Positions 1 to 64,000 of a stretch of DNA of 64,000 bases are shown piece after piece. The stretch lies in contig CAYQCJ010000003.1 in assembly GCA_964416025.1 (NCBI GenBank), positions 7,603-71,602 of the forward strand, in the 5' to 3' direction. The notes below the pieces were generated by a model, which was not told the DNA's origin, searched no databases, and worked only from the letters and a program-made list of their open reading frames with translations. Source of the DNA: an uncultured Staphylococcaceae bacterium (GTDB taxonomy: Bacteria > Bacillota_I > Bacilli_A > RFN20 > CAG-826). The translations under genes were made by a program, and so were the position numbers. Position 1 is the first letter of the stretch; each line of letters opens with the position of its first letter.

Positions 1-175
1 CTGTTGCACCTTCAACAGCAAGTTGAACGGAAGCACCAACTTCAATTGAACCAGTGTAACCAGTAATAGTTAACTCACCAGTTTGAACTGTATTATCTCC
101 ACAACTTGTAACACCAACTCCAACACCTAAAGCCATTAAACAACATAACGATAAAACAAGACTTCTTTTTTTCAT
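1..175 (-). CDS. lipoprotein, N-terminal fragment (gene runs off the window start)
   Basis: ATG at 175..173 follows an AAGGAG SD. Translation is MKKRSLVLSLCCLMALGVGVGVTSCGDN..., i.e. signal peptide plus lipobox Cys. The frame stays open to position 1. Confidence 0.6.
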   Translation of the reverse strand, partial: MKKRSLVLSLCCLMALGVGVGVTSCGDNTVQTGELTITGYTGSIEVGASVQLAVEGAT

Positions 176-185
176 AATTTTCTCC

Positions 186-1874
186 TTATACTCTATGTTT
201 TTTCTTTATTAAAATAAATACAAAAACTCCAACTGCAATTATTAGCAACCCTCCGCTGAGACTAATGCCTACAATTCCGCCAGTACTTATATTATTTGTA
301 TTATTTTTTCCAATAACTTCAATCTCAATAGAAGTGGAATAATTTGTGCCGCCATCTTCTATTGAAGCAACAATCTTAGCTTTACCAGTTTTTAAAGCTT
401 TAATTTTACCTTCACTTGAAACAGTTAAAACCTCTTCATTAGTGCTTTTATAACTTATCGCACTAGAAGAATCTGTAACATTTACAATACATTTATACTC
501 ATCGTTTATTTTGAGTTGTGTTTTAGGATTATAAAATTCAATAGAAGGAATTGTAGGAGTTGTATCACCTGTATTTTCTCCGCCATCTCCACTACCAGCA
601 TCTTGTTTTTTAACAATATTAACAGTTAATGTTTTCTTATATTTTTGTCCGTTTGATTCAAAAGAAAACTCAATTGTAGTGGTACCGGTTTGTAACCCAG
701 TAATTATTTGAGTTTCTGGATCAAAAGAACAAATTGATTCGTCTGCAATTTTATAAGAAACGGCTCCACTATATCCATTAGTTGAAATATCAATTGTACT
801 TCCGCTATCGACAGGAACTTCAATTGTATCTTTACCTAATTCAATGTTTGGCTCGTTAATTGTTACAACACATGTACCAGAATAAGTCTTACCAACTTCG
901 ACAAAAGAAGCTGTAATTGTTGAATTACCCTTGCTAATCCCCATTATTTTTCCATTTTGATCAATAGTACAAACTGAAGTATTACTACTTGTCCAAGAAA
1001 TAGGAGAAGTCGAATAATATTGCTTAAATGATAGTTGTTTTTGGTCTTCAACATAACAACTTAAATTATCAAGTTTTATTGATGGTAAAAGCGATTTGCT
1101 TCCCCATATTAAATCAGCATATTCAGGATGATCAACAAAAGGATTTCTATTCTTTTGAGCGGAATATACAGTGTTATTTCTATAAATATCTTGATTAGTT
1201 ACTGGATGAGCATTGTGCCAATCTAAACACAAATCAACACTGGTCATATTGTCAGTTATTGGATATTCATATAAAACAGCTGCATACATTGTTACACGAG
1301 CAACTTTTCCTTTAGCTTCATCCGTTGGTTCAAATAAAGAACTAGTTGTAAAATTATCAGTTAATTGACCATAGCAGTCTTTAACTTGAGTTCCGCCACT
1401 TACTTCGCCAAGTCTTTTGTTTCCTCTTGAGCCGTTAACTTTACAATCACTAGCAAAAATAACGTGATTATCGGTGTCACTTTCACCAACCGAACTGTTT
1501 CCAGATTTGGATTGTGGGAAAACATGCTCTCTATTCCATCCGGTAGATCCACTAACATGAGCAGTTTTTTTAAATTTTGCTCTAGAATAAATTGTCATGA
1601 TTGAACTAGAATTGCCTTCGTATTCATCAGCACTCTCGTAACGATTCCAAGCGTATGATCTATTTAAATTCTTCGAAATAATGGTTTGTAATTTATCTTT
1701 TAATTCTTCACCAACCAAGCCTTCGCAACCAGCATAATAATTTCCTTCATTAGAAGTTTGATTGCCACTCCAAGTAAAAGATGGAGTCTCTTTATTAATT
1801 TTTACATTGTTGTTATTGTTGAACCCTAAAAAAGTTGATCCAAGTATAAGCCCGATTAGCAATAATTTTTTCAT
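186..1874 (-). CDS. extracellular nuclease, Endonuclease I / Bsn-like family, with Big_2-like repeats and a C-terminal TM anchor
   Basis: The motifs WNREHVFPQS and DNHVIFASDCKVNGSRGNKRLGE match the Endonuclease_1 (EndA/Bsn) catalytic core as I recall it. It has an N-terminal signal sequence, three Ig-like repeats (e.g. TASFVEVGKTYSGTCVVTI) and a C-terminal hydrophobic helix followed by KKKHRV. Confidence 0.8.
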   Translation of the reverse strand: MKKLLLIGLILGSTFLGFNNNNNVKINKETPSFTWSGNQTSNEGNYYAGCEGLVGEELKDKLQTIISKNLNRSYAWNRYESADEYEGNSSSIMTIYSRAKFKKTAHVSGSTGWNREHVFPQSKSGNSSVGESDTDNHVIFASDCKVNGSRGNKRLGEVSGGTQVKDCYGQLTDNFTTSSLFEPTDEAKGKVARVTMYAAVLYEYPITDNMTSVDLCLDWHNAHPVTNQDIYRNNTVYSAQKNRNPFVDHPEYADLIWGSKSLLPSIKLDNLSCYVEDQKQLSFKQYYSTSPISWTSSNTSVCTIDQNGKIMGISKGNSTITASFVEVGKTYSGTCVVTINEPNIELGKDTIEVPVDSGSTIDISTNGYSGAVSYKIADESICSFDPETQIITGLQTGTTTIEFSFESNGQKYKKTLTVNIVKKQDAGSGDGGENTGDTTPTIPSIEFYNPKTQLKINDEYKCIVNVTDSSSAISYKSTNEEVLTVSSEGKIKALKTGKAKIVASIEDGGTNYSTSIEIEVIGKNNTNNISTGGIVGISLSGGLLIIAVGVFVFILIKKKHRV

Positions 1875-1981
1875 TTCGTTACAATACCGCCTTAATTTAA
1901 GAGTATATCAAATTAGAGTATGGTTTTTAACCACAAAAAACAAAACACATCTTTTTCCAGTTTAAATTGTAAAAATTTTCT

Positions 1982-3445
1982 TTATAAATTCTTAAAATCA
2001 AAAGAAATAGTTTTAAAATAACAGGCATAAGAAGAGACATTACTAATTTCAAAATATGTTGCATCAGACAATGTAAATACACCATCAACACCAACAACTT
2101 CAGTTAAAGAATCTTTACTAGTTCTGGCTTTTACAGTTATTGTTCCATCATATCCTTTATTTTCAACAATTTGATCAAATGTAATTGAACTTAATGCTGG
2201 TAACTCATTTACGTTTTCAAAATGAGATTCTGATTTCTTGCATTGAATTGCACTAACAGTTTTAAAACCTTTTTTAATATTAGTTGTTGAAAAATTCATT
2301 CCATCTTTTTCAAAAATTGCGCCATCAGTTCCATATTCACTACCAGTAGAGATATAAAAATTATCAGGAAGCAAAGTTATATCAGCAGTAATATTATCTA
2401 TAGGAGCCTCTCCGCTCTCGACAGTATAAATATATCCGTCAACACAGAATAAATTGTTATATAAATAAACATCAATAGCAAAAAAATTATCATCACCCAA
2501 AGACTTAGAGAAATAGAATTCATCATCAGTTGAGAGTTCTTCATCCAATATAAAGTCTTCTTGAGTTTTCATAAAATCAGCATATTCAACTACCGAATCA
2601 ATAGTTTCAGTCGATGAAGTATAACTGACTCCATCAATATCATCTGATGTTCCAAATCCTTCTAAATAAAGTGGTTCTAAAATTGAATTATCGATAAAGA
2701 AATAAGGGATATACAAGTCTTTTTGAATATATTTATCCATATAAGCTTTATCTTCGCTTGTCCAATCGGTTGGAAATTCAGCATCAATACCAGCAAAAAT
2801 ACTTAATTTAGCACCATCACTCACGACATACATATAGACGCCATCAGTTGTGTCTTTTAAATTAAAATAAGCAAGACTTTCTGAACTAGAATCTGTGGTA
2901 TAATTCCATAAATTTGTTCCATCAACGATAGTTTTATAATCAGCAATCGATGTGCTAGCGTTTTTAACTTCGCCACTTATTTCGATATAATATTGATTTG
3001 AAACTCTATCAATTCCCTTTTTAGCAACATAAGATTCATACCCAGTAAAATAAGGGATTGTAACTACTTCACCAAAGATATTTTCTATAAGAGTCTTAGT
3101 ATCTTCATTCCAATTATCTGCGGTTTTTATAAATGTTCCCGCGACTTTATTTTCACCTTTAACAAGTAAAAACCCTAGCGAATCCCCACTTAAATCATTA
3201 ATATAAGAAGTTTCGTTAATTGTTAAAGTCTCAATTTCGTATCCAGTATTTGGAGTAATTGTTAGGGTAACTTTATCTCCAACATTACCACTATTTTTAT
3301 CACTAGTTATGGTCCCATTAACCACATTATCAATAGTAACTGTACATTCATCAGTTGGTGTAACTACTTCATTATTCTTACAACCAGTGGTGATAACTCC
3401 AAGTGTGAGTGCTAAAGAAAGCACAAAAAGATGTCTTTTTTTCAT
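1982..3445 (-). CDS. surface lipoprotein with an N-terminal InlB-B-repeat-like domain
   Basis: Signal peptide plus lipobox (LGVITTGCKNN). The segment CTVTIDNVVNGTITSDKNSGNVGDKVTLTITPNTGYEIETLTIN fits the InlB B-repeat pattern. The rest has no recognisable domain. Confidence 0.7.
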   Translation of the reverse strand: MKKRHLFVLSLALTLGVITTGCKNNEVVTPTDECTVTIDNVVNGTITSDKNSGNVGDKVTLTITPNTGYEIETLTINETSYINDLSGDSLGFLLVKGENKVAGTFIKTADNWNEDTKTLIENIFGEVVTIPYFTGYESYVAKKGIDRVSNQYYIEISGEVKNASTSIADYKTIVDGTNLWNYTTDSSSESLAYFNLKDTTDGVYMYVVSDGAKLSIFAGIDAEFPTDWTSEDKAYMDKYIQKDLYIPYFFIDNSILEPLYLEGFGTSDDIDGVSYTSSTETIDSVVEYADFMKTQEDFILDEELSTDDEFYFSKSLGDDNFFAIDVYLYNNLFCVDGYIYTVESGEAPIDNITADITLLPDNFYISTGSEYGTDGAIFEKDGMNFSTTNIKKGFKTVSAIQCKKSESHFENVNELPALSSITFDQIVENKGYDGTITVKARTSKDSLTEVVGVDGVFTLSDATYFEISNVSSYACYFKTISFDFKNL

Positions 3446-3500
3446 TATTATTTACCTCGCAATAGAATTATATATAAATAAACATTAAGTTTGTATAAAT

Positions 3501-3529
3501 AAAAAAACCAACACCGCATCTGATGTTGG
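3501..3529 (-). terminator. rho-independent terminator downstream of tRNA-Lys
   Basis: In minus-strand sense, the hairpin CCAACATCAGATGCGGTGTTGG is followed by T7. Confidence 0.6.
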
Positions 3530-3542
3530 AATTTTCTAATTT

Positions 3543-3618
3543 TGGTGATCCGCCGGAGAATCGAACTCCGGACCCACTGATTAAGAGTCAGTTGCTCTAC
3601 CAGCTGAGCTAGCGGACC
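3543..3618 (-). tRNA. tRNA-Lys (anticodon CTT)
   Basis: Manual cloverleaf: acceptor GGTCCGC/GCGGATC, D arm GCTCAGCTGGTAGAGC, anticodon stem ACTGA/TCAGT with loop CTCTTAA, T arm CGGAG-TTCGATT-CTCCG, and an encoded CCA. Confidence 0.9.
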
Positions 3619-3670
3619 AAATGCGCTTTTATAATATATAATAAATGGCGCATTAAATCAAATATTTTTA

Positions 3671-5338
3671 TTAGAAGTGATTTGGACCGACATAAGCTAA
3701 ATAATCAGTCAAACAATCTTGAGGAGTATAACCTGGATATTCGGTATACATATTTGTTTTTCCATACCCTTCAGCCACATAACTAATAGTCGCTGCGTAA
3801 TAATATCCGCCAACAGAAACTTCACTACCTGAATAGCCATTATATGATTTTTGACGTGATACTTCTGAAGACGTCATCTTCCAAACTGTTAAAGCATTTT
3901 CAAATGGACAAACACTAAATAAATCACGAGCGGTAAAGTCTCCATATGTAATTGAATTTCTAATTCCACCCAAATTATGGAAAGAAATTGACATCTTTTG
4001 TCCACCAAATTTTGAAACATTTTCATTCATATACCATAATAAAGATTCACAAACGATATTTAGTACCTCATCTTTGGAATATGATTGACTAAATTTATAA
4101 ATTACGGCGTCTGGATCGCCTATTAATGAAGAATATTTCGTTAATAAATTTGTAATCTCAGTGTTTTCAACAGTACATGTTGAATAAGCATTAATACTCG
4201 ATTTCTGTGCGACTGCTCCCACAAATTCGTAGCTATCACCACTTTTATTAAAATTAAAATCTATTTTAGCAATGTTTTTTCCATTGCATCCACCTTCAGC
4301 AAAAGGAACATTATTGTAAGTTCCATATTTTACATAGTGATCATGAGCAAAAAACATTGCATCGACATATCGCTTATTTGTAACTGAACTAAGTTCTGTT
4401 AAATCACTAAACTTCGTTGGCTCACTTTCGCTCTTTGCATCATACCCACCATCGTGGCTTGCTAAAACGACCACATCACAACCAAGTTTTCTAAGTGAGT
4501 CACTTTGAATTTTTATAAATTCAAGGGGGTTTGGCCGGTAATATTGATTAGCAATCGACTTTAAGATATCACTTCCAAGGTCTTCAGCAGCGGATCCAAT
4601 TATTCCAAATTTGATGCCTTGTTTTTCAATAATAGTTGAAGGAGCAACAAAATCAACTAAGTGACTATGGTTACTTGCTTTAAATGTATTGCAAGATAAT
4701 AATGGAAAATCCATTAAATTTTTATTGGCTATAATTTTCTCTTCGCCCCAATCAAATTCATGATTTCCTAAAACCATTGCATCAAAACCAGCAATATTCA
4801 TAGCATCAGTCATAATATTGCCACGCGTTTTATTAGATTCGATTCCGCCTTGCCACATATCTCCACAGGAAATAATGACATTGTTCTCACTTAACCCTTT
4901 AAAGTATTCACCAATATATGCCATTCCAGCAAAACCTTGTTCTGCATCACGAGTAAAAGCTCCATGGGTATCGTTGATTGAATAAATTGAAACTGTTTTA
5001 TCACCAGTCTCACTATTGTCGCCTGTACCGATAACTTTGACATTTATTACTGCTTGTTCATAGGACTCCTGAGTAATGAAAATTTCAAAATCCCCTGCAG
5101 AAGTGGCTTTAAATCCTGTTAATTCAGTTGGAAGCACTACTTCATAATCAAGGGTATATTCTTTAGTATCGCTCTCTTGAACCTTCATTCCATCAAGAGA
5201 AATTTTATCTCCAACATTGTATGTTGTTTTGGTTGGTTCTTGAGCAATTATTAATTTTTTATAAACTTGTTCAACTTGGCAAGCAACCAAAAGAAATACA
5301 ATAGGAAAAAAAGATAATGGTAAGAGTTTCTTTTTCAT
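3671..5338 (-). CDS. 5'-nucleotidase / 2',3'-cyclic phosphodiesterase family lipoprotein (UshA-like metallophosphoesterase)
   Basis: Lipobox (FLLVACQVE). Calcineurin-like phosphoesterase motifs INDTHG, GDMWQGG, GNHEFDWG, SHDGG and AHDH, followed by a C-terminal 5'-nucleotidase-like domain. Confidence 0.85.
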   Translation of the reverse strand: MKKKLLPLSFFPIVFLLVACQVEQVYKKLIIAQEPTKTTYNVGDKISLDGMKVQESDTKEYTLDYEVVLPTELTGFKATSAGDFEIFITQESYEQAVINVKVIGTGDNSETGDKTVSIYSINDTHGAFTRDAEQGFAGMAYIGEYFKGLSENNVIISCGDMWQGGIESNKTRGNIMTDAMNIAGFDAMVLGNHEFDWGEEKIIANKNLMDFPLLSCNTFKASNHSHLVDFVAPSTIIEKQGIKFGIIGSAAEDLGSDILKSIANQYYRPNPLEFIKIQSDSLRKLGCDVVVLASHDGGYDAKSESEPTKFSDLTELSSVTNKRYVDAMFFAHDHYVKYGTYNNVPFAEGGCNGKNIAKIDFNFNKSGDSYEFVGAVAQKSSINAYSTCTVENTEITNLLTKYSSLIGDPDAVIYKFSQSYSKDEVLNIVCESLLWYMNENVSKFGGQKMSISFHNLGGIRNSITYGDFTARDLFSVCPFENALTVWKMTSSEVSRQKSYNGYSGSEVSVGGYYYAATISYVAEGYGKTNMYTEYPGYTPQDCLTDYLAYVGPNHF

Positions 5339-5378
5339 AGTCCTATAATATTAGCAACTTTTAATGAAATAAACAAAA

Positions 5379-6674
5379 TTATTTGCTTCCACCAATAAAC
5401 TCAGCAGTTCTCTTATTTTTTGGATGATTAAATAATTGATCAGGAGTTCCTTCTTCAACTACATACCCATCTTCCATAAATAAAACCTTGTTAGCGACAT
5501 TTTTGGCAAAATTCATTTCGTGAGTAACAACAATCATAGTCATTCCTTGATCAGCTAATTTCTTCATAACTTGAAGAACTTCATTGACCATTTCTGGATC
5601 TAAAGCGCTAGTTGGCTCATCAAATAAAATAACGTCTGGATTCATGCACATAGCACGAGCTATAGCGACTCTTTGTTTTTGGCCACCACTGATTTCACTA
5701 ATTCTATAATGCATTCTATCTTGCATACCAACAACTTTTAAAGCTTCAATTGCTTTATCAACAGCGTATTTTTTTGTTTTATGTAAAACTTTAGTTTGAC
5801 CTAAAACACAATTTCCTAAAACATCATAATTGTTGAATAAATTGAAAGATTGAAACACCATTGTAACTTTGGCACGAACTAAATTAATATCGATATTATT
5901 TATTGTTTGTTCTAATTCATCAATTTTTTTCTCAGTTTCAATTCTTGATTCAGAAATTCGAGCCTTAATTTCTTGTTTAAGACTTTCTTTTAAATGATTT
6001 CTTTTGTTAACGATTTCTTGATAATTAACTTTTGTCTTTTCTTCGGCTTCTTTTGATTTAATAGAATTCTCAAGTTCTTTATAAAGTTCATTTAATTTAT
6101 TTAAACCATTACGATAATCTTGCTTCATTTGTTCGGTTGGATGCTTAGTATCTTTAAATGTTTCTTTAAAAACAAAAATCTTATGTTTAAAATCGTCTAA
6201 TTGAGCTTTGTCAGGATTTGTTGTGCGATAAAATTCATTTTTTAAATCTTTTTCATATTGTTTTTGATCAGCATTAAGTTTGTTAATTTGAAAGATAGCC
6301 GAATTATCAATACGATCAAACGATCTATTAATTTCATCAATTTTTTCATCTCTTTCGGCGACTAATTTTTCAATATCCTCGGCCAATCCCTTCTCTTTTC
6401 TTAATTTTTTGATTTTTAAATTATATTCTTTTTTAGTTTTTTTAGCTTCTTCACTACTAGCTTTAGTAGGAATGGATGAAAGATAAAAAATCTCTCCACC
6501 AGTTGGATTTTCAAGTAAATTAATACATCTTAAAAAAGTAGATTTGCCACTTCCGCTAGGACCAATAATTGCGATAACATCTCCCTTATTAACTTCGAGG
6601 GAAATATCTTTTAAAACACTGGTAGTCCCGAAATCTTTTTTAAGATGACGAACCGATAAAATTGGGTTATCCAT
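5379..6674 (-). CDS. amino-acid ABC transporter ATP-binding protein (GlnQ/ArtP-like) with a ~200-aa coiled-coil insert
   Basis: Walker [11 protein letters not shown]-loop MVFQSFNLF, signature [14 protein letters not shown], Walker [13 protein letters not shown]-loop VTHEM. A K/E-rich insert lies between Walker A and the Q-loop. Confidence 0.85.
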
Positions 6675-6676
6675 GA

Positions 6677-7456
6677 TTATTTCTCCTCACTTAACTTATA
6701 GTGTCTAAATGGGTTGATCTTAATTTTCTTGCCATCCATTTTCATTTCGATGAGTTTTAAAATTCCTGTGGATAATAAAGTGAGAATTAAATAAATAACA
6801 GCAATAATTACATATGTTCCAATTTGATTATAGGTTTGGTTACTTATATCTTTAGAAACGTAAAATAATTCGGTGACACCAATAACATTTAAAACACTAG
6901 AATCCTTAATATTAACGATTAATTCATTACCAATTGTTGGTAATGAATTTCTTAAAGCTTGAGGAAGAACAACTCTATTTAAACGAGTAGAAGAACTCAT
7001 TCCAATACTTTTTGCACCTTCTTCTTGGCCTTTTTCAACACCATTTAAACCACTTCTAACAATCTCACACATGTAAGCAGCAGTATTAAACGAAATAACG
7101 ACAAGACCAGCAATAAGCCAGCCATCTAAAACTGGAACATTATATAAAATATTAGTCCAGTTTATACCAATTAAAACACAAGCGGCTTTAAAAATTAAAG
7201 CCTGAACCATCATTGGGGTTCCTCTTAAAACTACGGAATAAATATTGCATATAGCAATAACAAACCTTTTTAAACCCCTTGTTCCTTTGCTATCAGCATC
7301 ATTTAATTTTAAGTTTTTGCCTAACCCTAAAAGAATACCTAACAACAATCCAACAACTGTACCAATGATTGCTAATATAATTGTGGCAGCAACACCTTGG
7401 AGTAATTGGATCCAATAATTAGCAAAGATAAAACCTATTTCCTCAAAGAATTCCAT
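6677..7456 (-). CDS. amino-acid ABC transporter permease (His/Glu/Gln/Arg family)
   Basis: Multi-TM protein with an EAA-like loop ([29 protein letters not shown]). The likely start is ATG 7456 (MEFFEE), 7 nt after a GGGGA SD. The ORF track extends it to TTG 7462. Confidence 0.85.
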
Positions 7457-7468
7457 CGTCAATCCCCA

Positions 7469-8347
7469 TTATTCTTCACTAGCATTGACACTTCTATCAA
7501 TTGCTGAGGTCATTAATTCTAATCTTTTTGCAGATGTGATTTTTGCTAAAGAAGCATTTAAAGCTTCTTGTAATTCTGTATTTCCTTTTTTAATTCCAAT
7601 TGAAACGCCAAGTTCGGCTTGTTTTTCACCCAAAATATCTTGATCAATATGGACTAAACCTAAAGTTTTTGAATTAGCAGCCACAATTGATTTAGCAACT
7701 GGTAATTCAGCAGTCATTGCAAAAGCACTACCATTCTTAACATCATTTGCAGCGGTACCAAATGTATCGACAGCTGTAGCGTGTTTTGCTCCATAAGAAA
7801 CAAAAACATCACCAATCATTGAATCTGTAACAGTTGCTTGTTGAGATTCGATAATCTTTCCATCAACAAAAGTTTTAAAATCATCTTTACTTACTGGAGT
7901 TGTATCACTATTTCCAGCAGGTACATCAGCTAATTTAGTAACAAAAACTAATTCACTTCTATAATATTCATCAGTAAAATCAATTTGTTTTTCTCTTTCT
8001 AGAGTATCAGTCATACCAGCAATAATACAATTAATTGTTCCGCCAGCAAGATCGACAGTTAAAGAATCCCAAACAGTTTTTCTAATAACAACTTCTTTTC
8101 CTAAATCTTCACTTAATAATTTAGCAACAGCAATATCGTAACCATCGGCATATTGACCGCTCTTTCCATCTACTGGTAAAGTGCTGTCACTTGATTTATA
8201 TTGTGTCCAGTTAAATGGAGCATAATTACATTCCATTCCTATAACTAAACGCGAATTATCAACAGATGAATTACATCCTGTTGAACTAATAGCAACACCA
8301 CACAAAAGTGCTGAAGCTATCACGAAGTTTCTCATTAATTTTTTCAT
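7469..8347 (-). CDS. amino-acid ABC transporter substrate-binding lipoprotein (family 3 SBP); probably lysine, given the upstream L-box
   Basis: Lipobox (ISSTGCNSS), SBP_bac_3-like sequence, first gene after the lysine riboswitch. Confidence 0.8.
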   Translation of the reverse strand: MKKLMRNFVIASALLCGVAISSTGCNSSVDNSRLVIGMECNYAPFNWTQYKSSDSTLPVDGKSGQYADGYDIAVAKLLSEDLGKEVVIRKTVWDSLTVDLAGGTINCIIAGMTDTLEREKQIDFTDEYYRSELVFVTKLADVPAGNSDTTPVSKDDFKTFVDGKIIESQQATVTDSMIGDVFVSYGAKHATAVDTFGTAANDVKNGSAFAMTAELPVAKSIVAANSKTLGLVHIDQDILGEKQAELGVSIGIKKGNTELQEALNASLAKITSAKRLELMTSAIDRSVNASEE

Positions 8348-8371
8348 AATATATTTTCCCCCTTATTAATG

Positions 8372-8400
8372 AAAAAAGATTGCATCCTAACCGATGCAAT
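8372..8400 (-). terminator. riboswitch expression-platform terminator
   Basis: In minus sense, ATTGCATCGGTTAGGATGCAAT is followed by CTTTTTT. It lies between the L-box aptamer and the SD (AAGGGGGA) of the SBP gene. Confidence 0.7.
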
Positions 8401-8432
8401 CATTCATAATTTCATTAAAAATTAAGGATTAA

Positions 8433-8592
8433 CATCGATAGCGCCTCTACATAAAGTAGGAGTCTATAGGAGTGTTTCTCCATAGCCCAATCTCACACGA
8501 TACCTCTAGTGAGTTTCGGCAACTTCGCCTTTCGTTAGTTTCATAGGATGTCTCCTCAACTAATTACTAATCTAAGCTGCGCCTCTATCAAT
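8433..8592 (-). promoter_or_regulatory. lysine riboswitch (L-box) aptamer
   Basis: Minus-sense sequence: GATAGAGGCGCAGCTTAGATTAGTA...CGAAAGGCGAAGTTGCCGAAAC...GGAGAAACACTCC...TGTAGAGGCGCTATCGATG. This parallels the B. subtilis lysC leader as I recall it (GATAGAGGTGCGAACTTCAAGAGTA...GAAAGGGGAGCGTCGCCGAAG...GGCTGTCAAG). P1 can form from TGATAG/CTATCG. Confidence 0.8.
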
Positions 8593-8602
8593 CTTCGTTT
8601 TT

Positions 8603-8630
8603 ATTATAGAGAAAATATATTTTTTGTAAA
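8603..8630 (-). promoter_or_regulatory. sigma-70-type promoter for the L-box/ABC operon
   Basis: Minus sense TTTACA-N16-TATAAT, about 12 nt upstream of the aptamer start. Confidence 0.55.
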
Positions 8631-8683
8631 TAAGAAATTTTTATAAATTTTTAACAAAAATTTTTGAATTAGATTAAAAAACA

Positions 8684-8710
8684 AAATAGTTTGACCAATA
8701 CCATTGCTTT
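8684..8710 (-). repeat. possible degraded copy of the 29-nt operon-end motif
   Basis: Minus-sense AAGCAATGGTATTGGTCAAACTATTTT aligns to AAATAATGGGGATTGGCAAGGGATTTT with about 18 matching positions and 2 one-nt gaps, about 50 nt 3' of the ImmA pseudogene. Confidence 0.25.
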
Positions 8711-8761
8711 AAGCGAGCTAAACAACAAAAAAATTGGAATTTAAATTATTGATTTTATAGC

Positions 8762-9170
8762 TTATAACCTCGTCAAATTAAAGAGTATTTTATTAAATTT
8801 ATACTTCCTATATAAAGCACATTCAATAGTTGTATGGTATTTTTTAGCCAAAAACTTTGCATCAAAATACAACATTTTACATTGAAGAAAATGAAAAAAC
8901 ACGTGACATAAAGTAAAGTTATTTCTGTAATTATTTTCTTCTAATTCTCTCAAAACGCTTTCTTTAATATAAATAAAATTTTCTTTTACATCGTATTCTG
9001 AAGGGGTATCCCCAGGTAGTTGCTTATCACTATCATCAAGAATTTGTATACCAGCCTGTTCATTAACATATAACATTAATAAAACATCATAAATTTGGAA
9101 AAACACCATCTTTAATATGAAAATATTGTCTTACTTTTTGAGAACATGCTTTAATTTCTGTAACAGTAAT
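8762..9170 (-). pseudogene. ImmA/IrrE-family metallopeptidase pseudogene (paralog of 53934..54614)
   Basis: The translation aligns to the intact paralog (NFIYIKESV vs NTIYIKSSQ; NFTLCHVFFHFLQ vs RFTLTHEFAHMFLMQ; ECALYRK vs ECAVYRK). However, HExxH is lost (CHVFFH), there is an in-frame stop near the N-terminus, and about 40-50 aa after the metal site are deleted. Confidence 0.6.
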
Positions 9171-9184
9171 GAATTGGTTTTAAT

Positions 9185-9493
9185 CATCCAAAACCTTCTT
9201 TAATTTTTCTAACAAAAATCAAAGTTAAATCTTTTTAATCGTTGTTCATTTCAGCAAGATTAATAGATAAATTTTGTTTGTTTCGTTTATGCTATCGCTA
9301 AGCATATCAGTTTCTTTGCTATCTAATGCATATAATTTTGAAATTCTCTCGATGTATTCCAGAGGAATAACTTTTTTCCGACCTCCGTCGCGGATAAAAA
9401 GGAAATAGAAATATTTAACTTTTTTGTCATAGTTCTTAAAGACTCTTATTTTTTTCTAATTTTTCTCATCACTTTTCCAAATTTTGACATCAT
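9185..9493 (-). pseudogene. XRE-family HTH regulator pseudogene (paralog of 54629..54997), frameshifted
   Basis: Fragments in three frames read MSKFGKVMRKIRKK* / ESLRTMTKKLNISISFLSATEVGKK / IPLEYIERISKLYALDSKETDMLSDSINETNKI. They align colinearly with IGKYLRHLRVDHDETLKDMAAKLNVSSAYVSSVECGKRAFPDKWIEILNDKYNLNESESIELEKV. Confidence 0.6.
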
Positions 9494-9535
9494 TTTTATG
9501 CCCCGCCATCTAGTATTACTTCAATAATAATTTCT

Positions 9536-10015
9536 TCATTTCAGCGTGTTGTCTATCTTCTTCATCTTGTTTTTTAAATCAGTAGGAACCATTTTAAATA
9601 GGTGCCAGTATTCCTCAGTTTGAAGCTTTTCTAATTTGTCAATAGAAATAACTTTAATCGGTACAGATGATAAGTCATTTGTCTTAAAAGTAATAACCAT
9701 ATCTCTATATCCACCATTAATCGAAAAATGATATTTGCCTTTTTCAGAAACAAAACATACGATTTCAGCCATAAATAAATGATCAAAAAGAAATACAGAA
9801 TAATATGTAAACTCAATATTCTTAGCTACAATATCAACCAAGTAAAATGTAGTTGAAAATTCTTTCTCATCAATTCCTAATTGAGGATTTAAAAACAGTC
9901 AATTGCTACTCTTATTTTTTAAAGAACCATCATAAATATAAAAATTTACAAGATATGACTCTTAAAGTTCGAAAGGAATTCGCTTAGACTTTAAAATTTC
10001 GTTCATTGTTTTCAT
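9536..10015 (-). pseudogene. 160-codon ORF of unknown function interrupted by two in-frame stops (TAA 9964..9962, TGA 9901..9899)
   Basis: A single frame from ATG 10015 reads MKTMNEILKSKRIPFEL*ESYLVNFYIYDGSLKNKSSN*LFLNPQLGIDEKEFSTTFYLVDIVAKN... and continues into track ORF 9536..9841. The N-terminus is loosely SUKH/SMI1-like (weak). Confidence 0.5.
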
Positions 10016-10174
10016 GTTTTGTTTTCTTCCTAGTGTATATTTGATCTAATGGCAAAATATTGTCCTTTTATTTATATAATCATTATGTGAAATTTTTTAT
10101 TTACGTAAACCACTTTAGTTTACATTATTTAAATTTTTACTTTTAAAAATAATACAATAACTATAAAAAATCAT

Positions 10175-10203
10175 AAAAATAAGTGGTCTTTGCAAGGGAT
10201 ATT
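10175..10203 (+). repeat. inverted, diverged copy of the 29-nt operon-end motif
   Basis: Plus-strand AAAAATAAGTGGTCTTTGCAAGGGATATT matches the reverse complement of the consensus, AAAAATAATGGGGATTGGCAAGGGATTTT, at about 23/29 positions. Confidence 0.45.
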
Positions 10204-10246
10204 GAAAATTTTCGTTATTTTTTATATTAAACACCTCTTCTATATG

Positions 10247-10279
10247 CAAAAAGATACCGATTTTCATCGGTATCTTTTT
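10247..10279 (-). terminator. bidirectional rho-independent terminator after the 1082-aa lipoprotein gene
   Basis: Hairpin GATACCGA-TTTTCA-TCGGTATC, flanked by A5 on one side and T5 on the other. Confidence 0.7.
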
Positions 10280-10305
10280 CAAAGAATCAATTATATTAAA
10301 TTGGT

Positions 10306-13300
10306 CTATTTTAATATTGCATCTGCTAATGTAAATGCAATTGTAGAATCATTATAAGCTTCAATTGATCCATTCATAGTAATGTAAGCGGCTGCATCTC
10401 CAACTACTGAATGATACTTAATTACCAAACTAGAAGCAGCACTACCACCAAATCCGTATTCAGTATCAAGGGTTATAAGAGTATCTTCGCCGGTTAAATC
10501 TTCAGCAAAAGAACAAGAAGCAAAACGCAACATTTCAACTTCACTACCATATGTACCGTCTTCTGCTTTTAAAGCTGAAGTACAATAAAAGTTTTTTTCA
10601 TCAAATTTAACAGTTAATCTATAAGTTTTTGCACCAACTGCTAAGTCACCTGAAGCAAAACTAATTGCTGTAGATGCATCAAGTTTTGTTGATCCTTTAA
10701 CAGTATAATTTGTTCCTTCTAAAACTAAAACTCTTGTAATAGAAGGATTAGATGATGAAAATCCATCACAACCAACTAATGTTAGTTGTTTTTCCATAAT
10801 TGGTTCGCTTTCTGTGCCAACATTAACATCCTTGACAGAATATGTATATGCCGAATTATTAAATGAACTAAACTTAGCTGAACCGAATCCGTCAAGGATT
10901 AAATTACCGTAATCAGTAGTTGAGGCTTTTGCGGTATAAGTACCACCAATTCCATCAGATACTACTGAAGAACAAGCAGATGAACTACTAAATTTAAATG
11001 TCTTATATGCAGTATTGGTAGAATCTTTAAGAGTAATAATGCCATCGCTTCTAAATTCACTACCAGAAACAACTTCAGCAGTTAATCCTACCTTAAATGT
11101 ATTGTCTGTTAAATCAACATAAGCATAGTATGCAGTTCCACCTATTGTTTGTTTAACTACTGCCTTCTTTGCGTCACCATCCACTTTTGCATAACTTAAT
11201 GCAGAAGTTTTACCAGTTTCACCAAGTTTCATAAGTGCACTACTAGCAATATCATCGCCAACTTTTAAAACCCATCCATCTTGATAAATAAATTTATCAG
11301 TTCCAGCCGTTAAAGTCTTGTTGTCGTCAGCAAGAGTTAAAACAGTAGTTCCTAAACTCGATAAACTAGACGATGATGTCTTATACGCATATAATCCAGA
11401 ATTATCAATTCTTAAAAATTCTTTTTTAACAACTGGTGATACATCACCCCACCAATCTTCTTCTTCAACCATATTAAGCAACGATCCAGAATAATCACCA
11501 ACAAACTCTTTACCTACAAATACAAATTTTGAATAAGATTCTGTAGCAACAAAGGTTAATTCTTCTGATTTTGGTTCAATATAATTCCAATAATAATCTC
11601 CTTGAGTCCAACTAGAATATATTAATTCTGTAGAGCCATTCTTAACGCTTGTAAGCTTATATTCGCCATTTGAATCTCCAGAAACATCAGTAGCTTTAAA
11701 GAAAATCTTTTCTCTACTATTTGGAAGTTTTGTAAGTTCTGTATAAGCCTTTGTTGAAGAATTATACGAATAGAACTTTAATTTCATGTGTTCACTATTT
11801 GTAACATTAAAAGCAACTTCAGCAACTTTGCTCGTAGTTTTAATAACAATTTTGCCACTAGTTACCTTGAAATGATAAGCAGCTCCATTAACACCACCAC
11901 TACACTCGCCTTCATCAACACCATCGACACTATAAGTAACCGAGTCAGGAAGGAAACCATCCTTAGCAGCGACATTGAAATATAAAGTTTGTCCAATAGG
12001 AGCAACAAAAGCATAATTATCGGTTTCACCAAAACCAACACTATCTGTACCAGTATTACTTTCTAATCCTACTCTAAAATTAGATACAGAAATATTTGCA
12101 TCATTTACAACACTAACAACAACGGAAGATTGTTCGCCAGTAATTTTAACCGTAACATTTTCGGCAGGCATTTTGAAAGTATATTTTTCTTTAGTAACCG
12201 TACCGTTATAACTTACAGAAGGTGCCGTATGTGTAGTTTCAATTACACCCACTTTACTTGCAGAGACTTCAAATTTAGTTATAACAAACCCAGTATTAAC
12301 TTGTGGATATAAACTAACAGTATCACCTGGTTCATATTTATCTTCAGCTCCATCAATATTTCCGGCTAATCCATTAAAACTAGTAGTAATACCATATGTT
12401 TTAGTTGAAGAATAACCACTAAAACTAACATTATAACTTGGCATAACCAAACTTATAGAATAGTCATAAACTTTAGTTGTGCTATTATAAATTTTCTTTT
12501 CCGAAGTTAAATATTTATAATTATAAGTACCATCTTCATTATATTTAATTCTAGCAGCTTCAATAAGTTGATCTCCATCGGCAGCTTGTTTATTAGCAAA
12601 CCATAAAGTAATACTTTGACCAGCAACAGCTGTTGTAATTACTTCGCTGTTTTCGTTTTTGACTGAAAAATCGAAACTACTCAAAAATGATGTGCTAAAT
12701 TTATTTGTAAGAGAATATTCAATTTTTGCAGGATCATCATCTAAAACCACTGAAATAGTAGCTGCTTTGCTTGGCATAGCAAACTTAACTTCTCCGCTTT
12801 GGGCCGGAAGATCGATTTCATTAGCTTTTAAACTTGAAATCATTTTTTTAGCATTCTTGACATTTACATTTAAAACAACTTCTTCTCCAGCAACATATTC
12901 AGCTTTATCACTTGTAATCTCAATATCTTCAGTTGCAGCAGGTAAAGTTAAAGCAAATTTTTCAGCAGTCGCGACATCTTTTAATGTAACGGACACTGTG
13001 ATATTTTGAGCTGGCATAATAAATGAATATTTTCCGTCAGCATCAAGAGCAACACCAGCATCGCCAGCAACAACCCCCGATACAAATTTATCGTTATTCT
13101 TTAATGAAAGAGTTAAAACAACTTTTTCACCAACTTTTAGTCCAGCAACTTTGTTTGCTTCAACTTTAAGATCAGCGCTTTCTTCTGGTAAAGTGACCGC
13201 AAAAGTTGCATCAGGAACAACATCTTCAGTAACAACTGAGACATTGACATCAGCACCTGGCATAGTGAAAACAAATTTACCACTAGCATTTGCACCAACA

Positions 13301-13554
13301 ACCATCTCATTAACTTTAATTCCAGTAATTACCTTATTAACACCAGAATTTAAAGCTGCAGTAACGGTGACAGTCTCTCCAATTTCTGCTTTTTCTTTAT
13401 CAGCACTTACATTACCATTTAAAAATGCAGCAAACGAAACTGTATATTTGGTTGCTTCAACAACTGGTGTTTCAGTTTTGCAACTTGCCAACGAAGCAGC
13501 GCAACCTACTAAAGTCAATGAAGAAACCACCATTAAAATTTTTGATTTTTTCAT
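10306..13554 (-). CDS. giant surface lipoprotein with tandem InlB-B-repeat-like modules
   Basis: The likely start is ATG 13554 (MKKSKILMVVSSLTLVGCAASLASCKTE) after a CAAAGGAG SD. The track ORF extends to 13617. At least 4-5 modules of about 75-80 aa end in a (F/Y)xF(T/I/A)MPxxxVxV(S/K)V-like motif. Confidence 0.8.
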   Translation of the reverse strand: MKKSKILMVVSSLTLVGCAASLASCKTETPVVEATKYTVSFAAFLNGNVSADKEKAEIGETVTVTAALNSGVNKVITGIKVNEMVVGANASGKFVFTMPGADVNVSVVTEDVVPDATFAVTLPEESADLKVEANKVAGLKVGEKVVLTLSLKNNDKFVSGVVAGDAGVALDADGKYSFIMPAQNITVSVTLKDVATAEKFALTLPAATEDIEITSDKAEYVAGEEVVLNVNVKNAKKMISSLKANEIDLPAQSGEVKFAMPSKAATISVVLDDDPAKIEYSLTNKFSTSFLSSFDFSVKNENSEVITTAVAGQSITLWFANKQAADGDQLIEAARIKYNEDGTYNYKYLTSEKKIYNSTTKVYDYSISLVMPSYNVSFSGYSSTKTYGITTSFNGLAGNIDGAEDKYEPGDTVSLYPQVNTGFVITKFEVSASKVGVIETTHTAPSVSYNGTVTKEKYTFKMPAENVTVKITGEQSSVVVSVVNDANISVSNFRVGLESNTGTDSVGFGETDNYAFVAPIGQTLYFNVAAKDGFLPDSVTYSVDGVDEGECSGGVNGAAYHFKVTSGKIVIKTTSKVAEVAFNVTNSEHMKLKFYSYNSSTKAYTELTKLPNSREKIFFKATDVSGDSNGEYKLTSVKNGSTELIYSSWTQGDYYWNYIEPKSEELTFVATESYSKFVFVGKEFVGDYSGSLLNMVEEEDWWGDVSPVVKKEFLRIDNSGLYAYKTSSSSLSSLGTTVLTLADDNKTLTAGTDKFIYQDGWVLKVGDDIASSALMKLGETGKTSALSYAKVDGDAKKAVVKQTIGGTAYYAYVDLTDNTFKVGLTAEVVSGSEFRSDGIITLKDSTNTAYKTFKFSSSSACSSVVSDGIGGTYTAKASTTDYGNLILDGFGSAKFSSFNNSAYTYSVKDVNVGTESEPIMEKQLTLVGCDGFSSSNPSITRVLVLEGTNYTVKGSTKLDASTAISFASGDLAVGAKTYRLTVKFDEKNFYCTSALKAEDGTYGSEVEMLRFASCSFAEDLTGEDTLITLDTEYGFGGSAASSLVIKYHSVVGDAAAYITMNGSIEAYNDSTIAFTLADAILK

Positions 13555-13788
13555 AAAAATCTCCTTTGTAAATTGATTTAATAACAAATTGGTTCCATTT
13601 AATAGACATTTTGTCAAAATTTTAATATTAATTTAATACAAAACTTATACAACAAAATCCTAAAACTTCTATATAAAGGAAAAAATATAAAGTAAGTAAT
13701 ATTAAGATGATATTAAATTTTTATAATAATTTTATTTAATTTTTTTATAATTTGTATAATTATAATGCTTTTATATTAGGAGGTTTTT

Positions 13789-14817
13789 ATGAGTTTATTA
13801 AGAAGTAAAAGATTATTTATTGCATCTTCTATACTTTTAGTATCAATTTTTGCAGTGCAAGGTCTGTCGTCCTGCAATAGTTCAGAGAACAAATTAGGTG
13901 ATGCATTACAGTTATCAGTTGATGATTCAATGAATTTATTAGAAAAAATTACAGAAAAAGATGAAACAATTGATGTTACGAAATTAAAATTTAGTACAGG
14001 AGATTCTAAAGTGGCACGTGCTCTAACAGACGGTACACTTATTGGTTACACGAAAGGTTCGACAGTTGTATCTGCAACACTTGACGATATTGTTATTTAT
14101 CAAAAAACAGTTGAAGTCAGTGATTATACACACTTAACAACCACTTCTGCTAATCTTTCCGGATCTGGATACAGCATGACTATTGGCGGTTTTTTAATCG
14201 ATTTAAATGTTGGTGCTTATTTAGCTAAAGGAAAAGATTATACATTTTTAGCAAGTTTTAAAGGTTGTGCAAATGATAGCCAAGAATTCTTCGTCTCAAT
14301 GAGTGATGAATCTGTTGCTGAATATGAATATGTTATTCCTGAAGGTTCAGGAGTTGGAAAGCCAACCGTTAGAGCTAAAAAAGTTGGTGATTCTGTTTTT
14401 ACTATTACAAACGCCGATGGAATTGTATGTTATCGAGAAGTTATTCAAGTAAGAAGAGGCTTTACAAGTAACATTCAAGCAGTCGATTATCTTACACATG
14501 TTGATCAATGGACAAATTGGGGATTCATTGATTCGCAAACACCTACACCTGGAGGTTGTAAAATGGCCTTCTTAAGTGGAACAAGTGGAATCTTTACAGG
14601 AAAAGATGGTGGAGTTGATTTAGGAACAATCGAATTTACATTTACATACGATTCAGCAAATTCAACTGAAGAAGAATTTATTTATGTTCTTGATTCGTTC
14701 CCAAATACTGCTACAGATTTAAAAATTACTAAATTAGCCTTATCATCTACTGGAGATATGATCCATGTTTCCAATAGCTCGTTATTATTAGATGTTTTTA
14801 CTCCTCAATCAAATTAA
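13789..14817 (+). CDS. surface lipoprotein (Big_2-like N-terminal domain)
   Basis: AGGAGG SD, signal peptide plus lipobox (VQGLSSCNSS), Ig-like segment ...GSTVVSATLDDIVIYQKTVEV. Confidence 0.7.
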   Translation: MSLLRSKRLFIASSILLVSIFAVQGLSSCNSSENKLGDALQLSVDDSMNLLEKITEKDETIDVTKLKFSTGDSKVARALTDGTLIGYTKGSTVVSATLDDIVIYQKTVEVSDYTHLTTTSANLSGSGYSMTIGGFLIDLNVGAYLAKGKDYTFLASFKGCANDSQEFFVSMSDESVAEYEYVIPEGSGVGKPTVRAKKVGDSVFTITNADGIVCYREVIQVRRGFTSNIQAVDYLTHVDQWTNWGFIDSQTPTPGGCKMAFLSGTSGIFTGKDGGVDLGTIEFTFTYDSANSTEEEFIYVLDSFPNTATDLKITKLALSSTGDMIHVSNSSLLLDVFTPQSN

Positions 14818-14832
14818 AAGGAAATATTAAAT

Positions 14833-17800
14833 ATGAAAAACAGAAAAATTTTAATTCTTGCAGCTTGTGTCTTACTCGGCACTACTGCTGCCACAACATT
14901 AATTGGATGTGACAATAACACTGATGTTATCGTTGATGAAAAAGTTTTAACTTTCTCAACCAAAACTGAGACTATGAAAAAAGGTGGAGAATTCGTTTTC
15001 GGAGTTCTTGCCGGTGGTAAAACTATCGAAGGAGTTGCTTTTGCTTCTAGTAATAAAGCAGTTATCCTTATTGATTCAGCTAACGGAACTGCTAACGCAA
15101 TCGGCGCTGGTGTTTCTAAAATTACTGCCTCTGTTGAAGGTTACGCAACCATTTCAGTTACAGTTGTTGTCACAGACGACTCTTTAAAAACCATGATCAT
15201 TGGTGGAGAAACCACTGTTGAAGCTGGCAAATCAATCTTACTTACTGCTAGTGAAAACGGAACAGAAATCACCTCCGGATTAACATGGAGTTCAGAAAAT
15301 ACCAATATCGCCATTGTTTTAGCAACAGGCGCTGTTAAAGGTATTAAAGAAGGCTCAACAAAAATTTGGGTTAGTAAAGATGGCTTCAATCCTGCTACTA
15401 CCACAATTACAGTTACTAAAGGTGATGCTGCAGAAGTCGATACTTTCTCCATTACATTTAAGAAAACTGTCGGTGTTACATTTAATGCTGATAAGCAAAA
15501 CGCCAAAGAAGGCGATACAGTATCATTTACAATTACTAAAGCAACTGGTATTACCATTGATGAAGTAACAATGAACGACACAGTTCTTACTCCTGATGCA
15601 AGTGAAAAATATACTTTCACAATGCCTAAAAAAGACGTTATTATCAGAGCTTCTGTCACAATTGATAGCGATGTCGCTGTCGTTGGCGATTTAGCTTTTG
15701 CTCTTGTTGAAAATGAAGATCACATCTTTGAATCTGAAGAGATTTCAGTTGTTAACGACAGCGATTTAACATTTGCAATCAAACAAGCAGATGATTCAAC
15801 TCGCACTTTATGGCTTCAAGATATGGATTATGCAAGATGTTTTGCTACAATCCAAATTGCTGATGGCGATGCTGCCTTTACACTTGCCGGAGGATTTAAA
15901 TATAAATTCTTCTACGATGCATCTACTAATAACTCTTTCATTAAGAGAACTCAAGTTATTACAACTCCAAACAACGAAGTTGCATTAAGTTCACTTCTTG
16001 ATGCTGGAAAATTTAGATATAGATATGGTTTATATAAAGATGATGTGAGGAGTGTCAATTATGAATCTACAGGAACTGATACTGAATCAATCAAGTACAC
16101 CTGGAATAAATATAAGGATAATGTCACTATTGCAACTGCAACTGAACCAGTTACTAATTTAGCAAAAGGTGTCGAATACAAGGCAATTAATGGTGATGTA
16201 TTAACTTATATTGATTCATATAATAATGCTAAATTCGATACTACTAATAACGAAGATACTACTGCCAAGAGCGGTAAATATAAAGTTGTTGCTTCTAAGA
16301 GTTCAGATGAACCAGATAGAGCCTATAAAGTCACTACAAGTGATGCCACGGCTCTTGTTAACAACGGATTTGCTCACGATGGATTAGCAATCGAAAACTT
16401 AATTTATGATTCATACCGCAGCGGATTCTCAGTCGGCGACGATGAATGGGTTGGTCACATTCTTCAATCTGGTAGCCGTGATATTAAATCAGTCTCAAAT
16501 GCTGATGGATCATTTACTACTACTTTGATTTCAAACAAAACTTATAACGATTCAACAAATAGTTATTATGCTCACTTTGAATATAAAGCTGTTATTACCT
16601 TTAATAAAGATGGTTCAATTTCAAGCGGAACATACAACGAACAAAGTTTTGATCAAAATGCTTATGATATTGCAAATGACAAATGGTTAACTGGCGGAAA
16701 AGATAAAGGAACAACTTTAAAAGATCTTAAATTCTCCTTTGCTTATTCTACCGAATTAGAAGCTGCTCCAGCTTTTGATATTACTCCTTACTTTATTCAA
16801 TCTATTGATAGCGCAACAATTAACAACAGCAAAGTCAATACTGATGATTCAAAGAATATTTTACAAAAAGGAAACGTCATTAATGACTATTTAGCTATTA
16901 ATACATTCACTCCTTCCACAGCCTTAGATGCTTGGCAATACACCGTCACTGCTACAAGCGATGAATCTATTGTTAAATATTTAGATACCTATAGAAGATG
17001 GCAAGTTGTCGGATTTGGTAATGTTGACTTAACATTAGGAAACCACGTCGATACTGTTGTCACGAAAGTTGTTAGTGTTGAAGTTCCAAATACTGTCGGT
17101 GTTAGAAATGTCTACTTTGATGCCGGTTTATCAAGTTACTTTGATGGGATTGAATGCACAACTGCTCAAGCTGTTACAATTTATGCTGGTAGAAAAACTA
17201 ACTCAATCTTAAGAGTTTCTCCAACATCTGCTGATGACACTCAACTTCACTTCGAAATAAGTGATCCAAGTTTACTTAGTGTTTCCTATAATGCTGAAAA
17301 CAACAAATTTGTTCTTGATGCAACTAATGCAGTTGTCACCAAAAATACTGTTGTTACAATAAAAGTCACTGCCGATAACTGGGATACTGAATACGGAACC
17401 GATGTTGTCACCTTATCAATTACTCTTGTTCCTGCACCAACCGTCACTGTTGAAAAAGTTGCTGGTACATGGACTGGAACATACAGCGGAACAAACAATG
17501 CTTCTCAATATAACCTTACTATGTCTAGTACTGAAACTAAAACAATTGGTGATGTTGTATATAATAAAGGCAAAATAGTTGTCACTGGCTCATATTCTGG
17601 TACATTAGAATTTGGTTGGAAAGTTGAAAATGGAGAACTAAAATTCAAGAGCCCTGATTATTTAGAATTTATCGATCTTGATTATGATGAATCAACAGGC
17701 AAGTTAGGAATGTTCTGGATGACAGAACCTGGAATGAGCGAAAGCGAAGAATCTGTCACAACAGTTCATATTGGATATTACAACGAAGGTGATGAAGATA

Positions 17801-17844
17801 CTCAAGCTTCTTATGGATATTTTGATTTAACAAAGTCTGCCTAA
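14833..17844 (+). CDS. giant surface lipoprotein with two Big_2 domains and one InlB-B-repeat-like module
   Basis: Lipobox (TTLIGCDNN). Big_2-like segments ANAIGAGVSKITASVEGYATISVTVVV and VKGIKEGSTKIWVSKDGFNPATTTITV. B-repeat FSITFKKTVGVTFNADKQNAKEGDTVSFTITKATGITIDEVTMNDTVLTPDASEKYTFTMPKKDVIIRASV. Confidence 0.8.
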   Translation: MKNRKILILAACVLLGTTAATTLIGCDNNTDVIVDEKVLTFSTKTETMKKGGEFVFGVLAGGKTIEGVAFASSNKAVILIDSANGTANAIGAGVSKITASVEGYATISVTVVVTDDSLKTMIIGGETTVEAGKSILLTASENGTEITSGLTWSSENTNIAIVLATGAVKGIKEGSTKIWVSKDGFNPATTTITVTKGDAAEVDTFSITFKKTVGVTFNADKQNAKEGDTVSFTITKATGITIDEVTMNDTVLTPDASEKYTFTMPKKDVIIRASVTIDSDVAVVGDLAFALVENEDHIFESEEISVVNDSDLTFAIKQADDSTRTLWLQDMDYARCFATIQIADGDAAFTLAGGFKYKFFYDASTNNSFIKRTQVITTPNNEVALSSLLDAGKFRYRYGLYKDDVRSVNYESTGTDTESIKYTWNKYKDNVTIATATEPVTNLAKGVEYKAINGDVLTYIDSYNNAKFDTTNNEDTTAKSGKYKVVASKSSDEPDRAYKVTTSDATALVNNGFAHDGLAIENLIYDSYRSGFSVGDDEWVGHILQSGSRDIKSVSNADGSFTTTLISNKTYNDSTNSYYAHFEYKAVITFNKDGSISSGTYNEQSFDQNAYDIANDKWLTGGKDKGTTLKDLKFSFAYSTELEAAPAFDITPYFIQSIDSATINNSKVNTDDSKNILQKGNVINDYLAINTFTPSTALDAWQYTVTATSDESIVKYLDTYRRWQVVGFGNVDLTLGNHVDTVVTKVVSVEVPNTVGVRNVYFDAGLSSYFDGIECTTAQAVTIYAGRKTNSILRVSPTSADDTQLHFEISDPSLLSVSYNAENNKFVLDATNAVVTKNTVVTIKVTADNWDTEYGTDVVTLSITLVPAPTVTVEKVAGTWTGTYSGTNNASQYNLTMSSTETKTIGDVVYNKGKIVVTGSYSGTLEFGWKVENGELKFKSPDYLEFIDLDYDESTGKLGMFWMTEPGMSESEESVTTVHIGYYNEGDEDTQASYGYFDLTKSA

Positions 17845-17865
17845 TTAATAATTTATATTCATACA

Positions 17866-17899
17866 AAAAGCGCTATTGAATCAATTCAATAGCGCTTTT
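17866..17899. terminator. bidirectional terminator between convergent lipoprotein genes
   Basis: Perfect 15-bp stem AAAGCGCTATTGAAT / ATTCAATAGCGCTTT, with A-run and T-run flanks. Confidence 0.8.
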
Positions 17900-17934
17900 A
17901 TATTGTTTAATAATTAAGATAAGAACGTACCTAT

Positions 17935-19425
17935 TTAAACGTTTTCAGGATATAAAGCATCAAGCAAAGCTTCAATAGCGGTAACTTTTGTGGTTGCACT
18001 TCCAAATCCAGTATAAGAAGCTAAGAATGCATTGCCATCGTTTAAAATAGTTCCTAAAGTGACAGTAGAATCTTCATCTTTTGTTTTTATATCCGGAATT
18101 ATACAACCTGCAACAATGTTATCAGTTGTATAACTTGTTCCTAAACTATTGGCATAAACAACTTTTAAATCTTTTGTCATCGTATCATCAAAATTCATAT
18201 AACCTTTATTCATGTTCTTGAATATTTCAGATTCATCTTCGAAACCATATAAATTTGACCAGAACGAGAAAATTGATAAATATGCATGTCCAGTTACTAA
18301 ATATGATGAAGCAATTAAATAATTAACTGCATTGGAATCATTAATCTTTGTTGCATCGAACATTTGTGCGCTACTCCATTCAGCAGTTGTTGAATTAGCA
18401 TTAGGAGAAGTTGTTCCGTCTGCATTTATTGTTATCATATAAATATTTGTTGGAATTGTTTTGTGACCAACAATTACAGCGCAATAGAAATCTTCATAAT
18501 TCTTAGTTGTGGTCGTTCCGTCTTCATTTTTGACTTCATGCGTTTTGGTATTATCATAATAATCAATACCAAAATATCCATCTAAGTTATAGATAACTTT
18601 ATCGTGATTTGCATCGGTAGATTTTGTTGTAAAATTTACTTCAATGTAATTGTTTTTTTGTGATAATTCTTTAGCTTTAAGCAATTTATCAGGATAAGCT
18701 TTTGGAGCGGTTCCGTCTTCGATAAATGTTTTAGCATCAACTAAATCATCGCCACCATCAACGTTAGTAACGGATATTAAAATATCTTCGGCTTCATCAA
18801 GATCAATAGTTAACAATAAATCTAAAGTGTCATTTGTTGATAAAGTTGCGGAATTAATTGTATAAGTTTCTTTAATGGAACTGGTAGATAAATAAACAGG
18901 CTTTAAGAAGGTATCTAAAATTGTCACATCACTCTTAATGTCGGAATCAAGAGAATAACTAGCTGAAGTTTCATCTAGGCTTGATGGAATTGCAAAATTC
19001 TTTAAGCCAATGGTAACTTTATCGCTGCCAGTAACAGTTTTATCATTATCGATAACATATCCTGCCACAAATTGTTCTTCATCATTTTTTTGAGTATATG
19101 AATATTCCAAAACTCCCTTAGCATGGTTTAAATAACCAAAATGAGCAATCTTAGTATTGTCTTCAATATTTCTTACACTTTTTTCAATAGCGTAACTTCT
19201 AGAATTAACGATAGAATCAATTCCTGAAGCATATGTTGTATTATTTAGTTTCAAAGTAAAGCCAACATGTCCGTTATAATCATACCTATTTGCTTTTACA
19301 AATTTATTAATAGCCGCCGTTAAAGTGGCTTTATTGTCATCAACTGGTGTTGTATTACCATTACAAGAAGACAAAACAAATGTTGATGCAATAAGTAAAA
19401 TACCTAAATTCTTTTTATTCATCAT
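17935..19425 (-). CDS. lipoprotein of an uncharacterised family (tandem paralog B)
   Basis: Lipobox (FVLSSCNGN). The start is ambiguous: GTG 19431, ATG 19425 or ATG 19422, after an AGGTGA SD that overlaps the upstream stop. Confidence 0.7.
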   Translation of the reverse strand: MMNKKNLGILLIASTFVLSSCNGNTTPVDDNKATLTAAINKFVKANRYDYNGHVGFTLKLNNTTYASGIDSIVNSRSYAIEKSVRNIEDNTKIAHFGYLNHAKGVLEYSYTQKNDEEQFVAGYVIDNDKTVTGSDKVTIGLKNFAIPSSLDETSASYSLDSDIKSDVTILDTFLKPVYLSTSSIKETYTINSATLSTNDTLDLLLTIDLDEAEDILISVTNVDGGDDLVDAKTFIEDGTAPKAYPDKLLKAKELSQKNNYIEVNFTTKSTDANHDKVIYNLDGYFGIDYYDNTKTHEVKNEDGTTTTKNYEDFYCAVIVGHKTIPTNIYMITINADGTTSPNANSTTAEWSSAQMFDATKINDSNAVNYLIASSYLVTGHAYLSIFSFWSNLYGFEDESEIFKNMNKGYMNFDDTMTKDLKVVYANSLGTSYTTDNIVAGCIIPDIKTKDEDSTVTLGTILNDGNAFLASYTGFGSATTKVTAIEALLDALYPENV

Positions 19426-19431
19426 GATCAC

Positions 19432-20739
19432 CTAATTTACATTGCCTTTCGCAATGAATTCATCAACTAAAGCAATTTTTGACCCACCAAAATTTGTGAA
19501 TTCAAATCCCATATAACTATAAATCCCGTTGACATTCATAAATACTTTAAAAGTTACTTTACTTAATTTATCGTCGTCATTTAATTCATAATTAAAACCA
19601 CTACCAATTAATTGAACGGTATAAGAAGAATCGAAAGCATTAGCTATACCAAAGTTATTATACATGTTATAGGAAAGAAGATAATCGTCAGTAAAATAAA
19701 CGTTGTCAGTTTCGTTATAATCATAATATTCAAAATAATTAAATAAATCTAAATTTGATGGATAATTCATAAACCATACTATGTCTGTACTAGTTGTATC
19801 AGCAGCTGTGTGTCCTAAATATGGAAAAACAGCTCCTTCCCTAATCCGATACATATAAATGCCATTTGTAACTTTTTTAGATTCATAAGTTTTATCAACT
19901 AAAGATACATATCCCTTGTTATAATACATGGCATTTGTTGGTTCTAAAGTTGCGTCATAACCCAAATAATAATATTGATCAGTAAAAGTTTCGGTACCTA
20001 CTAATGTTGTTCCAGCATTATCGTAAATATTTCTAGTAAAATTATTTCCTGAAAAAAGTGTTTTGACTTTCTTGAATTCATCGCTAGGAACATATTCTTT
20101 TCCACCTTTATCAACAAAAGTTTTTACTTTTTTTGACGAAGTAGTTCCAACATCTTTAACATCTAAAGCAATATATTTTGCTTCGACATTTTCTTCGGTT
20201 AAATAATTCAATCTAAAAGATAAAAGAGATTCAGCAGGCTCAAATATAGCGACAAGCGTATCAATTTTAAGCAAATTAGTAACATCTGCTCCAACTAAAT
20301 TTAAGAAAGCAATACGATTTGATTTGCTTCTTATCGAAACTTCATTTGTTGAATCAACCTCTGTTAAATCAAAAGATTCAAATGTAGTAAAAAGGCTTGA
20401 ATCATAGATGTTTTCAACTACTTTACTATCTTTATCAACCAACAATTCTCCACTACGAATTTGATTGGATGAATCAACAGTAATTCCATAAACACCATCT
20501 GACCCTTTAATATAGCCATTTGAATAAAGTTCATTCAAATAACTATTTTCTTCAAAATAAATATTTCCTTTGTCACCATAAAAAGTATCTTTTACTTCTA
20601 ATGTAAAATTCTTTTGTTTAGCTAATTGTGTCATTGCAGTAATGACGTTTGTTGGTTTATATTCGACTACAACAGTTGTATTACAACTTGTAAGTCCTAA
20701 AACCATAATTCCTGATAATAAAAATAAACTTTTTCTCAT
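19432..20739 (-). CDS. lipoprotein of an uncharacterised family (tandem paralog A)
   Basis: Lipobox (VLGLTSCNTT). Colinear similarity to 17935..19425, e.g. VITAMTQLAKQKNF vs LTAAINKFVKANRY, and DVKDVGTTSSKKVKTFVDKGGKEYVPSDEFKKVKTLFSGNNF vs VTNVDGGDDLVDAKTFIEDGTAPKAYPDKLLKAKELSQKNNY. Confidence 0.7.
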   Translation of the reverse strand: MRKSLFLLSGIMVLGLTSCNTTVVVEYKPTNVITAMTQLAKQKNFTLEVKDTFYGDKGNIYFEENSYLNELYSNGYIKGSDGVYGITVDSSNQIRSGELLVDKDSKVVENIYDSSLFTTFESFDLTEVDSTNEVSIRSKSNRIAFLNLVGADVTNLLKIDTLVAIFEPAESLLSFRLNYLTEENVEAKYIALDVKDVGTTSSKKVKTFVDKGGKEYVPSDEFKKVKTLFSGNNFTRNIYDNAGTTLVGTETFTDQYYYLGYDATLEPTNAMYYNKGYVSLVDKTYESKKVTNGIYMYRIREGAVFPYLGHTAADTTSTDIVWFMNYPSNLDLFNYFEYYDYNETDNVYFTDDYLLSYNMYNNFGIANAFDSSYTVQLIGSGFNYELNDDDKLSKVTFKVFMNVNGIYSYMGFEFTNFGGSKIALVDEFIAKGNVN

Positions 20740-20800
20740 AAAAAACTCCTAAATCAATGCTCTTATATTGTAAAGTATTTATAATATTTGTAAACAAATA

Positions 20801-22513
20801 TTAGAAATCTATCTTAAGTTTGGCTTCGGTTTCAGTAATGTCAATTACTTCAACACTAAAATCTACGATGTTATCTGCACTTTCGCCCATTAAATATTTA
20901 TTCAATTTAGATGAATTAGAAGGCATCAATTCTTTATAAACGCTATCATTATTCAAACTAAATTTTTCGCCTTTAAAGAAAAGCGCTTCATCACTTTTTT
21001 TATACCAATTTTCTAATGGATTTGAATTGGCCGAACCATAATTTTTATTCATGATATTAGCAAAATAAAGGGGATTGGCCAAAAATTTTGGATTATTTGA
21101 AGGTGTATTAGTTAAATAATTCTTATTAATTTTGTTTGTGTCATCACTAGAAATTGTCTTTCTACTTTCTGATATATACGCGCCTCTATTATCAGCATGA
21201 GTAATTCTGATTCCAGGTTTTGAATAGCCTTGAATATCAGACACTCCATGAAATACATTTAAATAGTCTTTTTCATTTAAATTAGTAGGAGTAATAAATT
21301 CTATTGTGAAATATTCATCAAATGCAAAATCTATAAAATTTTTACTACCAACTAAAATAAATGACCCATCGTTTTCAAATGGTTTTAATGTGATGGTTTT
21401 GCTTTCTCTTACCACCGTTGGTTTTACCCAACCTAATGCATATTTTGATAATGCATTATGATCGCCAATATTATAATCCATCATATCAACATCACCCATT
21501 GGTGAACAATCATAATTGTATGAATAATAGTCCAATAATCCTAGCAAATGTCCTGTCTCATGGATAAATGTATGAGCATCAACACCACTTGTTCCGTATC
21601 CATAATCCATAAAATCATAAGTAATATTACTGAAATTACACACTTTAGGATCTAAGATATTTGCAAGTTGATAGTTTGGGATATTCCGATATGTAAAAGC
21701 CCAATACATAGAAGCAAATCTACTATCATAAGAGTTTTTTGTGTAATTAGGAGCACTAGAAATAACCCAAATTGCATCAATTAAGCCATCTTTATCATTA
21801 TCAAACTTAGTAGCATCATCGTTATAAGTTGTTTTGTAATAATCTAAGCAACTATTAGTAATGTAATTAATTCCGATATCATTTTGTGATTTATCGTTTT
21901 CTAAATAGATATCCATTGGTGACATCTTGGTATCAAACCAATCAGTTACTGTAAAGTTTAAATTTAACTTTCCGTAACTACTTTTTTTATAAAAACTACT
22001 AACTGATTCATAGTTGGTATTTGTAGAATCCCCTGTAAAGGTCCTCTTAATTCTTTCTAAATTGCTTTCTGTTGCATTTTTTTCAAAGCCTTTAACTTTG
22101 TAAGGAACAACCAAAATATTTAAGTCTCCTGTAGTTTGTAAAGTAGGCAAAGAAGCATTTTTTCCAAGATCATAATATGTAAAATCTTCCTTTTTAATAT
22201 TGCGATCTTCTTTAGATAAAACACTAATATTAATATCGGTTGATTTTTGATTTTTTTCATCAGTTATTGTAAAAACATAATTTCCTTTATCATTTAAAAC
22301 AGAACCATCAGGAAACTCTTCATGGTCTAGCTCAATTTTTAAATTGTCGCTACCATTTTTAATATCAAAATCATCTAAGCGAAAGAAATCCCCTACATGA
22401 TATGTTTTATCAGTTTTTGGAGTAATAATTAAATTATTGTTTGCACACGAAATAAAAGAAATGCTCATTGGCACTAAAAGCAAAATCCCCAGTAAATACC
22501 TCTTCTTTTTCAT
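20801..22513 (-). CDS. secreted zinc metalloprotease lipoprotein, M6 (immune inhibitor A)-like
   Basis: Lipobox (SFISCANN). HExxH in AHTFIHETGHLLGLLDYY, with the surrounding context resembling the M6 metalloprotease domain as I recall it. Confidence 0.7.
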   Translation of the reverse strand: MKKKRYLLGILLLVPMSISFISCANNNLIITPKTDKTYHVGDFFRLDDFDIKNGSDNLKIELDHEEFPDGSVLNDKGNYVFTITDEKNQKSTDINISVLSKEDRNIKKEDFTYYDLGKNASLPTLQTTGDLNILVVPYKVKGFEKNATESNLERIKRTFTGDSTNTNYESVSSFYKKSSYGKLNLNFTVTDWFDTKMSPMDIYLENDKSQNDIGINYITNSCLDYYKTTYNDDATKFDNDKDGLIDAIWVISSAPNYTKNSYDSRFASMYWAFTYRNIPNYQLANILDPKVCNFSNITYDFMDYGYGTSGVDAHTFIHETGHLLGLLDYYSYNYDCSPMGDVDMMDYNIGDHNALSKYALGWVKPTVVRESKTITLKPFENDGSFILVGSKNFIDFAFDEYFTIEFITPTNLNEKDYLNVFHGVSDIQGYSKPGIRITHADNRGAYISESRKTISSDDTNKINKNYLTNTPSNNPKFLANPLYFANIMNKNYGSANSNPLENWYKKSDEALFFKGEKFSLNNDSVYKELMPSNSSKLNKYLMGESADNIVDFSVEVIDITETEAKLKIDF

Positions 22514-22583
22514 ATTTTATATTATATCATAATAGTTAAAATTCCTAAAACATTATGAAGCCTTTAACTTTCTTTAATCATCT

Positions 22584-22608
22584 AAAAAACGCACCCTTTT
22601 AGGTGCGT
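22584..22608 (-). terminator. rho-independent terminator at the end of the opp operon
   Basis: In minus sense, ACGCACC-TAAAAG-GGTGCGT is followed by T6. Confidence 0.75.
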
Positions 22609-22615
22609 TATTTTT

Positions 22616-22645
22616 AAAATCCTATGCCAATCCCTATTATTTTTT
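22616..22645 (-). repeat. 29-nt operon-end motif, copy A (overlaps the oppF stop)
   Basis: Plus strand AAAATCCTATGCCAATCCCTATTATTTTT, about 26/29 to the consensus AAAATCCCTTGCCAATCCCCATTATTTTT. Confidence 0.7.
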
Positions 22646-24052
22646 CTTATTTTCCGAATCCAATTTCTTAATTTGCTCTTTATATTTAGCAATTTCAACA
22701 CTATTAGCAAGAATAAAATGGCCTGGAAGAATTTCAACAAATTTTGGCTTTTCTTTACTATAATCATGAACTTCTTGTGGATTATAAGTAATTCTCGTTC
22801 TTGTTTTTTCAAGTTCTGGATCAGGTTGAGGAATAGCACTCAACAAAGAGTTTGTATAAGGGTGAAGTGGGTGTTTGAACAACTCTTCACTGCTGGCTTC
22901 TTCAACAACTTCGCCGAAATACATAACAGCAATACGATCGCAGAAATATTTAACAATACTTAAATCGTGAGCAATGAAAATCATTGATAAACCCATTTCA
23001 TTTCTCAAATCTTCAAGCAAATTAATAATTTGAGCTCTAACAGAAACATCAAGTGCACTAACTGGTTCATCACAAATTAAGAATTTTGGGTTCATGATAA
23101 GCGCTCTAGCAATGCCAATTCTTTGACGTTGTCCACCACTAAATTCATGTGGATATCTATTTGCATAATCTTCGATTAAACCAACCTTTTCCAAGGCTTT
23201 TACAACCTTTTCATGGTTTTGTTTTTTATTGTGAAACCCTTGAATTTGAAGGCCTTCACTAATAATTGATTCAACAGTCATACGTGGATCAAGAGAATCA
23301 ATTGGGTCTTGGAAAATCATTTGAATTTCACTCATTAGCTTCTTATTTACATGCTTATCATCGTATTTAATTTGCTTGATTTTACTCTTTTGAATCTTCA
23401 AAACATTGTTAAAGTGAGTTTTGGCTTGATCAACTTCACTCTTATACTCATCTAAACTAATCTTCTTAGAAGATAATTCTTTCTTTAAAGATTTTACTTT
23501 TTTAGCATATCTAATCTTACTAAATTTAATTTCTTTTTCGTTCCATCTACTACCGGCAGCAATTCTAACACCTTTATAATATATAGAACCACTTGTGATA
23601 TTGTATAAACGAATTATCGATCTACCTGTGGTAGTTTTACCACATCCGGACTCACCAACAATACCAAAAACTTCTCCTTCGTGGACTTGAAAATTAACAT
23701 CATGAACAGCTTTTAATTTAAATTTATTGTGGCCTTTTCCAAAGAAGAAATATTGCTTTAAGTGATTAACACTTAAAATAACCTTTTTATCGACATATTC
23801 TTGCTTATACTTAACTTTTTTGTTGATGATTTCTTTAATATTTTTAGCTTCTTTAATTAAGTCCTCATCGCTACTTAAGTTATGTTCTGCGTCCTCATCA
23901 TAATTATAAGGACTAGTTGAATCAACTTCCTTTTGGAACTTTTTAGCATTAGTTTCATCGACATTATCATCTTTTATACTTTGGAGATTACTTTCATCAA
24001 AAAGCTCTTTATCAAGTGAATCAGTTTCTTTATTCTTTACTTGCTTTTTCAT
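22637..24052 (-). CDS. oppF: oligopeptide ABC transporter ATP-binding protein OppF, with an N-terminal acidic extension and a K-rich insert
   Basis: Walker A GESGCGKTT, Q-loop MIFQDP, signature FSGGQRQRIGIARAL, Walker B LICDEPVSALD, and the oligopeptide C-terminal motif HPLHPYTNSLLSAIP. Confidence 0.85.
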   Translation of the reverse strand: MKKQVKNKETDSLDKELFDESNLQSIKDDNVDETNAKKFQKEVDSTSPYNYDEDAEHNLSSDEDLIKEAKNIKEIINKKVKYKQEYVDKKVILSVNHLKQYFFFGKGHNKFKLKAVHDVNFQVHEGEVFGIVGESGCGKTTTGRSIIRLYNITSGSIYYKGVRIAAGSRWNEKEIKFSKIRYAKKVKSLKKELSSKKISLDEYKSEVDQAKTHFNNVLKIQKSKIKQIKYDDKHVNKKLMSEIQMIFQDPIDSLDPRMTVESIISEGLQIQGFHNKKQNHEKVVKALEKVGLIEDYANRYPHEFSGGQRQRIGIARALIMNPKFLICDEPVSALDVSVRAQIINLLEDLRNEMGLSMIFIAHDLSIVKYFCDRIAVMYFGEVVEEASSEELFKHPLHPYTNSLLSAIPQPDPELEKTRTRITYNPQEVHDYSKEKPKFVEILPGHFILANSVEIAKYKEQIKKLDSENKKK

Positions 24053-26069
24053 TTTTTGCTATCTCCTCTTGTTTCTTTTTGCTTGATTCAATTCTCTTAC
24101 GCACAATTGCTGGAACCTCCACTTTTGGAGCTCCTGGATATAGTAACCATGTTGCAGCATAGTGAGTATCAGAAACCTTAAAGAAAGGTGGCTGTGCTTT
24201 AAAATCTATCGCTAAAGCATATTTATTTCTTAAAGCAAACGCATCTCCCTTAGGTGGATAAACCATATCTGGAGGTGTTCCAGGAATTGATTCAAGTTTT
24301 TCTTTAATATTAATATCAGGAATTGATGATAATAATGCCCATGTATATGGATGTTTTGGATCATAAAATATTTCATTAACTTTTCCGTATTCAACAATCT
24401 TACCAGCATACATAACAGCGACTCTATCAGCCATATTAGCAACAACACCTAAATCATGTGTAATAAAAATACATGATAAATGTCTTTCCCTCTTTAATTT
24501 ATTAATTAATTCGAGGATTTGCGCTTGAATTGTAACATCAAGAGCAGTTGTTGGCTCATCACAAATCAAAATATCTGGATCAGCAGTCAAAGCAATAGCA
24601 ATAACTATTCTTTGCCTCATACCGCCACTAAACTCAAATGGATATTGCTTGTATCTTCTTTCAGGAAGAGGAATACCGACTTCTTTCATTACCTTTAAAG
24701 CCTTCTTTTTAGCTTCTGCTTTAGTAATTTTAGTTTTATTAATTAATTCCTCATCGATATCACTAATTTTTTTATTAATACCCGCTTTTTCTTTTAATAA
24801 AGCTTCATAGTCGTCATGCTTAATACTGACAGGTACAAATCTCTTGGAAGAATCAATCTTTGAAAGATTGTTTTCTTGGAATTTACCTTGCATTTTAGCT
24901 TGTTTTTTAAGTCCGGCTTCATTTTTGCTAATGATGGAATCAATGCGATTACGTTCTTCTTCACTTAAAGAATTTCTTAATGTTTGAATTTTTTCTTCAA
25001 CTTGAGCCAACAATGCTTTTTGCTCAGCAACTTTTTCATCATGTTCTTTTTTGATTTTTGCTTTATATTCAGCCACGTCTTGATGAGCATATTTTTTTCT
25101 TAAAGATAAAATCTCTTTTAAAACTGGTTCTTGAAACTTTAAATTTGCTTTCATTAAAAGTTGTTTTTCTTTTAAATATTCATCAACTTTAGCAAGCCCA
25201 TCAAATCTATCAGTTGTGTAATCAAATTCTTTATATTTATTTAACAAATCAATTTCTTTTTGAATGCAAGTATTCTTATTGTTTCTCTTTTGAATACGTA
25301 ATTCACTACTAACGTTGTCCTTAACTTCGGTTTTGCCTAATACATCAATACGTTCATTATTATGTTTAATCAAACCATTTAAATAATCAATATCGGTAGC
25401 AAAACTACGAACAAACGTTGCTAAATACGAATCAATTTCAGCAGTAACACGATCAAACTTATCAAGAATCTTATTTTTTTCTTCTATTTTTAATTTAGGA
25501 TTCTTTAATTTCTTTTTACATGTTTTATAGTTCTTGATTGATCTAGCATTTAAAGAAACTTCTGTTTTAATTTTCTTAGCTTCATAAGTTGAGTTAGCCT
25601 TTACATTTCTTAAAGCAGTTAAATCACTCATTATTAAATCCGAATATCTCTTCTTTAAAATATTAGAGTTGATTAACATGGCTTCAGTAATTTGTTTACC
25701 AACTTTCATAATTGGATTTAAAGCACTTAAAGGATCTTGGAAAATCATTCCAATTTTATTGCCTCTAATTCTATGGAAATCATCTTCAGAAATACGAACT
25801 AAATCTTCGCCTTCATACATAATTTGTCCATTAGCAATAATTGCATTTCCGGGTAAAATACCCATAATAGCTTTATTTGTAACGGATTTACCACTACCAG
25901 ATTCACCAACAATACACAACGTTTCTCCTTTATATAAATCAAAAGAAACACCACGAACCGCGTGAACCATACCTGAATCAGATCTAAAATTAACTTCAAG
26001 GCTTTTAACACTTAAAATTTTTTCGGCGTTTGAATAATCAAATTTTTCTATTTTTTTAACTTTTTCCAT
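24030..26069 (-). CDS. oppD: oligopeptide ABC transporter ATP-binding protein OppD, with a ~310-aa coiled-coil insert
   Basis: GESGSGKS, MIFQDPLSALNP, FSGGMRQRIVIAIAL, LICDEPTTALD, HPYTWALLSSIP. The K/E-rich insert lies between the Q-loop region and the signature motif. Confidence 0.85.
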   Translation of the reverse strand: MEKVKKIEKFDYSNAEKILSVKSLEVNFRSDSGMVHAVRGVSFDLYKGETLCIVGESGSGKSVTNKAIMGILPGNAIIANGQIMYEGEDLVRISEDDFHRIRGNKIGMIFQDPLSALNPIMKVGKQITEAMLINSNILKKRYSDLIMSDLTALRNVKANSTYEAKKIKTEVSLNARSIKNYKTCKKKLKNPKLKIEEKNKILDKFDRVTAEIDSYLATFVRSFATDIDYLNGLIKHNNERIDVLGKTEVKDNVSSELRIQKRNNKNTCIQKEIDLLNKYKEFDYTTDRFDGLAKVDEYLKEKQLLMKANLKFQEPVLKEILSLRKKYAHQDVAEYKAKIKKEHDEKVAEQKALLAQVEEKIQTLRNSLSEEERNRIDSIISKNEAGLKKQAKMQGKFQENNLSKIDSSKRFVPVSIKHDDYEALLKEKAGINKKISDIDEELINKTKITKAEAKKKALKVMKEVGIPLPERRYKQYPFEFSGGMRQRIVIAIALTADPDILICDEPTTALDVTIQAQILELINKLKRERHLSCIFITHDLGVVANMADRVAVMYAGKIVEYGKVNEIFYDPKHPYTWALLSSIPDINIKEKLESIPGTPPDMVYPPKGDAFALRNKYALAIDFKAQPPFFKVSDTHYAATWLLYPGAPKVEVPAIVRKRIESSKKKQEEIAKNEKASKE

Positions 26070-26071
26070 AA

Positions 26072-28027
26072 TTATTCACTCCCCTTCAACGATGGATTAA
26101 ACGCATCACGTAAGCCATTGCCGAATAAATTAAAGCTTATCATCATCAAAGCCATAATAACTGATGGTATCAAAATTAAATATGAATTAGATGAAATATA
26201 TTGTTGATTGTCGCTCAAAATAACACCGAAAGAATCAATTCCTTGAATACCTAAATTCAAATAAGCTAAGGTTGATTCAGTGTAAATAACACTAGTAACC
26301 ATAAAGACTGAGCTAGTAACTAATGTACCTAAAGAGTTAGGCAGAATATGTTTGAAAATCAAACGAACATCGCTAGCGCCTAGCGTTCTACTTGCAAGAA
26401 CATATTCTCGTCCTTTAAATCGATAGAATTGAGCCCTGGTTGTTGAAGCAGTCCCCATCCATCCAGTTAAACAAAGCGCAATACCAAAAGTTAAGATGTT
26501 TTGGCCTAAATAAAGAATACATAAGGTCATAACAACAATCCAAGGTACACGTCCTAAGATATCAGTAAAACGCTCCATTCCAATATCGACCCATCCACCG
26601 AAATATCCAGAGATTGAACCCCAAATAAGTCCGAAACAAAGGTTAATTACAGAAGTAACAATACCAAGTAATAAAGAGGTTCTTAATCCATTAAAGATTA
26701 ATTTAGCCATATCTTTACCGATATCACTAGTTCCAAAAATGTATTTAGGCATTGTTTTATACCCTAAATATTTATAGAAAGTGACATTAGCAACAACTGA
26801 ATAGGTTGTAACGACACCGGTTGCAACTTTTTGTTCAGTAACTTCTAAAATTGGGCAATCATCACTCAACGATTCAAAACTGGTTATACCAGTAACAAAA
26901 TCATATTTACAGTATCCTTTTTTTATATAATCGTTGATTTCGGCTTTGCTTAAAGTAACTGCTTTAGTTCCAAAAGCAGCTTCATATGAATCGTATCTAA
27001 AATGGCAATATTTTATATCAGCATTGTATAAGAAACGGTTTCCATTACTTCTCCAATATCCGATATTATCGGCCTTTGTTGTTGCATCAACTTTAGTAAT
27101 TAATAATAAAGCGTTAGAATCACTAAACGATCTACCACTTAAAGCATCAGCTTCGCTAGTATTATTACTAGCAATAGCGACATTATTTATTAATACTTGT
27201 TGAGAACTGTCGTAAGAAGGATACAAATTAAAGCCAACAGTCGCATTATAAGCATCACTCAAAGCAGGATACTCTGCTTTAATTTTTTCCGTAACATTAA
27301 TTGTGGTTTCTCCATAATTAGTATTGAAATCATTAAAATAAACATATTTATAATCAGTTGAATCTTTTGAATCGGTAAATTTAATATAAGTGCGGTATTT
27401 ACCATTTTGATATTCATCGTTTGTGTCCGTATTATTGGTTGTGTAGGTGAAAGTATAATCATTACTTAAATCATAATCATATTTATAACTTTCAAAATAA
27501 ACGATTTTACTATCAAGAGCAATATCCGTTGATAACACTTTATCAACATTAAATCTTAAGTCTCCACCAAAAGCATATTTGTTGCTGTTATTAGTTTTGG
27601 AATCAAAAGTAACTAATTCCGAAACAGCACTTTTTACGTATCCAGCTGGAGTTTCGTTAGTTTGATCATAAGTAACATTTGAAGAATAATATTTAGTTCC
27701 GTCCCACCAACCAGTTCCGGAATTAAATAATTTTGGTTCAAGGAATGTCTCATTTAAATGAGCAACTGAAATATCACTTGAATCAATTAAAGGAACAAGG
27801 AAGGCTAATAAAACAATGACACCAATAATAACTCCACCAACAACTGACGATCTATTTTTAACAAATCTCTTCATAGCATCTTTAAAGAATGTAGTAGGTT
27901 TAGATTGGAATTTTTGATCGTGAATTTTCTCGTTCTTATTAACTTCTTCAAAATCTTCAGGAGTAATGTCGATAGCATGTTCTTTATTACTGCTATCTAA
28001 ATAAATGAATTTTTCTTCTTTTTTCAT
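26072..28027 (-). CDS. oppC: oligopeptide ABC transporter permease OppC, with a ~350-aa extracytoplasmic insert after TM1
   Basis: The C-terminal 220 aa is a typical OppC/DppC permease core (ASRTLGASDVRLIFKHILPNSLG). A long N/T/Y-rich hydrophilic segment lies between TM1 and that core. Confidence 0.8.
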   Translation of the reverse strand: MKKEEKFIYLDSSNKEHAIDITPEDFEEVNKNEKIHDQKFQSKPTTFFKDAMKRFVKNRSSVVGGVIIGVIVLLAFLVPLIDSSDISVAHLNETFLEPKLFNSGTGWWDGTKYYSSNVTYDQTNETPAGYVKSAVSELVTFDSKTNNSNKYAFGGDLRFNVDKVLSTDIALDSKIVYFESYKYDYDLSNDYTFTYTTNNTDTNDEYQNGKYRTYIKFTDSKDSTDYKYVYFNDFNTNYGETTINVTEKIKAEYPALSDAYNATVGFNLYPSYDSSQQVLINNVAIASNNTSEADALSGRSFSDSNALLLITKVDATTKADNIGYWRSNGNRFLYNADIKYCHFRYDSYEAAFGTKAVTLSKAEINDYIKKGYCKYDFVTGITSFESLSDDCPILEVTEQKVATGVVTTYSVVANVTFYKYLGYKTMPKYIFGTSDIGKDMAKLIFNGLRTSLLLGIVTSVINLCFGLIWGSISGYFGGWVDIGMERFTDILGRVPWIVVMTLCILYLGQNILTFGIALCLTGWMGTASTTRAQFYRFKGREYVLASRTLGASDVRLIFKHILPNSLGTLVTSSVFMVTSVIYTESTLAYLNLGIQGIDSFGVILSDNQQYISSNSYLILIPSVIMALMMISFNLFGNGLRDAFNPSLKGSE

Positions 28028-28028
28028 A

Positions 28029-29078
28029 TTATTTCTTTGCCCCCATTCTTATACGTGGGTCAACAAAACCATAAGATAAGTCAACCAATAAACTAGCAAA
28101 CAAGCCAATCATCGTAACTAAGGCCATATCCACCATTAAAACGTTATAATCTGTTGTTTTTCCAGGATCACCTAAAGCTTGAATATATAATCTTCCAATA
28201 CCCGGAATTCCGTATAATTGTTCAAGAATCATCGATCCGCTTAATGCTCCAATAATTTCACCAATCAGCATTGGAAAAATTGGTACGAGCGAATTTCTTA
28301 AAGCATGACGAACAATTGTTTGACCTCTTGTTAAACCTTTAGTTCTAGCAAGAAGGAGAAATTCGCTCGACATAACTTCACATAATTCAGCACGAACCCA
28401 ACGAGCATAAGCACAAATTGTACCCATCGAAAGTGCAAAAACCGGAATAACAAAACCGGCTGCCCTTACACCAGCACTATCCAGCACTGATGGCCATTGC
28501 GATGGTAACCAATGCAAATTATAAGCAAAAATCATAATCAAGAAAGTAATAGAAATAAATGAAGGGATCGAAATAAAAATCATAATAATTGTTGAAATAA
28601 TGCCATCAGTGACGGTATTTTTCTTCAAAGCAGCCCAGATTCCTAATCCAAAACCAATTGGAACAGCAATTGCGCTAGTAAGTAAATTAATCTCAATAGT
28701 AACAGGTAATCTTTCTAAAATAATAACCATCGCACTTTGATTGACAGAAACGTTTGTCGATGTTCCCCAATCCCATTTAGTAAAAATGTTTGCAAGCCAC
28801 GAAAAATATTGGCTCATAACAGGTTTATTATAAATATAATGTGCAAGACCACTTGTATCAACCCAATTATAAAGCGAATTACCTAAACCAGTTTGAGCCG
28901 TACTAAAATCGAGCATGTAGCCGTTTCCAACTTGTTTAATATAAAATGCTTGTACAACACTAGGAAAACCAGCTGGAGTTCCTGGTGGTAATAATTTTAT
29001 TAAAATAAACGTCAGCGAAAGAATGACAAAAGCTGTAAAAAATATTAATACAACTCTTTGCAAAATATATTTCCGCAT
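28029..29078 (-). CDS. oppB: oligopeptide ABC transporter permease OppB
   Basis: Six-TM permease with LLARTKGLTRGQTIVRHALRNSLVP, the OppB/DppB EAA loop. Confidence 0.85.
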   Translation of the reverse strand: MRKYILQRVVLIFFTAFVILSLTFILIKLLPPGTPAGFPSVVQAFYIKQVGNGYMLDFSTAQTGLGNSLYNWVDTSGLAHYIYNKPVMSQYFSWLANIFTKWDWGTSTNVSVNQSAMVIILERLPVTIEINLLTSAIAVPIGFGLGIWAALKKNTVTDGIISTIIMIFISIPSFISITFLIMIFAYNLHWLPSQWPSVLDSAGVRAAGFVIPVFALSMGTICAYARWVRAELCEVMSSEFLLLARTKGLTRGQTIVRHALRNSLVPIFPMLIGEIIGALSGSMILEQLYGIPGIGRLYIQALGDPGKTTDYNVLMVDMALVTMIGLFASLLVDLSYGFVDPRIRMGAKK

Positions 29079-29111
29079 TATATAACCCCCTAAATTATCT
29101 AATACTTAATG

Positions 29112-29157
29112 ACTTGTATTTACTTAATTTTCCGTGAAAAACTAAATAAATACAAGT
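29112..29157 (-). promoter_or_regulatory. long imperfect stem-loop in the oppA-oppB intercistronic region
   Basis: ACTTGTATTTA...TAAATACAAGT (11 bp) plus an inner TTAATTTT/AAAACTAA pairing. No U-run follows. Confidence 0.4.
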
Positions 29158-29171
29158 TATTTTAGACACAT

Positions 29172-29199
29172 AAAGCTTGACGCATGAACGCCAAGCTTT
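29172..29199 (-). promoter_or_regulatory. stem-loop 19 nt 3' of the oppA stop
   Basis: AAAGCTTG-N12-CAAGCTTT. No clear U-run follows. Confidence 0.4.
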
Positions 29200-29218
29200 A
29201 TTAGTCAAAATTGATCAA

Positions 29219-32077
29219 CTATTTAATAGTAATAGCACCACCACCAGCATATGACTTAAGAATGAATGTATAATAAGTCATTTCAAATTCTAAGCCAGAT
29301 GAAGTCTTGATATTGTATGTCAAATAAACATCGACCATATAGTAATACTTAGAATAAGAAGCAGGTACTACAGGAGTATCGAATTCTTTTGGACATACGA
29401 ATTGAGCAGTTGTGCAAACAGTTCCATCAGTTGCTTTATCATCGGTCTTAACAGTTGCAGAAGATAAGACATCTTTAGAAATATCACCAGTTCCAGATCC
29501 GCTATTTGTAGCATAATCTTCAAGGTTAATTGACTTTAATGTAGCAGTAACACCTTCAGCAGCAATAGCAGTCCAGAATAATTTAAATGTAGCAGTTTTA
29601 GCAGTATCATCAAGAGTTACTTTACTATCTGATAATCCTTTAACAGTTAATGGAGTAAAGCTTTCTCCCTCAACAGCACATGTTCCACTGGTTCCAGCTT
29701 CCCACAATGCATCGAATGACCATGTTTTACCATCATATACTATATCTCCATCATCAACTGATGTATCAACACCCCAGTTAAGACAGAATCCAGATCTATT
29801 ATCAGAACATAAGACTTGGAAGAACTCTAATGGCCAAGCTTGCATACCGGTAATAGCACCCATACCTAAATCGAATTGACCATAATTAAGAGCATCATAC
29901 ATAGCATCACTATCGGAACCAGCAACAGAGTTGGTGATTCTTAATTGAATACGTGGATCAACTGAATTGAATGCATCCACCATGTTTTTAGTGACAGGTT
30001 CACCCATTCTAGTTTGAACACTAGCAGACATCCATTTAGCACTAAGATCAATATAAGAAGGATTCTCTTTTGTACCTAATGCATAGTGACCAGCAGCAAT
30101 TTCTTCTTGAATAGCTAATTTAAACATTGTTTTAGCAGCATCAACGTTATAACCATATTGTTCAGGATATCTATCTTTAATAGCGTTCTTATGAGCATCA
30201 CTTTCGTAATAATAATGATTTTCACCAGCATCATCAGTAAAGTAATAAGCGTGTGATAAATAATCTTGTGATGGAGTGAAGTTTTGGCTATCAGCTAAAG
30301 TTGCTCTATCAACAGCATAATATAATCCATCAAGGAAATGTTGATTGGACATAATAGGTTTGACTTTCCAATACTTATCTTTTGATGTACTAATAATTGT
30401 TCCGTTTTCACCAAACAATTCTTCCCAGAGATCTTCATTACAAGCATTGACATTAATCTTCCATGTTGTTTGTTCAGGAATTTCAACAGTTCTTGGATCG
30501 GATTTATATTGATTTAAATAAGTTCCAGGAATTGAACATGAATCAAGTTTGTTGTTTAAGAATTCTTTGAAGGCAGCTTCAGTATCACTCTTAGCTGCGG
30601 CAAGAATATCAGTATGAATACCAGCAATATTCCACATACCGGTGGTAGCTGTATCTTCAATCCAACTTGGATTACGTTTATAAGTAATCATTCCGTCTTT
30701 TTCCCAATATTCAAGGGTATAAGCACCAAGTGATAATGTTGTATCAACTGGACTTAATGAATTATCTTCACTGAAATATCCATATTTATCAGCACCACCA
30801 ACCAATTTGATGAAATCCATTGGTAATGGTTCCCACATCATATCGCCTAAATTTGATTTAGCATCACTAACTGTAATAGCTTTACTTAAATTTATTTGAA
30901 TGAAGCTTCCGCCATCATCTGTTCCAACAGAAACACCGACATCTTTTGTAAATTCAGTATTAGCGGCATCATCCCAAGCATTCCAATCTGATGAAGCGTT
31001 CCAATATGTAGCGGCACCAGCAACTGGTCTAGCATAATCAGCAGCGACTTGTTCAGCACCTCTATATAAATTGTACTTTTTGGTGAATAAGCACTTAAAT
31101 GGAGTTAAATAATCTTCAAGTTCAACGCCCCTATCGTTATAAGCAGCATATTTAGATTTACTTGATAAGTTACCATACTTTAATCCATCAGCTTTAGTCT
31201 TAACATAAAGTTTAAACTTTGTTGCTTTTGGAGAAGTATCAGCACTTGGATCAATAGCAGTCCAGTTATCTTGGCCATCTTTAGCTAAGACTGGATAATA
31301 TTCATAATCATCTTTTGTATCATTAAGTTTGACACCGAAATATTGCGAACCAATATTGCCACTCATATCAGAAACTGTGGAAGAATTGGAGTTCCAAACA
31401 TTGATATTATGTGGATCTTCTGTTTGGTAATCGTGGTAATACATATTGTATTTAGCAATACTTTCACCTGATAAGGCACTTGTTAATTTACCATATTGAA
31501 GAATACCGAAACCGTAATCCTTAATATATGTTTCAACACCCTTTTGAACACGGGAATTATACATAATATGAGAACCATCGCCACAAAGTGGAATTCCGGT
31601 TAAATATTTATCTTGAGCATACTTTTCAAGAACAGCCAAAATATCTTGTTTTACTTCATATCCATCACCAGAATAATCGAAATAACCAGTAGCTTTTGCA
31701 CCTGAAACTCTAACTTTAATACTGTTAGCAGCATCGGTTGCATCTTCTACAACAATAATACTTGCACTACCTGTTTTAACTGCTTTAACTGCACCATTAG
31801 CATCAACGGTCACAACAGATGGATCCGAAGATGAAAAACTATAACTTGGTGTTACAGTACTTGGCATTTTAACATCAGAAATAACGATTGAATCAGTACC
31901 ACCAACAGCTAATTCTGCTGAGCCACTATTCAATGCGACTTTGAAACTTGCATCAGCAGCATCGATGTCATCAACAGGTACAACTGCCGATGGACTACAA
32001 GATGTTGAGACTGCAAATATAGTCGAAAATGTTGCTATAGTAAGCAACAAAGCTTGACTTTTGCTTTTTCTTTTCAT
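29219..32077 (-). CDS. oppA: enlarged oligopeptide-binding lipoprotein (OppA-like) with an N-terminal Big_2-like domain
   Basis: First gene of the oppBCDF cluster. Lipobox (AVSTSCSPS). Ig-like segment VKAVKTGSASIIVVEDATDAANSIKVRV. The likely start is ATG 32077 (MKRKSKS), 7 nt after an AGGAGA SD. The family-5 SBP assignment rests mainly on operon context. Confidence 0.65.
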   Translation of the reverse strand: MKRKSKSQALLLTIATFSTIFAVSTSCSPSAVVPVDDIDAADASFKVALNSGSAELAVGGTDSIVISDVKMPSTVTPSYSFSSSDPSVVTVDANGAVKAVKTGSASIIVVEDATDAANSIKVRVSGAKATGYFDYSGDGYEVKQDILAVLEKYAQDKYLTGIPLCGDGSHIMYNSRVQKGVETYIKDYGFGILQYGKLTSALSGESIAKYNMYYHDYQTEDPHNINVWNSNSSTVSDMSGNIGSQYFGVKLNDTKDDYEYYPVLAKDGQDNWTAIDPSADTSPKATKFKLYVKTKADGLKYGNLSSKSKYAAYNDRGVELEDYLTPFKCLFTKKYNLYRGAEQVAADYARPVAGAATYWNASSDWNAWDDAANTEFTKDVGVSVGTDDGGSFIQINLSKAITVSDAKSNLGDMMWEPLPMDFIKLVGGADKYGYFSEDNSLSPVDTTLSLGAYTLEYWEKDGMITYKRNPSWIEDTATTGMWNIAGIHTDILAAAKSDTEAAFKEFLNNKLDSCSIPGTYLNQYKSDPRTVEIPEQTTWKINVNACNEDLWEELFGENGTIISTSKDKYWKVKPIMSNQHFLDGLYYAVDRATLADSQNFTPSQDYLSHAYYFTDDAGENHYYYESDAHKNAIKDRYPEQYGYNVDAAKTMFKLAIQEEIAAGHYALGTKENPSYIDLSAKWMSASVQTRMGEPVTKNMVDAFNSVDPRIQLRITNSVAGSDSDAMYDALNYGQFDLGMGAITGMQAWPLEFFQVLCSDNRSGFCLNWGVDTSVDDGDIVYDGKTWSFDALWEAGTSGTCAVEGESFTPLTVKGLSDSKVTLDDTAKTATFKLFWTAIAAEGVTATLKSINLEDYATNSGSGTGDISKDVLSSATVKTDDKATDGTVCTTAQFVCPKEFDTPVVPASYSKYYYMVDVYLTYNIKTSSGLEFEMTYYTFILKSYAGGGAITIK

Positions 32078-32193
32078 AAACAAATCTCCTTTAATAAATT
32101 ATTATGAAATTACTTAAAAACATTAGTGATTAATTGCTTTTGAGTAATGCTAGTATTGTAATTATTGAATAGTTAAAAAAATAAAAGAATTTA

Positions 32194-32220
32194 AAAATCT
32201 TAATACCAAATTAATATTTT
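32194..32220 (-). repeat. operon-end motif, half-conserved copy E
   Basis: AAAATCTTAATACCAAATTAATATTTT lies 5 nt 3' of the stop at 32226. It shares the AAAATC..TTA..AAATTAAT..TTT pattern with copy D. Confidence 0.4.
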
Positions 32221-32225
32221 GAATT

Positions 32226-32654
32226 TTATAAAGTCGCGTAAAAAATAATTATGCAAATTATAGAAGTTATTAAATATACGGCTGCAGCGACATAAAAAGG
32301 AACAAAATTAAATCTATTTGTCTTTCTTTTTTCGACACGAACTTGTGTATATTCATAAAGATCTTTATATTTTTTTTGACCACCTTTTTTCCAAGTAGCC
32401 CTTAAATTTGCAACATTATAGCCTAAAGCATCAAAGGTTCCAAAATTTCCAATGATCTGAAAACTGCCAACTCCAAAGAGTACACCAAAAGCACCTAGAG
32501 CGGCATCACAAGCCGAAATCAAGGTTACACCTTTTAACAAGAATATTAATAAAAATACTGCTCCTCCAATTATTATATAAAGTAAGGATAATAGAAAATT
32601 AAAAAATATTTTGTTATCAGTTAGTTTCTTCTCTTCAGTTTCGTTATTTGGCAT
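32226..32654 (-). CDS. small membrane protein, DUF3899-like
   Basis: Two N-terminal TM helices, a basic loop (WKKGGQKKYKDLYEY) and a C-terminal TM helix. Its start overlaps the S8 protease 3' end by 11 nt. Confidence 0.55.
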   Translation of the reverse strand: MPNNETEEKKLTDNKIFFNFLLSLLYIIIGGAVFLLIFLLKGVTLISACDAALGAFGVLFGVGSFQIIGNFGTFDALGYNVANLRATWKKGGQKKYKDLYEYTQVRVEKRKTNRFNFVPFYVAAAVYLITSIICIIIFYATL

Positions 32655-35600
32655 TCTTCATTCCTTTTTTCTTAATTAAAATAATTACAATTATTATAGC
32701 AGCAATAAAGACAACTCCACCAATAGAAAGTCCAATAATTAGACCTAATTTAGAATCATTTTTTGGAGTAACCACTTCTGGAGCAATATATTTATAAGTA
32801 ACATTTAAAACTCCGGTAGTTGTTGTAACTAATAATGAGGATTCATCAATTATCGAGAAGACTGCATCACTTAAAGTAGAATCATAGCCAACTTCTTTAA
32901 TTGTTATATCATTTGCTAAAACTGAAGCATTTTCTGCAATATTAAAAACAATTTGGTGACTTCCTAATTTTAATTCTTTGCCTCTAGCATCCGTAACCAC
33001 GGAAGAATAAACATTTGTGAAATACCCATCAACAACTTCGCCATTAGTAATGGTCAAACTTGTTGAATAAGTAGATTTTAAGGCATCATCAAATACACCA
33101 TATCCACTTGTAGCTATATCATCAAGATTAAATAGTTCTGTTGTCGAAAGGTCTATTAAATTAGTAACTACTAATAAAATTCTACCTTTCTTTTCATAAT
33201 CGGCGTATGGAATATCAACATATTTATCATCACCATCTTCAACAAGAGTCATTTCATCGCCACTTGCTGTGACAGATGTAATATCATCACCTGAAATATG
33301 GGCTCTAACATATTTAACTCCGTCTTTATCAATAATTTCTTTCTTATTAATACTAGGAGCAGTTGCAATTCCTTCTTTTACAATCAACTTATAAGACTTA
33401 GTGACAATTGATCCTGCTGCTAAATCATAACTAAATTTAAAAGTATACGTTCCTTCAGGATAAATTAACTTTCCAGTTGAGGCATTTATTATTGGCATCG
33501 AAAGAAACGCTCTATGGCAATCGTAAGTATTGTTATTTCCGACTGTTTCTGATGTTATACAAGATTTGTATAATCTACCACTTGTATCTGTGTTTTTAGT
33601 TTGTGAAATATCACTAAGTTTCCCAGTATATACAACTTCTCCAGTTGAATCGTTAGTCATGGTAACAGTATTATCAACAACACTTCTATAAACCAATTGT
33701 TGAACCGCCATATAATTTGATTTTCCAGTTATACCAACCACCAAACTACCATCTTCTTGACGTGTTATATTGGTTCCATAACTATAAACGGAAGCACCAT
33801 TACTTCTAATTTTATTAACAGCCACATCATTAATAGTATTTTCAGAAACTACCCAAGCACTTGCAAAATCAACTACTTGGTTGCTATAAAATGTTTTATA
33901 AAAAGAATTTATAACATCTGAACCATATTTTTTAGTTGAATCTTTTTCGAAATCAAATTTTTCAACTGCTTCAGCACTTGAATAATCTCCATAAAATCCC
34001 ATATAAGGAATTGATAAATCAGGATCGGAACTTTCGACGGAATCTAAGATTACATAACCCTCTAAATATGTTCCGTTTGGAAAATTTGCTAAAACCGTTT
34101 TAGTTGCATCAGTTATTGAATGATTAACATTAAATGTTCCGTCACCAGCGGCAATATTAATTGTTCCTAAGTCGACAGTTTCGTTCAAAGTATCGAATAA
34201 AGATTGATAACTATTCTCAGAAACTAAAGCAGGAGATTCCACATATAATTTTGCATTATAGGATTTACTTAAAGTAGATTCATTGTGTGTTTTAACATCA
34301 AATTTAATGTTTCCTTTGGCAATATCACTATTGTTTTTAAGTTCAACTTTAGCTTTTAAATCAGCACTTTCTAAATAAACATCACTATTGATTGAAGAAC
34401 CGATGTCAACTAAACCAGCACCTTGCTTTCTTGGTGTATAAAAACCTCCAACATATTGCTCGTAAGGATGAGCTGTTGACATAGTACGCATAGCAATGGT
34501 TTTCTTATAAGCAGTTCTTTCTTCTTCAGTAGCAAAAGTTGAACTACTTAAAATATTAGCGACAGCACCAGCATAATTTGGTGCAGCCATACTAGTTCCG
34601 CTCAAATAACCATATTGAATTTTTGATGAATCAGCATTATAAATTGCACCCCAAATATTAGTTCCAGGAGCAATAATATCAGGATTTAAACCTAAATCAA
34701 AAGTCGCTCCATCACTTGAAAAAGCACTTACTTTTTGATTGTAATAAGAAGACTTCGCCGATTTAGAATCATCAGCCAGTACACTACTAGCAACTATCAT
34801 TGGTTTATCATAATTAGCGTAACTTCCTAGAATTCCAGTCTCAACATTATCTAAACTCCATTTATCATAATCGCCAAAGTCATTTGTTTGATTCGAATCT
34901 TTAATAAAGTTAGATTTTCCATCATTACCTGCACTAATCGAACAAGTTACACCCAATTCTTCCAATTTCTCAATTATTAAATAAGAAGCAGAAGTTTTTT
35001 CATCAGGATTATCCTCATTAGATGATCCTAAAGACATGTTAACAACATCAACACCTAATAAATAAGCATCATTTAAAGCGGTAATAATTGTTGAATCGCT
35101 TGCTCCGCTCGATGAATTAGAAAACACTTTCATTAAAGCAACTTGCGCTTTAGGAGCAATTCCAGTATAACTTCCATTTCCAGCAGCTATCGAGGTAACA
35201 TGGACTCCGTGATATTCCTTAGGATTTAAAACATCATTGTCTTTATCGGCATAGTCATAATAATAAGGAACTTTTGTATTGTAATAATTTCCGGCAGTTC
35301 CACTAAAACCATTTACTGCAGTTAATGTATCAATTTGTGATTTGGTGTAGCGAGCATCGCTAGCATCAAGAGCTTGAAGTGAGTCGTGATCAACTTGAAA
35401 AGAATTATCTAAAACAGCAATCAATGTTCCTTTTCCAGCACCATTTGTTTCAGGCACTTTCATATCCACACGAGAAAAATTTTCTGATGGAGCAACATCA
35501 GTTTGATCTGCATTAAAACTATTTGAAGTCTCACAAGGTTGATAAGTTAATGATTTAGATGCATACGATACGTATTGCATATTTTTAATAGCATTAATAT

Positions 35601-35868
35601 CCTTGTTATTTACTTTTAAAACCAACATATTGGAGATAGCATCAAGAGATTTTGTGACATCAAAATTAAAACCAATTGTGTTTCGTAATTGATGAATAAA
35701 TTCATTTTTTGTTCTAACCCTATCTTCTTTATTAGCACCATAAACATCTTTTAATTCGACAATAAACTCTGTATCTTTCTCAGCTAAAGGTTCTGTTTGT
35801 GAAATAGGAGATAGAGCAAACATAGCCACAGTCGCAGAAATAATCAAAAAACAATTTTTAACTTTCAT
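32644..35868 (-). CDS. cell-envelope subtilisin-like serine protease (S8 family), membrane-anchored
   Basis: Signal peptide and I9-like propeptide. Catalytic triad contexts: Asp in IAVLDNSFQVDHDSL, His in HGVHVTSIAAGNG, Ser in LSGTSMAAPNYAGAVANI. The long C-terminal region ends in a TM helix plus KKKGMKNAK. Confidence 0.85.
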   Translation of the reverse strand: MKVKNCFLIISATVAMFALSPISQTEPLAEKDTEFIVELKDVYGANKEDRVRTKNEFIHQLRNTIGFNFDVTKSLDAISNMLVLKVNNKDINAIKNMQYVSYASKSLTYQPCETSNSFNADQTDVAPSENFSRVDMKVPETNGAGKGTLIAVLDNSFQVDHDSLQALDASDARYTKSQIDTLTAVNGFSGTAGNYYNTKVPYYYDYADKDNDVLNPKEYHGVHVTSIAAGNGSYTGIAPKAQVALMKVFSNSSSGASDSTIITALNDAYLLGVDVVNMSLGSSNEDNPDEKTSASYLIIEKLEELGVTCSISAGNDGKSNFIKDSNQTNDFGDYDKWSLDNVETGILGSYANYDKPMIVASSVLADDSKSAKSSYYNQKVSAFSSDGATFDLGLNPDIIAPGTNIWGAIYNADSSKIQYGYLSGTSMAAPNYAGAVANILSSSTFATEEERTAYKKTIAMRTMSTAHPYEQYVGGFYTPRKQGAGLVDIGSSINSDVYLESADLKAKVELKNNSDIAKGNIKFDVKTHNESTLSKSYNAKLYVESPALVSENSYQSLFDTLNETVDLGTINIAAGDGTFNVNHSITDATKTVLANFPNGTYLEGYVILDSVESSDPDLSIPYMGFYGDYSSAEAVEKFDFEKDSTKKYGSDVINSFYKTFYSNQVVDFASAWVVSENTINDVAVNKIRSNGASVYSYGTNITRQEDGSLVVGITGKSNYMAVQQLVYRSVVDNTVTMTNDSTGEVVYTGKLSDISQTKNTDTSGRLYKSCITSETVGNNNTYDCHRAFLSMPIINASTGKLIYPEGTYTFKFSYDLAAGSIVTKSYKLIVKEGIATAPSINKKEIIDKDGVKYVRAHISGDDITSVTASGDEMTLVEDGDDKYVDIPYADYEKKGRILLVVTNLIDLSTTELFNLDDIATSGYGVFDDALKSTYSTSLTITNGEVVDGYFTNVYSSVVTDARGKELKLGSHQIVFNIAENASVLANDITIKEVGYDSTLSDAVFSIIDESSLLVTTTTGVLNVTYKYIAPEVVTPKNDSKLGLIIGLSIGGVVFIAAIIIVIILIKKKGMKNAK

Positions 35869-35986
35869 AATCGACCCCCATATTTTATTTATTATAACAA
35901 CAAAAAAATTTTTGTCTTTATAAATATAAAGTTTTTTATTTCATTATTAATATGTAACTTTAACGGTCGTTATTACAAAACAAAGT

Positions 35987-37603
35987 TTATTCTTTTTCTA
36001 CGTAAGTGACATTTGAAATAGTTTTCTTCTCACAATCATAATTGCATCTAATTTTTGTAATTTCTTTATATTCAGTATCAGAAATATAAGCGTGATATGA
36101 ATTGTCGCTAGAAAAATTAATGGTAAAATCATAAACAGTTAAAACACCATTAGTTATTGAAAGATTATTAGAATAACTCGAAACTTCAATGTCTTTATTC
36201 TCTTTTACACAATGAACATATCCAGTTCCATCATCATTTAAGGTTATAGTATCACCATTATCAAGATCACCAATTGTTGAACCTAAAGAAAATTGCACTC
36301 TATCTTCTAATACGCTTTCAGTCATAAAATCAATTATAGTAATCGTTTTATCTTTTATATTTAAAATAAAACGCGTGTATAAAGAGCCTTTATTAACAAT
36401 TATTTCGTATTTTCCTTCTTCAACAATTAAATCCGTCTCCTTATCGTAAGTAAATTTCTCAGATATATAACAATTATTCAAACTTATATTGATATCTTTT
36501 CCATAGTAATTCATCAACAAAGTCTTGTCTTCATTAACTTTAAGAGAGCCGCTATAAATTCCGTCTTGAATAAAGGTTTGATCTATTGTTTCTTTCAAAA
36601 ACTTCTCAGCATCATATGAGGAACTCTCAAAAATCAAATCTTTAAAATTTAAATTAAGTTCTTTTATAATAGAATATAAAGTTTCGTTTTCGAATTCACT
36701 TTGTTCATAAAAATAAACAATTCCTTCTTGCACTTTATAATGATAAAAAGCATTTGATCCGGTGTTGAAATCGTAATATCCCTTGCTAATCCCCTCTGTT
36801 TTAGATAAATACCATAAATCTACTTTATCGTTTTCTTTGAAGGTAAATTTAAGAGTGTTTGTTATTGTTTGCTTTTTACCTAAATCTAGATCTTCGGAAT
36901 TTTCTACACCATTAAACGTATATTCTTTCCCAATTTCAAAATTGGCAGTTGAGGAAATTATTGTTGATTCATCACTTGGTTTTGATGCCACAATTGTGTA
37001 ATCATTTAGAAGATACCCAACTCCAACATTTCTTGTACCAATATCATTTGCATCATGAGCAGCAATCCAAAAATAATTACCAGTCTGAAAAGAAAAAATA
37101 TCAGTAGAGGCTGAGGTTAATACTTCTTCAAGAATATTTTTAGTTTTAATTATAAGAGTCTCGTCCTCATTTAGTTGATACGACTCTTTTATGGTACTAA
37201 CAAATTTTCCGTCCTTTATATTTGTTTCATATTTACGACCTTCACCAAACGAGTCTTGATAAGTTTGATAAATAGTAAAAACCACTGTAAAGGTGCCATA
37301 TTTTTCTGAAAAATATGTTTTTAAACCATCATCATATGTTCCTTGATCATTTATTTTTGGTTCTATAAAAGTACACACATAATTTTCGTTATCTAACTTG
37401 GGAATAACTTCAGTATGTTCTTCATTAGTTACAGAATTCTTGTAAGTTTTTGAACCATCTTTTTCTTCAGTTGGATCAACAGAGCTAATTAATTCATCAA
37501 TTCCTTCAACATCTTCAATGCCAGTACCACAAGAGCCTAAAAATGCAAAACAAAAAGAACTAGCAACTAATAAAATCGCAAATTTTTTCTTAAATTTTAA
37601 CAT
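35987..37603 (-). CDS. lipoprotein, unknown function
   Basis: The likely start is ATG 37603 (MLKFKKKFAILLVASSFCFAFLGSCGTG) after a CAAAGGAG SD. The track ORF extends to 37624. Confidence 0.7.
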   Translation of the reverse strand: MLKFKKKFAILLVASSFCFAFLGSCGTGIEDVEGIDELISSVDPTEEKDGSKTYKNSVTNEEHTEVIPKLDNENYVCTFIEPKINDQGTYDDGLKTYFSEKYGTFTVVFTIYQTYQDSFGEGRKYETNIKDGKFVSTIKESYQLNEDETLIIKTKNILEEVLTSASTDIFSFQTGNYFWIAAHDANDIGTRNVGVGYLLNDYTIVASKPSDESTIISSTANFEIGKEYTFNGVENSEDLDLGKKQTITNTLKFTFKENDKVDLWYLSKTEGISKGYYDFNTGSNAFYHYKVQEGIVYFYEQSEFENETLYSIIKELNLNFKDLIFESSSYDAEKFLKETIDQTFIQDGIYSGSLKVNEDKTLLMNYYGKDINISLNNCYISEKFTYDKETDLIVEEGKYEIIVNKGSLYTRFILNIKDKTITIIDFMTESVLEDRVQFSLGSTIGDLDNGDTITLNDDGTGYVHCVKENKDIEVSSYSNNLSITNGVLTVYDFTINFSSDNSYHAYISDTEYKEITKIRCNYDCEKKTISNVTYVEKE

Positions 37604-37813
37604 ACTAATCTCCTTTGAAAGCAAAATACAAATTATCTTTATTTTTCCATATTTTTAATTATTTTTGAATATCAACTTTTAATAAGTTTCGATTTTTAAA
37701 AATTAAAATGACATATTTCTATAGAATTTAAGCCAAAAATCAATAATTTATTTATATTTATATATAAATATGATAGAATTATAACCGCTTTTTTAATAAG
37801 GGAGGTACCACTT

Positions 37814-39640
37814 ATGAATATTAGAAATGTCGCAATTATAGCCCACGTTGACCATGGAAAGACCACTTTAGTCAATGAATTACTTAAGTGCAGTGGTACT
37901 TTTAGAGAAAATGAAAATACTTCCAACTTATCAATGGATAGCGATCCAATTGAAAGAGAAAGAGGAATTACTATATTAGCTAAAACCACCAGTGTCATGT
38001 ATAAAGATTGTAAGATTAACATTCTTGACACTCCAGGGCATGCTGATTTCGGCGGCGAAGTCGAAAGAATTATGCACATGGTTGATGGATGTTTACTTTT
38101 AGTTGATGCTTTCGAAGGCACAATGCCACAAACAAGATTCGTCTTAAAGAAAGCCATTCAAGCTCACGTAAAACCAATTGTTATTATTAATAAGGTAGAT
38201 AGAGCCAATGCTAATCCAAGTAAAGCTGTTGATGAAGTTTTACAATTATTTATGGAACTTGGTGCTACCGACGATTTACTTGATTTCAAAGTTGCTTATA
38301 CTAGTGCTTTAAACGGAACAAGTTCACTTGATCCATCTCCAAGCAGTCAAAAACCAGGAATGAGTTGTATTTTCGACTTAATTCTTGATCAAATACCAGA
38401 ACCACAAGTCACAGTCGATGGTCCACTTCAAATGCAAGATGCCCTTCTCGACTATAATGATTATGTTGGAAGAATGGGCGTTGGCCGTGTTCAAAGAGGT
38501 ACACTTCATTTGAATGATATCGTTACTTGTGCACGTCTTGACGGAACCCAAAAACAATTTAAGATTTTAAAATTAATGGGCTATAGAGGATTCTCTAGAG
38601 TCGAAATTAAAGAGTGTTCTGCTGGTGATATTTGTGCTTTTGCCGGTTTAGCCGACTTAAACGTTGGAGAAACAATCTGTGATCCAAATTGTGTTGAAGC
38701 TCTTCCTAAATTGCACATTGATGAACCAACATTACAAATGACTTTCGGTGTTAATTCTTCGCCATTCAGCGGAAAAGACGGAAAATTATTAACTGCTCGT
38801 CAAATCGAAGATAGATTAAATAAAGAAGTTCAAAGAGATGTTTCACTTCGTGTTCAAAGAGTCCCAAATACTGAAACTTGGGTCGTTTCTGGAAGAGGCG
38901 AATTACACCTTGGTATCTTAATTGAAAATATGAGACGTGAAGGCTTCGAACTTGAAGTTTCTCGTCCAAAAGTCATCATTAAAGAAATTGATGGTGTCAA
39001 ATGTGAACCATACGAAGATTTAAGTATTGAGGTACCAAACGATTTCGTCGGTGATATTATGACTTCATTAGGAAGTCGTGATGCTACCCTTATCGATATG
39101 GATGCTAACGATACAAACACAAAAATCAACTATGTTATTCCATCACGTGGATTAATTGGATTTGTTTCAAATTTCTTAACCTTAACAAAAGGATACGGAA
39201 TTATTGCTCATACATTCAACGAATTTAGACCAGTTGTAGCTGCTGCTAAGATTGGTGAAAGACAAATTGGTGTTCTTGTATCAACTGATACTGGACCAGC
39301 CACTCCTTACGCTATGGAGCACGTTGAAGAAAGAGGTGTTATGTTTATTCACCCAACCGATCCTATTTATGAGGGTATGATTGTTGGAGAAAATAAGTAC
39401 GATACTGATTTAGCAGTCAATGTCTGCCAAACCAAAAACTTAACTAACCAACGTAGTGCTAATAAGAATCAAACAGTTGTCTTAAAGACTCCTAGAAAAC
39501 TTACTCTTGAAGCTTGCTTAGATTATATTAACTCAGATGAATTAGTTGAAATCACTCCAAACTTCTTCCGTATGAGAAAGAGAATTCTCGGACTTGCTGA
39601 TCGTAAAAAATACGAAGCAAAATTCAAAAAAGAATTATAG
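37814..39640 (+). CDS. typA: translational GTPase TypA/BipA
   Basis: G motifs AHVDHGKTT, DTPGH and NKVD, and overall EF-G-like architecture without domain IV. GGAGG SD. Confidence 0.95.
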   Translation: MNIRNVAIIAHVDHGKTTLVNELLKCSGTFRENENTSNLSMDSDPIERERGITILAKTTSVMYKDCKINILDTPGHADFGGEVERIMHMVDGCLLLVDAFEGTMPQTRFVLKKAIQAHVKPIVIINKVDRANANPSKAVDEVLQLFMELGATDDLLDFKVAYTSALNGTSSLDPSPSSQKPGMSCIFDLILDQIPEPQVTVDGPLQMQDALLDYNDYVGRMGVGRVQRGTLHLNDIVTCARLDGTQKQFKILKLMGYRGFSRVEIKECSAGDICAFAGLADLNVGETICDPNCVEALPKLHIDEPTLQMTFGVNSSPFSGKDGKLLTARQIEDRLNKEVQRDVSLRVQRVPNTETWVVSGRGELHLGILIENMRREGFELEVSRPKVIIKEIDGVKCEPYEDLSIEVPNDFVGDIMTSLGSRDATLIDMDANDTNTKINYVIPSRGLIGFVSNFLTLTKGYGIIAHTFNEFRPVVAAAKIGERQIGVLVSTDTGPATPYAMEHVEERGVMFIHPTDPIYEGMIVGENKYDTDLAVNVCQTKNLTNQRSANKNQTVVLKTPRKLTLEACLDYINSDELVEITPNFFRMRKRILGLADRKKYEAKFKKEL

Positions 39641-39650
39641 ATTAATTTCA

Positions 39651-39682
39651 AAAACCACTGCCAATCGGCAGTGGTTTTGTTT
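39651..39682. terminator. bidirectional terminator between typA and the FtsX permease gene
   Basis: AAAACCACTGCC-AATC-GGCAGTGGTTTT followed by GTTTT. Confidence 0.8.
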
Positions 39683-42450
39683 TATTCGATACTTTTTAAG
39701 CTTTCCGCCATCTCTATTTTATCAATACGATATGAGATTAAAATATTAACTAATAAAGCGGTAAAGAAACTAATAATGAAAGCATAAATATATGATGTCC
39801 AATCTACAAAATAAGTCCAACTTACAAGAGGGGTAACATTGGTTCCAAGGACCACTATTTCAAGAGGTAAACCAAGGAACATTCCAAGAACCGCTCCAAT
39901 TGCAGTCAAGAACATAACTTCATAAATTAAAGACTTAGCAATTTCAAACTTTGAAAATCCAAGAACTCTAAGCGTCGCAATATCTCTTCTTCTTTCTTCG
40001 AAGTTAAGAATTGCTAAATTGATTAAAACAACAACGGCCAACATAATTGCAAAGACCAAAATTGTATTAGTCATCGAGCGAACATTCGACATATAAGATT
40101 CGATTAATTCCATATTATCTTCATAGGTCTTTGAATAGTTAACACCTTTAACTTTATTAACTTTATCTCGCATTTCAGAACGAACATATCCGTCTTTTAT
40201 ATCGGCCCATGCGTTAGTTCTGGTCGTAAATAAATCCGGCATTGTTTCAGTATAAATAAATATTCCGTGACAAGCAAAAGCGTAAAATACATTACTAACT
40301 TTAATTTTTTGTGTTTCTCCACCAATACTGAAAGTCACTTCATCGCCTTCTTTTAAACCTAAATCGTTGGCTTGTGCTTCTGACATTCCAATACCAGTTG
40401 TATCCCAATATCCACCTTCAAGAGCATCATCAAATTTAAAGTCTCTAGCTTCTTTTTCAAAATAATAAACTGACATTTCCGAGGTTTTGGTTCCAGCACC
40501 TCCAGCATAAATTACATTTGTTTGAGAAATAGTAAATTCATCAACTCGATCCATTCCATCAATTGCTAATAACTCATTTTTTACAGAACCAATTTCTTGG
40601 TTAGAAGAATAAGCAATAACTAAATCGGCACTATAAACGCCATACATATCATTGTCTTTTCCTTTATTTATAGTGTCATTAATACCAAATCCACAAATAG
40701 ACAATCCAGTGCAACCCATGACGCCAAGGATAACCATGATTGATTTTGCCTTATGAACTTTAATATTTCTTAAAGCCATCATTAAGGAAGTATGTTTAGC
40801 TTCTTTATTAATTTGTTTAAATTTAAGAGTAGGAGCGGCAGGTCTCATTGATTTAGCAGGAACATAACTCAATTCTCTTCTAATAACTAAATAAGTCATT
40901 AATGAGATTAAAACAACGACACCAACGAGCATTGCTCCAGCTGCCATCCGTGGGAAACTATAGCCCATTGCAGGTAATTCATACAAAATATTGTATTTAA
41001 TATTCATAACATGAGGCAAAATTAATGGGCCACAAATCAAACCAAGAATGACGCCAATAATTCCGATGACGTTCATAAATAAAATATAATAAAGAAGGAT
41101 TTTGGTTTTTGATAAGCCTAAAGCTTTCATTGTTCCAATTTGTAATCTTTGTTTAAGCATCATTTGAGTTATGGTTGTTAAAACAACAAGAATAGCAACA
41201 GCAAAGAAAATAAGTGGGAAACAATAGGTTAATTGCTCAGATTGAACAATATCATTTTGAATAACGGCATTAGATGGATAATTATCTTTACTTAAACAAG
41301 CCAACAATTTATCAGCATTATTAATCTCAAAATAGTTTTCAATCTCGGTAATTGTTGAATTGATTAAATCTTCATTAGTCAATTTTATAATGTATTGATT
41401 ATAAATATCTTTAACAGCGCTAGTTAAAACATTATCATCGTTGGATTCAAGAATATCTTGTTTAATTAGTTCTGAACCAGCAGAGACAATAAAATCAAAT
41501 GAGTCTTTATTGGTAGTTAAATAAGATAAAATTGTAGTTTTATATGTTCCATCAGGTAAAGCATTTACCAAATTATATATATCTTCATAATTAATTTCGG
41601 TAGCAATTTGATCGATGACTGAGTTCACAAAAGTTCTGGTTCCCATCATATAATATGGGGGATTGAACGTGGTATTTTGAATATTTTCAGGATGTTGCAT
41701 TATTCCATTAACAGGAATATTGAAAGTCGTATTTGAGTTTGCAAAGGCATCATCAATGTTTTCATCAATAAATTGGTAGAAATCATTCTTATTATTTTTA
41801 ATATACTCTAAAATTAAATCCGCTTGTTCACGAGTCAAATTTAATTCTTTATAATGTGAATTTAAATAAAATTGGACATAAGTAACAATTGAGTTGTAAT
41901 TCTCTAATAAAGACTTGGCAATTTGTTTTACAGCTGTTGAATCAAAAGAAACTGGAAGAGTTGTGCCTAAAGTAAATTGATCATAAGGAAGTAAGGTATA
42001 ACTTTCGATTGTATTTCTATCGACAAAGAAAAAATCTTCATTTATATATTCATCGTCTTCCTTATAATCGGTATCATATTCTTTATTTAAGGTAGGTCTA
42101 TCGTAAGAAATTAAGCCATAACTTGAGATACTTCCAATATTAGAAGGGGCAAGTAATCTCTTTTCAACCACACTGTCTTCGCCGGCAATTTCTTTAATTT
42201 TATTTGATTCAGCAGTGATATTGTCACTTGTATCTAGTTCAAGATTCATCGTAACCCAAATATCAGCTAAATTACCGTTTTCGGTAGAATAAACTTCATC
42301 GACACGACGTGAAAATTCAATTGAATTAGAACTTAATCCAGTGAATAAAGTAACGGAAATTCCAATGATAAAAACAATCGCAATAAATTGCATTATATTG
42401 CGTTTTAAATCCCTCTTTAAACTTTTAAATAATGTTTTAAGAAGTCTCAT
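39682..42450 (-). CDS. ABC transporter permease, double FtsX-domain (MacB/YbbP-like)
   Basis: 922 aa with two blocks of 4 TM helices, each following a large extracytoplasmic domain. Directly downstream of a MacB-type ATPase. Confidence 0.8.
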   Translation of the reverse strand: MRLLKTLFKSLKRDLKRNIMQFIAIVFIIGISVTLFTGLSSNSIEFSRRVDEVYSTENGNLADIWVTMNLELDTSDNITAESNKIKEIAGEDSVVEKRLLAPSNIGSISSYGLISYDRPTLNKEYDTDYKEDDEYINEDFFFVDRNTIESYTLLPYDQFTLGTTLPVSFDSTAVKQIAKSLLENYNSIVTYVQFYLNSHYKELNLTREQADLILEYIKNNKNDFYQFIDENIDDAFANSNTTFNIPVNGIMQHPENIQNTTFNPPYYMMGTRTFVNSVIDQIATEINYEDIYNLVNALPDGTYKTTILSYLTTNKDSFDFIVSAGSELIKQDILESNDDNVLTSAVKDIYNQYIIKLTNEDLINSTITEIENYFEINNADKLLACLSKDNYPSNAVIQNDIVQSEQLTYCFPLIFFAVAILVVLTTITQMMLKQRLQIGTMKALGLSKTKILLYYILFMNVIGIIGVILGLICGPLILPHVMNIKYNILYELPAMGYSFPRMAAGAMLVGVVVLISLMTYLVIRRELSYVPAKSMRPAAPTLKFKQINKEAKHTSLMMALRNIKVHKAKSIMVILGVMGCTGLSICGFGINDTINKGKDNDMYGVYSADLVIAYSSNQEIGSVKNELLAIDGMDRVDEFTISQTNVIYAGGAGTKTSEMSVYYFEKEARDFKFDDALEGGYWDTTGIGMSEAQANDLGLKEGDEVTFSIGGETQKIKVSNVFYAFACHGIFIYTETMPDLFTTRTNAWADIKDGYVRSEMRDKVNKVKGVNYSKTYEDNMELIESYMSNVRSMTNTILVFAIMLAVVVLINLAILNFEERRRDIATLRVLGFSKFEIAKSLIYEVMFLTAIGAVLGMFLGLPLEIVVLGTNVTPLVSWTYFVDWTSYIYAFIISFFTALLVNILISYRIDKIEMAESLKSIE

Positions 42451-43260
42451 TTACCACTCGATCTCCTTAGCGGTTTTTGGATTTTTAACAACTTCATCAG
42501 AAACAATTTTTCCATCATTAACTTTAATAATACGGTCAGCAATAACACTTATCGCTTTATTATGGGTAACAATAATAACTGTTTTCTTTTGTTCACGACT
42601 AACTTTCCATAATAAATCCATAATTGAAGCACCAGTCTTGCTATCAAGAGCCCCGGTTGGTTCATCGCACAATAAAATAGTAGGATTTTTAACTAAAGCA
42701 CGGGCGATAGCAACTCTTTGTTGCTCTCCTCCGCTCAATTGACTTGGGAAATTCTTTTCTCTTCCTCCAAGTCCGACTAAAGTTAAAATTTCATGAGAAT
42801 CAAAATGTTTATCAACTAAACTTGATGCTAAATAAACATTTTCATAGGCATTTAATGAAGGCATAAGATTATAAAATTGAAAAACAAACCCAATATCATA
42901 TCTTCTAAATTTAGCTAATTCTTTTTCATTCATCACAGTAATATCTTTACCATTTAAAATGAAAGTTCCATAAGTTGCTCTATCCATTCCACCTAAAATA
43001 TTAAGCAAAGTAGATTTTCCAGCACCACTTGGACCTAAAATAACAACTAATTCACCTTTATTTATTTCAAAACTAGCATCTTTTAATGCAATAATTTCAG
43101 CTTCATTCTTCTTTTTGTTACCATATATTTTAGTAAGGCCTTTAACAATGATTTGAGCTTGAGAATCGATATGATCATCAGGATTTTCAGAAGTCAAAAC
43201 AAGTTGGCTTAATCCAATATCCCCTGTAAACCCCTCTTCTTTTTCTGTTTTTTCTTCCAT
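42451..43260 (-). CDS. ABC transporter ATP-binding protein (MacB/LolD-like)
   Basis: [47 protein letters not shown]. Confidence 0.9.
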   Translation of the reverse strand: MEEKTEKEEGFTGDIGLSQLVLTSENPDDHIDSQAQIIVKGLTKIYGNKKKNEAEIIALKDASFEINKGELVVILGPSGAGKSTLLNILGGMDRATYGTFILNGKDITVMNEKELAKFRRYDIGFVFQFYNLMPSLNAYENVYLASSLVDKHFDSHEILTLVGLGGREKNFPSQLSGGEQQRVAIARALVKNPTILLCDEPTGALDSKTGASIMDLLWKVSREQKKTVIIVTHNKAISVIADRIIKVNDGKIVSDEVVKNPKTAKEIEW

Positions 43261-43276
43261 AACTAAACTCCTTTAA

Positions 43277-44872
43277 CTATAATAATGGGGCAAATAAACG
43301 AATAACACTCCAATAAATTCTAACAATAACTGGTTTATTTAAATATTTTTCAGGCAATACCATTGTAGATTTTTTTATGATAAAGTCCATATCTTTTTTT
43401 ACATCCAAAACAGTATGTGTTTGATATAAAACAACCGCATCCTCAAAGTGAAGATACATACTGCGGAAATCAAAGTTAACAGTTCCAACAGTAGCGACCA
43501 TATCATCAACAACCATCATTTTGGAATGATTGAATCCAGGAGTATATTCATAAATCTTTACTCCGGAAATTAATAATCTACTGTAATAAGCTCTTGTAAC
43601 CGAATAAACAAACTTTTTATCAGGAATACCAGGAGTAACAATTCGAACATCAATTCCGCTCTTAGAAGCTGTATTTAACGCTTCAAGTAATTCACTATCT
43701 GGCATCAAATAAGGAGTTGATAAATAAATGTACTTTTTAGCTTTTGAAATCATTGAAAGATAAACGTTTTTAGCACCATCTTCTCCATCAAAAGGAATCT
43801 CACCAAATGGTTGAACAAATCCATCAGGTTTAATATTTGGATCTAATAAATCTTTATTCTTAATAAAAGAATAGTTCATAACATTTTCTTTGTTAATATG
43901 TTTTTTATTGCGGAATTGTGCGTCCCAAGTAGATAAGAATAAAGATGTCAAACCATTGACACCATCGCCTTTTAACATAATAAAATTATCTTTCCAATCA
44001 CCAAATCGCTTGACTCTATTTATATATTCATCAGCTAAATTACATCCGCCAGCGAATCCAGTAACACCATCAATAACGATAATCTTACGGTGATCACGGC
44101 TATTTTGACGAATATCAACAAATGGTCTTATAACATTAAAAGCGAAACATTTAATTCCGTCTTTTGCTGCATCTTTAACAAAACGATAACTCATTTTTTT
44201 AACGCTACCGAAATCATCATAAATAATTCTTACATCGACACCTTCTTTAACTTTTTCTCTTAAAATTAAATAAATATTATCAAACATGTATCCGTCTTCA
44301 ATAATAAACGATTCAATAAATATAAATCTTTTTGCTTTTTGAAGTTCCTCTAAAATATGAGGATATCCATCTTGACCATAAGGATAATAAGTTGTTTCCG
44401 TATTTTCATATAAAGATGCAATACAGTTTTTATCTAAATAATTAGCAAGAGGAGCTGAATCGCGATCAATTAAAGCAAGTTTTTTAAGTTCCTTAGTAGA
44501 ATTAACTCTTGTAATCGAAAGACGATTATTAATCTTATCATTTCTTTTTACCCTCATACGTTTGGAAGTCATTTTATTAGCAAACATTATATATAAAAGT
44601 ACGCCCACGAAAGGCAAAGAAATAATTACAAATAACCATGTATTTTTAAAATCATTTTGTGTTCTACTATTAATTAAGAATAACGAAACACATAAATCAA
44701 GAACATAGAGAACGATAATTGGAATATATGAATAAGCTCTGAACCATTCATAAATAATAATGAGATAAACAAAGCCAATAACAACTAATAATTGAAGTAA
44801 AAAAAGTATTCCGAATATATATAGACGGATATGAGAAACTCTTTTTCTTTTTGGACCAGTTCTCTTTTTCAT
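43277..44872 (-). CDS. cls: cardiolipin synthase (PLD superfamily)
   Basis: N-terminal TM helices and two HKD motifs (HRKIIVIDG and HSKMMVVDD). Confidence 0.9.
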   Translation of the reverse strand: MKKRTGPKRKRVSHIRLYIFGILFLLQLLVVIGFVYLIIIYEWFRAYSYIPIIVLYVLDLCVSLFLINSRTQNDFKNTWLFVIISLPFVGVLLYIMFANKMTSKRMRVKRNDKINNRLSITRVNSTKELKKLALIDRDSAPLANYLDKNCIASLYENTETTYYPYGQDGYPHILEELQKAKRFIFIESFIIEDGYMFDNIYLILREKVKEGVDVRIIYDDFGSVKKMSYRFVKDAAKDGIKCFAFNVIRPFVDIRQNSRDHRKIIVIDGVTGFAGGCNLADEYINRVKRFGDWKDNFIMLKGDGVNGLTSLFLSTWDAQFRNKKHINKENVMNYSFIKNKDLLDPNIKPDGFVQPFGEIPFDGEDGAKNVYLSMISKAKKYIYLSTPYLMPDSELLEALNTASKSGIDVRIVTPGIPDKKFVYSVTRAYYSRLLISGVKIYEYTPGFNHSKMMVVDDMVATVGTVNFDFRSMYLHFEDAVVLYQTHTVLDVKKDMDFIIKKSTMVLPEKYLNKPVIVRIYWSVIRLFAPLL

Positions 44873-44904
44873 ATTACCTTATATGTATTTTATCAATACA
44901 TATA

Positions 44905-45549
44905 TTATTTTTCTACAAAGTCGACTATTTCTTTGAAACTATTAACTAAAGGAACCTTAGCTTGCTTTAAAACTTGAACACTATTATGTCCTTGTGTATA
45001 CAATATGCAATCCATACCCAATTCATTAGCAACTTCATAGTCATGAAAAGTGTCACCAATCATCAAACAATCTTTTGGTTCGATATTTTTAGAGACCATA
45101 AACTCTCTTCCATAACCAATTTTTCCATCAGCTTTGAGGTTAGTGCAACCCACCATTTCTGAAAAGTACTTGTAAATCCCCAATGATTTTGTTTGTTCGA
45201 CCAATAAATTGATTTCGCTAGCTGATAAAATATATAATCCAAAACCATCGTCTTTAAGTTTCTTTAAAGAAGAATCAACAGATGGGTAAAGTTTTGTTTC
45301 GTCGTTGAATTGTTTTAAATATTCACTAAAAAACATCTCACAAATGTCTGCATAATCAACTTTATTAAAATCGAAGCCAGCAAATTCGTAATAATTTTTA
45401 ACTGGAAAGCAAAAATTATTTAAGTAAGTTTCTTTACTTAATTTTTTTATGCCCCATTTAGCAAAAATTGAGTTTTCGATGTTATAACAAAGATCGACAT
45501 CATCTAAAAGCGTTCCATTAAAATCAAAAAATATGTATTTGTATTTCAT
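44905..45549 (-). CDS. HAD-superfamily hydrolase (phosphoglycolate phosphatase-like)
   Basis: Motif I FFDFNGTLLDD; motif IV MIGDTFHDYEVA. Confidence 0.75.
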   Translation of the reverse strand: MKYKYIFFDFNGTLLDDVDLCYNIENSIFAKWGIKKLSKETYLNNFCFPVKNYYEFAGFDFNKVDYADICEMFFSEYLKQFNDETKLYPSVDSSLKKLKDDGFGLYILSASEINLLVEQTKSLGIYKYFSEMVGCTNLKADGKIGYGREFMVSKNIEPKDCLMIGDTFHDYEVANELGMDCILYTQGHNSVQVLKQAKVPLVNSFKEIVDFVEK

Positions 45550-45557
45550 AAATATAC

Positions 45558-46028
45558 CTACTTCAAAGCAACCCTGATACGCGCAATAATTTCTTGCTCT
45601 TTTTCAGCGTATTCTTTGTAATTTCCCTTGTAAAGCCCTATTCTTTTGTCTAATTCTTCCGATTCTTTAAGATCACGGAAAAGCATTTCAACTAAAGCAA
45701 TTTCTTCATTTTTATTAGCCATACTTGAATAAAACATAAAGACTTCTATCTCATCCAAAATAGCTTTTTTAATAACTAAAGACTTATTTAAATCGCGGTC
45801 TTTAATTTTGTCGTAAACATTAATTAAATCTAATAATAAATTCTTCGTGCTTTTGTATTTTAGAACAATTTCATTTTTAGGAAGATTGAGAGTTTCTTTT
45901 GGTTTTTCTACTTGTTTTTGATTTAAATCATTATCAAATTCAACAAAAAACTCACTTGTCGATCCACACATTGGACAAACATTAGCATCTTCAAATACTG
46001 TTCCACATACTTTGCACTTATATTTCAT
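45558..46028 (-). CDS. rubredoxin-like zinc-ribbon protein with a helical C-terminal domain, unknown function
   Basis: N-terminal CKVCG...CPMCG pair, followed by a predicted all-helical region. Confidence 0.5.
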   Translation of the reverse strand: MKYKCKVCGTVFEDANVCPMCGSTSEFFVEFDNDLNQKQVEKPKETLNLPKNEIVLKYKSTKNLLLDLINVYDKIKDRDLNKSLVIKKAILDEIEVFMFYSSMANKNEEIALVEMLFRDLKESEELDKRIGLYKGNYKEYAEKEQEIIARIRVALK

Positions 46029-46029
46029 T

Positions 46030-47295
46030 TTATTTTCTAAATAACATGGCTTTTTCGATATCAGAGACTTCTTTAATAATGTTACCGCTTAAGTTATAAC
46101 TGCCTTCTTCAGTAACTAAAATGTCATCTTCAATTCTAACGCCAATTCCTAATTCCTTAAAATAAAGTCCTGGTTCATCACTAATAATATTGCCAGCTTC
46201 TAATGGCTTAGTTCTTAAACTAATATCGTGAGTATCAAGACCAATATGGTGAGAAATATTATGAAAATAATAATTCTTAATTTCTTCTTTATCTTTAATC
46301 AATCCAGCATTTAAGCAGCCATTGGCAAGGAAATTTATAGTTTTTTCTTGAAGTTCAGCAATTGTTACACCAGGTTTAATCCAAGTAATAACAGCTTTAT
46401 TACAACCTAAAACAATATTGTAAATTTTCTTCTGTAAATCATTAAATTTTCCATTAACTGGATAAACACGACTGATATCGGCACAATATCCATTGTTCTT
46501 GCTTCCAAGATCTAATTGTAAACATTCGCCAGCATTAATCTTTCCGACAGGTGTTGGATAATGTAAACATGTAGCATGAACTCCACTCGCACAGATTGTA
46601 GGGAAACTCAATTCACTATAATCGTAACTTTGGATAGTGTAATAAAACAAACTACTAATTTGATATTCGTACATTCCAGGCTTAAGAGCCATTAATATTT
46701 TCTTTAAACCAATATTTGTTTTTGAAATAGCTTCTTTAAATTCTTCAATTTCTTGAGGAGACTTAACCATTCTTAATTTTAATAAAAATGGATAAATGTT
46801 CTTAATTTCGATATTTGTATAATTTGCACTTAAACTATTAGCAAGTTGAACTGTATATAAATCTTCACCGATCTTAAGTTCTTTATCTAAATCTAAATAT
46901 AAATGAGAATAGAAACCATAAACTTGATCTTTGCCATTGAGGAACATATCAAGTTTAGCTGAAAAAACATCTAAACCAAGGACATTTTCAATGCCACTTA
47001 ACTTAGTAGCTTCTTCGGCAGTAAGTCTTTTTCCAGTCCATTTTTCTTTTACAACATCGTATTCACTAATGAATAAGAATTCTTTTAAAATTCCATCACA
47101 TTTAGCGAGTAAATAAATAGAGCCTTCTTGTTCAATGTTAGTTAAATAATAGAAATTTCTATTGGCAGTATATGGTAAAGTTTCATCTTCACTATATTTT
47201 TTGGCAACTCCAGCATACATAATAACGACGCTATTATCGTCAATTTCCTTAAATAACTTATTTCTTCTTTCGACAAATTCTTTTGTTTTTATCAT
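46030..47295 (-). CDS. Xaa-Pro aminopeptidase (M24B)
   Basis: Creatinase-like N-terminal domain. Metal ligand contexts DLGSKNNGYCADISR, HHIGLDTHD, EPGLY and RIEDD. Confidence 0.85.
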   Translation of the reverse strand: MIKTKEFVERRNKLFKEIDDNSVVIMYAGVAKKYSEDETLPYTANRNFYYLTNIEQEGSIYLLAKCDGILKEFLFISEYDVVKEKWTGKRLTAEEATKLSGIENVLGLDVFSAKLDMFLNGKDQVYGFYSHLYLDLDKELKIGEDLYTVQLANSLSANYTNIEIKNIYPFLLKLRMVKSPQEIEEFKEAISKTNIGLKKILMALKPGMYEYQISSLFYYTIQSYDYSELSFPTICASGVHATCLHYPTPVGKINAGECLQLDLGSKNNGYCADISRVYPVNGKFNDLQKKIYNIVLGCNKAVITWIKPGVTIAELQEKTINFLANGCLNAGLIKDKEEIKNYYFHNISHHIGLDTHDISLRTKPLEAGNIISDEPGLYFKELGIGVRIEDDILVTEEGSYNLSGNIIKEVSDIEKAMLFRK

Positions 47296-48122
47296 AATTT
47301 CTCCTTCATTTTTAAGAGCTCATCAACAGCTCCTTTAATTTCTGGAAGTTCAATATCATAAACTCTCCCTTGATCAACTAATTCACTATTTCCAGCAACA
47401 ATTGGAAGTTGGCACAAAACTTTTGTACCAATTGATTTAGCAACTTCTTCAATCTTGCTCTTTCCATAAATGTAAATTTTATTTCCACAATTATCACATT
47501 TAACATATGACATGTTTTCAACAATACCTAAAATTGGAACATTAAGTTGTTTAGCCATATTAACGGCCTTTTTAACAATTAATGAAACCAAATCTTGAGG
47601 AGATGTAACAATAATAATTCCATCTAAAGGAATAGATTGGAAAGTAGTTAAAGTGACATCGCTCGTTCCTGGTGGCATATCTATTAATAAATATTCTAAT
47701 GCTCCCCAAACAACATCTTTATAAAATTGACCTAATAATGTAGTGACTAAAGCACCTCTCCAAATAATAGGGTCTTCTTCATTTTCTAAAAGCATGTTAC
47801 TAGAAATGATTTTGACATCATTTTTAGCTAAAACTGGATAAATTAATCCTTTTCCATCACCAAATGCTCTTTCGTGAATTCCGAAAGACTTTGGAATTGA
47901 TGGTCCAGTAATATCGCCATCTAAAATACCAACCTTTTTTCCAGCTTTTTTAAGAGCTGAAGCTAATAAAGATGTAACGAAGGATTTTCCGACGCCACCT
48001 TTACCACTAACAATTGCTACTGTATGTAAAATACAGCTTTGATCGTTTAATTCTAACTGTTCAATTCTTGAAGAACAGTTCTCTTCATTGCATGTTTCGC
48101 AATTATGTGTACAATCACTCAT
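47292..48122 (-). CDS. Mrp/NBP35-family Fe-S cluster carrier ATPase (ApbC-like)
   Basis: Deviant Walker A SGKGGVGKS, a Cys-rich N-terminus and a CDNCG motif. Confidence 0.85.
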   Translation of the reverse strand: MSDCTHNCETCNEENCSSRIEQLELNDQSCILHTVAIVSGKGGVGKSFVTSLLASALKKAGKKVGILDGDITGPSIPKSFGIHERAFGDGKGLIYPVLAKNDVKIISSNMLLENEEDPIIWRGALVTTLLGQFYKDVVWGALEYLLIDMPPGTSDVTLTTFQSIPLDGIIIVTSPQDLVSLIVKKAVNMAKQLNVPILGIVENMSYVKCDNCGNKIYIYGKSKIEEVAKSIGTKVLCQLPIVAGNSELVDQGRVYDIELPEIKGAVDELLKMKEKL

Positions 48123-48125
48123 CTT

Positions 48126-48746
48126 TTATCTCCCATCTATCGATTTTAATACTTCAGTTTCATTGAAACTTATGACTTTTACCTTAAACAAAAATGTCGA
48201 TTCAAGTTCTTTTAAATCTAAATCTCTTGTCGCTAAAAAATCTACCTGTATTTTATCATTAAATTCCATATGTACTAAATCAAAATGATTATTTTTTAAA
48301 TAATACTTAAAAAGATCAAGTTTACTTTGATCAACTTCAACTTTTACTTCTAATTTTTCAACTAATTCGAATTTTTCCGCTTTTTCCACTGTATCATTTG
48401 CAATTTGAACATAAGTTCTAAGTAATCTTCCAGAACCCAATAAAGTTCCACCAAAATAACGAACCACAATAAGTAAAACATTAGTTAATTTATTTCTAAC
48501 CAATATTTCTAACATTGGTTTTCCAGCAGTTCCACTAGGTTCTCCATCATCACTAAATTTTTGATTATCCCCACAAATATAGGCATAACAATAATGTCTT
48601 GCTTTAGGAAATTTCTTTTTATAAATTGTGATTGTTTCTTTTAAGGAATTTGTATCCGAAAAAGGGACAATTATCCCAATAAATTGCGATTTTAATACAT
48701 CAATTTCTGAAATACTTTCGTTTTTAACAGTGCATTTATTTTCCAT
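48126..48746 (-). CDS. YigZ / IMPACT-family protein (UPF0029)
   Basis: HYCYAYICGDNQKFSDDGEPSGTAGKPML matches the conserved IMPACT N-domain core. Confidence 0.8.
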   Translation of the reverse strand: MENKCTVKNESISEIDVLKSQFIGIIVPFSDTNSLKETITIYKKKFPKARHYCYAYICGDNQKFSDDGEPSGTAGKPMLEILVRNKLTNVLLIVVRYFGGTLLGSGRLLRTYVQIANDTVEKAEKFELVEKLEVKVEVDQSKLDLFKYYLKNNHFDLVHMEFNDKIQVDFLATRDLDLKELESTFLFKVKVISFNETEVLKSIDGR

Positions 48747-48791
48747 ACATAAAATATTGTATTTAATATATAATATGAAAGCAAAGTAATT

Positions 48792-49700
48792 ATGAACGAA
48801 AAAGTTAAATGTAAAAAGTGTGGACTCTTGATTGATGAAGATTCAAAAATCTGTCCTTATTGTGGTTATCCAGTTCATCATATTGATGAAGACAAACCTG
48901 AACCAATTCAAGGCGAAGTTGTCGATAAACCAATTCAGCAAACTCCTAAAAAGAGTTTCAATATTTTTGCTTTTGAAACTCGTGAATATAAAACTTCAAT
49001 TTATAAACAAGTTATCTGTTTTTTACTTGGTTTTATTGGATTACAATTTTTAAGTTTAATCATTACAACGATAATTAAAGCGGTCAATCCCTATTATTTA
49101 TTAACAATTACCTATCAAGGCATGGTTAATTTTGCTATTTATAGCTTTCTATTTGGAGCATTCCTTTTAATCCTAAATAAAGATTTGATTCCATTACTTA
49201 GCGAATTTAAAAGTGGCAAAACTTGGCTTAATGGAATTGGTAACGGATTCATTTTAATAGTAGTTACCACTGTCGTTTCAATGCTCTTCAGTTTATTATC
49301 AACCGCCATTCTTGGCTCAAGCACTGTTAACAATAACGAAGCTGGCATCAACTCTATTCAAGCCGCTTATCCATTCGCTTCATTAATTATATTTGGTATT
49401 ATTGGACCAATTTGTGAAGAATTTACTTATCGCTTAGGTTTCTTTTCTTTATTAAAAAGAGCTAATCGAGTTATTGCTTATGTTGGTGTTGCTATTCTTT
49501 TTGGTTTAATTCACTTCGATTATAGTGCAACAGGAACTGCCTTAGCTAATGAATTTTTCAATCTTCCTTCATATATTGTTGCTGGACTTTTATTCTCATA
49601 TTATTACGATAGATACGGACTTTCTAATTCAATAATAGCTCACGTAACCAATAATTTATTCGCCATCATTCTTGGATTTGTTGGCACACATTTAATCTAA
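48792..49700 (+). CDS. zinc-ribbon + CPBP-family intramembrane glutamic endopeptidase (CAAX protease-like)
   Basis: N-terminal CKKCG...CPYCG. CPBP motifs EEFTYRLGF, FGLIHF and AHVTNN. Confidence 0.8.
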   Translation: MNEKVKCKKCGLLIDEDSKICPYCGYPVHHIDEDKPEPIQGEVVDKPIQQTPKKSFNIFAFETREYKTSIYKQVICFLLGFIGLQFLSLIITTIIKAVNPYYLLTITYQGMVNFAIYSFLFGAFLLILNKDLIPLLSEFKSGKTWLNGIGNGFILIVVTTVVSMLFSLLSTAILGSSTVNNNEAGINSIQAAYPFASLIIFGIIGPICEEFTYRLGFFSLLKRANRVIAYVGVAILFGLIHFDYSATGTALANEFFNLPSYIVAGLLFSYYYDRYGLSNSIIAHVTNNLFAIILGFVGTHLI

Positions 49701-50620
49701 TGAAAAAGAAATGGTTGTTCTTAAATAATTTGAGTCTAAAAATAATTGCTTGTGTCGCTATGACGCTCGACCATCTTGGTATTTTTTTACAATTCTATTT
49801 AACTGATCCAGCCTATGAACCACTAATTACTGCCTTTAGAATCATTGGTCGTATTGCGTTACCAATATTTATTTATTTAGTATTTGAAGGATGTAGAAAA
49901 ACTAAAAATATTCAAAAATACTTGATGCGATTAGGTATCGCTTCTTTAGGACTGTATTTATTAATCATTCTCACTTTCGTTATTGCACCAAATATCGGCT
50001 TCAATTTTGGAAGTGGATTCTTCCTTGAAAATATCTTTTTTACCTTATTCTTGTTAGTCCTTACTTATTACTCTTTATTCAAAAATAAGGGGGGTTGGCA
50101 AAGGTTTTTGATAATTATTCCTATCTTATTTGTTGTCGGAGGATGTATATATGAGGTTGCTTGTTTTAATGGAGCTTTCAATTATAAAACTGCTTTCCAA
50201 GGCTTCTTAGATGGAATAATGCCTCAATACCCATTTGAATCTTTAATTATGTTTTTAATTGTTGCTATCTCGAATTATTTCTACGAAAGAAACATCAAAA
50301 AATCTTTAGGACTTGAAGGTGAACAACTTCAAGCTGTTATTGATTCTGATCAATCACAATTTTATAGAAATGTCATGATGGTTATTGCAACTATTATCAT
50401 TTCTTTAATATGTGAAGGTTTAACATATGTCACAAATATTGGGCCATATGTTGTCGATGCCACTATTAGACAAAAAGAAGCTTGGTTCCTAATTTCTTCA
50501 GTATTTATTATTTTTTATAATGGTAAACTGGGTCCTTCAAACAAAATTACCAAGTACGGATTCTATATTTATTATCCAGTGCATATTGGTCTACTTGCAT
50601 TAATTTTCGTGCTAATATAA
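49700..50620 (+). CDS. TraX-family membrane protein
   Basis: LKIIACVAMTLDHLG is the TraX hallmark. Multi-TM protein. Its start overlaps the stop of the upstream gene. Confidence 0.7.
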   Translation: MKKKWLFLNNLSLKIIACVAMTLDHLGIFLQFYLTDPAYEPLITAFRIIGRIALPIFIYLVFEGCRKTKNIQKYLMRLGIASLGLYLLIILTFVIAPNIGFNFGSGFFLENIFFTLFLLVLTYYSLFKNKGGWQRFLIIIPILFVVGGCIYEVACFNGAFNYKTAFQGFLDGIMPQYPFESLIMFLIVAISNYFYERNIKKSLGLEGEQLQAVIDSDQSQFYRNVMMVIATIIISLICEGLTYVTNIGPYVVDATIRQKEAWFLISSVFIIFYNGKLGPSNKITKYGFYIYYPVHIGLLALIFVLI

Positions 50621-50638
50621 TTGCATGGAGGAAAAATT

Positions 50639-50941
50639 ATGTTATTACATTTAAGCAAAAAAGATAATTTTGACGAATTAATTAAAGGTGGAGATGTTAT
50701 TGTAGATTTCTTTGCCACTTGGTGTGGACCATGCAAAATGCTTGCACCAGAACTTGAGGATCTTGCTTATGAACATCCAGAAATTAAGGTTATTAAAGTT
50801 GATGTCGATGAATTCAACGAATTAGCCGGTAGATTTAATGTTAGAGCTGTTCCAACACTTGTCGTTTTCAAAAACGGTGTTGCCACAAATCAATCCATGG
50901 GTTACATGGATAAAAATGCTGTCCTTAGATTAATTAAGTAA
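50639..50941 (+). CDS. trxA: thioredoxin
   Basis: WCGPCK active site. The likely start is ATG 50639, 7 nt after a GGAGG SD. The track ORF begins at TTG 50621. Confidence 0.9.
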   Translation: MLLHLSKKDNFDELIKGGDVIVDFFATWCGPCKMLAPELEDLAYEHPEIKVIKVDVDEFNELAGRFNVRAVPTLVVFKNGVATNQSMGYMDKNAVLRLIK

Positions 50942-52087
50942 TTATTTTTTATCAAATTCGGAATTTATTAATTTAACCCATTGAGGTTTTATTGAATCAA
51001 TATTCCATAAGAAACTTCTTTTGTAAGAAGTTTCTTTTAATTTCTTAAGTTTTTCTTTATTCGATAAAACCTCAATAATTTTGTCGGCATAATCTTTTGG
51101 ATCTTTACTATTAATAATAAATCCATCGACACCATCTATAATTATTTCATTGGTTGAATCGCCAAAATTTCCCATAATTGTTGGCACGCTTTGTGAACTG
51201 GCCTCAATTTTAACTAAAGGAAAACCTTCGTAATTGGATGTCATAAGGAGTAAATCTGATTCAAGAAATTTAGTTTTAATTTCTTTTGTTGCACTATTTA
51301 AAGAAACATATCCATTTAATTTATTTTCTTTTATAAATATATTTATTTCATTAAATAAAGGTCCGTCTCCATAAATATTTAGCTTAAATTTAAATTTTCT
51401 CTCTCTTAATTCTTTAGCAACTTTTAAAGCTAGAAGAGGATTCTTTTGTTCACATAAACGTCCAACAAATATCAGCGAATTATTATGATATTCAAAATTA
51501 AATTCTGGTTTAAATCGACAAGGATTATAAATAAAACTTACAGGACATCCCAGCTTCTTTTTTGAATTTAACATGTCATTTAGCGTCTCTTTTGACAAAA
51601 CGACATATTGATCGGGTTTTTTGATTAACGAAAAACCAAAGCGAACTGGACGCGAATTAAAGTGTGAATAATTGTAGTTATAATGGAATATTTTCTTTAT
51701 ATGATTTGGAGATAAAAAATAACTATCATACTCAGAACATATCAAAACATTATCACCAACCATTGCTTTTATTTTCTTTCTGATTGAATGCTTTTTTAAG
51801 AAAAACCAATAAAAGACTCGTAAAGCCAATTTAATATTTTTAAATGGATGAAAACCTCTTATTTTAATAAAAGATTGATCACATGTTGTGACTTCACTTG
51901 GTATTCCAATAGAAAATATATTTATACGTTTATCAATATCATACAAACAACCACCATCATTTCTAGATGTCGTAATTAAAGTGATATCATAAACATCGCA
52001 TAAATTATTAATTAAATCGATGGTAACTGCCTCACTACCACCCAATTTATCAATCTGTTGAATCCACCAAAATAATTTCTTTTTCAT
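50942..52087 (-). CDS. glycosyltransferase family 4 (GT-B)
   Basis: C-terminal SNYEGFPLVKIEASSQSVPTI matches the EX7E-type GT4 motif. Confidence 0.8.
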   Translation of the reverse strand: MKKKLFWWIQQIDKLGGSEAVTIDLINNLCDVYDITLITTSRNDGGCLYDIDKRINIFSIGIPSEVTTCDQSFIKIRGFHPFKNIKLALRVFYWFFLKKHSIRKKIKAMVGDNVLICSEYDSYFLSPNHIKKIFHYNYNYSHFNSRPVRFGFSLIKKPDQYVVLSKETLNDMLNSKKKLGCPVSFIYNPCRFKPEFNFEYHNNSLIFVGRLCEQKNPLLALKVAKELRERKFKFKLNIYGDGPLFNEINIFIKENKLNGYVSLNSATKEIKTKFLESDLLLMTSNYEGFPLVKIEASSQSVPTIMGNFGDSTNEIIIDGVDGFIINSKDPKDYADKIIEVLSNKEKLKKLKETSYKRSFLWNIDSIKPQWVKLINSEFDKK

Positions 52088-52109
52088 ACAAAAATTATAT
52101 CACTAAATG

Positions 52110-52138
52110 TTGAAAAACTAATTTATGTCGCATATAAT
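52110..52138 (+). promoter_or_regulatory. promoter of tRNA-Gly
   Basis: TTGAAA-N17-TATAAT, 9 nt upstream of the tRNA 5' end. Confidence 0.6.
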
Positions 52139-52147
52139 AGTTAGCAC

Positions 52148-52221
52148 GCAGGTGTAGTTTAATGGTAGAGCATCAGCCTTCCAAGCTGATTACGCGGGTT
52201 CGATTCCCGTCACCTGCTCCA
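52148..52221 (+). tRNA. tRNA-Gly (anticodon TCC)
   Basis: Acceptor GCAGGTG/CACCTGC, anticodon stem TCAGC/GCTGA with loop CTTCCAA, T loop TTCGATT, and an encoded CCA. Confidence 0.9.
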
Positions 52222-52235
52222 TTCCTTAAAAATTT

Positions 52236-52262
52236 ACCCATCTAAAAGGATGGGTTTTTATT
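52236..52262 (+). terminator. rho-independent terminator after tRNA-Gly
   Basis: ACCCATC-TAAAAG-GATGGGT followed by TTTTTATTTT. Confidence 0.8.
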
Positions 52263-52308
52263 TTAAAAAATATTACCACTTGCAAGAAATATTAAATATA
52301 ATCTTCAT

Positions 52309-52917
52309 ATGAATAAAAACGAATCAAAACCATTAGATATTTTGCTAGGTACCTCTAACTTAGGAAAACTTAAAGAATACGAAGAGATGTTTGTTGGATA
52401 CAATGTTAAATTCCATACCTTAAAAGAATTTAATATTGATATCGATATTGATGAAAACGGAAAGACATATAAAGAAAACGCTTTGATAAAAGCCAATGCT
52501 TTAAAAAGCTTCACTTCCATGCCTTTATTAACAGATGATTCTGGTATTGAAATCGATGCTTTAGGAGAACACTTCCCTGGCATCTATACACACCGTTATG
52601 CAATAAAAAATGGGGGATTCGCAAAGAATAATGCATTTTTAAGTTCCACTTACCCCGGTTCAAAAGCAAAATTTTCGTGTTGTATTTGCATTGTTTTTCC
52701 TTCTCAAGATCCATTATTTTTTGAAGGCGAAGTTAAAGGCAAAATTGCTAATAATACTTATGGCGTTGAAGGTTTTGGCTATGATCCAATCTTTATTCCT
52801 GATGGATATAAAGAGACCTTCGCTCAACTTGGTGAAGAAATTAAAAACAGCATTTCCCATAGAGGAAACGCCGTTAAGTATTTAATCGAATATTTAAAAG
52901 AAAATAATCTTATTTAG
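52309..52917 (+). CDS. rdgB: non-canonical purine NTP pyrophosphatase RdgB/HAM1
   Basis: TSNLGKLKEY, LTDDSGIEIDAL, GFGYDPIF, SHRGNA. Confidence 0.9.
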   Translation: MNKNESKPLDILLGTSNLGKLKEYEEMFVGYNVKFHTLKEFNIDIDIDENGKTYKENALIKANALKSFTSMPLLTDDSGIEIDALGEHFPGIYTHRYAIKNGGFAKNNAFLSSTYPGSKAKFSCCICIVFPSQDPLFFEGEVKGKIANNTYGVEGFGYDPIFIPDGYKETFAQLGEEIKNSISHRGNAVKYLIEYLKENNLI

Positions 52918-53839
52918 TCATCTTATAAAAAATTAAGTAAGAAATTGCTAATAAGGCGACTGGAATTATTCCACACCACATAACAATATTATTCTTTGTT
53001 ACGGCACCAACAATAAATAAAACCAAAGCAACAACAAATAAAATTCCAAAAATGAGGAAGAACATACCTCTCATTTTTAAGAATTTTTCATCAGGAACAA
53101 TAACAACTAAAGTTTCTGGTTCAGTAAAATCTAATTTCTTAATGTTGTTCTTGGTTTCAATTTCATCAAAAGAAACATCTCCAATACCATTGATGTTATA
53201 AACGACATCTTTTCTTTGCTCTAAACTTTTGAGGCTTTCACTAAAATTATTCATAAATGATGGTTTATCAGCTTTGAATTCTTCAAATTCTTCAGCATCA
53301 ACAAGTTCAAAAGAATCGTTAAGAAAATTCATTAAAGTGATTGAATCTTCCACACCTTTTTTATAATATTCAAAATACTCTTTTTTCAAAAAAGTACCGT
53401 CAATCATAAGTCTTTTTTCTAAAGTTGAGAAAAAATAACGAATTTGATTTTCAATATCACGTACAAAATTAAGATATAAAAAAGAGTTCTCTTTATCTAA
53501 AACAATGTCATAAGAATTGATAATTTCGATAACATCCAAAAAGTGAATATCATCAAATGATTGGCCATATATTTTATTTAAAGCCATACCAATAATCGAT
53601 GACAAATCGTTTGGTCTAAGTTCTAAGCAACTCTTGTAAGCATCATATCCAGCTTGATGATCGGTTGAATTGTAGGTTAATTTATAAGCATATTTTGATA
53701 ATTGAGCATATTTTTTATCAATAAGTTCTTTGCCTTGAGCATAAGTAAAAGTTACTCCACATGTGGAGCAAAAAACGTTTGGTTTCTCTGGATCAGCACT
53801 AATAATTTTCCCGCACTCGGGACATATAACTTTTTTCAT
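52910..53839 (-). CDS. zinc-ribbon protein with a helical middle region and two C-terminal TM helices, unknown function
   Basis: The likely start is ATG 53839 (MKKVICPECGK...CSTCG). It has a TPR-like helical stretch and a hydrophobic C-terminal hairpin. It lies downstream of, and co-directional with, the XRE-ImmA pair. Confidence 0.6.
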   Translation of the reverse strand: MKKVICPECGKIISADPEKPNVFCSTCGVTFTYAQGKELIDKKYAQLSKYAYKLTYNSTDHQAGYDAYKSCLELRPNDLSSIIGMALNKIYGQSFDDIHFLDVIEIINSYDIVLDKENSFLYLNFVRDIENQIRYFFSTLEKRLMIDGTFLKKEYFEYYKKGVEDSITLMNFLNDSFELVDAEEFEEFKADKPSFMNNFSESLKSLEQRKDVVYNINGIGDVSFDEIETKNNIKKLDFTEPETLVVIVPDEKFLKMRGMFFLIFGILFVVALVLFIVGAVTKNNIVMWCGIIPVALLAISYLIFYKMTK

Positions 53840-53905
53840 ACGCCTATTATATATTATAAGATTAAATGAAAACACTAAAAATCACGTTTTCGTAAAATTG
53901 TTTTT

Positions 53906-53934
53906 AAAATCCCTTGCTAATCCCCATTATTTTT
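53906..53934 (-). repeat. 29-nt operon-end motif, copy B
   Basis: AAAATCCCTTGCTAATCCCCATTATTTTT (28/29 to consensus), abutting the stop of the ImmA-like gene. Confidence 0.7.
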
Positions 53935-54614
53935 TAGAAACGAATATTATTAACTCTTTCATCAACAAGTTCATTGTCTGTAATTTTATCAATGACCACT
54001 CCGGTTGTTTCAGTAATCATAAATTTATAAACAGTAGTGTCGCTATGACCAAGCAAAAGTTCAATATCAATATTATCTTTTAAAGAATTAATTTTTCTAT
54101 AAACAGCACATTCAGGAGAAACAAAAAATTGTTTCTCAATTTCTTTTTCATTTAATTTTTGGCAAACTCTTTCAGGAATCAAAATGTAACCAGCTAATCT
54201 ATTAGCTTGCCACTCTGGATCAGAAAATGATTGAACACCTTTTCCATCATCATCCTTCAATTTCGGTTTTCTATTTGTAACTTGCATCAAAAACATATGT
54301 GCAAATTCATGAGTTAATGTAAATCTAGAACGAGGATCAACTTTTGCGGAGTCATATTGACTACTTTTTATATAAATAGTATTTTCTTGAAAAGAATAAA
54401 ACGCCAATTGTTTCTCTTCATCAAAAATTTCATCATCATCTTCAACAACTTGATAAGAAAAATTGTTAAAAATCGGATCGTCCATTGCCAAATCTAAAAC
54501 TTTTAAAATAGGAAACTCTTCAGCTTCCTCGATTTTAAAAATTTTTCTTATTCCATCTGCGTATTTAATTAATTGCTTCTTATTAGTAGGTGCACAAAAA
54601 CATAATTGATTCAT
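53934..54614 (-). CDS. ImmA/IrrE-family (COG2856) zinc metallopeptidase
   Basis: HExxH in LTHEFAHMFLMQ, the downstream DPEWQANRLAGYILIP motif typical of COG2856, and its position immediately after an XRE gene. Confidence 0.8.
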   Translation of the reverse strand: MNQLCFCAPTNKKQLIKYADGIRKIFKIEEAEEFPILKVLDLAMDDPIFNNFSYQVVEDDDEIFDEEKQLAFYSFQENTIYIKSSQYDSAKVDPRSRFTLTHEFAHMFLMQVTNRKPKLKDDDGKGVQSFSDPEWQANRLAGYILIPERVCQKLNEKEIEKQFFVSPECAVYRKINSLKDNIDIELLLGHSDTTVYKFMITETTGVVIDKITDNELVDERVNNIRF

Positions 54615-54628
54615 TTATTCACCAATAT

Positions 54629-54997
54629 TCATTTGTTTTTGTTTTCTTCGGCATCTAAAAGCTTTTGCAATTTAGATAATAAGTCAGGATCAGCATTTTT
54701 TATATTACGAGCAAATTTAATTGAAATATCTTGTTGTTCATCAGAAAAATTATTCATTTCAATATTAACTTGACTCTTTGCAATCGAAACCACCTTTTCG
54801 AGTTCAATGCTTTCGCTTTCATTTAAATTATATTTGTCATTTAAAATCTCAATCCATTTATCTGGAAAGGCTCTTTTACCACACTCAACCGAAGATACAT
54901 ACGCAGAACTTACATTGAGTTTCGCAGCCATATCTTTTAAGGTTTCGTCATGATCTACTCTTAAATGTCTTAAATATTTCCCAATTTCAGTAATCAT
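54629..54997 (-). CDS. XRE-family helix-turn-helix transcriptional regulator
   Basis: HTH_3-like LRHLRVDHDETLKDMAAKLNVSSAYVSSVECGKR, followed by a C-terminal helical tail. Confidence 0.85.
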   Translation of the reverse strand: MITEIGKYLRHLRVDHDETLKDMAAKLNVSSAYVSSVECGKRAFPDKWIEILNDKYNLNESESIELEKVVSIAKSQVNIEMNNFSDEQQDISIKFARNIKNADPDLLSKLQKLLDAEENKNK

Positions 54998-55038
54998 ATA
55001 TAAATCCTTCTATGCATTAATTATTTACAAAGTTCTCT

Positions 55039-55048
55039 TTGAATTCAA
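55039..55048. promoter_or_regulatory. candidate operator palindrome in the XRE promoter region
   Basis: Perfect 10-bp palindrome TTGAATTCAA about 45 nt upstream of the XRE start, overlapping a possible TTGTTG -35. Confidence 0.25.
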
Positions 55049-55242
55049 CAAAAATGTTTATCTTTTATAATTTTGTTAAAAAATTAGCATTTTTTATCAT
55101 TAATTGGCAAAAAATCACATTTTTAAGCAAAATAATAACAAAAGTTTACACTCAACAAAAGCTTCTTAAATAGACACATTCATTGTTTTATGTCGATTAA
55201 TTTTAACTGAATTTGCTTTATAATAAAAAACTGGGTTAAAAA

Positions 55243-55890
55243 ATGAACATTAAAGACAGATTAAAAGACAAAAATACAAGAATCAATCTATTTACGTTTT
55301 TTTCGTTATTCATGAATTTTGCTTATGCCTTATACAATTTATTTTTAGGAATAGGTTATTCATCTTTTTGGTTTTGTGTGATGTTTGTTTATTATCTAAT
55401 TTTGGGTATAGCTAAACTTTGTTCATTACTTACAAGAAAAAAACATCCTCAAGATGAAAAGAAACAATATCAAACCATGAAAATTATTGGTTTTTTATTT
55501 ATTCCTTTAATGATTATTATGAGTACTTCAATTGCTTTAACAATGAAATACAGTCTTTACACAAGTCACACCAAAATAATCATGATTACAATTGCTGTTT
55601 ACACCACTTATAGAGTCACAAACTCGATCATAAATTTCTACAAAACAAGAAAAGCAAAAGATGTAACTTTATATACAATAAGAAATATAAATATCGCCGA
55701 AGCTCTTATCTCTTTACTCAACCTACAAATGACCATGTTTGCGAGTTTTGATAGCGAAGATATAAATACTCATCACATCATGAATATCGCAACAGGAGCC
55801 GTTGTATGCGTATTTATTTTGATATTAGGAATTTTAATGATTGTCATATCTTTTAAAAAAATTAAAAGCATAAAAAAAGACCAAATTTAA
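55243..55890 (+). CDS. multi-pass membrane protein, unknown function (distant paralog of 60566..61222)
   Basis: About 5-6 TM helices with basic N- and C-termini. Same length and topology as 60566..61222, with weak colinear similarity. Confidence 0.6.
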   Translation: MNIKDRLKDKNTRINLFTFFSLFMNFAYALYNLFLGIGYSSFWFCVMFVYYLILGIAKLCSLLTRKKHPQDEKKQYQTMKIIGFLFIPLMIIMSTSIALTMKYSLYTSHTKIIMITIAVYTTYRVTNSIINFYKTRKAKDVTLYTIRNINIAEALISLLNLQMTMFASFDSEDINTHHIMNIATGAVVCVFILILGILMIVISFKKIKSIKKDQI

Positions 55891-55913
55891 CATTTAGTCT
55901 TTTAGTTTCAACA

Positions 55914-56003
55914 TGGCGGAGTAAGAGGGATTCGAACTCTCGCTGCAGTTGCCCGCACTACTTCCTTAGCAGGGAAGCCCCTTCACCACTTGGGTATTAC
56001 TCC
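55914..56003 (-). tRNA. tRNA-Ser (anticodon GCT), class II with a long variable arm
   Basis: Acceptor GGAGTAA/TTACTCC, D arm CCC-AAGTGGTGAA-GGG, anticodon stem CTTCC/GGAAG with loop CTGCTAA, long variable arm, T loop TTCGAAT (one A-C mismatch in the T stem), and an encoded CCA. Confidence 0.8.
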
Positions 56004-56061
56004 ATGGTTGCTTGAATAATATATCATAATCGACTTAAAATACAAAGAATTTTAATTTTTG

Positions 56062-56089
56062 AAAATCCCTTATATCTAAATTAATTTTA
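56062..56089 (-). repeat. operon-end motif, half-conserved copy D
   Basis: AAAATCCCTTATATCTAAATTAATTTTA abuts the TGA stop at 56090. The first 10 nt are identical to the consensus. Confidence 0.45.
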
Positions 56090-56566
56090 TCACCCAACTG
56101 TCACATCTACAACTTTATCAAATCTACTTCTTGTCTTATCGTCTAAAGGCTCGTATAAATCAACCATATGTAAAATAACATCATCTGGAACCCATTTATC
56201 TTTAATTCTTTTTCTATTGTTCTCAAGATTAAAATTAATATTTTTTGTATGAAACATAATAATCTCGTAATAATCAAATTTTTTAAGATGATCTATATAA
56301 TAATTACGGCGATAATTCTCTAAAAATGTTGAATCCATAATGAGAGTTAAATCTTCGTATTCATCATATAATTTATTACCTTTAACGATCATTTGATCAT
56401 AAATATCGTACATATTTTTCGGAAAATGAAGATAAGTTCCGTACATTTCTTTTCTTGTTTCATCACTATCAATATGAACAACATTTTTTTCGTTTAAAAG
56501 ATGTTCTTTAACATAGGTGGATTTTCCGCTTCCAGGCAAGCCAGCCATAATAATCAATTTCTTCAT
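56090..56566 (-). CDS. stand-alone P-loop kinase resembling the kinase domain of polynucleotide kinase (AAA_33 / Pnk-like)
   Basis: MKKLIIMAGLPGSGKST...IDSDETR...LIMDSTFL...NNRKR parallels T4 Pnk as I recall it (MKKIILTIGCPGSGKST...INRDDYR...IISDTNL...NSKRG). It starts 2 nt after the phnE stop. Confidence 0.6.
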   Translation of the reverse strand: MKKLIIMAGLPGSGKSTYVKEHLLNEKNVVHIDSDETRKEMYGTYLHFPKNMYDIYDQMIVKGNKLYDEYEDLTLIMDSTFLENYRRNYYIDHLKKFDYYEIIMFHTKNINFNLENNRKRIKDKWVPDDVILHMVDLYEPLDDKTRSRFDKVVDVTVG

Positions 56567-56568
56567 AA

Positions 56569-57465
56569 CTATAATAATTTCTTTCTTAAGATACTAGAAA
56601 TTATATCAACAAAAATAATTAATAAAACAACACCTAATAATAAAGGAGTAAGCATAGACCATGTTCCGAATGCTGAATAAACCCAAATATAATATCCGAT
56701 TCCACCAGCTCCAACTAATCCTAATAATGAAGCGGTTCTAACATTTAGATCAAAACGATATAAAATAACACTTAAAAAGTTAGGAGCAACTTGAGGCACA
56801 ACACCAAGTTTTACTCTTGTTAAAAAACTTGCTCCACATGCGTCTAAGGCTTCTAATGGTTGATTATCAACGACATCAAGTTGCTCCGAATACATTTTAC
56901 CAATCATACCAATGGAGTGAACTGATAAAACGGCAACACCAGCAAATGATCCAAATCCAACAACTTTAACCATAATTAAACCGAATAAAATTTCTGGGAA
57001 TGTTCTAATTAAAATTAAGAATAATTCTGAAATAATCGACCATTTTCCAACCATTCTCTTACTAGCAAAGAAACCAAATGGAATTGCCAATATCGAAGAA
57101 ATTAAGGTGCCAATAAAAGCAATTGAGAAGGTTTCAATGATTTGATAAATAACTGATTCAGAAAATCTATAATCGCCATATCCAAAGAAATAGGACCAAT
57201 TAGGATTACAAACACCTTTCCACAATTCACCAAGTCTAGTTCCATTAAAATTAATGCCATTCATAAAACTAACATCAACTGAAAAATAAATCATTACTGC
57301 TAAGAATGCTAAAACCAAGATAATGTTATAAATCCATAACATTGGTCTTCTATCGTATGTTTCTTTGGGAGTTTTGGCCGATACAGTCGACTTAATTCTT
57401 ACAAAATTAAGGAATTTTTCCCAATTAGTTTTAATATTTGCAATAAAAGTTTCTGATTTTTTCAT
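56569..57465 (-). CDS. phnE: phosphonate-type ABC transporter permease PhnE (second copy)
   Basis: Six-TM permease with the PhnE-like C-terminal core (EALDACGASFLTRVKLGVVPQVAPNF...RTASLLGLVGAGGIG). Confidence 0.8.
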   Translation of the reverse strand: MKKSETFIANIKTNWEKFLNFVRIKSTVSAKTPKETYDRRPMLWIYNIILVLAFLAVMIYFSVDVSFMNGINFNGTRLGELWKGVCNPNWSYFFGYGDYRFSESVIYQIIETFSIAFIGTLISSILAIPFGFFASKRMVGKWSIISELFLILIRTFPEILFGLIMVKVVGFGSFAGVAVLSVHSIGMIGKMYSEQLDVVDNQPLEALDACGASFLTRVKLGVVPQVAPNFLSVILYRFDLNVRTASLLGLVGAGGIGYYIWVYSAFGTWSMLTPLLLGVVLLIIFVDIISSILRKKLL

Positions 57466-57466
57466 A

Positions 57467-58360
57467 CTATAAACTCTTCCTTCTCAAGAAACTTGAAAGT
57501 AGTTGTAAAATGACAACAACCACAAATAAAGGTATTAAAATTGCACCAACTTTATCGTATTGTTGGGCATCCATTGCATTACTTAATAATTGTCCAATAC
57601 CACCAGCACCAACAAATCCTAAAATAACAGATGCTCTAACATTAATTTCAAATGTATATAAAAAGTTAGAGAAAAACATTGGTTTAACTTGAGGATATAA
57701 GGCGATTCTAGCGGCTTTAAATCTTGTTGCACCAGTTGAAATGCTGGCTTCAAATGGATTCATATTACAAGTATCGATATATTCATACATTAATTTAAAC
57801 ATTATACCCATCGTAAATACCGCTATTGCCCAAATACCGGCAGTATTACCAATTCCAAAAAAGACTGTACATAAAATTGCTAAAACATATGTTGGGATGG
57901 TTCTAATAATATCAACAATAATTCTAACTGGTTGATAAATGTACCATTTAACGACAATATTTCTAGAAGCTACAATAAATAGAGGAATAGCAATAGCTGT
58001 TCCGATGGTTGTTCCAATAAAAACCATTTCCACTGTTGACCAAATTGCTGGAATCGCTGTGGCAAAAATATATTCGTTATATCGATCCCAAGTTTTTAAA
58101 CTGTATTCAGAAGGTGTAAACATCTGTCCAAAGATTACACCAATTTGGTCAATACGGATTTTTGTTGGCAATTCAATAAAGATAAAGCAACATGCAAAAA
58201 TTGCAGCAACAATTAATAAATATAAGAAACCAAGGCTTCTTTTTTTCTCAATAGTTTGGTTAGCTTTTCCATTTCCGCCCAATGATACAACAACTGTTTT
58301 GTATCTCAATTTATGGAAAAACCTATGCAAACCCCCCTTATTTTCAGTTTGCATCATCAA
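57467..58360 (-). CDS. phnE: phosphonate-type ABC transporter permease PhnE (first copy)
   Basis: [26 protein letters not shown]...[15 protein letters not shown]. Paralog of the downstream gene. Confidence 0.8.
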
Positions 58361-59123
58361 CTTCTCCTAATTTTTCGGAGTGTTTCAAAGCACGTCCGTA
58401 AATGTTAAATAACACTTCATCGGTAATATCTTCAGGACGTCCATCAAAGACAATTTTTCCAGCTTTTATACCGATAATACGATTAGCATATTTAATTGCT
58501 AAATCAACATGGTGCATATTAGCAACAATGGTGATTCCAAATTCTTTATTAATTTTTGCAAAGTCATCCATAACCGAAACAGTTGTAACAGGATCAAGAC
58601 TTGCAACAGGTTCATCAGCTAAAATAATCTTAGGTTCTTGAGTTAAAGCTCTCGCTAAGGCCACACGTTGTTGTTGGCCTCCGCTAAGTTGATCGGCTCT
58701 AATAAAAGCTTTATCTAAAATACCCAATTTATCGAGAGATTGTAAAGCTAACATCTTTTCTTCCTTTGTATAGATACCAAATAAAGTACTAAAGGTAGAG
58801 TGGTAACCCACTCTACCTGCTAGTACATTTTTATAAACCGAGGATCTATTAACTAAGTTAAAAGATTGAAAAATCATGCCGATATTTCTACGAATTAAAC
58901 GCAATTTCTTGCCTTTTGCTTTCGAAATATCATCACCATTTACAACAATGGTTCCTGATTGAATCGTGTGCATTTTGTTTATCGATCTTAAAAGGGTGGA
59001 TTTACCAGCACCTGATAAACCAATAATACAAAGAAAATCACCATCATTAACAGTAAGATTTACATCATCCAGCCCCTTAACACCACTAGGATAAATCTTG
59101 CTTACATTTTTAAATTCAATCAT
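58344..59123 (-). CDS. phnC: phosphonate-type ABC transporter ATP-binding protein PhnC
   Basis: [56 protein letters not shown]. Confidence 0.85.
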
Positions 59124-59163
59124 AAAAAACCTTCTCTATTTATATATAAAAACAAGTCTAAAA

Positions 59164-60258
59164 TTATTTAATTAAATCGTGATCAACGCAATATTGATAG
59201 AAATCTCTTTCACCATCAAAATCACTATCTTTAGCATCAGTGTATCCAGTATGAGAATAAACTTTGTAAAGAATTTCAGCTGGTGATAAAGACTCAGTGG
59301 CTCCATCATCAAGTTTAGTTGTATCTTTAATGGCAGTCTTAAAAGCTTTAACAACAGCTTCTTTCTTAGCATCAGATAAATTTGAACGGACAGAAATAGT
59401 ATCATTATAAATTCCATCAGTAATAGCGACACATTTACTTAATGTAAAAGAAGTAGCTAATTGATAGTAAGCACTATCAGTTTTTGTATATCCTTGAGCA
59501 TAACGGACATCAGTGAATCCCCAGAAACCATCGATGGTTCCACTTTGCATATTATTGAAAGCATCACCATAACTGTTTTGTTGGATACCTTGAATTTGTT
59601 TGGTAGCATCGGTAATTGTATCGACCATTTCCATACCATTATCATTTAAATATTTTAAAGGTCTTAAATAACCAGCACCACTTGTGGCACCCATTCTTCC
59701 AATCTTTAATCCGGCCATATCTTTAATATCGATCTTTCCATCGCTATTTTTATCGACATAATTTTTATTTGAAACACATAATTGTGAAGTATACCAGTTA
59801 ACATCTTTATCAGATTGTTGTCCTAAATATTCATAACCTTCAATTTCACCATTCATGGCTTTAATTTGGTTAGCAACATCGTCTTTATAATCTTCGACTT
59901 GAACTTTATATCCTTTACGAACACTGGTTAATTTAACTTCAATTTTTCCTTTATTTTGAATGGTAGCTTGAGCATATCCACTTGCAGTTAAGAAACCAAC
60001 ATCGACTTGATCAGATAATAAAGCTTCAGTAGTAGCAGCATAAGATGTTCCAGTTGTGATTTTAAATTCATAATCTGGGCAAATTTTCTCTAATACTGGT
60101 TCGAGTCTCTTTGCTAATGCAGCTAATGTAGATGCATCATTTGAAGGGACAAATTGAATGTTGATAATATTATTATCAGATCCAGAATTACAACCGACAA
60201 GACCACTAATACCTAATAAACAAACAGCAGACAAACCTAAAACTTTAAGTTTTTTCAT
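59164..60258 (-). CDS. phnD: PhnD-family (phosphate/phosphite/phosphonate-type) substrate-binding lipoprotein; true ligand uncertain
   Basis: Lipobox (SGLVGCNSG). PhnD-like N-lobe IQFVPSNDASTLAALAKRLEPVLEK...YAATTEALLSDQVDVGFLTASGY. AAGGAGG SD. Confidence 0.75.
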   Translation of the reverse strand: MKKLKVLGLSAVCLLGISGLVGCNSGSDNNIINIQFVPSNDASTLAALAKRLEPVLEKICPDYEFKITTGTSYAATTEALLSDQVDVGFLTASGYAQATIQNKGKIEVKLTSVRKGYKVQVEDYKDDVANQIKAMNGEIEGYEYLGQQSDKDVNWYTSQLCVSNKNYVDKNSDGKIDIKDMAGLKIGRMGATSGAGYLRPLKYLNDNGMEMVDTITDATKQIQGIQQNSYGDAFNNMQSGTIDGFWGFTDVRYAQGYTKTDSAYYQLATSFTLSKCVAITDGIYNDTISVRSNLSDAKKEAVVKAFKTAIKDTTKLDDGATESLSPAEILYKVYSHTGYTDAKDSDFDGERDFYQYCVDHDLIK

Positions 60259-60303
60259 AAGATTAACGTTACCTCCTTTATGAAAGACTTTTTTGCATGA
60301 AAA

Positions 60304-60321
60304 AAGGGCTTTAAAGCCCTT
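60304..60321 (-). terminator. intrinsic-terminator-like hairpin inside the phnD 5' leader
   Basis: In minus sense, AAGGGCTT-TA-AAGCCCTT runs into T6, about 45 nt upstream of the phnD ATG. No promoter-like sequence lies between it and the SD. Confidence 0.5.
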
Positions 60322-60565
60322 ATTTAATTAATAACTTATTAAAATCGCTAAGATTTTTAAATAATTTTAATTTTCTCATACGGTAAAAAGTATACTCTTG
60401 GTTCTTATTAAATCTACAAAAAAATATGTGTATGAAAAATATTTAATCTTATCTTAACACTTGTTAAGAATTCATTAATATTTAAGATAAATTGTTAAAT
60501 ACTGTTATTAAATTTTATTAAAGAACGTAGATAAATAATGTTATATAATAAAGCATATAAACTTT

Positions 60566-61222
60566 ATGAAAACCGAAACTCGAAATAAAATTCAAGAGAA
60601 GAAAGATAAAAATACTGTAATTTTTAGTGTTATTTTTATGTTTTTTAGTTATTTATGGGGTATTGCAAGACTTTTGATCGGAATTTTTGAAAACAACCGG
60701 TTTTATGGCGCTTCAGGAATTTCTGGTATTTTATTAGGGTTATGCAAAACTTTATTTGTTCTTGGAGTTAAAAAAGACGATCAAGAGTTTCAAGAAAAAA
60801 TATTTAAGGCAATCGCTATTTTAATTATCGTGGCTAATGCACTTTATATTAGTTACATGATTTCTTTATACTTCTACCCAACACATTTAATTAAACTTCC
60901 AATGTGGATCAATATTTTAATTTGTTGCATTTCTTTTGCGGATCTTGGTTTAGCAATTATTGGAATCATTAAAAATATTTCAAGAAAAAACATCCTCTTT
61001 ATTGCCAGAGAATGTTTATCATTAGTTTGGGCTTTTCAAGCTATCGTTTTTTCTTTAGCTTCGTTAATTTCAGCAATGAATCAAGTACTTAGCGCTACAC
61101 AAATTTCTTCGTACAATGCTAGTCTTGGTTTAATTTATGGCATTCTTTCAATTTTCATTGGAATAGTAATGCTAGTAAAATTTAAAAAATATAAATCAAA
61201 TAACAATAAGATTGACGAGTAA
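60566..61222 (+). CDS. multi-pass membrane protein, unknown function (distant paralog of 55243..55890)
   Basis: About 6 TM helices. Its basic termini (KFKKYKSNNNKIDE) resemble SFKKIKSIKKDQI of the paralog. Confidence 0.6.
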   Translation: MKTETRNKIQEKKDKNTVIFSVIFMFFSYLWGIARLLIGIFENNRFYGASGISGILLGLCKTLFVLGVKKDDQEFQEKIFKAIAILIIVANALYISYMISLYFYPTHLIKLPMWINILICCISFADLGLAIIGIIKNISRKNILFIARECLSLVWAFQAIVFSLASLISAMNQVLSATQISSYNASLGLIYGILSIFIGIVMLVKFKKYKSNNNKIDE

Positions 61223-61227
61223 TTTTC

Positions 61228-61256
61228 AAAATCCCTTGCCAATCCCCATTATTTTT
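61228..61256 (-). repeat. 29-nt operon-end motif, copy C (used as the consensus)
   Basis: AAAATCCCTTGCCAATCCCCATTATTTTT lies between the convergent stops of 60566..61222 and proS, 2 nt 3' of the proS stop. Confidence 0.7.
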
Positions 61257-61257
61257 A

Positions 61258-62685
61258 TTAATAAGCCTTAGCAAATAAGATTAAATATTTTGCTTCTTTC
61301 CCACAGATGGCACACTTGTCATCAATTGGAATTTGGGCAAATGGCATACATCTACTTGTAGCATTAAACATTTCTTTAACTTTATCTTCACAAGTTCTAT
61401 CACCACACCACATAACTTTAGCATATCCACCCTTATTAAGGATTTCTTCCATCTCTTTTAAGTTATGAGCTTCGTGGACATTAGCAGCTAAATTCTTTAA
61501 AGCAGCATCGTACATTTCAGAATGTATTTTTGTCAATAATAATGAGGATTCGCTAACGATTTTGTCTAATGAGACTTGTTCTTTAGTGCCATCATTTCTC
61601 TTACAAATTGTAACAACACCATTCTTCAAATCACGTGGGCCAACCTCAATTCTAAGAGGCACACCCTTCATTTCGTATTCAGAGAATTTCCATCCAGGTG
61701 TCTTATCACTATCATCAAGTTTTACTCTAATTCCTTGTTTTTCTAAACCAGCTTTAATTGTATTGCAGGCATCTAAAACGCCTTCTTGTTGCATTTGAAT
61801 AGGAATAATGACAACTTGAATTGGAGCAACATATGGAGGCAAAACTAATCCATTATCATCGCCATGAACCATGATAATTGAACCAATTAAACGAGTCGAG
61901 ACTCCCCAACTGGTTTGGAATGGAACTTTAATTTTTCCATCTTTATCTAAGTATTGAACACCAAAAGCCTTTGCGAATCCGTCACCAAAATAGTGAGAGG
62001 TTCCACTTTGAAGAGCTTTTCCATCGTGCATTAAAGCTTCGATAGAATATGTTTCAACAGCTCCGGCAAATTTTTCTTTTTCAGATTTTTTACCTTTAAT
62101 AAATGGAACAGCTAATAAATCTTTTCCCATCTTGTCGTAGATATCTAACATTCTAAGAGTTTCTTCTCTAGCTTCATCGCTTGTAGCGTGCATTGTATGA
62201 CCTTCTTGCCATAAGAATTCACTTCCTCTTAAGAATGGACGAGTAGTCTTTTCCCATCTAACAACGGAACACCATTGATTATATTTCTTTGGTAAATCAC
62301 GGTAACTATTGATGATGTGTTTGTAATGTTCAGTAAAAACACATTCGCTGGTTGGTCTAATGATTAATCTATCTTGAAGAGTTTGGCCTCCACCGATAGT
62401 CGCAATTAAACATTCTGGAGCAAAACCAGAAATATGATCTTTTTCTTTCTTAAATAAAGACTCATTAATAACTAAAGGCATATAAACATTTTCATGTCCT
62501 GTTGCCTTAAATTCTTTATCTAAATATGATTGAATTTGTTCCCAAATAGCGTATCCGTAAGGTCTATAAATAATAAAGCCCTTAACATCGCTATAATCCA
62601 TTAATTCAGCTTTTTTACAAACATCTGTATACCATTGCGCAAAATCTTCATCTCTTGAAGTAATTGACTTATTTTTAATATCCAT
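61258..62685 (-). CDS. proS: prolyl-tRNA synthetase, archaeal/eukaryotic-like type
   Basis: Class II motifs (FRGSEFLWQEGHT, GTSHYFG...), a C-terminal Zn-binding-like domain (CGDRTCEDK...CAICGK) and the terminal Tyr typical of this ProRS type. There is no bacterial INS editing domain. Confidence 0.9.
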   Translation of the reverse strand: MDIKNKSITSRDEDFAQWYTDVCKKAELMDYSDVKGFIIYRPYGYAIWEQIQSYLDKEFKATGHENVYMPLVINESLFKKEKDHISGFAPECLIATIGGGQTLQDRLIIRPTSECVFTEHYKHIINSYRDLPKKYNQWCSVVRWEKTTRPFLRGSEFLWQEGHTMHATSDEAREETLRMLDIYDKMGKDLLAVPFIKGKKSEKEKFAGAVETYSIEALMHDGKALQSGTSHYFGDGFAKAFGVQYLDKDGKIKVPFQTSWGVSTRLIGSIIMVHGDDNGLVLPPYVAPIQVVIIPIQMQQEGVLDACNTIKAGLEKQGIRVKLDDSDKTPGWKFSEYEMKGVPLRIEVGPRDLKNGVVTICKRNDGTKEQVSLDKIVSESSLLLTKIHSEMYDAALKNLAANVHEAHNLKEMEEILNKGGYAKVMWCGDRTCEDKVKEMFNATSRCMPFAQIPIDDKCAICGKEAKYLILFAKAY

Positions 62686-62701
62686 TTTAAAATCCTCTTT
62701 C

Positions 62702-63961
62702 TTATTTACTTAAATTAGATAACTTTTTAATAACACGTTTATCAAGCGGCAATAACATCGAACTATATTGACTAATAACATCACCGCCGAAATATCTTAC
62801 ACCACTCTTACTTAATAATTCTAGTAGCGACCAATTATTTACGTTCACACATACAATCGGTTTTTGGAATTTAACAAACTTTGTTAATAAAGCATGTAAA
62901 TTTATAAAATCATTACTAGTTGCTTTAACATTGCTGAGCGTTTTACAATCAAAAACAAACAAATCGAACAATTTATAGGTATCGTCTTTAAGAGAGAAAT
63001 CACCGACCGTTATAATCAAACCAAGTTCATAACTCTTTAGTTTTAAGTTTTGAATTGTTCTTAAATAATATGCATCAGTTTCAAAATCGATAAATACATT
63101 ATTCTTAAATAAGAAAACAATGTTAGCATCGTATAAATTATTAATATGAGGGAAACTCTTGATTGCAAATGGCAAATCAAGCATTTCAATTGGGAAAAAT
63201 AATTTAAAACTTGCATCACCTTTTTGAGTTAAGAATGTCGAGATAACTTTCTTACTAGAAATCGTAAACACTTCTTGTTGTTCTTCGTATTGTGCACAGA
63301 ATTTCTTTAAATCCTGGTAACTTTTAAAAATATTGCTCTTTGGAAAAATTCTAAATGTATATGATTCGATAATTGTGCTCTTATCAAGTAAATGAATAAC
63401 AGGACTATAAAAAATGTCAATCAATTGATTTCTTAAAATATGATCAATTTCGCTCTTATATCCTTCTTCAGCACTAGTCATAGTGGAATTTTCTGCATAA
63501 TAGAAAGCGTAGGTTTTATTGTCATTATGAACTGTTTGTGCAAATTTTTGCAAATCTTGATAAGCAGCTTCAAAATTCTTGTTTAAAGAAGTAACTTTAC
63601 CAGCAGCAACCATCGGAGCTAAAGTATTTAAATACCCGTAAATCTCAAGTAATTCACTAATACTTTCTAAAATCTCCTGTATTTTGTGGTTAATTTGATA
63701 ACTGTTCATCAGCGTGTTATCAATAAACATGATTTCTTGAGGATTGTCTGGATTTAAATAAAAATACAAATCAACACCCTTAAAGCAACGACAAATATAA
63801 TCAATCATTTCATAACGAACATAATATTCATTTTCAACGACAGCTTCATCCAATACTTTAAATAATCTTATAAAATAAGCGTTACCCTTAATAAATTCAT
63901 TGCCTTCATAGGCTTTTTTCATCTCGCTCATTAAGTAAGATGGTTTATGTTTTAAAATCAA
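62702..63961 (-). CDS. hypothetical protein with a probable degenerate EAL-like C-terminal domain; N-terminus uncertain
   Basis: The reading frame stays open from 63961 to the window end (64000), so the TTG start in the ORF track is not established. See the findings for the domain argument. Confidence 0.5.
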   Translation of the reverse strand: MILKHKPSYLMSEMKKAYEGNEFIKGNAYFIRLFKVLDEAVVENEYYVRYEMIDYICRCFKGVDLYFYLNPDNPQEIMFIDNTLMNSYQINHKIQEILESISELLEIYGYLNTLAPMVAAGKVTSLNKNFEAAYQDLQKFAQTVHNDNKTYAFYYAENSTMTSAEEGYKSEIDHILRNQLIDIFYSPVIHLLDKSTIIESYTFRIFPKSNIFKSYQDLKKFCAQYEEQQEVFTISSKKVISTFLTQKGDASFKLFFPIEMLDLPFAIKSFPHINNLYDANIVFLFKNNVFIDFETDAYYLRTIQNLKLKSYELGLIITVGDFSLKDDTYKLFDLFVFDCKTLSNVKATSNDFINLHALLTKFVKFQKPIVCVNVNNWSLLELLSKSGVRYFGGDVISQYSSMLLPLDKRVIKKLSNLSK

Positions 63962-64000
63962 AGGACTAGAATTTCTATTATGTTTAAAAACGCTTTTCTT

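What the first reader, a model, noticed from the sequence alone, without database searches (positions are those of the whole stretch)
52910..54997. Orphan XRE - ImmA/IrrE protease pair followed by a Zn-ribbon / 2-TM protein, with no phage or ICE genes nearby
XRE-COG2856 pairs normally control prophage or ICE induction (ImmR/ImmA) or a stress regulon (DdrO/IrrE). Here the pair stands alone between housekeeping genes and two tRNA genes (tRNA-Gly 52148, tRNA-Ser 55914). A co-directional 309-aa protein follows it, carrying an N-terminal CxxC...CxxC ribbon, a helical middle region and a C-terminal membrane hairpin. No integrase, recombinase or structural phage gene is visible in the window. The arrangement could be a chromosomal proteolytic switch controlling the membrane protein, or a minimal defence or toxin-antitoxin-like module.
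Basis: partly seen in the sequence, partly recalled or inferred. Interest (0 to 1): 0.6.

Follow-up and report, generated by a model that had tools for sequence, protein, structure and literature searches.

The report
Detached repressor-protease switch beside unrelated membrane gene
The repressor-plus-protease gene pair is real and kept by selection, but the zinc-ribbon membrane gene after it is an unrelated resident gene; the pair more likely controls a nuclease-like gene (DUF2130) elsewhere in this small wastewater bacterium's genome.

Summary
XRE (54629-54997), an M78/ImmA-like peptidase (53934-54614) and a 309-aa Zn-ribbon/2-TM gene (52910-53839) lie co-directionally on the minus strand, with no integrase on the contig.

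The Zn-ribbon gene occurs in 56 of 201 genomes of the family and is convergent with rdgB in all 20 loci read. XRE-M78 lies upstream of it only here and in the nearest sister species.

The pair is functional: dN/dS is 0.06-0.10, the HExxH+E site is intact, the fold is CapP/IrrE-like, and the predicted M78-XRE complex scores 0.74 against 0.02 for the best control.

Its closest relatives (47-51% identity) all sit directly upstream of a DUF2130 (PD-(D/E)XK) gene. Here DUF2130 lies on another contig. Its promoter resembles those promoters and carries the same palindrome type (TTAAC-N6-GTTGA) as the pair's own promoter (TAAAC-N6-GTTGA).

Across 18 genomes of the genus, the palindrome at DUF2130 occurs only where a close XRE-M78 is present (5 in cis, 3 in trans, 9 with neither, 1 with only a distant pair).

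Best reading: an ImmR/ImmA-type switch detached from its cargo and acting in trans. The trans step is inferred. This scan has already noted related XRE/ImmA cargo cassettes in other genomes. Interest is moderate to low.

The parts
54629..54997 (-). XRE-family repressor gene (122 aa): N-terminal HTH plus a C-terminal helical region.
   Evidence: HTH_31 E=8.9e-6. PADLOC HTH_VI 2.7e-9 and capH 3.2e-7. dN/dS 0.105 against the G160 orthologue. Aligns with the XREs of the trio cassettes. RNA-library contigs with 0 mismatches cover 54576-54808 and 54736-54970.
53934..54614 (-). M78/ImmA-like zinc metallopeptidase gene (226 aa). The folded core is residues 1-180 (54075-54614). HEFAH lies at 54297-54311 and the third ligand, Glu134, at 54213-54215. 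Residues 181-226 (53937-54074) are a disordered, neutrally evolving tail.
   Evidence: PF06114 28.6 bits. PADLOC capP 2e-10. H102/E103/H106 are invariant and the PEWQAN motif is conserved. In the AF2 model the core has pLDDT around 90 and the tail <50. Foldseek top hits are CapP 7t5t (7e-5) and PprI/IrrE. dN/dS is 0.062 for the core and 0.88 for the tail. The tail is absent from homologues of 175-190 aa and truncated in P0006.
55020..55060 (-). Promoter of the XRE-M78 operon. An operator-like inverted repeat TAAAC-ATTTTT-GTTGA (55045-55060) overlaps the -35 box TTGAAT (55043-55048); the -10-like AATAAT lies at 55020-55025.
   Evidence: Sequence and promoter scan. The block AATAAACATTTTTGTTGAA is identical in G160, while the neighbouring TTGAATTCAA palindrome is not conserved there. 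The same half-sites and N6 spacing occur in the DUF2130-operon promoter on G000:C14 and G160:C16.
53840..53933 (-). 94-nt spacer between the M78 stop and the Zn-ribbon gene start. It holds a recurring motif just 3' of the M78 stop (53906-53927). The 55 nt upstream of the Zn-ribbon ATG are nearly identical to G160 (3 substitutions) and include a TATAAT.
   Evidence: Alignment with G160. The motif ATGGGGATTAGCAAGGGATTTT has 4 matches in the window against 0 expected. No intrinsic terminator and no XRE-type palindrome were found here.
52910..53839 (-). Neighbouring resident gene, not part of the switch: a Zn-ribbon + TPR-like helical domain + C-terminal TM-hairpin protein (309 aa). It overlaps the 3' end of rdgB/Ham1 (52309-52917, + strand) tail to tail.
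   Evidence: Found in 56/201 family genomes and 8/9 of the genus. Convergent with Ham1 in 20/20 loci, with variable upstream genes. Four invariant Cys. AF2 pLDDT 92. Only weak TPR fold matches. No Pfam, NCBIfam or PADLOC family.
55243..55890 (+). Variable DNA between the tRNA-Ser 3' end and the XRE promoter: a 215-aa multi-pass membrane protein gene, divergent from XRE. In G160 it is replaced by about 375 bp of unrelated sequence.
   Evidence: blastn of the window against G160. Only sub-threshold hits: MpPF26 4.7e-4 and the Mbov_0395 ICE pilin-like family at 20.7 bits against a cut-off of 40.
55914..56003 (-). tRNA-Ser(GCT). Its 3' end faces the variable DNA and the pair, so it is a possible former integration site.
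   Evidence: ARAGORN and Rfam. Conserved in G160. No att-like direct repeat was found.
8762..9493 (-). Decayed second XRE-M78 pair of the same subfamily. The XRE has an in-frame stop. The M78 is N-terminally truncated, with HExxH changed to HVFFH.
   Evidence: tblastn with the trio XRE (57% over 42 aa, E=5e-12) and M78 (36% over 87 aa, E=4e-7).

Best explanation
The XRE and M78 genes form an intact ImmR/ImmA-type switch: a DNA-binding repressor and the zinc peptidase that inactivates it. The pair sits in variable DNA between tRNA-Ser and a resident gene. It has no cargo gene in cis. The Zn-ribbon/2-TM gene downstream is an unrelated, lineage-conserved gene with its own conserved upstream region.

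Proposed mechanism. The XRE dimer binds the inverted repeat TAAAC-N6-GTTGA over the -35 box of its own promoter (autorepression). It also binds the matching TTAAC-N6-GTTGA site in the promoter of the ORF98-DUF2130 operon on contig C14 (trans repression). On a signal, most likely DNA damage or ssDNA as for ImmA, CapP and IrrE, M78 cleaves XRE. Both promoters, and therefore the DUF2130 PD-(D/E)XK nuclease-like gene, are then derepressed. RecA is present in this genome and no LexA was found.

Shown: the gene identities, the catalytic motif, the fold, purifying selection, the lack of conserved linkage to the Zn-ribbon gene, the linkage of the closest relatives to DUF2130, the promoter and operator similarity, and the co-occurrence pattern.

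Inferred: DNA binding at these sites, cleavage of XRE, the nature of the signal, and the trans regulation itself (about 50% on its own).
For: The pair is real and functional.
- Pfam, PADLOC and PHROGs hits.
- Invariant HExxH and PEWQAN motifs.
- CapP/IrrE-like fold.
- dN/dS of 0.105 for XRE and 0.062 for the M78 core, at dS of about 1.
- Predicted M78-XRE complex: ipSAE 0.74 against 0.02 for the best of 3 controls. The mark was reached by 58 of 80 solved complexes and 2 of 110 mismatched pairs. The three runs agree in at least 95% of contacts, and the partner's pLDDT is at least 84. The family has solved or predicted complexes, so this shows likeness, not binding.
- Metatranscriptome contigs identical to the window span the XRE-M78 junction.

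The Zn-ribbon gene is not a partner.
- It occurs in 56/201 genomes, against 14/201 for M78.
- Upstream neighbours vary across the 20 loci, and the pair is present only in G160.

The link to DUF2130.
- All homologues at 47-51% identity are XRE-M78-DUF2130 trios.
- G000 and G160 carry ORF98-DUF2130 elsewhere, behind a promoter that aligns with the trio promoters. C14 against L058 scores 43 against 23.9±3.6 in shuffles, 0 of 500 reaching it.
- The operator core ATTAACAAAAGAGTTGATA is identical between G000 and G160 while its flanks have diverged.
- Spacing is N6 at both sites of G000 and G160, but N7 in the trios and in G213.
- Co-occurrence in the genus. Palindrome plus close pair: 5 genomes in cis and 3 in trans (G000, G160, G213). 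Neither: 9 genomes. G202 has only a distant pair and no palindrome. G213 was tested as a prediction and it held.
- Only 3 of the 15 genome-wide motif hits are intergenic. Two of them are these promoters.
- No S24/LexA was found, and RecA is present.
Against: - The motif is short: 15 genome-wide hits against roughly 12 expected by my own estimate from base composition. I defined it after seeing both promoters.
- The genomes are related, so the co-occurrence may reflect one or two events. G000 and G160 are sisters.
- Promoter similarity to trio loci other than L058 is only marginal (shuffle counts 38-389 of 500).
- DUF2130 is a single-copy gene in 103/300 genomes of the class. None of the 30 best loci has an M78 upstream, so the linkage is confined to this genus.
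- The role of ORF98 is unknown.
- No canonical terminator separates M78 from the Zn-ribbon gene, so read-through cannot be excluded.
- The genome is 91% complete, so the absence of LexA is not proven.
- RNA-library contigs can derive from contaminating DNA.
Confidence: 0.55

Rival explanations
1. Co-option. In this species and its sister, the pair controls the downstream Zn-ribbon/2-TM gene by read-through, so the membrane protein is induced when XRE is cleaved.
For: The genes are co-directional with a 94-nt gap and no intrinsic terminator between them. The arrangement is kept in G160, and probably on the 7275-bp ENA contig that appears to carry both P0002 and P0006.
Against: The Zn-ribbon gene keeps its position next to rdgB in 20/20 loci, with unrelated upstream genes. 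It has a conserved upstream block of its own with a TATAAT. There is no XRE-type palindrome in the spacer. A motif that recurs after other gene ends sits right after the M78 stop. The M78 tail next to the spacer evolves neutrally.
Confidence: 0.15
2. Inert relic. The pair is the last surviving piece of a prophage or ICE once integrated at tRNA-Ser, with no present function beyond repressing itself.
For: It lies next to the 3' end of tRNA-Ser, with unrelated DNA in G000 and G160 in between. A decayed second pair lies in the same window. A distant relative (L078) sits beside an integrase, an excisionase and R-M genes. TM215 gives a weak hit to a mycoplasma ICE family.
Against: Strong purifying selection on both genes over dS of about 1, whereas the truly decayed copy shows what neglect looks like. 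No integrase on the contig. No att repeats. The closest relatives are chromosomal trios at a conserved site, not in mobile elements.
Confidence: 0.15
3. A stand-alone toxin-antitoxin or Rosmer-like defence module. Either M78 (COG2856) is a toxin neutralised by XRE, or the 2-TM protein is an RmrT-like membrane toxin held in check by XRE and M78.
For: PADLOC RmrA models hit the M78 at 1.5e-6 and weaker. RosmerTA systems pair an ImmA-domain antitoxin with diverse toxins, some of them membrane-depolarising (PMC10440598).
Against: The putative membrane toxin occurs without any M78 in more than 40 genomes of the family, which does not fit a toxin. It is a 309-aa Zn-ribbon/TPR-like protein and matches no PADLOC family at E<0.01. 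RmrA is an HTH-peptidase fusion, whereas here the two are separate genes. The pair's relatives show a conserved cargo and operator logic instead.
Confidence: 0.08

Closest known systems
ImmR/ImmA of Bacillus subtilis ICEBs1 and phage phi105
   Same: A co-directional XRE repressor gene followed by a small single-domain M78 peptidase gene. The expected logic is autorepression plus proteolytic derepression on DNA damage (as summarised in bioRxiv 10.1101/2022.04.27.489752).
   Different: The pair is not inside a mobile element: no integrase, excisionase or conjugation genes. There is no cargo in cis. The candidate target is a chromosomal DUF2130 gene on another contig.
CapH/CapP (CBASS-associated HTH repressor plus ssDNA-activated peptidase)
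   Same: It gives the best PADLOC hits (capH 3.2e-7, capP 2e-10), the best PDB sequence match (7t5t, 2e-7) and the best fold match (7e-5). The repressor + peptidase logic is the same.
   Different: CapP has peptidase + HTH + GAF domains. This protein has only the peptidase core and a disordered tail. CapH/CapP are divergent from the operon they control. Here the relatives are co-directional with their cargo, and this copy is unlinked.
DdrO/IrrE (PprI) of Deinococcus
   Same: A repressor and M78 peptidase controlling chromosomal genes in trans through a palindromic operator, as a DNA-damage switch. The genome context is similar in that no LexA was found here.
   Different: IrrE carries a GAF domain. 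The Deinococcus regulon is large, whereas only two or three candidate sites are seen here. The pair's distribution is patchy (14/201 genomes), so it is not a core stress regulator of the lineage.
RosmerTA (RmrT toxin / RmrA HTH-ImmA antitoxin; PMC10440598)
   Same: An ImmA-type peptidase next to a membrane-anchored protein. There are weak RmrA HMM hits.
   Different: The HTH and peptidase are separate genes. The membrane protein is a conserved resident gene present without the pair in most genomes.

Membership tests
Peptidase_M78 / ImmA-IrrE (PF06114, COG2856) | Profile match above the curated threshold | tested here: met
   28.6 bits against a cut-off of 22. An own-genome search gives 29.1 bits, over the cut-off.
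Peptidase_M78 / ImmA-IrrE (PF06114, COG2856) | HExxH zinc site plus a downstream Glu ligand in an E-x-x-A-N motif | tested here: met
   H102, E103 and H106 are invariant, and PEWQAN is nearly invariant across 17 homologues. This region aligns to CapP and IrrE.
Peptidase_M78 / ImmA-IrrE (PF06114, COG2856) | Peptidase-domain fold like the solved CapP and IrrE structures | tested here: met
   Foldseek hits: 7t5t at 7.2e-5, 8sln at 9.5e-4, 3dti at 1.8e-3, all with probability 1.00.
ImmR/ImmA-type switch | A cognate XRE-HTH repressor encoded immediately upstream that contacts the peptidase | tested here: met
   The gap between the genes is 14 nt. The complex model scores 0.74 against 0.02 for the best control. 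The mark was reached by 58/80 solved and 2/110 mismatched pairs. Contact agreement is at least 95% and the partner's pLDDT at least 84. This shows likeness only, not proof of binding.
ImmR/ImmA-type switch | Peptidase cleaves the repressor on a signal | not testable with these tools
   Needs an in vitro cleavage assay.
ImmR/ImmA of ICEs and prophages | Embedded in a mobile element with integrase or excision genes | tested here: not met
   No PF00589 hit on contig C3. No att repeats. The flanking genes are rdgB, tRNAs and a phn-type transporter.
CapH/CapP | CapP architecture: peptidase + HTH + GAF | tested here: not met
   Only residues 1-180 fold. Residues 186-226 have pLDDT <50 and dN/dS 0.88. 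Homologues are 175-190 aa long.
CapH/CapP | The pair is divergent from the regulated operon and shares its promoter region | tested here: not met
   The only divergent gene (55243-55890) is missing in G160, which keeps the pair. The relatives' cargo genes are co-directional.
RosmerTA | Toxin gene strictly accompanied by its ImmA-domain antitoxin | tested here: not met
   The Zn-ribbon/2-TM gene is in 56/201 genomes and M78 in 14/201. They are adjacent only in G000 and G160.
DdrO/IrrE-like trans regulon | The same palindromic operator at the regulator's own promoter and at unlinked target promoters | tested here: inconclusive
   T[AT]AAC-N6-GTTGA occurs at the XRE promoter, at the ORF98-DUF2130 promoter, and at one further intergenic site on C1 between an Endonuclease_1-domain gene and an EAL-GGDEF gene. 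The other 12 of 15 hits are inside ORFs. Co-occurrence in the genus supports the link, but the genomes are related.

The most novel reading that the evidence does not exclude
In these reduced Bacilli, where no LexA was found, an ImmR/ImmA-type repressor/protease pair is the inducible switch for the widely conserved but uncharacterised DUF2130 PD-(D/E)XK protein. That protein is single-copy in about a third of the class, including mycoplasma-like genomes. The switch works both when encoded directly upstream and when moved elsewhere in the genome. If so, DUF2130 would be a damage- or phage-induced nuclease, and there would be a simple experimental handle on its function.
Probability: 0.35. Interest if true: 0.55.

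Novelty: new member of a known kind. Interest (0 to 1): 0.35.

Why it matters
On its own this is an ordinary ImmR/ImmA-type regulator pair, and the proposed pairing with the membrane protein does not hold. Two things have some value.

First, it is a clean case in which gene adjacency misleads. The downstream gene is a resident gene, and the real partner appears to be unlinked.

Second, it links this repressor/protease subfamily to DUF2130. That protein family has no assigned function, yet it is conserved in single copy across many small-genome Bacilli and Mollicutes. A shared operator in cis and trans arrangements gives a testable prediction: DUF2130 is induced when XRE is cleaved. That could reveal what DUF2130 does.

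Tried and rejected
The contexts of P0006-P0015 could therefore not be read directly. I used genome contigs and the genome search instead.
- I looked for a remnant of a deleted DUF2130 gene in the M78 tail and spacer by tblastn. Nothing better than E=0.08.
- I looked for att-like direct repeats of the tRNA-Ser end between 52000 and 56200. None were found, only AT-rich chance repeats.
- The terminator scan found none between M78 and the Zn-ribbon gene. Promoter-like hits are no more frequent than in shuffles.
- The Zn-ribbon protein has no family in Pfam, NCBIfam, PADLOC or PHROGs above noise. Foldseek gives only weak TPR-like matches. The Atlas gives only unnamed Bacillota clusters.
- The TTGAATTCAA palindrome in the XRE promoter is not conserved in G160, so I dropped it as the operator.
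- The operator motif is not specific on its own: 15 genome-wide hits.
- The third intergenic hit, on C1 between an Endonuclease_1-domain gene and an EAL-GGDEF gene, was not followed further.
- Class-wide, 30 DUF2130 loci showed no M78 upstream, so the linkage is not general.
- ORF98, and the 133-aa and 209-aa ORFs of G213, have no Pfam family.
- Read laying: most of the stretch has no perfect RNA-library contig. Holes prove nothing, and partial matches with loose ends come from other organisms.
- The first complex prediction attempt failed because the machine was busy.
- phmmer of the single M78 sequence against the PDB found nothing. The profile search did.
Full report
**1. What is there**

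Three co-directional minus-strand ORFs occupy 52910-54997.

- The first (54629-54997, 122 aa) is an XRE-family HTH protein: HTH_31 8.9e-6, PADLOC HTH_VI 2.7e-9 and capH 3.2e-7.
- The second starts 14 nt later (53934-54614, 226 aa). It is an M78/ImmA-IrrE peptidase: PF06114 at 28.6 bits against a cut-off of 22, capP 2e-10, PHROG metalloprotease families.
- Its HEFAH motif (H102, E103, H106) and the PEWQAN motif that carries the third ligand are invariant or nearly so in 17 homologues.
- A profile of these homologues hits CapP (7t5t, 2e-7) and IrrE in the PDB.
- The AF2 model folds residues 1-180 confidently and matches CapP and PprI/IrrE.
- Residues 186-226 are disordered. They are absent from the 175-190-aa homologues and truncated in a close relative. 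They evolve neutrally, with dN/dS 0.88 against 0.062 for the core.
- The third ORF (52910-53839, 309 aa from the ATG) has four invariant Cys in a CxxC...CxxC ribbon, a TPR-like helical domain and a C-terminal TM hairpin. The model is confident (pLDDT 92), but no named family or strong fold match exists.
- tRNA-Gly and tRNA-Ser flank the region as stated.

The organism is a 1.44-Mb, roughly 30% GC, 91%-complete MAG. Public databases label its closest relatives Bacillales or Erysipelotrichaceae MAGs. The sequence is found in wastewater metagenomes.

**2. The Zn-ribbon gene is not the pair's partner**

- The Zn-ribbon protein was found in 56 of 201 genomes sampled from the family and in 8 of 9 from the genus.
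- In all 20 loci I fetched, it lies tail to tail with rdgB/Ham1, often overlapping it.
- The gene upstream of it differs by lineage: tuf, a 1900-aa protein, an unannotated 454-455-aa ORF, an unannotated 192-193-aa ORF, a ~230-aa membrane protein. It is often only a few bases away.
- XRE-M78 is upstream only in this genome and in G160, which is 80% identical at protein level. Probably the same holds on one 7275-bp metagenomic contig that appears to carry both P0002 and P0006.
- M78 relatives were found in only 14 of 201 genomes.
- The 55 nt before the Zn-ribbon ATG, including a TATAAT, are nearly identical between G000 and G160 (3 substitutions). The rest of the spacer has diverged.
- A motif that recurs elsewhere in the window sits just after the M78 stop.

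It also rules out the membrane protein as a Rosmer-like toxin, because it exists without any ImmA-type partner in most genomes.

**3. The pair is alive, and it is an insertion in variable DNA**

- Between G000 and G160, at dS of about 1, dN/dS is 0.105 for XRE and 0.062 for the M78 core. That is as low as for the housekeeping neighbours.
- A complex model places the XRE HTH domain on the N-terminal subdomain of M78. It scores 0.74 against a best control of 0.02. The mark was reached by 58 of 80 solved complexes and 2 of 110 mismatched pairs. The runs agree in at least 95% of contacts, and the partner's pLDDT is at least 84. This shows likeness to known pairs, not binding.
- Metatranscriptome contigs identical to the window cover 54576-54808 and 54736-54970, bridging the XRE-M78 junction. 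This is only a hint of expression, because RNA libraries can hold DNA.
- Homology between G000 and G160 stops about 108 bp upstream of XRE and resumes at tRNA-Ser. G000 has a 215-aa membrane protein gene there, and G160 has about 375 bp of unrelated DNA.
- No integrase lies on the contig and no att repeat was found.
- The same window holds a dead copy of the same subfamily at about 8762-9493. Its XRE has an in-frame stop and its M78 has HExxH changed to HVFFH. This shows what an unselected copy looks like.

**4. What the pair's relatives do**

- The closest homologues (47-51% identity for M78) are all XRE(120 aa)-M78(180-190 aa)-DUF2130(447 aa) trios at one chromosomal site in other species of the genus. 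DUF2130 is classed in the PD-(D/E)XK superfamily (PMC3424549).
- Several of these lie on contigs binned under unrelated names but have 28-29% GC and the same synteny.
- More distant homologues (30-37%) precede DUF4417 genes followed by small toxin-like and Zn-ribbon genes. One sits by an integrase and R-M genes.
- This is the swappable-cargo pattern the scan has already noted in other genomes.

**5. Where the cargo went**

- G000 has an intact DUF2130 gene on contig C14, preceded by a 98-aa ORF and no XRE-M78. G160 is collinear.
- The promoter in front of ORF98 aligns with the promoters in front of XRE in the trios. It includes the palindrome over the -35 box.
- In G000 and G160 the site is TTAAC-AAAAGA-GTTGA. 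In the trios it is T[TC]AACC-N5-GGTTGA.
- C14 against L058 scores 43, against 23.9±3.6 in shuffles. The other trio loci are only marginal.
- The core ATTAACAAAAGAGTTGATA is identical in G000 and G160 although its flanks have diverged.
- The pair's own promoter in the window carries TAAAC-ATTTTT-GTTGA over its -35 box (55045-55060). This block is also identical in G160.
- Both G000 and G160 sites have N6 spacing between the 5-mers. The trios and G213 have N7.
- Genome-wide the motif has 15 hits, and only 3 are intergenic. They are these two promoters and one site on C1.

**6. A test of the trans hypothesis**

G213 has the palindrome directly upstream of DUF2130 but no adjacent pair. I predicted that it would have a close pair elsewhere in its genome. 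It does: an intact XRE(122 aa)-M78(175 aa) pair lies 27 kb away in a third context.

The pattern across the genus is as follows.

| Arrangement | Genomes | Count |
|---|---|---|
| Close pair in cis, palindrome present | G124, G185, G205, G211, G215 | 5 |
| Close pair in trans, palindrome present | G000, G160, G213 | 3 |
| No pair of this subfamily, no palindrome in the DUF2130 upstream region | G101, G201, G209, G212, G207, G174, G037, G217, G203 | 9 |
| Only a distant pair, no palindrome | G202 | 1 |

Palindrome and close pair therefore co-occur without exception in 18 genomes. These genomes are related, so the number of independent events is small.

**7. Mechanism proposed**

XRE represses its own promoter and the ORF98-DUF2130 promoter. 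M78 cleaves XRE on a signal and both are induced. I suggest the signal is DNA damage or ssDNA, by analogy with ImmA, CapP and IrrE. RecA is present and no S24/LexA was found in the 91%-complete genome. DNA binding, cleavage and the signal are all inferred.

**8. Comparison and verdict**

- The pair is a member of the M78/ImmA-IrrE family and works like ImmR/ImmA.
- It is not a CapP-type three-domain peptidase, because it has no GAF domain.
- It is not arranged like CapH/CapP, which is divergent from the operon it controls.
- It is not inside a mobile element, and it is not a Rosmer-type toxin-antitoxin pair.
- DUF2130 is a single-copy gene in 103 of 300 genomes of the class. None of the 30 best loci has an M78 upstream. 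The link is therefore a genus-level acquisition, not a general rule.
- Overall this is a new member of a known kind. There is a modestly interesting lead toward the function of DUF2130.

Noticed in passing
window 8762-9493 (-): A decayed second XRE-M78 pair of the same subfamily. The XRE N-terminus is 57% identical to the trio XRE but has an in-frame stop. The M78 is truncated, with HExxH changed to HVFFH.
   Followed up: partly
window 8431-8595 (-): A lysine riboswitch (Rfam RF00168, 76.8 bits) directly upstream of three minus-strand ORFs (7469-8347, 6677-7462, 5379-6674) that by eye look like an ABC transporter with a lipoprotein binding protein; I ran no family search on them. The riboswitch lies just downstream of the decayed pair.
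   Followed up: no
window 53906-53927, 61228-61249, 36775-36796, 923-944 (all -): The motif ATGGGGATTAGCAAGGGATTTT recurs 4 times with up to 3 mismatches, against 0 expected. Two copies sit immediately 3' of stop codons of minus-strand genes. In G160 the copy after M78 has diverged. Its function is unknown.
   Followed up: partly
G000:C14:163-1864 (L081); G160:C16 (L096 4984-6653): A conserved two-gene operon, ORF98 (no family) plus DUF2130. Its promoter resembles that of the XRE-M78-DUF2130 trios and carries two operator-like repeats, TTAAC-N6-GTTAA and TTAAC-N6-GTTGA.
   Followed up: partly
L061-L068 (relatives in other genera of the family): XRE-M78-DUF4417 cassettes followed by small variable genes: an Ntox24-like gene, a DUF7674 gene, and Cys-rich CPCC or Zn-ribbon proteins. 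This is the same pattern as the DUF4417 toxin cassettes the scan noted in another genome.
   Followed up: partly
G000:C8:29248-30829 (L069 9048-10630): A third, intact and distantly related XRE(106 aa)-M78(249 aa) pair, followed by a 185-aa ORF of no family. No phage-like ORFs stand out by eye among its neighbours; I ran no family search on the neighbours.
   Followed up: no
G000:C1:156510-156525 (L102): The third intergenic copy of the operator-like motif (TTAACAATTTTGTTGA). It lies between divergent genes for a 596-aa Endonuclease_1-domain protein and an 876-aa EAL-GGDEF-receiver protein.
   Followed up: no
L071, L075, L076, L077 (genome contigs): Contigs of 28-29% GC carry the trio and the same flanking genes, yet are filed in bins named Acutalibacteraceae, Gemmiger, Slackia and Parabacteroides. 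They are probably mis-binned contigs of this small-genome Bacilli genus.
   Followed up: no
window 55243-55890 (+): A 215-aa multi-pass membrane protein present in G000 but not in G160. It gives only sub-threshold hits, to MpPF26 and to a mycoplasma ICE pilin-like family.
   Followed up: partly

Follow-up and report, generated by a model that had tools for sequence, protein, structure and literature searches.

Repetitive extragenic palindromes (REP/BIME) are found in Enterobacteria and Pseudomonas; many of those of E. coli are reportedly (Liang, Rudd and Deutscher 2015) located within 15 nt of a stop codon, and to our knowledge the interspersed extragenic repeats (REP, BOX, ERIC) nearly all form hairpins. 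The motif described here resembles REP/BIME in that a unit of about 35 nt is found in many dispersed copies and in either orientation, is extragenic, following stop codons or lying between convergent genes, has a lineage-specific sequence and is kept at orthologous sites. In contrast to REP/BIME, it has neither palindrome nor stem-loop, two direct GGGATT repeats taking the place of the stem, and its host belongs to an AT-rich Gram-positive lineage. Unlike REPINs, it is not arranged in inverted doublets. No RAYT-type transposase was seen in the fetched loci, which are parts of genomes.

The operators of OmpR/PhoB-type response regulators are tandem direct-repeat hexamers 11 bp apart, and the GGGATT-like hexamers of the motif display the same centre-to-centre spacing of 11 bp. 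However, most copies of the motif are located at gene 3' ends rather than at promoters, three of them filling promoter-less convergent spacers, and the central GC and the flanks are conserved as well. We know of no operator with a similar sequence.

The motif was recognized in a window of 64,000 nucleotides (contig CAYQCJ010000003.1) from an uncultured member of the Bacilli (31% G+C), DNA which is also present in a JGI metagenome contig. It most likely represents an undescribed repeat family of a few uncultured low-GC Bacilli. The Rfam scan returned no relevant match, either at the gathering score in the window, where only one lysine riboswitch and three tRNAs were retrieved, or at E<=10 in the copy-bearing stretches; a viral scan and BLAST searches of plasmids and phages gave no meaningful match to the motif, and a string search of the literature gave nothing. 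The first-pass annotation, made from the sequence alone, had likewise not recognized a described element. Our tentative reading is that the motif is a non-palindromic, REP-like interspersed repeat which would act as double-stranded DNA (dsDNA) bound by a putative protein.

Copies in the window and the family consensus

A 29-mer, AAAATCCCTTGCCAATCCCCATTATTTTT on the plus strand, is found at 61228-61256 and again, with one mismatch, at 53906-53934 and, with three mismatches, at 22616-22644, all three copies being in minus-strand orientation. These copies had been reported by the first-pass annotation and are confirmed here: while the window contains three near-identical copies, no match was found in 100 dinucleotide-preserving shuffles. 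Read on the minus strand, they have in common AAAAATAAT-RGGGATT-NGCA-WRGGATTTT-RAAAA. A motif profile was built from 30 copies and used for nhmmer searches of the window and of related loci, from which about 40 copies were recovered at E<=1e-3. The features of the window are as follows.

61223-61257, minus strand: copy A, exact 29-mer (nhmmer E = 4.9e-10)
53900-53934, minus strand: copy B, 1 mismatch (E = 7.3e-9)
22610-22644, minus strand: copy C, 3 mismatches (E = 1.3e-7)
22588-22609, bidirectional: hairpin terminator from a terminator scan of both strands (fold dG -16, z -3.7)
10174-10210, plus strand: type-2 variant AAAATAAGTGGTCTTTGCAAGGGATATTGAAAA (nhmmer E = 2.6e-7)
58310-58345, minus strand: divergent copy AAAATAAGGGGGGTTTGCATAGGTTTTT (nhmmer E = 2.7e-6)
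56062-56089, minus strand: possible decayed relic, seen in the sequence, not significant in the profile search
7460-7473, minus strand: junction of a stop codon and a Shine-Dalgarno (SD) sequence, 14 nt AATAATGGGGATTG in common with the 5' half of the motif
923-950 (more narrowly 928-950), minus strand: coding look-alike (E = 1.6e-4), 24 nt AAAAATAATGGGGATTAGCAAGGG identical to copy B
36770-36802, minus strand: coding look-alike GGGGATTAGCAAGGGATATT, 19/20 nt (E = 7e-4), encoding EGISKGY
50081-50116, plus strand: coding look-alike in a TraX-family gene (Pfam TraX; nhmmer E = 3.1e-7)

Copy A constitutes the entire 35-nt convergent spacer between proS (stop codon 61258-61260) and the gene of a 218-aa membrane protein (stop codon 61220-61222), the 29-mer and the proS stop codon being separated by 1 nt. 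Copy B overlaps the stop codon (53934-53936) of an ImmA/IrrE-like peptidase gene (neighbours named by Pfam), and the next minus-strand gene is located about 60 nt downstream. In copy C, the stop codon of oppF (22637-22639; gene named from Pfam ABC_tran and oligo_HPY) sits inside the motif as the TAA of AATAAT. When both strands were scanned for terminators, no terminator-like site was found at copy A or B; the hairpin at 22588-22609 does not overlap copy C but follows directly downstream, in the order stop codon, motif, hairpin. As a side observation, the OppF-like ATPase itself (22637-24052, minus strand, 471 aa) has a long N-terminal extension rich in Lys and Glu, and its ABC domain contains an insertion, as is common in Mollicutes-like Bacilli.

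The copy at 10174-10210, initially reported as an inverted and diverged copy at 10175-10203, is real and belongs to the sub-type GGTCTTTGCA; it has the opposite orientation and lies in a 464-nt spacer with a hairpin terminator about 40 nt away. The divergent copy at 58310-58345 was absent from the earlier list. It begins right after the TGA stop codon (58344-58346) of a phosphonate-type ABC ATPase gene, within an operon, and overlaps the annotated 5' end of the permease gene. Regarding the weaker candidates proposed earlier, neither the 'half-conserved' copies (32194-32220 and 56062-56089) nor the 'relic' (8684-8710) was recovered by the 30-copy profile at E<1; at 56062-56089, a convincing 3' half, AAGGGATTTTCAAAA, is kept alone and begins at the stop codon of an AAA_33 kinase-like gene.

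The family consensus is AAAATAAT-RGGGATT-NGCA-RGGGATTTT-RAAAA, with sharp boundaries at about 33 nt. In an AT background, the information peaks at GGG 13-15, GC 20-21 and GGG 24-26 (profile positions), the two G-runs being 11 nt apart and giving two GGGATT-like direct half-sites. The AT-only flanks on the two sides are AAAATAAT and TTTTRAAAA. When both strands of 15 copies were folded, no common hairpin was revealed, and fold z-scores were significant only where an independent neighbouring terminator was included.

Several further identities were considered for this consensus. Sigma-54 and sigma-70/alternative-sigma promoters and the CodY, Fur, CtsR, MraZ and IHF boxes were compared by eye as consensus sequences, and none fits; in a scan, promoter-like matches were found at the frequency expected from shuffles. 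A T-loop/acceptor/CCA layout can loosely be recognized in the C-rich strand, the CCA being CTA in half of the copies. A relic of a tRNA 3' end or att site was rejected since 0/10 distinct tRNAs in the fetched DNA match and no integrase is found nearby.

Distribution, constraint and possible mobility

Related genomes were covered by a pattern scan of species-representative genomes, followed by a metagenome scan. While the matches in species-representative genomes are mostly chance or coding (e.g., the glutamine amidotransferase motif GICNGFQ), the entire consensus with its AT flanks is found at six loci of 'Bacillales bacterium UBA4855' and at one locus of 'Bacilli bacterium RUI474', and metagenome contigs supplied further UBA4855-like copies. 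In addition, syntenic loci of relatives were fetched by way of ProS homologues. A close relative among these, L063 (ProS 96% identical), has copies after proS and after a YitT-family gene, at the same sites as in the window organism. In L072-L074 (ProS 76% identical), a weak copy is kept at the YitT stop codon; since the same metagenome yielded UBA4855-like contigs, these loci are estimated to belong probably to the UBA4855 lineage. The YitT-stop copy is kept in three lineages. About 100 kb in total from five other relatives (ProS 77-86% identical) contain no copy except for one weak hit in L069; in some of the motif-free relatives, the gene order is unchanged but the orthologous site is empty. 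A repeat search of two of them (L064 and L065) for an analogous motif returned only noise. L065 does contain, at 18897-19328, two tandem 216-nt repeats (79% identical) in the gene of a large LRP1-like beta-propeller/MBG_3 surface protein. Among the UBA4855-like loci, 11 further diverged copies are located within about 58 kb around the index copies. The density is estimated at about one copy per 5-20 kb, and at about one per 20 kb in loci picked regardless of the motif; L055 has 5 copies in 12 kb.

The copies at the proS and YitT sites are identical at 54/66 positions (82%) between the window organism and L063, whereas the 4-fold degenerate sites of proS are only 55% identical in the same pair (P = 6e-6 for the contrast). 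The differences are mostly at low-information positions: GG 13-14, GG 25-26, T17 and T28-T31 are kept, and, in the central GC, G20 differs in one copy. The hairpin following the YitT gene differs in sequence between the two organisms. The copy at 58310-58345 has 43/45 nt in common with L063, and in the region shared by both organisms 3/3 copies are retained at orthologous sites. Because they are retained and 82% identical though synonymous sites are near saturation, the copies are not decaying neutrally. The motif is under purifying selection and is, in the sense of being constrained, functional. Two peculiarities of the same regions can be added. The whole junction of the ABC ATPase and permease genes (window 58300-58395, minus strand; L063 14280-14370) is about 95% identical at the DNA level, synonymous sites being near saturation, and the permease start is ambiguous, either an ATG overlapping the end of the ATPase gene or a TTG 36 nt downstream of the ATPase stop. 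In comparison with L063 (7900-8090), the window organism (L001 2940-4760) has an additional 450-aa gene of SLFN_AlbA_2/HATPase_c_4 type, which is located between the YitT terminator and a tRNA-Ser; missing from L063, it is a small strain-specific insertion adjoining both a motif copy and the tRNA.

Some copies carry a second form of the core, GGTCTTTGCA (GGTCTTTRCA), in which the states T15, C16 and T19 are linked (Fisher P = 1.5e-4). This sub-type is common to the copy at 10174-10210 and to L001-2940, L055-5402, L006-1254 and L060-1204. It is found in non-orthologous copies of both lineages, and looks like copy-lineage structure beyond the variation tolerated at a site. Moreover, the patchy spread of the family is unexpected for a core host function and fits a gained or selfish element better. 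Together, the sub-type structure and the patchy distribution leave room for an origin by copy-and-paste.

It is accordingly possible, if rather unlikely, that the motif is a selfish or mobile short repeat, either a non-palindromic analogue of REP/REPIN or MITE-like, which would have spread by copy-and-paste, been tolerated at gene 3' ends and possibly been co-opted. Besides the linked sub-type and the phylogenetic patchiness, the dispersal of multiple copies in both orientations, the sharp boundaries at about 33 nt, the REP-like niche at 3' ends and in convergent spacers, and the clustering seen in L055 are all expected of such an element. As for MITEs and solo IS terminal repeats, the motif is short, dispersed and multi-copy, with sub-families. 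It differs from them by the lack of terminal inverted repeats (TIRs), target-site duplications (TSDs), a transposase and a partner end within kilobases, by being too short for a MITE, and by its purifying selection. The internal repeats are direct rather than inverted, no hairpin is formed, and the flanks do not co-vary as duplicated target sites would: AAAAT recurs on both sides as part of the consensus and not as a duplication, since deviant 5' flanks (L010, L055) are not mirrored at the 3' side. No transposase or integrase is encoded near any copy in the fetched loci, which are parts of genomes and include the copy-rich L055 and the only inverted pair (L050, 4.7 kb apart), which encloses acyltransferase, glycosyltransferase and HTH genes. 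The identity of an IS or MITE end, which would have refuted the first-pass annotation, was thus rejected. The retention without neutral decay described above also speaks against a selfish repeat, as does the TraX look-alike, which is a native segment and not an insertion. If the motif were nevertheless a mobile unit, a mobilization mechanism independent of hairpins or inverted ends would be needed.

Placement, orientation and candidate functions

A distance of at most 8 nt from a flanking stop codon is found for 16/24 intergenic copies, compared with 7.7 expected from uniform placement inside the same spacers (P about 5e-6); copy B, filed as coding because of a shadow ORF, is outside this count and also abuts a stop codon. 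Adjacency to stop codons, first proposed for the window, holds for copies A, B and C and for most intergenic copies, and the bias toward gene 3' ends is strong. The accompanying proposal that only operon-terminal genes are concerned was not upheld: the copy at 58310-58345 is intra-operon, and L055-4005, L022 and L061 are located upstream of genes, in 5' or divergent regions. In three convergent pairs (at copy A, in L011 and in L045), the spacer of 24-35 nt consists entirely of the motif. The flanking genes are unrelated among copies (proS, oppF, rplT, rpsR, thiI, MntP, ZIP, CDF, Fe-ADH, histidine kinase and others), so that a conserved neighbour gene could be discarded. Other convergent genes can also be mentioned: at 52910-52917 and 50941-50942 of the window they overlap or abut (0-8 nt) without a terminator, which illustrates the compactness of the genome.

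With regard to orientation, 6 copies adjoin a co-directional gene by their AAAATAAT end, 7 adjoin a convergent gene by their GGATTTT end, and 3 do both; expressed as the strand in the mRNA at the stop codon, these are 6 G-rich only, 7 C-rich only and 3 both. The orientation relative to the mRNA, described as fixed, is indeed so in the window: there, in L063 and in L001, all stop-adjacent copies are in the G-form in the mRNA of the upstream gene. It is not so in the UBA4855-like genomes, where the C-rich strand is found in stop-adjacent mRNA at least as often, and no strand bias emerges from the related genomes as a whole. The G-rich strand of the motif coincides with the G-skewed strand in the window but with the C-skewed strand in 7/9 UBA4855-like loci; with an orientation so inconsistent relative to GC skew, a polar site of the Ter, KOPS or Chi type was rejected.

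The first-pass annotation had suggested three mechanisms, namely an SD-like decoy, an RNA site in the 3' UTR and termination without a hairpin. All of them need the G-rich strand in the mRNA, and the strand symmetry makes a strand-specific RNA role unlikely. In such a role, the transcript UAAUGGGGAUUGGCAAGGGAUUUU, with two SD/CsrA-like GGGAU sites, would be bound by ribosomes or an RNA-binding protein, processed at its 3' end or terminated independently of a hairpin. The uniform G-form of the window organism and L063 is consistent with it, and, where a hairpin is present, the usual order stop codon, motif, hairpin implies that the motif is transcribed. The 5' half is also identical to the working junction at 7460-7473; the 14-nt identity noticed there at the outset is present, and the junction separates two transporter genes. 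(A lysine riboswitch, RF00168, 76.8 bits, is located at 8431-8595, minus strand, upstream of the transporter operon which ends with this junction.) Like other SD-like sequences that do not initiate translation, the motif contains GGGGA/AGGGA runs without a start codon, none being found at SD distance. However, STAB-SD of cryIIIA lies near the 5' end of the mRNA and is strand-specific, whereas the C-rich strand of the motif is in mRNA as often as the G-rich strand. A 7-codon mini-ORF with a conserved stop, MGI(G/S/C)KGF, is present in about half of the copies; its rejection as an identity (as MGIGKGF*) follows from the ATG being ATA in half of the copies and from one copy having no stop. The motif is non-coding and without a conserved hairpin, as had been stated. 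Upstream of four copies there is no co-directional gene, and the copies L022, L055-4005 and L061 in 5' or divergent regions and the lack of a conserved structure likewise tell against an RNA element. Within the window's own lineage, where the strong copies are all in the G-form, an RNA role is conceivable.

A relationship to terminators is more doubtful still. The motif could be what is left of hairpin terminators after decay, one half of them, or it could serve intrinsic terminators as an accessory module: like intrinsic bidirectional terminators, it is located directly 3' of genes and in convergent spacers, with A-tract and T-tract flanks. Copy A is similar to part of a real terminator at 39641-39681, namely its loop and one of its arms (TTTCAAAA..TGCCAATC..TTTT). 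In its L063 orthologue, the 3' half of the motif has become part of a terminator hairpin with perfect pairing, GGGGATTTT-gaa-AAAATCCCC, with T5 after it. Comparison of L063 11429-11475 with window 61223-61257 indicates that 12 extra nt in L063 create this terminator, so that at the proS spacer a terminator was apparently either added to the motif or lost from it. Unlike this orthologue, all other copies are without a complementary arm. The motif has no G+C-rich stem, and it is the primary sequence that is conserved, not the pairing, the reverse being the case in the true hairpins nearby. The identity of an intrinsic terminator was rejected since a G+C-rich hairpin with a U-tract is missing at copies A and B and the hairpin of copy C is separate. 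In addition, five copies adjoin ordinary hairpin terminators, usually in the order stop codon, motif, hairpin; with a normal, intact terminator adjacent, a termination role would be redundant there and the copies would not be needed.

The occurrence in convergent spacers, the strand symmetry and the lack of structure argue for recognition as dsDNA over RNA mechanisms. Because either orientation works and no RNA fold is conserved, recognition of dsDNA by a protein is most likely. The niche, a few bases after stop codons and in convergent spacers, is that of REP elements and terminators, and selection holds the motif there. In the REP-like reading that we favour, a putative protein would read the two GGGATT-like half-sites, 11 bp or one helical turn apart, together with the central GC, the AT-only tracts flanking this core on both sides. 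Its inferred binding may mark an operon boundary or block read-through, provide topological relief between converging genes, or serve other chromosome-level roles. The near-invariant core of 24-29 nt is long for a simple operator, which counts against a protein site.

A more specific version of protein recognition, in which a lineage-specific protein binds the motif as DNA and forms a hairpin-independent and bidirectional operon boundary, seems improbable. The protein on the GGGATT-N5-GGGATT core would stall RNA polymerase arriving from either side; the stall would occur over the AT-only tracts (AAAATAAT; TTTTRAAAA), where the RNA:DNA hybrid is weak, and the transcript would be released. Such a roadblock would operate genome-wide in small-genome Bacilli and would explain how the motif alone can fill a convergent spacer of 24-35 nt.

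Whichever mechanism applies, the family occupies a REP-like niche, yet what defines it is a primary sequence containing direct half-sites; it is also strand-symmetric, and its conservation in these uncultured, small-genome Bacilli is well above the synonymous level. If it is a protein site marking gene ends, it would point to an unrecognized way of delimiting transcription units or of handling converging transcription in these lineages. Whether protein site or mobile unit, the motif is a compact and easily synthesized probe for finding its binding partner.

Look-alikes inside genes

Sequences resembling the motif can also be found in coding regions. At 923-950, the 24-mer shared with copy B encodes KIMGISKG in the Big_2 domain of a secreted nuclease; by our own calculation, the chance of such a match in the window is about 1e-9. 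The TraX look-alike at 50081-50116 corresponds, from an alignment of orthologs, to a native loop (KNKGGWQRFL) without insertion. At 14 bits or more, 9 coding copies were counted, in several frames, against about 0 expected from codon-shuffled controls. Many low-scoring coding hits probably reflect Lys/Asn-Gly-hydrophobic composition or protein homology and were not counted as members.

The occurrence of partial copies arising in situ within native coding segments, above codon-shuffled controls, is reminiscent of DNA uptake sequences, the USS of Haemophilus and the DUS of Neisseria. It can be hypothesized that the motif is an analogue amassed by biased uptake and recombination, which we consider very improbable. 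The motif is like USS/DUS in being strand-symmetric and recognizable as dsDNA, in its AT-rich flanks, in its enrichment at gene termini, in its lineage-specific, dialect-like sub-types and in the in-frame partial copies in genes. In contrast, its density is at least 10-fold below that of known USS/DUS, its core is much longer than known uptake signals, and 6- to 8-mers derived from the motif show no over-representation in the window. Sequence-specific DNA uptake is not known in Firmicutes.

Two further groups of matches can be mentioned. ORFs of UBA4855-like loci (L045 at about 1298-1320 and L053 at 2983-3021) encode a common peptide, ..K.GFAGD(I/F)D.., with codons mimicking the motif core GGATTTGCAGGGGAT; their products may be paralogues, a warning that some coding 'copies' may be due to protein homology. 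Finally, the 22-nt pattern AATGGGGATTNGCAAGGGATTT is present in three Synechococcus genomes (L005, L017 and L042) in the conserved context ..GTTGCTRAAAYYTAGCC.., and probably represents one conserved coding or RNA locus unrelated to the motif of the Bacilli.
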